32,000 nucleotides of DNA from Ruminococcus albus 7 = DSM 20455. Its GTDB lineage: Bacteria > Bacillota > Clostridia > Oscillospirales > Ruminococcaceae. The notes under the pieces were generated by a model. It saw only the letters and a list, made by a program, of their open reading frames with translations. It was not told the origin of the DNA and made no database searches. The first letter of the stretch is position 1. Each line of letters opens with the position of its first letter. The translations under genes and the position numbers were made by a program. Below are positions 1-32,000 of this stretch, piece by piece. The stretch spans positions 3,300,001 to 3,332,000 of the forward strand of contig NC_014833.1 of NCBI RefSeq assembly GCF_000179635.2, written 5' to 3'.

Positions 1-370
1 TCATCAGGCGATTGCATTCGGCAATTTCGGAGCGGTCGGGAGTGAGATCAACCCTCGCCCGAACACAGTCACGGATATACTCGGTCTTGTTCTTGTACCC
101 GTACTGCTCACACCTTGCTAAAATGTCCTGCATTTCCGATTCCGTAAAGCGAACATTTAGCGTGTAGGACTTCTTCTCCCTCTTGCGTTTCAGGTACTTG
201 CGTTCATCGTCGGAAAGCTCGTCCTCGGACTTGTGTGCAAGGGTATCGTCAAGCTCGGCTCTGACCTCTTGGTCAAGTGCGTGATTGATAGCTCCCTCAT
301 AAGTCATACCCTCGAACTCCATAGCCTTGCGCTTGGGCGGTCTGCCACGCTTCTTTTTCTCGGTTTCCAT
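1..370 (-). CDS. MobC-like (ribbon-helix-helix) relaxosome accessory protein; partial, C-terminus runs off the left edge
   Basis: My own translation from ATG at 370 (SD aaaggaga upstream on the minus strand) gives METEKKKRGRPPKRK...KKSYTLNVRFTESEMQDILARCEQYGYKNKTEYIRDCV. The frame is open to position 2. The V-x-F-T-x-x-E...YIR pattern is typical of the MobC/RHH mobilization family. The ORF is absent from the track because it has no stop inside the window. Confidence 0.6.
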   Translation of the reverse strand, partial: METEKKKRGRPPKRKAMEFEGMTYEGAINHALDQEVRAELDDTLAHKSEDELSDDERKYLKRKREKKSYTLNVRFTESEMQDILARCEQYGYKNKTEYIRDCVRARVDLTPDRSEIAECNRLM

Positions 371-415
371 AGTGGTGTCTCCTTTGTTTTTATTTCGGCG
401 TAAGCCGATATTTTT

Positions 416-656
416 TTGACCGCTGTGCGGTCATTTCGGGGCTTGGGGTGTACCCAACAAGCATTTGGTATTTTCGCTCGCTGTGCGGCGCAAAATACAA
501 TGCTTGTTATTTTTGTTGCGCTATGGCGCATATTTTTTCGCCTGAGCTTATCTCTCTGCTCAGGCTTTCGATGCTCCGTCAGCGAATTCGTGGAGCGAAT
601 GCGACATCTCTCACCGCCGCTTCGGTCGGCGGTATCTCGCTCACGCTCCAGCGTGA
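416..656. other. Dense cluster of stem-loops upstream of the MobC-like gene; candidate oriT or single-strand initiation region
   Basis: Hairpins read directly from the sequence. 416-432: tgaccgc/gcggtca. 457-507: compound stem acaagcat...atgcttgt plus gtatttt...aaaatac. 541-564: cctgagc/gctcagg. 613-633: accgccg/cggcggt with a cttcgg loop. 641-656: tcacgc/gcgtga. The ORFs listed here have implausible composition. Confidence 0.3.
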
Positions 657-819
657 TGCTTTCAATCATCATCGGTGTCAATATTCTAAACTGGTACGGC
701 GCAGTTTCAGCGCAATGAGGGCGGCAATCTGGTGAAAAGTTTGCCGTTGAAATTATCCCCATAACAACTTGACGAACTCGAAAACTCTAATGGCGCACAA
801 AGTTCATGCGCCCTGCGAA

Positions 820-849
820 TAGACAGATAGCTCCGAAATTTGCTATAAT
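820..849 (+). promoter_or_regulatory. Sigma-70-like promoter for the 908..3394 gene set
   Basis: -35 tagaca (820-825), 18-nt spacer, -10 tataat (844-849) preceded by tgc. Confidence 0.35.
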
Positions 850-907
850 ATTATCGTGGGGTTAAATCAAATCCTGCGATACTCCAAACCGAAAAGAGGT
901 GATGCGA

Positions 908-1315
908 ATGAGCAAGAAAGCTAAGAGTGAGGTCGCTGACAACTCTGCTGATACCGTCATGGACGGAGTGCTGTCTGAAAATCAGGCAAAGCTCAACAAA
1001 CTGAACAGTTCTATTCAGGCAGCCTATGAACGCCGTCGTAAGATTATTACGGACAGCAAACTCTACACCTACGATAAGCTCTCACAGCTTTACGGTGGTG
1101 CTGAGGGGCAGGCACTTCTCGATGCAGTCACTGCGGAGCATATGCTGATCGGCAAACTGACCGACAGCGGAATGTCCTACGCTGACATCGAGGGGCTGGT
1201 CGATAGCTCTGACGGTGCAGACAACAAGTCGGGCAATGTTTCCAACAACGGCTCTGCCGATGATGAATTTGTCGGGCAAACTTCTTTCTTCGGAGATAAT
1301 TCCTACAAGGATTAA
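908..1315 (+). CDS. Hypothetical protein of the mobile element
   Basis: ORF 899..1315. The ATG at 908 lies 8 nt after SD agagg (895-899). The protein is acidic, coiled-coil-like and low-complexity at the C-terminus. No family recognised. Confidence 0.5.
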   Translation: MSKKAKSEVADNSADTVMDGVLSENQAKLNKLNSSIQAAYERRRKIITDSKLYTYDKLSQLYGGAEGQALLDAVTAEHMLIGKLTDSGMSYADIEGLVDSSDGADNKSGNVSNNGSADDEFVGQTSFFGDNSYKD

Positions 1316-1474
1316 CATATTTCCGACAACAAAACGATAGCTGTGAGAGGGACGGCAGCAATGCCGTTCCGCACGGCTATAATCACAACCAACAACCATG
1401 AGGGTAAGAGATATAAAGCGAAGCCCTCAAACCAAAAGCATAGAAACAGACAAGCTAAAGGAGAAAAATTCGCT

Positions 1475-1678
1475 ATGAATGAAACAACAACTGCCGCCGT
1501 TGCGGTAACAGATAACGTGTCCGAGTATCATATCGGGCATACAACATACAGAGTGAAAACTGTCTTTAACCCAGCTTTTCGGGAGAGCCTGAGCGATATA
1601 CTTGCAAGGCTCATCACAGAGGACTGTGAGAAAATGCTCGGTGAATCCGGACAAGAACAGGACAAGCAGGCTGTGTGA
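1475..1678 (+). CDS. TnpW-like small transposon-encoded protein
   Basis: Internal ATG at 1475 of ORF 1343..1678 with SD aaaggag (1457-1463). The 67-aa product contains HIGHTTYRVKTVFNP...LSDILARLI, which resembles the TnpW family of Tn4451-type elements (from memory). It sits directly upstream of the serine recombinase. Confidence 0.55.
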   Translation: MNETTTAAVAVTDNVSEYHIGHTTYRVKTVFNPAFRESLSDILARLITEDCEKMLGESGQEQDKQAV

Positions 1679-1723
1679 AATTTTAGCTTGGTGTGTATTG
1701 ACTTTTTCGGCAATGCGCGCTAA

Positions 1724-3394
<1,671 letters not shown>

Positions 3395-3449
3395 CCGACG
3401 GTGTTATGCGACTACACTAAGGGAGAAAAAACTTCTATATCACTACTGT

Positions 3450-3484
3450 GCTTTTGGTCAAGCTTTTCGCGAAAAGCTTGCGGG
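3450..3484. repeat. Left copy of the perfect 35-bp inverted repeat (gcttttggtcaagcttttcgcgaaaagcttgcggg)
   Basis: Exact reverse complement of 4059..4093. It contains the 22-bp perfect palindrome caagcttttcgcgaaaagcttg. Confidence 0.9.
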
Positions 3485-4058
3485 GAGTTTGAGGGGCGGA
3501 GTCCCTCAATCACCAAGGGAAGAAACCAAAATGCAATGCGAACTATAAGAGCGAAACAAACTCCCGACCCAAAAGGCGCGGCAATAAAAGAACTCGGAGC
3601 GCGGACAAACAAACGTTCACGCTCTAACTTTGTGCGTATATATTGCCGCGCCCGTCATCGGACAGCGAAGCGCTTCCGATGACTCGCCCCGTAAGGGGCG
3701 ACCTTGTCCATCGCAGTACAAAGGATAAGAATGAAGCACTCCGGCTGTTAGTAAGCAGATGCCTGTATGATAATATAGCTCGGGGATTGCTGGCTGGTCG
3801 ACGGTTTGGTTCTGGGACATAGCTTTGTGAGCTTTCGCCCCTCGTTCCTCGGGTCAAGCCGTCAAAGACGCTTCGCTGTTTGACGGCGTGCGCGGCAATA
3901 ATTTACGGACAAAGTTTGTGCGGGTGGATTAGTTTTGCACACGCTCGGAATTTTGTTATTGCCGCGCATTTTTGACAGGACGGTTAGTTTGCTGTGCTCT
4001 TATAGATCGCTATGTATTTTTGTTTTGCGCCTTGATGCGAGGGCTCTGCCCTCGCGCT

Positions 4059-4093
4059 CCCGCAAGCTTTTCGCGAAAAGCTTGACCAAAAGC
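4059..4093. repeat. Right copy of the perfect 35-bp inverted repeat
   Basis: cccgcaagcttttcgcgaaaagcttgaccaaaagc is the exact reverse complement of 3450..3484. Confidence 0.9.
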
Positions 4094-4168
4094 TCGGTTC
4101 GCGGCTCGGTTTGTCTGATGCGTCAGTTTGTTTCCGCGCCTATATCCGATAATTTATCCATCTGTGTC

Positions 4169-4197
4169 TTTACTTTTATAAAATAGTATGGTATAAT
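4169..4197 (+). promoter_or_regulatory. purB promoter with extended -10
   Basis: -35 tttact (4169-4174), 17-nt spacer, TG-g-TATAAT (4189-4197). Confidence 0.45.
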
Positions 4198-4309
4198 AAA
4201 TTTATCTGATGCCCCATGCACCTGTCAATTAGTTTTTTACAGTCATATGCATGGGTGTTATCGCGGTAAATATTTTTTCACCCGAAATTATTTGAAAGAG
4301 GTAATGACT

Positions 4310-5749
4310 ATGTCAACTAACAGCTATGAATCCCCCTTCTGCACAAGGTATGCCAGCAAGGAGATGCAGTATATCTTCTCCGCTGACAAAAAGTTCACCA
4401 CATGGAGAAAGCTCTGGGTAGCACTGGCAAGGGCTGAGATGAAGCTGGGTCTTAATGTAACTCAGGCACAGGTGGATGAGCTTGCCGCTCACATCAACGA
4501 TGTTGATTACGCTAAGGCTGCTGAGTATGAAAAGAAGTTCCGCCACGATGTTATGGCTCACGTACATACCTATGGTGAGGTTTGCCCCAACGCCAAGGGC
4601 ATAATCCACATGGGTGCGACTTCCTGCTATGTAGGTGACAACACCGATGTCATCATCATGCGCGATGCTCTGACTATCGTTAAGAGAAAGCTTGTTAAGG
4701 TAATTGACCAGCTGGCTAAGTTCGCTGACAAGTACAAGAACCTGCCTTGTCTGGCTTACACACACCTCCAGCCCGCACAGCTGACTACCGTGGGCAAGAG
4801 AGCTACTCTCTGGTGCAACGAGCTGGTAATGGACCTTGAAGACCTTGATTTCCAGCTCGGCAGACTGAAGCTGCTGGGTTCAAAGGGTACAACAGGTACT
4901 CAGGCTTCATTCATGGAGCTTTTCCACGGCGATACCGACAAGGTAAAGGAGCTTGAAAAGCTGATAGCTGAGGAAATGGGCTTTGATGCAGTTGTTCCCG
5001 TATCGGGTCAGACCTATTCCAGAAAGGTCGACTTCGCTGTATGTCAGGTACTGGCTGCTATCTCACAGAGCGCTATGAAGTTCGGCAACGATATAAGACT
5101 TCTCCAGTCCTTCAAGGAGATAGAAGAACCGTTTGAGAAGACCCAGATAGGTTCTTCCGCTATGGCTTACAAGCGTAACCCCATGAGAGATGAGAGAATC
5201 TGCTCACTGGCAAGATACGTTATGTGCGACGTACTGAACCCTGCATTCACAGCAGGTACACAGTGGTTCGAGAGAACACTGGATGACTCCGCTAACAAGC
5301 GTATCTCCGTAGCTGAGGCTTTCCTCGGTGTTGACGCTATACTCAACATCATGCTGAACGTTACTGACCCCGAGAACGGTCTGGTGGTATACGACAAGAT
5401 CATCACCAAGAGAGTTATGGCTGAACTGCCTTTCATGGCTACCGAGAATGTAATCATGGACGCTTGCGAAAAGGGCGGCGACAGACAGGAGCTTCACGAG
5501 CATATCAGAGAGCTTTCCATGATAGCAGGTGCTCATGTTAAGCAGGACGGTCTTGACAATGATCTTGCTGACCTCATCGCGGCTGACCCGATCTTCAAGG
5601 TAACAAGAGAAGAGCTGGCTGAGATAATGAAGCCCGAGAACTACATCGGCAGATGCCCTCAGCAGGTAGATGAGTTCATAGCTAACGTTGTAAAGCCAAT
5701 CATCGATGCTAACGGCGTATCGGACGATGTTGCAGAGATAAACGTATAA
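4310..5749 (+). CDS. purB: Adenylosuccinate lyase
   Basis: The fumarate-lyase signature GSSAMAYKRNP is present and the N-terminal YESPFCTRYASKEM is typical of PurB. I chose the ATG at 4310 because it follows SD gaaagagg (4295-4302), rather than the track start at 4247. Confidence 0.93.
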   Translation: MSTNSYESPFCTRYASKEMQYIFSADKKFTTWRKLWVALARAEMKLGLNVTQAQVDELAAHINDVDYAKAAEYEKKFRHDVMAHVHTYGEVCPNAKGIIHMGATSCYVGDNTDVIIMRDALTIVKRKLVKVIDQLAKFADKYKNLPCLAYTHLQPAQLTTVGKRATLWCNELVMDLEDLDFQLGRLKLLGSKGTTGTQASFMELFHGDTDKVKELEKLIAEEMGFDAVVPVSGQTYSRKVDFAVCQVLAAISQSAMKFGNDIRLLQSFKEIEEPFEKTQIGSSAMAYKRNPMRDERICSLARYVMCDVLNPAFTAGTQWFERTLDDSANKRISVAEAFLGVDAILNIMLNVTDPENGLVVYDKIITKRVMAELPFMATENVIMDACEKGGDRQELHEHIRELSMIAGAHVKQDGLDNDLADLIAADPIFKVTREELAEIMKPENYIGRCPQQVDEFIANVVKPIIDANGVSDDVAEINV

Positions 5750-5830
5750 TATAAAGACAAATATTCAAAAGCTGAAAGCCTCCCCTGCCGAGATAATGCT
5801 CACGGGGGACGGCGCTGCTTTTTATAAGAT

Positions 5831-6056
5831 ATGAAAGACAGTACTTATTTCGATAGTATAACTCCCTGCGGTGAGAACTGCACCGGATGCAAAAATAAGC
5901 AGAATGGCAGATGCAGGATATTTGCTTGTGCAACAGAGCACGGTGCCGTGTTCTGCGGTGTGCGGAAAGTTTCCGTGAGATAAATTTCTCACATGGAAAC
6001 ATGACCCCGTATCGGAATTGAAAAAACTTGCAAAAGAATACAGAAAATATACATGA
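5831..6056 (+). pseudogene. DUF3795-like Cys-rich protein, disrupted by a frameshift near 5957-5962 and an in-frame TGA at 5976-5978
   Basis: Frame 1 from ATG 5831 reads MKDSTYFDSITPCGENCTGCKNKQNGRCRIFACATEHGAVFCG and stops at 5983. The +1 frame continues VCGKFP-TGA-DKFLTWKHDPVSELKKLAKEYRKYT and ends at 6056. Joined, these give the CG..C..C / C.I..CA...G...CG.CG.FPC pattern I associate with DUF3795. Confidence 0.4.
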
Positions 6057-6316
6057 GAACCAAAATGAGAAGAAGATACGATAACAACGGCTATTATGGC
6101 GGAAAGGTCTGCCCGAAATGCGGGTATCCAGGCTGTCAGATAGTAAATGAAACCACCACAACAGGTGGAGATTACGGCGTTTGCAAAGGTCTGTGCGGTT
6201 TTATGCTGCTTCACAATCCCGTGGGACTGCTGTGCGGTCTTTGCGGAATGAAAACCAAGACAACTACCCGCGCTTACTGGGCTTGCCCAAGCTGCGGAAA
6301 GAAATTCAAGGTATGA
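6053..6316 (+). CDS. Small zinc-ribbon membrane-insertion protein (LITAF-like architecture)
   Basis: 87 aa. A CPKCG knuckle is followed by the hydrophobic stretch GLCGFMLLHNPVGLLCGLCG and then a WACPSCGKKF knuckle. Its ATG overlaps the upstream stop (ATGA at 6053-6056) and its stop overlaps the next start. No strong SD. Confidence 0.55.
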   Translation: MRTKMRRRYDNNGYYGGKVCPKCGYPGCQIVNETTTTGGDYGVCKGLCGFMLLHNPVGLLCGLCGMKTKTTTRAYWACPSCGKKFKV

Positions 6317-6696
6317 CCGAGAACAGAAAGCAGGAACTCTGGGTGAAAGCCATGGAGTGCGGTGCGATGTACGGTTGTCATCAGCGGGCGGACAGAAGCT
6401 TTTTTCTGGGGCAGTGGCAGTTCCCTGTGTGTGCGAGATGCACGGGGGTAATGATAGGTCACTTTATCGGATTTCACCTTGCTTTGAAAAAGCGGAAATC
6501 CTCATGGGCGGCGGTATGCTTTTGCGAAGTCATGCTGGCGGATTGGGTATTGCAGGCAATGAAGATAAAGGGATCCACCAACACAAGGCGGCTGGTGACA
6601 GGTATTGCAGGCGGTCTCGGGACAGCTGTGCTGTACTTCAAGGTATGGCGGAGGATACTTTCAGCGGTACACATTCAATTTTCTACTAAAGAGTGA
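6313..6696 (+). CDS. DUF2085 family membrane protein
   Basis: Internal ATG at 6313 (ATGA overlap with the upstream stop). The motif CHQRADRSFF...FPVCARCTG is characteristic of DUF2085, followed by hydrophobic helices. Confidence 0.7.
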   Translation: MTENRKQELWVKAMECGAMYGCHQRADRSFFLGQWQFPVCARCTGVMIGHFIGFHLALKKRKSSWAAVCFCEVMLADWVLQAMKIKGSTNTRRLVTGIAGGLGTAVLYFKVWRRILSAVHIQFSTKE

Positions 6697-6700
6697 TATA

Positions 6701-7327
6701 ATGGATATAACTAAATATCAGAAAGCGGCGGACGAGATACTTGACCGCCTTATAAATGCCATGCGTGGCGGCAGGGCGGAGATACACCCTCAGTCGCTGA
6801 TATGTGCGGTGGGCGCACTGGCGGGATACTCCTGTCAGAAAGATGTGCGCGTGATGTTCATGAAAAAGAACGGTCTTTCGGAGGACAAGGTGTTCATGAT
6901 AATGACCGACAAGCAGGGCAGGAAATTCTATTTCGGAGACCTTATAAACGAACCTCTCGTCAACGAGAAGTATTCGGTGTGGTCGATGATAGGCGGCGCT
7001 GTAAAACAGCACGGCGGTAAACTGCCCGATGTGAACGACATATTCCGCTACATATCCTACACCGTGGGTGGCGAGAATTTCGGAAAGCCCCGCGCCTGCG
7101 AAATTGGCGATGATATGGGCATCTACCTGAAACAGCTGTGGCTCCCCCTTAATGAGATAGCAAGCAGGTATGCCGAGGACGGCGAGCTGCATATCATATA
7201 CGGCATTGCTCTGCAAAAGGCGGTATACGCGGCAGGCAAGCAGATGGACGTCACCGAGGCGGCGCGGATAGCTATGGAGAGCGCCGTCAGCATGAGCAAG
7301 GTGGATTACAACAGTTATTGCAAGTAA
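6701..7327 (+). CDS. Hypothetical protein (208 aa), family not recognised
   Basis: The ATG at 6701 lies 4 nt after the DUF2085 stop. Composition is coding-like along the whole length. A shadow ORF lies on the opposite strand. Confidence 0.6.
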   Translation: MDITKYQKAADEILDRLINAMRGGRAEIHPQSLICAVGALAGYSCQKDVRVMFMKKNGLSEDKVFMIMTDKQGRKFYFGDLINEPLVNEKYSVWSMIGGAVKQHGGKLPDVNDIFRYISYTVGGENFGKPRACEIGDDMGIYLKQLWLPLNEIASRYAEDGELHIIYGIALQKAVYAAGKQMDVTEAARIAMESAVSMSKVDYNSYCK

Positions 7328-7387
7328 AAAATTTCAGACCCGAACTTCGGGACTGACTTATTATAGTAAACGAAAGGACAGATACTA

Positions 7388-8656
7388 ATGAAGATCGAAA
7401 CTAAATGTTTGCATGAGGGATATACCCCCAAGAACGGAGAACCCAGAGTTGTGCCCATAGTACAGAGCACTACTTATGTGTATGACTCCACCGATGCTGT
7501 GGCTGCGGTATTTGATGACCCCACCCTCAGCCTTATTTACGGACGTTTTGAGAACCCCACTACTGACGCAGTTGAAAAGAAGATCGCTGCTCTCGAGGGC
7601 GGTGTGGCAGCTATGTGTACTTCTTCCGGTCAGGCTGCTTCCCTCTGCTCGATACTGAACATCTGCGAGAGCGGTGACAGCTTTATCGCTTCTACCGCTA
7701 TATACGGCGGCACTATCAACCTGTTCAGCATAACACTGAAAAAGCTGGGCATCGAGTGCATATGGGTAGACCCAGACTGCACAGAGGAAGAGCTTATGGC
7801 TGCATTCAAGCCCAACACCAAGCTGGTATTCGGTGAGACAATCGCTAACCCCTCACTGACTGTACTTGATATCGAAAAGTTCGCAAAGGCTGCACACGCT
7901 AACGGCGTTCCGCTGATAGTTGACAACACCTTTGCTACACCTATACTTTGCAGACCTATAGAGTGGGGTGCTGATATCGTTATACACTCCACATCAAAGT
8001 ACATGGACGGCCATGCAGTACAGGTAGGCGGCGTTATCGTTGACAGCGGCAAGTTCGACTGGACAGCAAGCGGCAAGTTCCCCTGCATGACTGAACCCGA
8101 TGAGAGCTATCACGGCACTATTTACACCGAGAAGTATCCTTTTGCACCTTTCATCGTAAAGGCTCGTATGCAGCTGATGAGAGACTTCGGCTGCTACCCT
8201 GCTGCTAACTCCTCTTTCCTGCTGAACCTCGGTCTGGAAACACTGCCTGTACGTATGAAGCAGTATGTTGAGAACGCTAAGATCGTAGCTGAGTACCTGA
8301 ACAATAACGACAAGGTCGAGAGCGTGTTCTATCCCGGTCTGGAGGGCAACAAGTACTATCCTCTGGTACAGAAGTATCTGCCTCTTGGTGCTTCTGGCGT
8401 TATCAGCTTCTCTATCAAGGGCGGCAGACCTGTTGCTGTCAAGTTCATGGATAGCCTGAAACTTGCTTCCAACGAAGTTCACGTTGCAGATATCCGTACC
8501 TGCGTACTGCACCCCGCTTCTGCTACACACAGACAGCTGACCGATGAACAGCTGGTAGCCGCAGGCATCGACGGCGGTATGATAAGATTCTCCGTTGGTC
8601 TTGAAAACGTTGAGGATATACTGGACGATCTGAAGCAGGCATTTGCGGCTATCTGA
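7388..8656 (+). CDS. metY: O-acetylhomoserine sulfhydrylase / cysteine synthase family PLP enzyme
   Basis: 422 aa. The Cys/Met-metabolism PLP motif HSTSKYMDGH is present. N-terminal TKCLHEGY and C-terminal IRFSVGLENVEDILDDL are typical of the family. SD aaagga lies upstream. Confidence 0.9.
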   Translation: MKIETKCLHEGYTPKNGEPRVVPIVQSTTYVYDSTDAVAAVFDDPTLSLIYGRFENPTTDAVEKKIAALEGGVAAMCTSSGQAASLCSILNICESGDSFIASTAIYGGTINLFSITLKKLGIECIWVDPDCTEEELMAAFKPNTKLVFGETIANPSLTVLDIEKFAKAAHANGVPLIVDNTFATPILCRPIEWGADIVIHSTSKYMDGHAVQVGGVIVDSGKFDWTASGKFPCMTEPDESYHGTIYTEKYPFAPFIVKARMQLMRDFGCYPAANSSFLLNLGLETLPVRMKQYVENAKIVAEYLNNNDKVESVFYPGLEGNKYYPLVQKYLPLGASGVISFSIKGGRPVAVKFMDSLKLASNEVHVADIRTCVLHPASATHRQLTDEQLVAAGIDGGMIRFSVGLENVEDILDDLKQAFAAI

Positions 8657-8688
8657 TCGATAGTTTAACTTATTATTTTGGGGAGACC

Positions 8689-8871
8689 ATGAAAGAATTG
8701 ATATTCTATCTATTAACATTATCTTCTCTGCTATTATCTTTGCCCGGAAATTATAAGCACTATAAAAACAACAACAAAAATATGTACAGATATATAATTA
8801 TTTTTCAGGTCATTTTTATAATAGTAAATATCTTGTTGATAATTAAGACTTTGTTTTCCCGAGCTTTTTGA
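8689..8871 (+). CDS. Small hydrophobic protein (60 aa), hypothetical
   Basis: ORF in the AT-rich island with two hydrophobic segments. The SD (gggag) is only 3 nt from the ATG, so support is weak. Confidence 0.35.
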   Translation: MKELIFYLLTLSSLLLSLPGNYKHYKNNNKNMYRYIIIFQVIFIIVNILLIIKTLFSRAF

Positions 8872-8883
8872 TGAGGAGATAAA

Positions 8884-9741
8884 ATGAGATATTTTATTAT
8901 GATTTTTATATTATCATATCCCCGTTATTTAATGTCATCTATAATACGTATTCTGTGCGTTGGCATTATTCACTATTTTGCGGCAAAGTATTTTTGGGGC
9001 ATAGATAGTATTGTTTTTACTGTGGTCATAGCTCTGCTGGCAACAATTATTGTACACGGTGTTTCAACATTTCGCGGAGTGAAAAGTACCAAGAAAGAAT
9101 ATGAATTAATGACCAGAATAGAAGCAGAAGCAAAAAATGGCAGTTTATCCGCTGAAACAATGAAAGAACTTGAAGAACATCTGAATAATATGGAGCCCAG
9201 CGGCATCAATATACCTTTTATAAATACGTTTGTTGTCGTTCTTGCCGGATATTATCAGAAAAATGCAGAGTTTAACAAGGCAATGGATATACTGGATAAA
9301 TTCAGCAAAGCCACACTTGATGACCCAAGCATCACCGATACGGGCATAATGGAGTACTATTCTTTTCGTATCACAGCTTGCAGTTATCTGAACGAAACAG
9401 ATAAGCTTGAAAGCTACTATAACGATGCCATGAAGTTCATTGACAGCAAAAAGAAGAAAAATGATCTAATAAATGTATCCATAAAATGTTTTAAGATAAA
9501 TCGTGCGATCGCAAACGGTGATATCGATGAAGCAGAAACTCTTACATCACCGCTGCTTGAAAGCGATAAAAGTGATGATGTTGCAGGGGCTTACATTTTT
9601 ATGGCGCGATGCGCCGCAAAGCGCGGTGACAAGCAGAAAGTCTGCGAGTATTTAGACAAAGCCGCAGAACTCGCTGTCAAAGGTATGGACAAAAATACTC
9701 TTGAACTGCGCAAAGAGTATATCCTATCCCAAATGGACTGA
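8884..9741 (+). CDS. Membrane-anchored protein with a helical-repeat (TPR-like) C-terminal region, hypothetical
   Basis: 285 aa. SD aggag (8873-8877). The N-terminus has hydrophobic helices. The C-terminal segments AGYYQKNAEFNKAMDILDKF and ARCAAKRGDKQKVCEYLDKAAELA look TPR-like. Confidence 0.65.
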   Translation: MRYFIMIFILSYPRYLMSSIIRILCVGIIHYFAAKYFWGIDSIVFTVVIALLATIIVHGVSTFRGVKSTKKEYELMTRIEAEAKNGSLSAETMKELEEHLNNMEPSGINIPFINTFVVVLAGYYQKNAEFNKAMDILDKFSKATLDDPSITDTGIMEYYSFRITACSYLNETDKLESYYNDAMKFIDSKKKKNDLINVSIKCFKINRAIANGDIDEAETLTSPLLESDKSDDVAGAYIFMARCAAKRGDKQKVCEYLDKAAELAVKGMDKNTLELRKEYILSQMD

Positions 9742-9771
9742 GGGAACATGACCTCATCAAACATGAAAAAG

Positions 9772-9799
9772 GCTGTTGAGATCACTCAACAGCTTTTTT
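9772..9799 (+). terminator. Rho-independent terminator
   Basis: 9-bp stem gctgttgag/ctcaacagc, 4-nt loop, then tttttt (9794-9799). Confidence 0.8.
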
Positions 9800-9905
9800 G
9801 TATACTGTGCACAGAAACAGCACAAGATATTTACACAGCTGTCCCAAAAAGCGAACATCAAATCTGAAAGTTATTCAGCGAATAACTGAAATAATGCGAT
9901 GATAC

Positions 9906-9934
9906 TTGAATAATCCGACAGAATATGATATAAT
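9906..9934 (+). promoter_or_regulatory. Promoter of the sugar-transferase gene
   Basis: -35 ttgaat (9906-9911), 17-nt spacer, extended -10 TG-a-TATAAT (9926-9934). Confidence 0.5.
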
Positions 9935-9995
9935 GTTATTTTAGAATGTTATAAATTAACGATCAGATTCTATATAATAAAAAGGATGTCATATA

Positions 9996-11456
9996 TTGGA
10001 AAATATCACTAAAAACCGCGAACAGTATAAGCGGCTGCTGAACTTTATCGCTGCACTTGTGATAATCCTGTTCTTTGTAATGGGCTTTTCATATGTGTGG
10101 TATAACCATTATAACAACAAGATGCATGACCCGTTCTGGAGGTACGGCAACTTCCTGATGATAGGCATCTACTGTGTACTGTACACGACATTCACAAGTC
10201 TGTTCAACGGGTTCAGGCTGGGATATTCAAAATTCATAGGACTTTTCGGCTCACAGGTGCTGGGCATAGTCAGCACCAATGCCTTGGAAATGGTGCTGAT
10301 CGCACTTATAGGGCGTAACCGAATGGATCTATCCCCCATGGCGGTGCTTGCTGCGATACAGCTTGTATTTGCTTTTCCGTGGAGCTTTGCATTTACGATG
10401 ATATACACCAAGATGTATCCGCCGAGACGGCTGCTGATAGTTTACGGAAATTCCAACGCAAAATACCTTGTAAACAAAATGGCGCAGCGTACTGACAAGT
10501 ACAATATATGTGCGGCTGTAAGCTGTGATGAGAGCCTTGAGGAGATAGAACGGCGCATACTCAGGTATGAGGGCACTATAATAACCGATATCCCGGGTGA
10601 TCTGAGAAACAAGCTGGTGAAATTCTGCTTTGAGCATTCCATACGCACCTATATCAACCCCAAGCTTTCTGATATAATAATCCGCGGTGCTGACGACTTC
10701 CACCTGTTTGATACTCCCCTGCTGCTTTCCAGGAATGACGGTCTGAAATTTGAACAGCGCATGATGAAAAGGTTCTTCGATATAGCACTGGCAGGAATAA
10801 TGCTTATAGTGCTCATGCCCTTCATGCTGATAACCGCCCTGATCATAAAGCTGTATGACGGCGGTCCTGTGTTCTACTCACAGGTAAGGCTCACCACAGG
10901 GGGACGCAGATTCAAGGTACTGAAATTCAGGAGCATGATAACCGATGCTGAGAAAAAGGGTGGTGCAAGGCTGGCATCCGAAAACGATGACCGCATAACC
11001 CCCGTGGGAAAGATAATCAGAAAGATACGCTTCGATGAACTTCCGCAGCTGATAAACATACTCAAAGGCGATATGTCCTTTGTGGGACCCCGTCCCGAAC
11101 GTCCCGAGCTGGCGGAGAGATATGAGCTGACAATGCCCGAATTCAAGTACAGGCTGAAAGTAAAAGCAGGGCTGACAGGCTATGCTCAGATAATGGGCAA
11201 GTACAACACCACCCCATACGACAAGCTGAAGCTCGACCTTATGTATATCGAACACCAGTCGATCAGGGAAGACCTGAGGATAATACTGAGTACAGTACGT
11301 ACTGTATTCGTACCCGATGCTACGGAGGGCGTTGACGATGACAAGCCCATAGAAACAAGGCGTGATCTCATAGGACATGATTTCAGCAAGGATCTGGGCA
11401 TGACCGAGGAAGAGGTCGTTGAATACGAGGAGGAGAACGGGCTCCCGAAAAGATAG
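9996..11456 (+). CDS. Exopolysaccharide polyprenyl glycosylphosphotransferase (bacterial sugar transferase, WbaP/EpsE-like)
   Basis: 486 aa with N-terminal TM helices. The C-terminal bacterial sugar transferase domain shows KFRSM...DELPQLINILKGDMSFVGPRPERPE. The start appears to be TTG at 9996 after aaggat. Confidence 0.88.
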   Translation: MENITKNREQYKRLLNFIAALVIILFFVMGFSYVWYNHYNNKMHDPFWRYGNFLMIGIYCVLYTTFTSLFNGFRLGYSKFIGLFGSQVLGIVSTNALEMVLIALIGRNRMDLSPMAVLAAIQLVFAFPWSFAFTMIYTKMYPPRRLLIVYGNSNAKYLVNKMAQRTDKYNICAAVSCDESLEEIERRILRYEGTIITDIPGDLRNKLVKFCFEHSIRTYINPKLSDIIIRGADDFHLFDTPLLLSRNDGLKFEQRMMKRFFDIALAGIMLIVLMPFMLITALIIKLYDGGPVFYSQVRLTTGGRRFKVLKFRSMITDAEKKGGARLASENDDRITPVGKIIRKIRFDELPQLINILKGDMSFVGPRPERPELAERYELTMPEFKYRLKVKAGLTGYAQIMGKYNTTPYDKLKLDLMYIEHQSIREDLRIILSTVRTVFVPDATEGVDDDKPIETRRDLIGHDFSKDLGMTEEEVVEYEEENGLPKR

Positions 11457-11506
11457 ACTATAAACGGCGGAACGCACTGGCGCTCTGCCGTTTTTGGAGG
11501 ACAGAT

Positions 11507-12217
11507 ATGAAAGAACAGTATTCACGAAGCGAACTGCTGCTTGGCAGCGAAGCTATGGATAAACTTAAAAACAGCCGCGTGGCAGTATTCGGTGTAGGCG
11601 GTGTAGGCGGTTTTGCCGTTGAGGCACTGGCACGCTGCGGTGTGGGCACCCTTGACCTTATTGACAATGACACCGTAAGTATCACCAATATCAACCGTCA
11701 GATAATCGCACTGCACAGCACCATAGGCAAGCTGAAAACAGAAGTCGCCGCAGAGAGGGTGCATGACATCGACCCCGATATAAAGGTGAATGTCCACAGC
11801 TGCTTCTTCATGCCCGATACGGCTGACAGCTTTGATTTTACACAGTATGACTATGTAGTTGACGCAATCGACACCGTTACGGGAAAGATAGAGATAATAA
11901 TGCGTGCAAAGGCTGCAGGTGTCCCTGTGATATCCGCCATGGGTGCAGGCAACAAGCTTGACCCTGCCGCATTCAGGGTGACTGATATATACAAGACCAA
12001 AGGCTGTCCCCTTGCAAGGGTAATGCGCCGCGAACTGAAAAAACGGGGTGTTGAAAAACTGAAAGTGGTATACTCCGAGGAAGAACCAATCACACCCCGT
12101 AAAAACTCCGAAGAACCGCAGAACGGCAGACGTTCCGTTCCCGGCTCGGTATCATTTGTCCCCTCCGTGGCAGGACTGATACTTGCAGGCGAAGTGATAA
12201 AGGATATCATCGGCTGA
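11507..12217 (+). CDS. tcdA: tRNA threonylcarbamoyladenosine dehydratase (ThiF/HesA family)
   Basis: 236 aa. It has the Rossmann motif VFGVGGVGG, then DNDTVSITNINRQ and KGCPLARVMRREL, all typical of TcdA/CsdL. SD ggagg lies upstream. Confidence 0.85.
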   Translation: MKEQYSRSELLLGSEAMDKLKNSRVAVFGVGGVGGFAVEALARCGVGTLDLIDNDTVSITNINRQIIALHSTIGKLKTEVAAERVHDIDPDIKVNVHSCFFMPDTADSFDFTQYDYVVDAIDTVTGKIEIIMRAKAAGVPVISAMGAGNKLDPAAFRVTDIYKTKGCPLARVMRRELKKRGVEKLKVVYSEEEPITPRKNSEEPQNGRRSVPGSVSFVPSVAGLILAGEVIKDIIG

Positions 12218-12238
12218 GAAAAAAATTCAAAAAAAGGC

Positions 12239-12267
12239 TTGCATTTTTTTTCGATATGTGGTATAAT
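12239..12267 (+). promoter_or_regulatory. tRNA-Arg promoter
   Basis: -35 ttgcat (12239-12244), 17-nt spacer, extended -10 TG-g-TATAAT (12259-12267). The tRNA starts 15 nt downstream. Confidence 0.55.
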
Positions 12268-12281
12268 AATTAAGTTGATAA

Positions 12282-12355
12282 GTCGCTGTAGCTCAGCTGG
12301 ATAGAGCGGCCGCCTCCTAAGCGGCAGGCCGGAGGTTCGAATCCTCTCAGCGACG
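12282..12355 (+). tRNA. tRNA-Arg (anticodon CCT)
   Basis: Manual cloverleaf. Acceptor gtcgctg/cagcgac. D arm gctc-agctggata-gagc. Anticodon stem gccgc/gcggc with loop ctCCTaa. Variable region aggcc. T arm ggagg-ttcgaat-cctct. Discriminator g. No encoded CCA. Confidence 0.9.
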
Positions 12356-12359
12356 TTTT

Positions 12360-12391
12360 CCCCGGAGTTTTTGCTTCGGGGATATTTTTTT
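12360..12391 (+). terminator. Terminator after the tRNA
   Basis: Stem ccccggag/cttcgggg (one G-U pair), loop tttttg, then ata plus a T-run (12385-12391). Confidence 0.55.
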
Positions 12392-12398
12392 GCCCACA

Positions 12399-12430
12399 TA
12401 AAATGCCGGGGAAAACATCTTCCCCGGCAT
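12399..12430 (-). terminator. Terminator of the CotH gene
   Basis: 10-bp stem atgccgggga/tccccggcat with an 8-nt loop, 7 nt past the stop at 12437. A short U-run follows on the minus strand. Confidence 0.6.
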
Positions 12431-12436
12431 TATTTG

Positions 12437-14056
12437 CTATTTATTGAATTCTCCGTTCATAAACTCCACCCTGGCTGCCAGCCATTCATGGAGATAGTCG
12501 GCTGCCTCCTCCTGGGTCTTGCAGTTCTTTGCTCTGTCGGTGAGCTCGTTTGCAAAATCATCGTTGTGGACAAGATTGTCCCAGCGGGAGTAGTTGCGCA
12601 CAAATGCATCCTTGTATTTTGTCTTATCACTGTTTATGGTATCAAGGGCATCGGTGAAGACCCCTGCATCATAGGCTGTCTTCCATTTCTCCTTTATGAT
12701 ATCGGTGAACCAGTCCTCGTACATCAGCACAGCCAGCCACGGATTTATGGTATCATACGCACCGCCGCCGCTTGCTCCGCCGTTTACATCGGGTACTATA
12801 TTTGCGGCATAATAGCCTGTACCGTCAGCGCATCTGTCCTTATTGCCAAGCCCCGAATCGAAATCCCACGGTGCTTCAAAGGTCAGTTTCTTATCGCCCT
12901 TCTCTCCGAAATCAGCATCCATGAAAAAGCTTGACCAATAGATATCCGCATCGCAGGTAAGCTCGCTGACGATGTACATATCAGCAAGAGAATCCACATT
13001 GACAACCTTTTCTACAGCCTCGCGGGGAGTTAGTTCATCTGACTTTGTGATCTTGGAGAAGCTGTCATCGAACACCCATGCTTCGTCATCATAAGCAGCG
13101 CGGTACATTATGTTGTATACATTGTTGGTGAAATTTGCTATGAAATCGTGCTGTTCCTGAGAATAGATATCGCTCTTGATAGTGATGCCCACATCCTCCT
13201 TGGGATCCTCAGGATCTCCGCTGCCGAGTGCCTGCATGGTCCTGCCGCTGCCGCCTTTGCCGTCATAGGGTGTGAGCGGCGCGTTATCGTTGTAGTCAAC
13301 AAAGAAGCTGTGCAGCTCGTCCTCGTTGTAGAAATAGCCGTCGAACTCCATAAAGTAGCCGATATCTGTGCCCTTGTAGTCCTTCTCGGCTTCGGTGATA
13401 TCAACTCTTTCAGGTGATATCTGCTGCTGTTCGGTCAAAAGATACACGCCCCAGTAGGTACCGTTGATCATCACATCCACAAGCTTTGCATCAGCCGCAT
13501 ACAGCCCGTCCTTTTCAAGTATTCCTCTTGCCATTTGCAGCGATGCCTTGTCGCGCAGCATTGAGCCGTCCTTGTATCCTGCCATGAGGAGCCAGTTCTT
13601 CATTTCAGCACCGTCATTGAGCCCGAACAGGGACTGCTTTTCATCGAACTTTATCCTCAGAGGCTTTTTATCGTATGTGGTCGTCCAGTTGCCGCGAACC
13701 TTGACATTACCTCGAATACCTTCGGATACAGGCTTTGCATCTTCATCATACAGCGTTATGGTGCATTCCTTGTAATAAGGCTCGGGAGGTATCTTGTAGC
13801 CAGGTGTCCAGCTTGCTATCAGCTCGGAAACATGGGGTGCCACAGGGTCGGTCACGAAACCAAGTGAGCCTTTTTCATCACTGTCATCGGTGACTATGGA
13901 TATAGTCGCTATACCTGCGGCAGCATCCACCTTCGGCTGCTCCTCGGCTGCCAGTGCAGCAGAAGATGGCTCTTTATCCTTTGCATCAATGCCCGAGCAT
14001 CCTGCCATTGACATAACTATCATCAGAGCTGCAGCTGCGCTTATGAGTCTTTTCAT
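12437..14056 (-). CDS. CotH kinase family protein, predicted lipoprotein
   Basis: 539 aa. Signal peptide plus lipobox MSMAGCSG. KKPLRIKFDE...KNWLLMAGYKDGSMLRDK and VDVMINGTYWGVYLLTEQ resemble the CotH family (from memory). Confidence 0.7.
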   Translation of the reverse strand: MKRLISAAAALMIVMSMAGCSGIDAKDKEPSSAALAAEEQPKVDAAAGIATISIVTDDSDEKGSLGFVTDPVAPHVSELIASWTPGYKIPPEPYYKECTITLYDEDAKPVSEGIRGNVKVRGNWTTTYDKKPLRIKFDEKQSLFGLNDGAEMKNWLLMAGYKDGSMLRDKASLQMARGILEKDGLYAADAKLVDVMINGTYWGVYLLTEQQQISPERVDITEAEKDYKGTDIGYFMEFDGYFYNEDELHSFFVDYNDNAPLTPYDGKGGSGRTMQALGSGDPEDPKEDVGITIKSDIYSQEQHDFIANFTNNVYNIMYRAAYDDEAWVFDDSFSKITKSDELTPREAVEKVVNVDSLADMYIVSELTCDADIYWSSFFMDADFGEKGDKKLTFEAPWDFDSGLGNKDRCADGTGYYAANIVPDVNGGASGGGAYDTINPWLAVLMYEDWFTDIIKEKWKTAYDAGVFTDALDTINSDKTKYKDAFVRNYSRWDNLVHNDDFANELTDRAKNCKTQEEAADYLHEWLAARVEFMNGEFNK

Positions 14057-14805
14057 TCCTGTTCCTCCGTTCTATCGTTATTTGTCAGCTTCCATAGTTT
14101 ACTGCGGGAGCGTTTTCCGCATTCACTTATGATATCCAGTACCGCCAGAGTGCGTATGCATTTTCCTGCGGTATCTTTATTTACACGGCATAGCTTTGCA
14201 AACTCAGCCGATGTAAAGCTTTCGGGTAGTCCGTCGGGCAGAAGGGGCATTATATCCCCGGGGCAGGATATGACTATCTCATCTGTCATATCCACGGGAA
14301 GCTTATCCAGCTTTTTCACCCGTCTGCCTGCGGCGGGTATGCGCGTTTCCTCAACAGTCAGCACTGGGAAACGCACTGTGATATTTTCATCTTTAAGATA
14401 TTTGCGTATACCGTACAGCTCGGCTATGCCATGCCATACATTCTGCTTTTTAGGGGATAGCCTGCGGGATATGAGTTCACCGCTTTCGGGGTCGATAGCC
14501 ATAAGGTACTTCCTTTCCTCAATGGGGTATACCACCGTTACCCTGCACAGGGGCAGAAAGGCTTCCAGCTTGCGTTCAAGACGGTACAGCGCCCTTGTCT
14601 GTATCTCGATGACTCCGTCCTCGGAAACTGCATCTGCCACAAATCCGCCGATAGGTATCTCCTTGCTTTCATCACCGCCGCCGTAGTACTCTTTGAGTAC
14701 TGCATGGAGGGTCTTTTCCGAAAGAGTGCCTATACCGTCACGCCGATGTTCATCAAGAAGTTTTTTTCTAGCGGCGGCAAAGCGAAGCTTATCCACGATA
14801 CTCAC
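14053..14805 (-). CDS. Conserved hypothetical protein, possible PD-(D/E)XK nuclease-fold
   Basis: 250 aa. GFVADAV...GVIEIQT fits a D...E-x-Q/K-type nuclease motif. There is a 4-nt overlap with the CotH start. The functional call is an inference only. Confidence 0.6.
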   Translation of the reverse strand: MSIVDKLRFAAARKKLLDEHRRDGIGTLSEKTLHAVLKEYYGGGDESKEIPIGGFVADAVSEDGVIEIQTRALYRLERKLEAFLPLCRVTVVYPIEERKYLMAIDPESGELISRRLSPKKQNVWHGIAELYGIRKYLKDENITVRFPVLTVEETRIPAAGRRVKKLDKLPVDMTDEIVISCPGDIMPLLPDGLPESFTSAEFAKLCRVNKDTAGKCIRTLAVLDIISECGKRSRSKLWKLTNNDRTEEQE

Positions 14806-15574
14806 CGTTTATAAGCTTACGGTAAGCCCCGGGAGCTTTGCCTGTACGTTCCTTGAAACGGTGCATGAAGCAGACCTCGTTCTCATAGCCGCAGAGGTTC
14901 GCTATCTCACGCACAGTAAGTGCAGTGGAGGAAAGATAGTACTGTGCTGTCCTTATCTTGGCAGATAAAAGATCCTCATAACTGCTTATACCGAATCTGC
15001 TGCGGTACAGCTGCTGGAAATGTGAGGGGCTTAGTCTTACCCTTTCGGCAAGCTGGGCTACCGAGGTGAACTGCCCCGGATTTGCATACATATCGGCACG
15101 CAGACTGTCAAGCAGCTCTGCATGGGGATCAATCTGTGTGCCGCGGGGTTCATCCGACTGCTCGGATATCTTCATCAGCAGCATCTTTATAAGCGCAGAA
15201 GAATAATCATCCTTGTTCGGTGAGGTGGAAAGCTGCTCACGGCTCAGCATACGCAGCAGTTCCTCCGCATCCCCTATCCTGCGCGGAACAAGCAGCTTAT
15301 CGTATATTATACGGCTGTCGCTGTCAATATCATCCATATCATAGTGAAGAAAATGATTGACATAGCTGCCGCATATCGCGCGGTAATACTGAGGGCTGCC
15401 CTTGCTGTAAATTATAGCGGTATCCGGAGATACGGTCATATCCCTGCCCCCAAGGGTGAGTAAGGCATCAGTTTTGAATATGATAAGTAAGCAATCCCCC
15501 GAGCCATTGGGGCGGTCTATTGAAAAATCAGCTGTGTGATGCATATCTAGTCCGATATTATGAAGTCTGTACAA
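14789..15574 (-). CDS. AraC family transcriptional regulator
   Basis: The C-terminal AraC HTH is seen at LSPSHFQQLYRSRFGISSYEDLL...TVREIANLCGYENEVCFMHRFKERTGKAPGAYR. The start is uncertain. TTG at 15574 follows agaaagg. ATG at 15544 has no SD. The ORF maximum is 15604. Confidence 0.85.
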   Translation of the reverse strand: MYRLHNIGLDMHHTADFSIDRPNGSGDCLLIIFKTDALLTLGGRDMTVSPDTAIIYSKGSPQYYRAICGSYVNHFLHYDMDDIDSDSRIIYDKLLVPRRIGDAEELLRMLSREQLSTSPNKDDYSSALIKMLLMKISEQSDEPRGTQIDPHAELLDSLRADMYANPGQFTSVAQLAERVRLSPSHFQQLYRSRFGISSYEDLLSAKIRTAQYYLSSTALTVREIANLCGYENEVCFMHRFKERTGKAPGAYRKLINGEYRG

Positions 15575-15641
15575 TGTGTGTCGCACCTTTCTGAATAAAT
15601 ACAAATAGTAGGATAAGTAAGTACAAAAATATTATACATCA

Positions 15642-15670
15642 TTGAAATCATTTTGTCAATATGTTATATT
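15642..15670 (+). promoter_or_regulatory. Promoter of the arabinofuranosidase gene
   Basis: -35 ttgaaa (15642-15647), 17-nt spacer, TG-t-TATATT (15662-15670). Confidence 0.4.
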
Positions 15671-15731
15671 GTAATTACTGAATACGATGCGCGGACGTTC
15701 GCGAATACAGATAAACAGGAGGTATACCGAC

Positions 15732-17210
15732 ATGAAAAACTTCAAGATGCTTATCAATGCCGACGATAAGACAGGTCATATCAAGCCCGAGATATACGGA
15801 CATTTTTCCGAACATCTGGGAAGATGTATTTACGGCGGTATCTACGTGGGAGAGGATTCATCAATACCCAATATACATGGTATAAGAAAAGACGTTATCG
15901 AGGCTTTCAAGCAGATAAAGATGCCTGTTCTCCGCTGGCCCGGCGGATGCTTCGCTGATGAGTACCACTGGAAGGACGGCATAGGCGAGAAGTCTACCCG
16001 TAAGAAAATGGTAAATACCAACTGGGGCGGAGTCGTTGAGGATAACAGCTTTGGAACCCATGAGTTCATGGAGCTCTGCGAGCTGGTAGGCTGTGAGCCT
16101 TATATCGCAGGCAACGTAGGCAGCGGCACCGTTCAGGAAATGGCTGAATGGATAGAGTATATGACCTTCGACGGCATATCCCCCATGGCTGAGCTCAGAA
16201 GAAAGAACGGCAGAGAGAAGCCCTGGAAGCTGAAGTACTTCGGCATAGGCAACGAGAACTGGGGCTGCGGCGGAAATATGCGTCCCGAGTACTACCTCGA
16301 CCAGTACAGACAGTACCAGAGCTACTGCAAGAATTACAGCGGCAACGAGCTGTTCAAGGTAGCCTGCGGTCCCGGAGGCGGCGGAGAAGACTGGTACCAC
16401 TGGACTCAGGTGCTGATGAAGGACCTTAATCCCGATCAGGTACAGGGCATATCCTTCCACGCTTACAACGTGCCCAACTGGGTAGACAAGGGTTCGGCTA
16501 CCGAATTCAACAATGACGATTACTATACCATACTCAACCTGGCAAACTACGTTGACGTTATGCTGACCAGACATACCGAGATAATGAACCGCTACGATCC
16601 CGAGAACAAGATCGGTCTTATCATGGATGAATGGGGCAACTGGTTCAATGTTGAGCCCGGCACAAATCCCGGATTCCTCTACCAGCAGAACACCATGCGT
16701 GATGCTATCGTTGCGGCTATACAGCTGAATATATTCAACCGCCACAGCAAGCGCGTCATCATGGCAAACATCGCACAGGTAGTAAACGTTCTGCAGGCTA
16801 TAATCCTCACCGAGGGCGAGAAGCTGATAAAGACCCCCACATACCATGTATTTGATATGTTCAAGGCTCATCAGGATGCAGACTGCGTATACTGCTACAC
16901 CGAGAACGAGAACTGCTGTGACGGCAAGCTGACACCTATGATCTCTTCATCCGCTTCCGTTAAGGACGGCGTTATGACCATCACTCTCGCAAACTGCTCT
17001 ATCGACGGTGATGCTGAGATAAGCTGCGATATCTGCAACTTCGATGCTAAGAAAGCAAAGGCAAAGATACTCACCGAGGATGTACACGCTTTCAACACCT
17101 TCGACAATCCCGAAAAGGTATCTATCAAGGCTCACGATGTCAAGCTGGAAAACGGCAGGATAACTGTAAAGCTCCCTGCTTGCTCGGTAGTTGAGATCAC
17201 ACTGAACTGA
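15732..17210 (+). CDS. abfA: Alpha-L-arabinofuranosidase, GH51
   Basis: ATG at 15732 after SD aggagg. [25 protein letters not shown] and the [11 protein letters not shown] acid/base motif are typical of GH51. It is divergent from the AraC regulator. Confidence 0.9.
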
Positions 17211-17247
17211 CTATTCTCCAAACTACATATAAACACTACACAAAAAA

Positions 17248-17276
17248 AGCAGGTGCATCAGGCATCTGCTTTTTTT
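17248..17276. terminator. Bidirectional terminator between abfA and the DUF2974 gene
   Basis: 9-bp stem agcaggtgc/gcatctgct (one G-U pair) flanked by an A-run (17242-17248) and a T-run (17271-17276). Confidence 0.65.
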
Positions 17277-18430
17277 GTAGGTAATGCTTTTTTTACAGGG
17301 ATCCTCGGGAGCTTTGGCAGCTCCTTATCAGCCAGTACCTCCTCAAGACCCGAGATAACTGCCCTTTTGCCGTATGAGGCAAGCTGCGACAGCGCCTTCT
17401 TTGCCACAGAACGCTGCTCCGGGGGCAGACGTTTCAGTGCACCGAGTATAGCTGTAATGGATCTGCGCTTGTTGCTGCTGAGTTCGTTGAAAGTTTCACC
17501 CTCAGCCGCTTCAAGCACTGAAAATACTGCATCCACGAATCCGTGGCGTTCACTTTCATCCAGTGATGATATCCAGCCTGTCATGGTCTTGTTGACGAAT
17601 ACGCCCAGCTTGGACAATTCCTCGGCATATTCAAATCCGCATCGGTTGACCTGCCATGTATAGGCGATATGCTGTGAAAGTCCGCCTGCACTGCTTTTGA
17701 CTATGCGGTTCTCGGAACTGCATGAAAGCAGCTGTCCCACCAGAGAGGACTGGGGTATCACGCTTATCACACGATCGGTGACAGCAAGGTATTCCTTTGA
17801 AGCTGCTACCTCCTCTACGAATCCGGGGCTGTCAAAGGCGAATATCGCCCTTACCCTTTTGCGCACAGTCTCATTACAGAAGGCGGTGGAATATATAGCG
17901 AGATTTCCTCCCTTTGAATGTCCGCCGAAAACGAGTACAGCATCACCGTCAGTAAAATTATCGTTGATATACTTTACCGCCATGCTCTGTGAAGCTGTTT
18001 CCTGCATAAAGCTGAAATTCATATCCTCCTTCCAGCCTGCAAGGGTACTGTCGGTACCGCGGAAAGCCACATAGGTGAAACAGTCAAATATACAGGTAAG
18101 GGCTGCAAACTGAAGATCACGCGAGGAGTCTACCTTGTTTACATAGCCGCACAGCCGCATACCATCGAATCTGCGTGAAGCTGCCAGTTTTTCAACAAGC
18201 TCCACGTCCTGATCGTAGCTGACTATACGAAGCTCCTGCGGTACCTTTTTTGCATCAAAGCTGTCACGCAGCTCTGCAATAGTTATGGTCTTATCTATAC
18301 CCGCCGGGATGATACCCTCCGCGGGGAAATAGCTCAGCTCAGCAAGAATAAGGGCATCTACTGCATTGAAGGACGACGCCGAAAACGGCAGATCGCCGCG
18401 CCAGTCAAGATAATCAAGAATATTTGCCAT
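17258..18430 (-). CDS. Mbeg1-like / DUF2974 alpha-beta hydrolase-fold protein
   Basis: ATG at 18430 after SD ggaggtg. The N-terminal MANILDYLDWRGDL...ALILAELSY and the nucleophile elbow GGHSKGGNLA are typical of DUF2974. Confidence 0.75.
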   Translation of the reverse strand: MANILDYLDWRGDLPFSASSFNAVDALILAELSYFPAEGIIPAGIDKTITIAELRDSFDAKKVPQELRIVSYDQDVELVEKLAASRRFDGMRLCGYVNKVDSSRDLQFAALTCIFDCFTYVAFRGTDSTLAGWKEDMNFSFMQETASQSMAVKYINDNFTDGDAVLVFGGHSKGGNLAIYSTAFCNETVRKRVRAIFAFDSPGFVEEVAASKEYLAVTDRVISVIPQSSLVGQLLSCSSENRIVKSSAGGLSQHIAYTWQVNRCGFEYAEELSKLGVFVNKTMTGWISSLDESERHGFVDAVFSVLEAAEGETFNELSSNKRRSITAILGALKRLPPEQRSVAKKALSQLASYGKRAVISGLEEVLADKELPKLPRIPVKKALPTKKADA

Positions 18431-18536
18431 GCCGATCACCTCCGTTATTATTATAACATATATTGTTCAAAATGTAAAGATAATATGTATAAAAAATCGC
18501 CTCCGAATTACCGGAGGCGAAATATGTAAATATTTT

Positions 18537-19184
18537 TTATTTCAGCGATTTTACTGCAGCTTTCCTGTCCTCAACCCCGAATATATAAGTACCCGAAACA
18601 AACACGTTGGCACCTGCCTCGCGGCAAAGCTTTACGGTCTGTCCGTTGATACCGCCGTCGACTTCAATATCGACCTGCGGACGTCCCATACTGTCGAGCA
18701 GATAACGTATCTCGCTGATCTTTTCAAGGGTATCGGGGTTGAATTTCTGTCCGCCGAATCCGGGTTCAACCGTCATAACAAGTACCATATCCACGCTTTC
18801 AAGATAAGGCTTTACTGCCGAAACAGGTGTCCCGGGCTTTATGGATATGCCTGCACTTTTTCCGTGGGCATGGATCTTGTCGATGACTGCCTGCGGATCG
18901 CTTGCAGCTTCAAGATGGAAGGTGATCATATCCGATCCCAGCTCCGCATAATCGTCGATATAGCGAATGGGGTCGGTTATCATCAGATGAGTGTCCAGCG
19001 GTATTCCTGCCGCTTTTTTTACACATTTCAGCACAGGGGTGCCGAAGCTTATATTGTTTACAAATACGCCGTCCATGACATCACAGTGGAGCCAGTCAGC
19101 GCCTGCCTTTTCAATGCTTTCTATCTCGTTTTTCAGGTCTGCCAGATCGCAGCCCAGAAGAGAAGCCGATACAAGATCTTTCAT
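18537..19184 (-). CDS. rpe: Ribulose-phosphate 3-epimerase
   Basis: 215 aa. SLLGCDLADL, HCDVMDGVFVNNISFG, MTVEPGFGGQKF and DGGIN motifs are present. Confidence 0.93.
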   Translation of the reverse strand: MKDLVSASLLGCDLADLKNEIESIEKAGADWLHCDVMDGVFVNNISFGTPVLKCVKKAAGIPLDTHLMITDPIRYIDDYAELGSDMITFHLEAASDPQAVIDKIHAHGKSAGISIKPGTPVSAVKPYLESVDMVLVMTVEPGFGGQKFNPDTLEKISEIRYLLDSMGRPQVDIEVDGGINGQTVKLCREAGANVFVSGTYIFGVEDRKAAVKSLK

Positions 19185-19232
19185 ATTTACACAACCTTAC
19201 CTTTTTAATTCGTTTTTTATAATACTCCCTTT

Positions 19233-19595
19233 TTACAAAAGTGTTCCTTCAGGATCTATCACAGAAAAACCATACGCTTTTAAAAATTTTACAACGCGAT
19301 TGACTGCACTGTCTTCAGATCCGCTTGAATAACCCAAAAGTCCGCTTTTTCCACCGCTTGAAACAACTTCAACAAATATTTGATCGATAGTTTGTTCAAC
19401 AATTACTGTCAAAGTAAGGGTAGAGCTTATTCTGTGATAATAATCTTCAGCTATAAAGATCATTACTTTCCGTTTTGGTTCAATGATCTTTTTTATAAAA
19501 ACACCGTCTCTGGAATCAGTATTTGAATAAAACCAATCAGTCAAAGTTTTTTCTATGTCAATGCTATACTGTGAAATCAATTTAGTTTTTTTCAT
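19233..19595 (-). CDS. Hypothetical protein (120 aa)
   Basis: ATG at 19595 after SD ggagga. Visibly AT-rich. The central VSSGGKSGLLGYSSGSE resembles a small DUF family found in Clostridia, but the assignment is unsure. Confidence 0.55.
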   Translation of the reverse strand: MKKTKLISQYSIDIEKTLTDWFYSNTDSRDGVFIKKIIEPKRKVMIFIAEDYYHRISSTLTLTVIVEQTIDQIFVEVVSSGGKSGLLGYSSGSEDSAVNRVVKFLKAYGFSVIDPEGTLL

Positions 19596-19709
19596 ATTAT
19601 CCTCCAAAGAATCCCAATGTCATATTAACGGCACAAAAGTCAAAAGGGAATTATATTACTTTCCAAAAGAGATGTCAAGCACCGAAAACGTCTGCTGACT
19701 TATCCCGAA

Positions 19710-20960
19710 TTATTTTCTTATCTGACCGTTGCCTGTTACGATGTACTTGGTTGTGGTCATCTCACGCAGACCCATAGGTCCTCTTGCGTGGAGCTTCTGA
19801 GTTGATATACCCAGCTCAGCACCCAGACCGAACATCTCACCGTCGGTGAAACGTGTGGATACATTTACGTATACAGCCGCAGCGTCGATACGCTTGGTGA
19901 ATTCCTGAGCGGAGAACAGGCTCTCGGTAACTATGCACTCAGAATGTCCTGTGCTGTACTTTGAGATATGCTCGATAGCCTCAGCCAGATCATCAACTAC
20001 CTTTATGGATATGATGTAGTCAAGGAACTCGGTAGCATAGTCATCCTCATCAGCGGGAACTACGCAGTCGCCAAGTATCTGCCTTGTCATCTCACAGCCG
20101 CGTATCTCAACATTGTGCTCGTCAAGACGCTTCTTCAGCTTGGGCAGGAACTGTTCGGCAACATCACGGTGTACAAGACAGCTTTCCACTGCGTTGCATA
20201 CCGAGGGGCGCTGTGTCTTTCCGTTATCAACGATATCAACAGCCATTTTCAGGTCAGCGGATGCATCAACATATACGTGGCAGTTGCCTGTACCTGTTTC
20301 GATAACAGGAACAGTAGCTGTCTGTACAACAGCCTTGATAAGCTGTGCGCCGCCGCGGGGAACGAGTATGTCGATGTACTTGTTAGCTGTCATCATATCG
20401 TGAGCGATGCCTCTGTCGGTATCCTCAACCAGCTGGATTATATCGGGATCGAAACCTGCCCTCTTTACTGCAACACGCATGAGGTCAGCCAGACATTTGT
20501 TTGAGTTTATAGCTTCCTTGCCGCCGCGGAGGATAACTGCGTTGCCGCTTTTAAGGCTGAGTATAGCCGCATCAACAGTAACGTTGGGGCGAGCTTCGTA
20601 TATCATGCCAACAACGCCCATAGGTACGCGGACTCTCTCTATCTTCATGCCGTTGGGACGAGTGCTTCCGTCGATCACCTCACCCACGGGATCGGGATAC
20701 TTTGATAGTGCTTCGCAGGCATTTGCCATGCTTTCTATCCTTGCATCGTTCAGTGCAAGTCTGTCCAGCAGGGATTCGCTCATCTTGCGTATCCTGCCGT
20801 TTTCAAGGTCAACTGCGTTAGCCTCGATTATCTCCTTCTTGCTGTTGCGGAGGATATGTGCTATCTCCAGCAGTGCATCATTTTTCATGTCAGATGAAGC
20901 GAAAGCGATAGTACCCTTGGCTGCCTGCGCTCTCTGACCCAGTGTGTCGATGTAACCCAT
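19710..20960 (-). CDS. proA: Glutamate-5-semialdehyde dehydrogenase (gamma-glutamyl phosphate reductase)
   Basis: ATG at 20960 after SD aaggag. Aldehyde dehydrogenase-like with TRFTDGEMFGLGAE...GPMGL, typical of ProA. Confidence 0.92.
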   Translation of the reverse strand: MGYIDTLGQRAQAAKGTIAFASSDMKNDALLEIAHILRNSKKEIIEANAVDLENGRIRKMSESLLDRLALNDARIESMANACEALSKYPDPVGEVIDGSTRPNGMKIERVRVPMGVVGMIYEARPNVTVDAAILSLKSGNAVILRGGKEAINSNKCLADLMRVAVKRAGFDPDIIQLVEDTDRGIAHDMMTANKYIDILVPRGGAQLIKAVVQTATVPVIETGTGNCHVYVDASADLKMAVDIVDNGKTQRPSVCNAVESCLVHRDVAEQFLPKLKKRLDEHNVEIRGCEMTRQILGDCVVPADEDDYATEFLDYIISIKVVDDLAEAIEHISKYSTGHSECIVTESLFSAQEFTKRIDAAAVYVNVSTRFTDGEMFGLGAELGISTQKLHARGPMGLREMTTTKYIVTGNGQIRK

Positions 20961-20997
20961 AATTAACGCTCCTTTCAAGCATCATTTATTCTGTTTT

Positions 20998-21390
20998 TCA
21001 GCGATATCCGTATATACAGTACACGCCGTTTTCTTCTTCGTAAGGTATGGAATACTTTTTCAGTATATCTTCAAGTTCTTTCCCCGCATCAATTATCTCG
21101 GGGGCAATAAGTTTACCGCGCACCTTTTGGGTGCATGGTCGTATCTTCACCCATTCAAGTGCAAAGGCACCGTTGAACAAGCCTTCGTATAAATACGCTT
21201 CATACCAGTTTATTTCCTCGGTGCATGGCTCTTCATCTGTGATAAATTTCACTGTATACGGCGGCTGAAACGGCATTTCGTTCATCATAGCCTGCCGCAG
21301 TATATCCCACTTTTCCTTGCTCAGACAGTTTTCAAGACCTTTCGTCTGTGCCGCCCGAAAAGCTTCTGATTTAAGTTCGTCAGCAGTCAT
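20998..21390 (-). CDS. Hypothetical protein (130 aa)
   Basis: ATG at 21390 after SD gaggtg. The protein is acidic. No family recognised. Confidence 0.5.
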   Translation of the reverse strand: MTADELKSEAFRAAQTKGLENCLSKEKWDILRQAMMNEMPFQPPYTVKFITDEEPCTEEINWYEAYLYEGLFNGAFALEWVKIRPCTQKVRGKLIAPEIIDAGKELEDILKKYSIPYEEENGVYCIYGYR

Positions 21391-21403
21391 GATACACCTC
21401 GGT

Positions 21404-21745
21404 TCAAAGTCCCAGTATCGTAAAGCACCCGCAGTTCTCAAATGCGTCTTCCACCCAGATGGCAGCTTCATCGGTTATCTCTTTGACTATTCCGCCTTTC
21501 TTTTCGGCAAGACGGCAAACTTCCTCCCACTTTTCGGGATAGATAAGGTTCTCGCCGCAGTCATCGTAATCAGGCAGGACGTTTTTCAGTATCTCTTCCA
21601 GCCCGCAGGTATACATTATATCGTCATGCAGGAATATGGAACCGTCGTTATGGTAGCGGTCGCCCTTATCCCAGTCCCATTCGCCTTTGAAAAACTCATA
21701 ATATACAGTGCTGACGCGCTCATTATTATGGACGAAATACTTCAT
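21404..21745 (-). CDS. Hypothetical protein (113 aa)
   Basis: The ORF starts 1 nt after the VanZ stop. It is acidic and Trp/Cys-containing. No family recognised. Confidence 0.5.
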   Translation of the reverse strand: MKYFVHNNERVSTVYYEFFKGEWDWDKGDRYHNDGSIFLHDDIMYTCGLEEILKNVLPDYDDCGENLIYPEKWEEVCRLAEKKGGIVKEITDEAAIWVEDAFENCGCFTILGL

Positions 21746-21746
21746 G

Positions 21747-22319
21747 CTATCCCTCCTGTGCGGTGCTTTTTGTTTTTGTGTTCCCGCCGCGCTTCATATG
21801 CCGAAACAGTGCGTATATCCCGTAACCTGCCATAACGCCTGCGGTGTTCAGAATAAGGTCGTCGATATCGCTCGCCCTTACCGCAAAGGGCAGCTGCAAT
21901 ATCTCTATGCAAAGTGACATCCCTGCACCTGCCGCAGTTACTTTCCAAAAGCTGTCAAGACGTTTGAAAAGTATGGGCAGTATTATTCCGCTAGGTATGA
22001 ACATCATAACGTTGCCTGCGATATTGAGAAGTATATCAACAGGGTCGATGTAATCGAGGATATTCACGAAAGGGATCATATTTATCCTCAGAGGTAGGAT
22101 ATTCGCGGTATCGAATTCCAGCGGCAGCACCCTGCCGTTATTTATCTGCATCGGAAAAAATGTTATCCTCAGCAGCACAGCTAAATTCACATACATCAAA
22201 AGCATCATAAGTTCGCGCTTGATACCGAACTTCTTGTTCTTTAAAGCCAGCACCGCTCTTATGATGACCCACAACACCGCGAATACTGTCTCGGTTGGTA
22301 TAAACGGTATGTATATCAC
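21747..22319 (-). CDS. VanZ family membrane protein
   Basis: 190 aa and multi-TM. NMIPF, NIAGNVMMFIPSGIILP and SDIDDLILNTAGVMAGY are VanZ-like. The GTG start overlaps the proB TAG (TAGTG). Confidence 0.75.
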   Translation of the reverse strand: MIYIPFIPTETVFAVLWVIIRAVLALKNKKFGIKRELMMLLMYVNLAVLLRITFFPMQINNGRVLPLEFDTANILPLRINMIPFVNILDYIDPVDILLNIAGNVMMFIPSGIILPILFKRLDSFWKVTAAGAGMSLCIEILQLPFAVRASDIDDLILNTAGVMAGYGIYALFRHMKRGGNTKTKSTAQEG

Positions 22320-23173
22320 TATTCTTCAACTATATCGCTGTCACTGCTTTCATCGACAGCAGGCACTTTTTTCTCGTCAGGTGAACCCTTAGCCTTGAAC
22401 CTTGTGCCCAGACTACCTGTTTCAAACAGGTAGTACAGATTATCGGGGTTCTTGCCGTTTAAGATTATCATATCTATGCCGCTGTTCACAGCGATCTCGG
22501 CTGCATTTATCTTAGTTATCATACCGCCTGTACCCATCTTGGTGCCTGCACCGCCTGCCAGTTTCCTGATATCGTCGGTCAGTTCTTCAACTACGGGTAT
22601 CAGCTTGGCATCGGGGTCAAGGCGCGGATCGGCATCGTAAAGTCCGTCGATATCGGACATTATTATCAGCAGATCTGCATTTGCTATCTTAGCCACGGTA
22701 GCCGCCAGAGAATCGTTCTCGCCTACTTCGAGTTCAAGTTCGTCTATAGCAACAGTGTCATTCTCGTTGACTATCGGTATAGCGCCCAGCTGTATAACTC
22801 TTTCCAGAGCGTTCTGAACGTTCTGTCTTCTGTCCTCTAACAGCACGAACTTTGTCAGCAGAAGCTGTGCCACATTTATGCTGTATTCAGCAAAAAGCTT
22901 GTCGTAAAGATACATCAGCTCGCACTGACCCACAGCCGCACACGCCTGCTTTGTGGGGGTATCCTTTGGTCGTTCCACCAGACCTATCTTGGACATACCC
23001 AGACCGATAGCGCCGCTTGACACGAGTATTATCTCATGTCCCGCATTCTGCAGGTCTGCCAGATTCTTTACCAGACCTTCCACACGCCTTATGTTAAGTC
23101 TTCCCGTACGGTGTGTAAGTGTGGATGTCCCCACCTTTACGACAACTCTTTTCTTATCTTTTAAATATGACAT
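22319..23173 (-). CDS. proB: Glutamate 5-kinase (no PUA domain, acidic C-terminal tail)
   Basis: 284 aa. VVKVGTSTLT, ILVSSGAIGLG, ENDTVA and GTGGMITKINAAE motifs are present. Confidence 0.92.
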   Translation of the reverse strand: MSYLKDKKRVVVKVGTSTLTHRTGRLNIRRVEGLVKNLADLQNAGHEIILVSSGAIGLGMSKIGLVERPKDTPTKQACAAVGQCELMYLYDKLFAEYSINVAQLLLTKFVLLEDRRQNVQNALERVIQLGAIPIVNENDTVAIDELELEVGENDSLAATVAKIANADLLIIMSDIDGLYDADPRLDPDAKLIPVVEELTDDIRKLAGGAGTKMGTGGMITKINAAEIAVNSGIDMIILNGKNPDNLYYLFETGSLGTRFKAKGSPDEKKVPAVDESSDSDIVEE

Positions 23174-23200
23174 TTATCTCTACCTCTTTCGTCGGTATAC

Positions 23201-25417
23201 TCAAAGTATCTCCCCAAGATTCTCGTATACGAATTCCTGTGCCGTCCTCGGGAAAAGAACGGTCTTGTAAGTCCTGTTGAGGGATGAGATCTTCTCCCTC
23301 TCGATTATACCTGCCTCATCGGAAAGTATGGTGGCAGCCAGACGCTTCTGTCCGTTCTCCACCTTTTCCGTCAGGTAGTTCTCGTTTATCAGCCAGCTTT
23401 TTATAGCCTCACTGACAGGCTTCTTATCGGCGCTTAGTCCCAGCTGAGTGAGTATCTCATCACACATCTGCGGCAGCGATAACTCCTCATCGGTGCCCTG
23501 CAGACCTTCTGCGCCGTTCTTTATCATATCAGCCAGACTGCCTCCTTCGGCATTATCTGACTGCATATCTTTTCTTTCAGGGTGTTCGCGGAGGTACTTC
23601 TGTATCTCTACGATGAAGTACATACCGTACCTTTCCTGCTTTACCTTGCCCACACCGGGCACTTCAAGGAAATCGCTCTGCGTTACGGGCATCTTCACGC
23701 ACATCTCACGCAGTACGGAATCTCCGAAAACTATGTATGCAGGCACAGATATCTCCGCCGCCAGTTTCGCACGCAGCTTTCTCAGACGTTCAAACAGCTC
23801 TCTGTCGAAGGCTGTAACACCGTGTTCCTTCTTCTTTATAACAGGTTCTTCCTTGCTGTGCTTAGGCAAACGCATACTTACCTTTTTATTCTGCATCAGC
23901 ACCTCGGCTGACTTTCGTGTAAGCACAAGGGTATTGTGCTCGCCCTCAGTGAGATAGCCCTCAGCCTGTAAATACTGTATCTCCGAGCGTATCTGCGCTG
24001 TGGATACATCTTTCATTATCGAATAGGTGGAAAGGGTATCCAGTCCGAACTGCTTTATCTTTGCATTTGCTGAACCCTTCAGCACCGCCGATACCACCAC
24101 CGCACCGAAGTGCATATTCCTCTGGTGCAGTCTGTATACGCAGGAAAGTATCTTCTGCGCATCAACGGTTATATCCGTAAGTTCTGTCTCTCCCAGACAG
24201 TTAGAGCAGTTTCCGCAGGTACACTTACGCTTTTCTCCGAAATAATCCAGTATGAACTGACGCAGGCATCTGCCCGTGTTGCAGTAGTCCGTCATACTGC
24301 GCAGCTTCTGCAGGTCACGCTTGCGGACAAGTTCACTGGTATCATCATCAAGCTCTGAATTATCCCTTGAATTTTCTATAAGAAATTTATTTGTTACTAT
24401 ATCCTTTGCGCTGTAAAGCAGTATACACTTTGCCTCGCTGCCGTCACGTCCCGCACGTCCTGCTTCCTGATAATAATTTTCAATATTCTTGGGCATATTA
24501 TAATGCAGTACAAAGCTGACATTGGATTTATCTATACCCATGCCGAATGCATTGGTCGCCGCTATGAGGTCTACGCGGTCATAGATGAAATCATCCTGAT
24601 TCTTTTTTCTCTCCTCCGCCGAAAGCCCTGCGTGATAGCGGGTGCATGGTATGCCGTCAGCAGTGAGTTTTTCACTGACCTCATCCACCGCTTTTCTGGT
24701 GGCGCAGTAGATTATCCCGCAGCTGCCCTTGTTTTCAAGCACTATCTTTTTAGCGGCAGCATACTTGTCCTTAGCGTGTGTGACCCCGAAATACAGGTTC
24801 TCACGGTCGAAGCCCGTGGTCACACATACGGGATCGTCAAGTCCCAGCAGCCTTGATATATCAGCCCTTACCTGGTCCGTCGCCGTCGCCGTGAAAGCGC
24901 CTACCGTCGGACGGTACGGCAGCTGTGAAAGAAACTCCGATATCCTCAGATAGTGTGGTCTGAAATCCTGTCCCCACTGTGATACGCAGTGAGCCTCATC
25001 AACAGCCACAAGGGATATCCTGACATTTCTTGCCAGTTCCATAAAAGAAGGCGTACACAGCCTTTCGGGGGCAACATAGATAAGCTTATACATTCCCCTT
25101 GAAGCATTGGCAAGAGCAGTATTGTACTGCTGCATCGTCAGGGAGGAATTCAGATAAGCCGCCCTTACACCGGATTGTATAAGGCTGTTGACCTGATCCT
25201 TCATCAGTGATATCAGCGGAGATATGACAATCGTTATGCCGTCAAGCATCAGCGCGGGTATCTGATAGCACATGGATTTTCCTGCACCTGTAGGCATGAT
25301 ACCGACAGCATCATGTCCGCTGAGGAGCGCATCTATAAGGGGAAGCTGTCCCCCGCGGAAATCCGTATGTCCAAAGAAGTCGCGCAGCACGCTGTATTTA
25401 TCCGAAAAATCGGTCAT
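23201..25417 (-). CDS. recQ: ATP-dependent DNA helicase RecQ (long form)
   Basis: 738 aa. It has the RecQ N-terminus FGHTDFRGGQ, Walker A PTGAGKS, DEAH as VDEAHCVSQWGQDFRP, the zinc-binding CRRQ-like CLRQFILDYFGE...CGNCSNC, and an HRDC-like region, followed by about 130 extra C-terminal residues. Confidence 0.92.
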   Translation of the reverse strand: MTDFSDKYSVLRDFFGHTDFRGGQLPLIDALLSGHDAVGIMPTGAGKSMCYQIPALMLDGITIVISPLISLMKDQVNSLIQSGVRAAYLNSSLTMQQYNTALANASRGMYKLIYVAPERLCTPSFMELARNVRISLVAVDEAHCVSQWGQDFRPHYLRISEFLSQLPYRPTVGAFTATATDQVRADISRLLGLDDPVCVTTGFDRENLYFGVTHAKDKYAAAKKIVLENKGSCGIIYCATRKAVDEVSEKLTADGIPCTRYHAGLSAEERKKNQDDFIYDRVDLIAATNAFGMGIDKSNVSFVLHYNMPKNIENYYQEAGRAGRDGSEAKCILLYSAKDIVTNKFLIENSRDNSELDDDTSELVRKRDLQKLRSMTDYCNTGRCLRQFILDYFGEKRKCTCGNCSNCLGETELTDITVDAQKILSCVYRLHQRNMHFGAVVVSAVLKGSANAKIKQFGLDTLSTYSIMKDVSTAQIRSEIQYLQAEGYLTEGEHNTLVLTRKSAEVLMQNKKVSMRLPKHSKEEPVIKKKEHGVTAFDRELFERLRKLRAKLAAEISVPAYIVFGDSVLREMCVKMPVTQSDFLEVPGVGKVKQERYGMYFIVEIQKYLREHPERKDMQSDNAEGGSLADMIKNGAEGLQGTDEELSLPQMCDEILTQLGLSADKKPVSEAIKSWLINENYLTEKVENGQKRLAATILSDEAGIIEREKISSLNRTYKTVLFPRTAQEFVYENLGEIL

Positions 25418-25564
25418 TGTATCATCAGCTCTTTCCGGGATTGGCTATAGTGCCGCCTGCATTAACAGGAGCAGCTATACTTATAAATATACGTACACAG
25501 TATATTATATCACAATCAGAATAAAAATGCAAGATATAAGAAAGCACAAGGAAAGGTATCGTAA

Positions 25565-26242
25565 ATGCTGATAGTTTTTATACGTTCATTAATACTTTAT
25601 TTTGTCATCATGGCGGCTGTCAGGCTGATGGGCAAGCGTCAGATAGGTGATCTTCAGCCGTCCGAGCTGGTGATAACCATGCTGCTGTCAAATGTGGTAA
25701 CACTTACAGTAGAGGATATAAGCATACCCATGATGATGGGCATAGTCCCTGTATTCACTCTGGTCAGCATAGATGTGATAATATCCTTCCTGTGCCTGAG
25801 GTACCGCAGGATACGGCGCACTGTCAGCGGTTCGGCAAAGCTTATCATAGCCGACGGAAAGATAGACCAGAAAGTCATGCGTGAGCTCAGGTTCACCACA
25901 GACGATCTTATGGCGGCACTTCGCGCCCAGCAGGTGTTCGACCTGAAGGATGTCCAGTTCGCTGTCGCTGAAACTACAGGCACTATATCTGTGTGTCCGA
26001 AGAAGACCGCCTCGCCACCCACAGCCGAGGATATGGGCATACACCTGAAAAACAGCGACCCTCCCGTTATGGTGATAAGCGACGGTGAGATATCAATGTC
26101 AGCGCTGGATCATCTGGGGCTTGATGAGGTATGGCTTGACAGAGTGATAAAGACACAGGGTACAGATATGGGAGAGATATTCATAATGACAGCTGAGAGC
26201 GCCTCGGATTATACCATCATAAAAAAGGAGATACCGAAATGA
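25565..26242 (+). CDS. DUF421 (YetF-like) membrane protein
   Basis: 225 aa. The N-terminal RLMGKRQIGDLQPSELVITMLL is typical of DUF421. Confidence 0.8.
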   Translation: MLIVFIRSLILYFVIMAAVRLMGKRQIGDLQPSELVITMLLSNVVTLTVEDISIPMMMGIVPVFTLVSIDVIISFLCLRYRRIRRTVSGSAKLIIADGKIDQKVMRELRFTTDDLMAALRAQQVFDLKDVQFAVAETTGTISVCPKKTASPPTAEDMGIHLKNSDPPVMVISDGEISMSALDHLGLDEVWLDRVIKTQGTDMGEIFIMTAESASDYTIIKKEIPK

Positions 26243-26610
26243 AAAGACTGGTGATAAGCATACTGCTGCTCACACTGATACTGGCAGCAGGGATATCCTC
26301 CGCAGTATATGTAAACAGCTTCGATAAGAGCATTCAGCTGCTTTGCAGCAAGATCAGAGCAGAGGCAGTCATGGGAGAGGACACCGTAAATGATACGGCA
26401 AAACTTTGCAGTATGTGGGGAAGCCACAGTAAGGTGCTCGCTTTTATAGATAATTCCTCGAACGTCACGGCAGTATCAGCTGAGATATCAAAACTTCCCG
26501 CCCTGGCAGAAACAGGTTCCGAAGACCTTATCGTGCAGATAGATAATGTATCAGAACTATGCCGCCGGCTTTCTGAAAGACAGATACTCCATATACGATC
26601 GCTGCTGTAA
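26239..26610 (+). CDS. DUF4363-like small membrane-anchored protein
   Basis: 123 aa with an N-terminal TM helix. ATGA overlap with the DUF421 gene. This gene pair is common in Clostridia (from memory). Confidence 0.6.
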   Translation: MKRLVISILLLTLILAAGISSAVYVNSFDKSIQLLCSKIRAEAVMGEDTVNDTAKLCSMWGSHSKVLAFIDNSSNVTAVSAEISKLPALAETGSEDLIVQIDNVSELCRRLSERQILHIRSLL

Positions 26611-26743
26611 ATTTCAGAAAAACAGAATATTTCAAATTAAAACACAAATCTATCACATAATTGTTTTATAATGTATCATGTGTTATTGCATAATTATTTT
26701 GAATCAATAGGTTTTCAGACCCGGTGAGGAAAGGATAGATAAT

Positions 26744-27976
26744 ATGATAAAAAAGATGACAGCCCTTCTGCTGGCACTGGCTATATGCACAAGCGCTATG
26801 GCAGGATGCAGCAATAAAAAGGATAAGGACAAGAAGTCCGCAAACGATGCCGATACTACCGCAGCAGAGGATGAAGCAGCAGGTCCCGCAAAGGAAGAGG
26901 TACTGCCTGAGCCTTCGCTGACCATAGACGGCGAGAAGATAGATACCACAGATTATGTTATGTGCAATATCGCAGGTATTGATGTTACCTTCGATGAATT
27001 CAGGTTCTACTATTTTACGAACCTGGCTCAGTACAAGCAGTTCGGTATAGATGAGAATGACCTGAAAAGCAATCCCGAAACTTATCAGAAGTTCCTGGAT
27101 TACGTCATAAGCGCTATCAAGAATGAACTTGTTACCGATAAGCTTGCTGCAGACAACGAGATAGTTCTTGACGAAGAGGATCAGCAGGTAATTGACGGAA
27201 ACGTAAACAAGTGCAAGGCAGATTACGGCAACGAGGAGGAATTCCAGAAGGAGCTGAAAAGATCATACCTTACCTATGATGTTCTGCAAAAGATGTTCGT
27301 AAGAGCACAGACCTACAACAAGGTCATGGATACACTGTTTAAAAATGGCGGAAAGTACGCAACTACCGAGGAGGATTTCCTGAAACTGGTACAGGATCCC
27401 GAGCAGTATGCACATGAAGTTCATATCATGATACCCTTCTATTCACAGGTAGACCTTGATGACAGCACAGCTGCCACCTTTGATGATATGACACTTTCCC
27501 AGAAGGTAAACGCCAAGAACTCCGCATACAACGCACTCGACGCAGAGGCCAAGACAGCTGCCAACGAAAAGGCAAAGGCAGTAGCTGAGGAAGTTCTGAA
27601 GCTTGCTCAGGACGGTGAGGATTTCACCAAGCTGGTAGAAGAGTACAACTGGGATAGCGGCATGGAGGAAGATCCCAAGAGGGGCTACTACATGAAGCGC
27701 GACAACACAGGAGATTTCCCCAAGGAGTTACTTGAAGAAGCTTTCTCCCTCAAACCCGGTCAGATATCTGACAAGGTGGTAGAAAATCCTACTTACGGTT
27801 ATTTCATAATAAAGCGCCTTGAGCCTGATATGAACTATATAAAAGAAAACATCGACAGCCTCATAGCAGCCAACGATAATCCTGCTATACAGGCGAAGTT
27901 CAGCGAAGTGCTCGAAAGCATGAACGTGACCTACTGCGGTGTATGGGACAAGCTCACATTTGACAGCATAACCTGA
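26744..27976 (+). CDS. PrsA/SurA-like peptidyl-prolyl isomerase lipoprotein (parvulin domain)
   Basis: 410 aa. Lipobox SAMAGCSN. Parvulin-like HEVHIMIP ... FSLKPGQISDKVVENPTYGYFIIKR. Confidence 0.75.
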   Translation: MIKKMTALLLALAICTSAMAGCSNKKDKDKKSANDADTTAAEDEAAGPAKEEVLPEPSLTIDGEKIDTTDYVMCNIAGIDVTFDEFRFYYFTNLAQYKQFGIDENDLKSNPETYQKFLDYVISAIKNELVTDKLAADNEIVLDEEDQQVIDGNVNKCKADYGNEEEFQKELKRSYLTYDVLQKMFVRAQTYNKVMDTLFKNGGKYATTEEDFLKLVQDPEQYAHEVHIMIPFYSQVDLDDSTAATFDDMTLSQKVNAKNSAYNALDAEAKTAANEKAKAVAEEVLKLAQDGEDFTKLVEEYNWDSGMEEDPKRGYYMKRDNTGDFPKELLEEAFSLKPGQISDKVVENPTYGYFIIKRLEPDMNYIKENIDSLIAANDNPAIQAKFSEVLESMNVTYCGVWDKLTFDSIT

Positions 27977-28079
27977 TGATACTTTACCGCATAAGGCGGT
28001 ACTTATACATAACTTTATAACATTGAACGGGGGATAGCTTTTCTGAAGAAAGGTTATCCCCCGTAAACGTATCCGCCAG

Positions 28080-28124
28080 AAAAAACAGGGGGCAGCCGTG
28101 TTTGCTGACACAGCTGTCCCCTGT
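28080..28124 (-). terminator. Terminator of the dockerin-VanY gene
   Basis: Stem acagggggcagc/gctgtcccctgt with one mismatch. The A-run at 28080-28085 gives a U-run on the minus strand. Confidence 0.5.
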
Positions 28125-28165
28125 CGGTAATTATATACGTATCAGTACCGCCCCTATAGTCTTTA

Positions 28166-29029
28166 TCAGTGATAATAGGAATCTATTCCAAGATATTCTT
28201 CAAGGCAAAGTCCCGATTTTGTGATCTTCTTTGCAAGATCCTTGCCCACGTATCTTACGTGCCAGGATTCATACATAAAGCCCGTTTTCTTCTCCTTGCC
28301 CTTCGGGTAGCGCAGTATGAAGCCGTACTCGGCACAGTGGGCGGCTATCCACTTGGCTTCACGGGTACCGTTGAATGAGGTGCTCGCGTTGTTGATATCT
28401 ATGGCAAGTCCCGACTGATGCTCGGAGTGACCAGGCCTTGCGGAGTATGTATCAGCAGCCTTCTGACCGTCGCGGTTCACATAGCTCCAGTAAAGATCGT
28501 ACTGTGTATTGTAGCTCCGGAAGCCCGAGCATATCCACAGAGTTATGCCGTCATTCTTGGCACCTGCCTGCATGGCATTGAATGCTTTCTGTGTTGCAGA
28601 TGTAAGACCGTTCCCATAATTTCTTGGCAGTGCATAGCTCTTGTTCACTATGAGTATGCCGTCAACATAGGTAACACCGTTTTTCACCGTGATAACAGGG
28701 CCCTTCGGCTCGGGCTCGGGTTCAGGCTGCGGCTCGGGCGGCACGTAACCGCTAAGTGAGCGTTTTCCCTTTATATGTGCCGCCAGCTTGGTTATGTCTG
28801 TTGCGGTGATACTTCCGTCACCGTTAACGTCTGCTGCAGCGGCAGCATTTTCCGAAAGGACGCGTTTACCCTTTACATGAGCACCTATGCTTACAACATC
28901 GGTGCTGGTCACCTTTCCGTCACCGTTAACGTCACCGTTGCCTGCTGCAAATGCGCAGACAGTGCCTGTGACGACCGCAGCCGCAACAGCAATAGCTGCG
29001 GATGTGATTTTTCTGATGTCTTTTTTCAT
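28166..29029 (-). CDS. Secreted D-alanyl-D-alanine carboxypeptidase (VanY / peptidase M15B) fused to an N-terminal dockerin
   Basis: 287 aa with a signal peptide. Two Ca-binding dockerin repeats are present (GDVNGDGKVTSTDV and ADVNGDGSITATDI). A PEPQPEPEPEP linker follows. The M15 motifs are SGFRSY, PGHSEHQSGLAIDI and ESWHVRYVG. Confidence 0.85.
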   Translation of the reverse strand: MKKDIRKITSAAIAVAAAVVTGTVCAFAAGNGDVNGDGKVTSTDVVSIGAHVKGKRVLSENAAAAADVNGDGSITATDITKLAAHIKGKRSLSGYVPPEPQPEPEPEPKGPVITVKNGVTYVDGILIVNKSYALPRNYGNGLTSATQKAFNAMQAGAKNDGITLWICSGFRSYNTQYDLYWSYVNRDGQKAADTYSARPGHSEHQSGLAIDINNASTSFNGTREAKWIAAHCAEYGFILRYPKGKEKKTGFMYESWHVRYVGKDLAKKITKSGLCLEEYLGIDSYYH

Positions 29030-29212
29030 TTGTTTTTCTCCTTTACAAATACAATGTTATTTATATCAGAAGACAGTATGTCCTCTGTATAGGCAATTTA
29101 ACATGATATTTATCGTTTTTTGTTTCTTATGTTCTTTATATTTATGTTATTTTACAGCATTATAGCATAAGCCTCCGCCAATGTAAACAGTTGAGAACTT
29201 AATAAAATATCT

Positions 29213-29241
29213 ATTGAAAAATTATTCAAAATGTGGTAAAA
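29213..29241 (+). promoter_or_regulatory. pheA promoter
   Basis: -35 ttgaaa (29213-29218), 17-nt spacer, TG-g-TAAAAT (29233-29241). Confidence 0.45.
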
Positions 29242-29273
29242 TAAATCCAAATACAGATTACAGGTGGTAAAAT

Positions 29274-30386
29274 ATGGATCTTAATGATATCAGGGCGGAA
29301 ATAAATGATGTAGACAAACAGCTTCAGGAGCTTTTCAATAAGCGCATGGAGCTTTGCGGGCAGGTAGCAGCCTACAAGATAGAGAAGGGTCTGCCTGTTT
29401 TTCAGAAAGACAGGGAAAAGGAAGTCATAGCACGTGTGACTGACAGTGCCCCCGAAGGACTCCAGGGTGCCACAAGGGTATACTTCCAGACCATGATGGA
29501 TATATCAAAATGTCTGCAATACCGCAGAATGTTCGATAACGCAGGGTTTATCCCCTTTAAAAAGCTTGACCTCTCGGGCAGGCACAGGGTAGCTGTGCCG
29601 GGCACATACGGTTCCTATAATCATATTGCCTGCGGCGAGCTTTTTGAGGATGCCGATACCATGTTCTTTGACAGCTTCGAGGAGATATTCAAGGCTGTAT
29701 CCGCAGGTGCGGCTGAATTCGGCATACTGCCTATAATCAATTCTACAGCAGGGTCTGTTGTACAGACCTACGAACTCATGCGTCAGTACGATTTCAAGAT
29801 ATGCGCACAGACCAAGCTGAAGATATCCCACTGCCTTGCCGCAAGAAAGGGCGTTAAGCTTGAAGATATCCGCGATATCTATTCACATGAACAGGCACTC
29901 AGACAGTGCTCAGACCTGATAAACAGAGGCGGATATAAATCCCACAGCTTCTCCAATACCTCACTGGCAGCCTGCTACGTTAAGGACAGTCAGGAGCCCT
30001 GTGCCGCTATTTGCTCTGAAAAATGCGCCGAGGAACTGGGACTTGAGATACTCAGGCACAGCGTTCAGAACGCTGCCGAGAATTATACAAAGTTCATACT
30101 CATCTCTCACGAAACCTTCAAGGCGGATAATGCGGATACTATATCCGTGTGCCTTGCACTCCCCCACCAATCATCATCCCTTTACAGGCTGCTGACAAAA
30201 TTCTCGGTGGCAGGGCTGAATATGACCATGATAGAAAGTATGCCCATAGCCAACACGGATTTTGATGTTATGTTCTACCTTGATTTCAAGGGCGATATCG
30301 GCAAGAAGGAAGTTACCACACTGCTCAGCGAACTTTCACAGGAGCTAAGCTATTTTAAATTTCTCGGTAACTACAAGGAGGTATAA
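29274..30386 (+). CDS. pheA: Bifunctional chorismate mutase / prephenate dehydratase
   Basis: 370 aa. The N-terminal CM helix region is IRAEINDVDKQLQELFNKRMELC. The PDT domain shows YGSYNHIA...ILPIINSTAGSV. An ACT-like C-terminus follows. Confidence 0.9.
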   Translation: MDLNDIRAEINDVDKQLQELFNKRMELCGQVAAYKIEKGLPVFQKDREKEVIARVTDSAPEGLQGATRVYFQTMMDISKCLQYRRMFDNAGFIPFKKLDLSGRHRVAVPGTYGSYNHIACGELFEDADTMFFDSFEEIFKAVSAGAAEFGILPIINSTAGSVVQTYELMRQYDFKICAQTKLKISHCLAARKGVKLEDIRDIYSHEQALRQCSDLINRGGYKSHSFSNTSLAACYVKDSQEPCAAICSEKCAEELGLEILRHSVQNAAENYTKFILISHETFKADNADTISVCLALPHQSSSLYRLLTKFSVAGLNMTMIESMPIANTDFDVMFYLDFKGDIGKKEVTTLLSELSQELSYFKFLGNYKEV

Positions 30387-30389
30387 GAT

Positions 30390-30863
30390 ATGCGTATCGG
30401 TCACGGATATGATGTACACAGGCTAACCGAAGGCAGAAAGCTGATACTGGGCGGAGTAGAGATACCCTATAAGTACGGTCTTGACGGTCATTCGGATGCT
30501 GATGTTCTCGTGCACGCACTTATGGATGCCATTCTCGGTGCACTGGCACTTGGTGATATCGGTCAGCATTTTCCAGATACCGACCCTGAATACAAAGGCG
30601 CCGACAGTATGAAACTGCTGGACAAGGTCATCGAATTTGTAGATGACAGCAACTATGTTTTCTCTAATGCCGATATGACTATATGCTGCCAGAACCCCAA
30701 GCTTGCTCCTTACATAATGGATATGCGCAACAATATCGCCATGACTATCGGCTGTGATATCGACCAGATATCCATAAAAGCAACTACTGAGGAGAAACTC
30801 GGTTTCACAGGTGAGGGACTGGGTATATCGGCTACAGCAGTGGTACTGCTGGAGGATCTCTGA
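30390..30863 (+). CDS. ispF: 2-C-methyl-D-erythritol 2,4-cyclodiphosphate synthase
   Basis: 157 aa. [31 protein letters not shown] and [11 protein letters not shown] motifs are present. SD aaggagg. Confidence 0.95.
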
Positions 30864-31366
30864 TGCATCTCAGACCGTACAAGCCCTGCGATGCTGAAAA
30901 GATAGTCAGCTGGATAAAGGATGAAAGGTCATTCAGGCTGTGGTCATCGGACAGGTTCGGTGATTTCCCGCTGACAGCAGACGCACTTAACAGCTACTAC
31001 TCCGAATACAGGGACAATGACCGCCATCTGGAATTTACGGCATACGATGATAAGGGTATCTGCGGACACATGATAATGCGCTTTACCGATGTAGAAAGAA
31101 AAACAGTGCGTTTCGGGTTCGTCATAGTGGACAGCGAAAGGCGCGGACACGGGCTCGGCAAAAGTATGCTCGCTATGGCAGAAAATTACGCCTTTGATTT
31201 TCTCGGCGCTGAAAAGATAACTCTCGGGGTGTTTGAGAATAATCCCGCGGCACTGCACTGCTATCTCGCGGCAGGTTTCAGCATGATCGGTACTGAGGAC
31301 GGTTATTACAGCTTTCACGGCGAAGAATGGAAATGCACCGAAATGGAGCTTATCCATAAAGAATGA
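30863..31366 (+). CDS. GNAT family N-acetyltransferase
   Basis: 167 aa with the acetyl-CoA motif RRGHGLGKSML. TGATG overlap with ispF. Confidence 0.8.
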   Translation: MHLRPYKPCDAEKIVSWIKDERSFRLWSSDRFGDFPLTADALNSYYSEYRDNDRHLEFTAYDDKGICGHMIMRFTDVERKTVRFGFVIVDSERRGHGLGKSMLAMAENYAFDFLGAEKITLGVFENNPAALHCYLAAGFSMIGTEDGYYSFHGEEWKCTEMELIHKE

Positions 31367-31381
31367 TATTATAGCTACAGA

Positions 31382-31418
31382 CTGACAAGGTGGAAATCTT
31401 CCCCCTGTCAGTTTTTTT
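31382..31418 (+). terminator. Rho-independent terminator after the GNAT gene
   Basis: Stem ctgacaagg/ccctgtcag (one mismatch) followed by ttttttt (31412-31418). Confidence 0.6.
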
Positions 31419-31550
31419 AACGGCTGTTTTTATTGAAAAAAATTTTTTTCAAAAAAGTGTAACTATTAAGTGAGTTCTTCCGTCTAATATTATGTAAGGC
31501 AAAAACAATGACCCGGGTAAAATGAAAAATAAAAAACGGAGGAAATTACA

Positions 31551-32000
31551 ATGAAAACAAGAATTATCATCGCAGCCGCAATAGCAGCAGTTTCAATGGC
31601 AGCATTCACAGGATGCAGCGGAACATACTCAGTAGATGAAAAAACAGGTGCTGTGAACATCACCCCTGCAGAGGCATCAAATGAAAAGCAGGGTGCTCCG
31701 GCAGGTGATACAAAGATCAAGGAAGAGATCTCTGTTGAATCTTCATCGGCAACCGAATCCAAAGCAAAAGATAATAACGTTTCAAAGGCTGAGGACAACT
31801 CTGAGCCTGCTCAGGCTGAAGATTCTGTAAAGAATGATATGCCTGTTCAGTCACAGGCTGAAACAGCTACCGCGGTGAACAATGCACAGGAAAACAGTGT
31901 GGACATGGATACATCGGCACTTTATCAGTACGCGCTCACAGCAGTGGAAGTATTTAATAATGCAGGCTATAATGCCAGCGGACTTCAGGTAAGGTGGGCT
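31551..32000 (+). CDS. Predicted lipoprotein, partial (runs off the right edge)
   Basis: My own translation from ATG 31551 (SD ggagga) gives MKTRIIIAAAIAAVSMAAFTGCSG..., with a lipobox and an acidic low-complexity region. The frame is open for 150 codons to the window end. It is absent from the track because it has no stop. Confidence 0.7.
   Translation, partial: MKTRIIIAAAIAAVSMAAFTGCSGTYSVDEKTGAVNITPAEASNEKQGAPAGDTKIKEEISVESSSATESKAKDNNVSKAEDNSEPAQAEDSVKNDMPVQSQAETATAVNNAQENSVDMDTSALYQYALTAVEVFNNAGYNASGLQVRWA

Follow-up and report, generated by a model that had tools for sequence, protein, structure and literature searches.

The intergenic region upstream of purB in Ruminococcus albus 7 contains a 644-bp imperfect palindrome, at positions 3450-4093 of the window (the whole stretch of DNA analysed, 32,000 nucleotides), whose two diverged arms keep their local hairpins through compensated changes. 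The question raised by this locus is what kind of element maintains such paired structure. The initial annotation offered a large structured ncRNA, a pair of paralogous RNAs, or a REPIN/MITE-like structured DNA repeat. The last of these is the best favoured, as dispersed copies exist: with a probability of roughly 0.6, the palindrome represents, in two-armed form, a family of interspersed DNA repeats of the R. albus group that are mosaic and built from nested palindromes, and its best reading is a REP/BIME- or foldback-MITE-like structured DNA repeat. A role at the RNA level is possible.

The palindrome and its modules

The proposed inverted homology of 3450-3771 and 3772-4093 is real. A global alignment of the former with the reverse complement of the latter gives 228 identical columns out of 333 (68%), and its score of 212 lies far beyond that of 200 shuffles (-61 ± 13, maximum -12). 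The outer 35 nt are identical as described (3450-3484 = 4059-4093); inverted-repeat analysis gives 35-40 nt of identity or near-identity at both ends of the window copy, and these termini are kept in 50 arms. Hairpins 1, 2, and 3 and the GNRA hairpin are all found where they had been placed, and the minimum-free-energy folds of both arms contain them (z-scores of -5.35 and -4.39). The conserved unit is the local hairpin rather than the 644-bp hairpin, as originally suggested. The open reading frames are short, at 59-93 aa; they overlap on both strands, none matches Pfam, and 1-nt indels separate alleles of the same locus; protein coding was therefore rejected and the region is non-coding as described.

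Other parts of the initial description required revision. The bounds of 3450-4093 are too small, as the right side continues as a hairpin module to ∼4141. The left bound is not a natural end of the repeat, and marks the junction with an integrated mobile element (IME) at 3450-3454; the missing outer ∼25-40 nt of the left end are located ∼10 kb upstream, beside the PGM gene. The stem of hairpin 2 stands, but its supposed 54-nt loop is itself a hairpin, and the tcgcccc copy at 3835-3841, thought to compete for the partner of the GNRA stem, is instead part of H4 in the right arm, the counterpart by homology of that hairpin.

Modules follow a constant order in each arm: terminal segment, then H0 (a perfect palindrome), then the hairpins H1-H4. 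In the two-arm form, an X-type arm faces a Y-type arm over a short centre. The features of the locus are as follows.

1769..3394, + strand: large serine recombinase gene, 541 aa (Pfam Resolvase, Recombinase, Zn_ribbon_recom, and DUF4368)
3435..3459, + strand: attR junction; right end of the IME (..tatatcactactgt), shared core GCTTT (3450-3454), then TGGTC of the repeat
3450..3701, + strand: left arm, subfamily X, outer to inner on the + strand, without the outer terminal segment
3459..3480, unstranded: H0, left copy, perfect 22-nt terminal palindrome CAAGCTTTTCGCGAAAAGCTTG (from inverted-repeat pairs)
3489..3509, + strand: H1 of the left arm, ttgaggg / ccctcaa (from inverted-repeat pairs and fold)
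3575..3652, + strand: H2 of the left arm; outer stem 3575-3586 with 3641-3652, inner stem 3597-3606 with 3615-3624; preceded by an A-run
3654..3683, + strand: H3 of the left arm, gtcatcgga / tccgatgac, apex GCGAAGC
3684..3701, + strand: H4 of the left arm, tetraloop form tcgcccc-gtaa-ggggcga, hallmark of the X subfamily
3702..3834, unstranded: centre and inner tails of the two-arm element
3835..4095, - strand: right arm, subfamily Y, outer to inner on the - strand
3835-3857, 3858-3887, 3889-3968, 4037-4055: right-arm hairpins H4, H3, H2, and H1
4063-4084: H0, right copy, the same perfect 22-nt palindrome
4096..4141, - strand: outer 'B' module of the right end, a cgcgg...ccgcg hairpin common to other copies
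4169..4197, + strand: purB promoter, TTTACT-17-TGnTATAAT, outside the repeat and identical in all alleles of the locus
4310..5749, + strand: purB (adenylosuccinate lyase), the chromosomal flank used for finding orthologous alleles

An nhmmer arm profile matches the left arm at 3449-3727 (E = 1e-73) and the right arm at 4095-3813 (E = 2.9e-77). By sequence, the arms fall into separate subfamilies (X on the left, Y on the right), being 68% identical to each other and 82-87% identical to arms found elsewhere, including in other genomes: the left arm is 82-85% identical to arms in copies L001, L023, L042, and L055, and the right arm 82-87% identical to arms in L012, L020, L028, and L031. The same asymmetry is seen again in L017, L025, L028, L031, L040, and L045. 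The AR67 and KH2T6 copies have centres that align collinearly with that of the window copy. Relative to L056 and L064, the B module of the window is short of 29 nt, which carry a terminal-segment motif.

Dispersal of the family and variation of its stems

A 20-mer of H0 occurs at 55 loci across 185,579 species genomes, 46 of them belonging to three R. albus-group genomes and surrounded by 250-330 nt of homologous flank; among the genomes searched, the motif with such flanks is restricted to the R. albus group. The arm profile yields 113 matches, at least 69 of which are arms at ≥100 bits, and each of the three genomes harbors at least 18-26 arms. The copies are either one-armed (∼300 bp) or two-armed (∼600-730 bp). 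A unique or single-copy RNA gene is excluded by this dispersal, with at least 69 homologous arms in three genomes. The ROOL- or GOLLD-class large ncRNA that had come to mind is likewise not supported, as the sequence is dispersed and has no Rfam match even at E ≤ 10 over 3300-4300 beyond the chance-level RT-17 (16 bits) and mir-375 (14 bits). At the gathering threshold, neither the whole window nor 3300-4300 matches a curated Rfam family, including ROOL, GOLLD, HEARO, and group II intron domains. Searches of plasmid and phage collections (blastn, 'distant' mode) and scans of viral contigs for the H0 and H4 motifs give zero matches, and literature searches by H0 sequence and by organism with repeats found no description of the family. 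The element is present in an isolate assembly and in independent metagenome assemblies; the palindrome is therefore not an assembly artefact. Contig ends in R. albus-group genomes fall at H0 or at the mobile-element junction.

Each stem exists in a set of distinct variants, all of them perfectly self-complementary, and the copies combine these variants in different ways. Since they vary as whole complementary variants, covariation is strong: in 50 arms, 90.8% of stem cells pair vs 34-49% with the partners slid, and 235 cells are altered on both sides vs 91 ± 9.5 in shuffles. The compensated changes reported between the window arms are thus upheld, but not their attribution to co-evolution of one arm with the other at this locus, as the stem variants are common to other loci and genomes. 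Each variant stem recurs elsewhere, and the compensated differences are not the outcome of divergence following a local duplication.

The extent of variation differs across the modules. H0 is near-invariant in the 50 arms and pairs in 99.8% of cells; its single variant, found in 11 arms, replaces T-A by C-G with compensation (UA:39/CG:11) and without G-U intermediates. Three stem positions of H1 covary in 16-18 of 50 arms, and five of the eight pairs of H3 covary in 18-30 of 50, with 97.7% of cells paired. An A-run lies ahead of H2 in 39 of 46 arms. The loops are of the GNNA type, and unpaired stretches of the outer-to-inner strand are rich in A. Over the terminal ∼36 nt, conservation is 90-100% in every copy, and column identity in the interior averages 55%. 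On direct reading, the terminal end carries three copies of the 7-mer AGCTTTT. The stems are almost purely Watson-Crick, with G-U pairs near-absent from the covarying helices, which is DNA-like; a weak excess of G.T over A.C mismatches and an orientation bias, both considered below, leave room for a role as RNA or ssDNA.

Recombination and mobile-element integration

The PGM-purB locus provides a direct view of how the element varies among strains. Twelve IME-free alleles come from closely related strains in which the flanking PGM and purB genes are identical or nearly so, with the element arranged otherwise. In a comparison made between strains only, seven of the 12 carry the complete element in the orientation opposite to that of the window; the inverse alleles are L056, L058, L077, L079, L083, L084, and L087, and L062 is also counted as inverse. 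Identity between the window and seven inverted alleles is 92% overall, and the centre (3702..3834) is inverted at 99-100% identity in all those listed other than L062. The inner ∼150-200 bp are inverted and diverged in three of the 12 alleles, and modules and centre are also swapped among them.

Orthologous sites display long, short, or absent forms of the element (L017/L020, L042/L009, L004/L032, L033/L010, and L040/L088). In the presence/absence pair, the L033 element takes the place of an intrinsic terminator found in its orthologue L010; ∼100 nt including this terminator are replaced, and the filled and empty sites show no target-site duplication. Element ends are not sharply defined in other copies. 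A search for an inversion at a second locus, beside the GH25 gene at L040, found one close relative with a one-arm vs two-arm difference and no inversion. The element is a recombination hot spot, with whole and nested inversions, module replacement, collapse, and one- vs two-arm differences at orthologous sites. Recent mobility of the repeat is nonetheless unproven, because several copies occupy orthologous positions in different species.

The left end of the window copy is the attR of a ∼10-kb serine-recombinase mobile element integrated into the terminal segment of the repeat. The recombinase gene is the last gene of the IME, adjoining the repeat without being part of it, and is preceded in the source contig by relaxase, NikA-like, and TnpW-like genes. 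Empty alleles read aagaagagaGCTTTTGGTCAAGC (the empty site is also given as gagaGCTTTTGGTC); attL in the same genome reads gagaGCTTT and, past the junction, acgacagtaggc (acgacagtagg); attR reads cactactgtGCTTT and then TGGTC. The empty site, attL, and attR share the short core GCTTT at the exact junction. Equivalent junctions lie beside the copies L006, L020, L024, L031, L050, and L055. The terminal segment of the repeat is a chromosomal attachment site for serine-recombinase mobile elements.

Alternative explanations, related repeats, and implications

The first alternative is that each arm is a domain of structured RNA, transcribed together with the gene upstream of it as a 3'-UTR or intergenic module of ∼300 nt, or processed into an sRNA; RNA folding would be selected and dispersal would be secondary. 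Although unlikely, it draws on the strong covariation in five helices, the conserved loops beside variable stems, the GNRA-type loops of some H4 variants, and the A-rich unpaired segments of the outer-to-inner strand. On that strand, single mismatches in long stems comprise 11 G.T vs one A.C, an excess that includes shared descent and could arise from strand-biased C-to-T mutation. This symmetric count was used since G.U counts in free-energy folds are uninformative, as each strand refolds. The minimum-free-energy strand test favoured the opposite strand, the antisense being lower by 5.3 kcal/mol, and was discarded as confounded by U-richness. Flanking genes that were inspected comprise LSR-type IME genes, a SUKH-domain gene, and housekeeping genes. 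In 20 of 25 single arms, the 3' end of a gene reading in lies next to the outer end, usually with its stop codon 20-40 nt away, and single arms are oriented with local transcription in 17 vs 4 informative cases, although gene-relative orientation is confounded with replication direction; the loss of the terminator in L033 also fits an RNA module. In contrast, one arm of each two-arm copy is always antisense to any transcript, and both neighbours read away in four of 20 such copies. Nine of the 20 lie between convergent genes. The near-absence of G-U pairs, the whole-stem swaps without wobble intermediates, and the lack of an Rfam match also count against an RNA domain, as does the interior: no sigma-70-like promoter with ≥10/12 matches lies within 3450-4095. 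A terminator and promoter scan, blind to hairpins with long structured loops, identified solely the purB promoter and a hairpin after the recombinase gene. At the window locus, PGM has its own intrinsic terminator ahead of the repeat, and a 3'-end role can therefore not be general.

A related and doubtful proposal is that the ∼300-nt arm may be a new multi-copy structured nucleic-acid domain that acts as single strands, whether as RNA transcribed together with the gene upstream or as ssDNA, with a dedicated protein recognising its five hairpins and their conserved loops; a bidirectional version would be provided by the two-arm form, and inversion or module shuffling would tune gene ends separately at each locus. 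If true, R. albus would possess, in dozens of copies, a large cis-acting element of RNA or ssDNA that has gone undescribed, and no passive repeat.

Distinctly less probable is a classical MITE, an insertion-sequence deletion derivative moved by a transposase in trans at ∼60-nt terminal inverted repeats (the terminal segment plus H0). The well-conserved ends of a variable interior, the dispersal of copies through the genome, the L033 vs L010 difference, and the AGCTTTT repeats, which resemble multiple protein-binding sites, would suit such an element. The filled/empty pair, however, is a replacement and no clean insertion, many copies are one-armed, and orthologous positions are kept despite species-level divergence. 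Furthermore, no inward-facing pair of termini encloses a gene, as an autonomous partner would, in 46 blocks of 8 kb.

It is very improbable that the locus is a programmed invertible switch, similar to an inverton or shufflon, in which a recombinase acting on the H0 palindromes flips the segment and alters expression of a neighbour. The inversion between identical 35-nt inverted repeats relative to seven alleles, the near-invariant and dimer-binding-site-like H0, and the serine recombinase gene adjoining in the window agree with this mode of action. The flipped state is found in one strain only, however, the one bearing the IME, in a comparison between strains only; the adjacent recombinase is the IME integrase and is absent from the other alleles. 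Other rearrangements break inside the arms and not at H0, which fits homologous recombination or template switching. The interior has neither an orientation-dependent promoter (none at ≥10/12) nor a conserved ORF, and its content is near-symmetric, so flipping would change little; half of the copies are one-armed and cannot invert.

The notion that the palindrome is the end, origin of transfer, or single-strand origin of the mobile element, prompted by its position directly after the recombinase gene and by five other copies adjoining such genes, was rejected as having next to no chance of being correct, as the twelve IME-free alleles keep the full repeat with an intact terminal segment, attL and attR bound the IME at 3450-3454, and the IME is absent near most copies.

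The preferred reading as a structured DNA repeat implies that the family would persist as a non-autonomous DNA element. The perfection of its hairpins may be due to constraint on the DNA as hairpin or cruciform, to copying templated by a hairpin (template switching, gene conversion between copies), or to both; template switching as a source of perfect stems is proposed by analogy with quasipalindrome work (PMC3820800). Given the usual place of the repeat at gene 3' ends, transcripts reading in would gain a stack of stable hairpins, and the far arm, when transcribed into, would present H2 and then a U-rich run. With this placement and the H2/U-run, the cellular effect would be expected to resemble that of REP/BIME elements, with transcript ends protected or terminated and neighbouring genes insulated from each other. 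It counts against the DNA-repeat reading that neither a target-site duplication (in the filled/empty pair) nor an autonomous partner (in the 46 blocks of 8 kb) was seen.

REP/BIME elements of Enterobacteriaceae are extragenic, multi-copy mosaics of palindromic units and linker motifs, which alternate in orientation, are enriched at gene 3' ends or between convergent genes, are linked to recombination, and are targets of mobile elements (PMC3184786; PMC1525189). The R. albus repeat is similarly an extragenic multi-copy mosaic of reassorted modules with a 3'-end bias, associated with recombination and targeted by mobile elements. It differs in having ∼300-nt arms with five hairpins vs units of ∼35 nt, in its Firmicute host, and in being targeted by a serine-recombinase IME rather than an insertion sequence. 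There is no sequence relationship, and direct reading of the arm modules against the enterobacterial REP/PU Y/Z consensus found no resemblance. The likeness is one of functional class. REPINs are REP doublets of ∼100 bp mobilised by RAYT, a Y1 transposase whose gene is flanked by REPs. As in REPINs, two diverged inverted copies form a hairpin-capable unit with compensated stems and dispersed copies. Unlike in REPINs, each arm is of its own subfamily and conservation does not extend to the long hairpin. Both ends carry the 22-nt palindrome H0, and the repeated unit is the ∼300-nt multi-hairpin arm; no RAYT gene was seen among the flanking genes inspected.

Among Firmicutes, the bcr repeats of the Bacillus cereus group are 155-310 bp in length; bcr1 keeps a cruciform-like fold through compensatory changes and is transcribed, and bcr5 flanks a resolvase-containing cluster (PMC3184786). 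The direct repeats of bcr1 (5 bp) and its non-conserved genomic distribution mark it as a mobile element. Both families are interspersed Firmicute repeats with a compensated fold. Unlike bcr1, the R. albus repeat has several positions conserved between species; no duplication was found, and there is no sequence similarity. Correia/NEMIS elements are 100-155 bp in length with a TA duplication, promoters, and an IHF site, and foldback elements have long modular inverted arms. The R. albus repeat has in common with Correia, MITE, and foldback elements its terminal inverted repeats, intergenic position, and transcripts that would form hairpins, and with foldback elements its long modular arms. The TA duplication, promoters, and IHF site of Correia elements were not found in the repeat. 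Invertons and shufflons (Hin/Gin, Mpi, and Rci) are similar in having a segment in both orientations among strains and nested rearrangements, whereas the R. albus repeat has no dedicated invertase, promoter, or coding segment and its breakpoints lie at several sites. The likeness to TnpX/TndX of Tn4451/Tn5397 (a DUF4368 serine recombinase, a TnpW-like protein, a relaxase, and a short shared core) concerns the neighbouring IME and not the repeat; the target of this IME is a multi-copy repeat with dozens of sites per genome.

For annotation, the family explains long 'non-coding palindromes' and assembly breaks, and guards against calling them as ORFs or unique ncRNAs. With five hairpins kept in dozens of paralogous copies by wholesale stem replacement, it also constitutes a natural experiment in which RNA selection vs DNA hairpin copying is testable. 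The terminal segment is a landing pad, a multi-copy attachment site for mobilisable elements carrying restriction-modification genes, which bears on the spread of such elements and on the search for multi-targeting integrases. The repeat is a source of intergenic structural variation among near-identical strains of a major rumen fibre degrader.

Membership of a dispersed repeat family

The palindrome at window 3450-4093 is a genuine, strongly structured element and a member of a dispersed repeat family. Alignment of 3450-3771 with the reverse complement of 3772-4093 gives identity in 228 of 333 columns (68%), with a score of 212 versus -61 +/- 13 in 200 shuffles. The outermost 35 nt are identical in both arms and contain in each a perfect 22-nt palindrome, CAAGCTTTTCGCGAAAAGCTTG, of which no further copy occurs in the window with up to three mismatches allowed. 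Hairpins 1-3 and the GNRA hairpin of the initial annotation lie where it placed them and dominate the predicted folds of both arms (z-scores -5.35 and -4.39). The ORFs inside the element are short and overlapping, on both strands, and none matches Pfam; the region has no credible Rfam match even at E <= 10. Searches of plasmid, phage and viral collections returned no match. The window sequence is that of contig JHYT01000002.1 (assembly GCA_000621285.1).

Landmarks of the window
1343-1678: TnpW-like ORF, preceding the recombinase gene
1769-3394: large serine recombinase of 541 aa, upstream of the repeat, with Resolvase, Recombinase, Zn-ribbon and DUF4368 domains
3386-3412: 10-bp hairpin GTCGCATAAC/GTTATGCGAC after the recombinase stop codon, with a terminator score on the minus strand only
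3450-4093: the repeat, X arm left and Y arm right (X and Y being arm subfamilies)
4169-4197: sigma-70 promoter ahead of purB
4310: start of purB, downstream of the repeat
12282-12355: tRNA gene, the sole Rfam match in the window
Remainder: ordinary chromosomal genes (CotH, AraC-type regulator, arabinofuranosidase, RecQ and others)

The central 20-mer of the terminal palindrome was sought by exact matching in 185,579 species-representative genomes and occurs at 55 loci, 46 of them in three R. albus-group genomes (KH2T6, AR67 and the MAG RUI259), and every R. albus match is surrounded by 250-330 nt homologous to the window arms. The remaining nine loci are isolated, in unrelated taxa, and their flanks show no similarity. 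In a Parabacteroides MAG (L019:1005-1036), a 27-nt match to the arm palindrome H0 and its immediate flanks (GCAAGCTTTTCGCGAAAAGCTTGCGGG) has no other repeat sequence nearby and is probably a chance match extended by the palindrome.

A profile built from 47 arms and run on 8-kb blocks around the exact 20-mer matches produced 113 matches, at least 69 of which are arms scoring 100 bits or more (at least 26, at least 25 and at least 18 per genome); these counts are lower bounds because only those blocks were searched. Approximately 21 copies have two arms, which face inward, and measure mostly 580-730 bp and sometimes 295-475 bp; approximately 25 have one arm. Given this dispersal, a reading as a unique large non-coding RNA is not borne out. 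A literature search found no paper describing the family.

Arm anatomy and covariation

The arms are built from modules in a fixed order, given here from the outer to the inner end.

Modules of an arm
Terminal segment: consensus ...GCAAACNAGCGGAAAACTGCCAAGGAAGAGAGCTTTTGGTC, with variants
H0: main form AAGCTTTTCG/CGAAAAGCTT; AAGCCTTTCG/CGAAAGGCTT in 11 of 50 arms, fully compensated; third form AAGCCTCGCGCTAGCAGGCTT
H1: loop CAGAG; stems GCGAGGG, TTGAGGG, CTCGAGAGG and others
Optional additional hairpin with H1: CACAGTCAGC-AAA-GCTGACTGT
Linker: ~50 nt, two forms
H2: ~90-nt hairpin; outer stem GGCGCGGCAATA; inner stem GAGCGTGGAC, GAGCGTATGC or similar
H3: at least five stem variants; conserved apex GCG-N(N)A-GC
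H4: TCGaCCC...GGGGCGA, with loop GAGGAACGA or a GNNA tetraloop
Inner tail: two types
Y arm: long H4 loop, tail AAAACTCGCAAACT...
X arm: tetraloop H4, tail CCTTGGCTACCGCAGTAC...

Two-arm copies are asymmetric, in that a Y arm faces an X arm across a centre with its own small dyad. This anatomy revises two details of the initial annotation: the 54-nt loop of its hairpin 2 exists but contains the inner stem of H2, and its second tcgcccc copy at 3835 is H4 of the Y arm. A repeated ~20-nt unit (cgtataccaaagtatacgaccgtat, with variants) forms clusters just beyond the inner end in some arms (L010:~150-330, L014:~7600-7720, L007:~4600-4750), and in some arms such clusters stand in place of the inner part of H2. 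Several copies have another short dispersed motif, (AATTCAT)n and then TGTTGGCAGGGCAAC..., beside or within their terminal segment (L056:5020-5100 and the flanks of L007, L012, L014, L026, L032 and L046); in L056 it separates a half-terminus from a complete terminus.

Covariation was assessed with a structure for H0-H4 specified on an alignment of 50 arms. Pairing is retained in 90.8% of cells, compared with 34-49% after a shift of the 3' partners by 1-3 columns. Cells changed on both sides number 235 versus 90.8 +/- 9.5 in shuffles, none of 500 shuffles reaching the observed value, and the covariation score is 0.244 versus 0.125. Both partners differ at five of the eight H3 pairs in 18-30 arms, with pairing kept in 97.7% of H3 cells; RNAalifold independently recovers H0, H1 and H3. 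For the family as a whole, this bears out the earlier inference that structure rather than protein is conserved. The compensated differences between the two window arms cannot be read as local co-evolution, as both window versions of H1 and of H3 are common to many other loci and genomes; they are reassorted module variants. Each window arm is 82-87% identical to arms of other genomes, compared with 68% to its partner.

Rearrangement and integration at the repeat

Alleles of the locus between PGM and purB, the genes flanking the repeat, were retrieved by the exact purB protein, three PGM variants ~99-100% identical to the L056 query and a flank-specific DNA pattern. The 12 distinct spacer alleles obtained, from MAGs and metagenomes, all lack the recombinase element. 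In L056 (identical to L085 and L086), L058, L077, L079, L083, L084 and L087, the element is inverted relative to the window in the order and orientation of every segment, and the partial contig L062 is inverted likewise. Taken as its reverse complement, window 3448-4095 agrees with the L056 element in 601 of 656 positions, the first 157 nt being identical, with scores of 1025 in reverse and 261 in forward orientation. The centre is 99-100% identical between the window and the inverted alleles, and the breakpoints of the whole-element inversion fall inside the identical terminal repeats. L064 (identical to L076, L080 and L081), L075 (identical to L082) and L078 share the outer arms of the inverted group, while their inner ~150-200 bp fits the opposite orientation best at 72-87% identity. 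L063 carries different modules altogether, and the H0 type and the H1-plus-linker segment vary among the alleles.

Among public contigs of this locus (Logan L066-L068 and L070-L074; L059-L061), many with the same PGM stop exactly 114 nt past its stop codon, ~28 nt into the mobile element, and purB contigs begin in or near H0. Multi-copy sequence has probably broken the assembly graph at these ends; some of the short contigs may be transcript-derived.

Other orthologous sites also differ in form: two arms versus a short form (L017/L020), two arms versus one (L040/L088), and a short form versus a minimal form reduced to H0 between two terminal segments (L042/L009, L004/L032). The minimal forms span ~110 bp (L009:~60-170, L032:~6990-7110) with the second terminal segment inverted; long forms occupy these sites elsewhere, and the minimal forms look like products of an interior deletion that left only the two ends. 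The repeat is present in L033 and absent from its counterpart L010, where the empty site holds a canonical terminator; the pair shows no target-site duplication. Several repeat positions are kept between KH2T6 and AR67 within flanks ~86-94% identical, and many copies are therefore old residents.

An integrated mobilisable element (IME) of ~10 kb lies between PGM and the repeat, with its right end in the window at 3454 and the rest running upstream (L057, L065). It encodes DUF6809, a D12 methyltransferase, an AlwI-like endonuclease, a relaxase, NikA-like and TnpW-like proteins and the DUF4368 large serine recombinase. The empty site of IME-free alleles reads ...aagaagagaGCTTTTGGTCAAGCTTTTCG...; the PGM-side junction of the window's genome (attL) reads ...gagaGCTTT and, across the junction, acgacagtaggc, and the other junction (attR, window 3440-3462) joins ...tcactactgtGCTTT to TGGTCAAGC. 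The reconstructed site of the IME itself (attP) has dyad symmetry about the shared core. Homologous recombinase genes, which share ~65% DNA identity across the part that aligns, end at the same repeat position in L020, L024, L031, L050 and L055, and L006 has the opposite junction (L006:4912); in KH2T6 and AR67 the junction form is ...gaaca joined to TT(T/G)GGTCAAGC. The terminal segment is thus a multi-copy attachment site (attB). At L025:2164-2721, a SUKH/SMI1-KNR4 (immunity-protein-like) ORF runs into H0 with its junction, too, at TTTGGTC, pointing to a further cassette brought in by a different insertion. The window orientation is found only in the allele carrying the IME; recombination of attR with the intact site that lies inverted at the right end, whether through the integrase or through RecA, would yield exactly the window arrangement.

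Level of constraint and relation to known repeats

The constraint on the hairpins is real, and on balance the evidence points to a DNA repeat whose effects on transcripts would be secondary and REP/BIME-like. The stems are almost purely Watson-Crick and their variants are whole-stem swaps with no G-U intermediates (UA:39/CG:11; CG:19/AU:16/UA:14), which, together with the dispersal and rearrangement of the family, counts towards a palindrome maintained at the DNA level.

A role of the arms as a single-stranded domain, of DNA or possibly of functional RNA, is unlikely, but several features count towards it. On the outer-to-inner strand, G.T mismatches exceed A.C by 11 to 1 in stems of at least 9 bp with one interior mismatch, but several share descent and strand-biased C-to-T mutation would yield the same excess. 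That strand is also A-rich (30% A versus 18% T). At single arms, the gene beside the outer end reads toward the arm in 20 of 25 cases, usually with its stop codon 20-40 nt ahead of profile position 1, which puts the start of the terminal segment at the stop codon; convergent genes flank nine of 20 two-arm copies. However, in Firmicutes the orientation of genes and the direction of replication are confounded. In 39 of 46 arms H2 has an A-run ahead of it, and therefore a T-run follows H2 on the opposite strand, a combination that from its sequence would be terminator-like for inner-to-outer transcription. Comparisons of the two strands by free energy were uninformative. The window's own locus has a canonical intrinsic terminator (ACCCGCAGG...CCTGCGGGT then ATTTTT; L065:4223-4262, upstream of the window) between the PGM stop codon and the repeat, and the repeat is therefore not simply the PGM 3' UTR there.

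As a DNA repeat, the family behaves most like REP/BIME, REPIN and foldback-MITE elements and is likewise similar to the bcr repeats of Bacillus (PMC3184786). It shows no sequence relationship to those families and lacks the family-specific features looked for: the pair L033/L010 has no target-site duplication, and no partner transposase was found in the 46 blocks of 8 kb. Its use as an IME target parallels the targeting of REP sequences by insertion sequences (PMC1525189). The repeat differs from these families in its size, its nested multi-hairpin arms with reassorting stem variants, its inversion and shuffling between near-identical strains, and its service as an attachment site for serine-recombinase elements.
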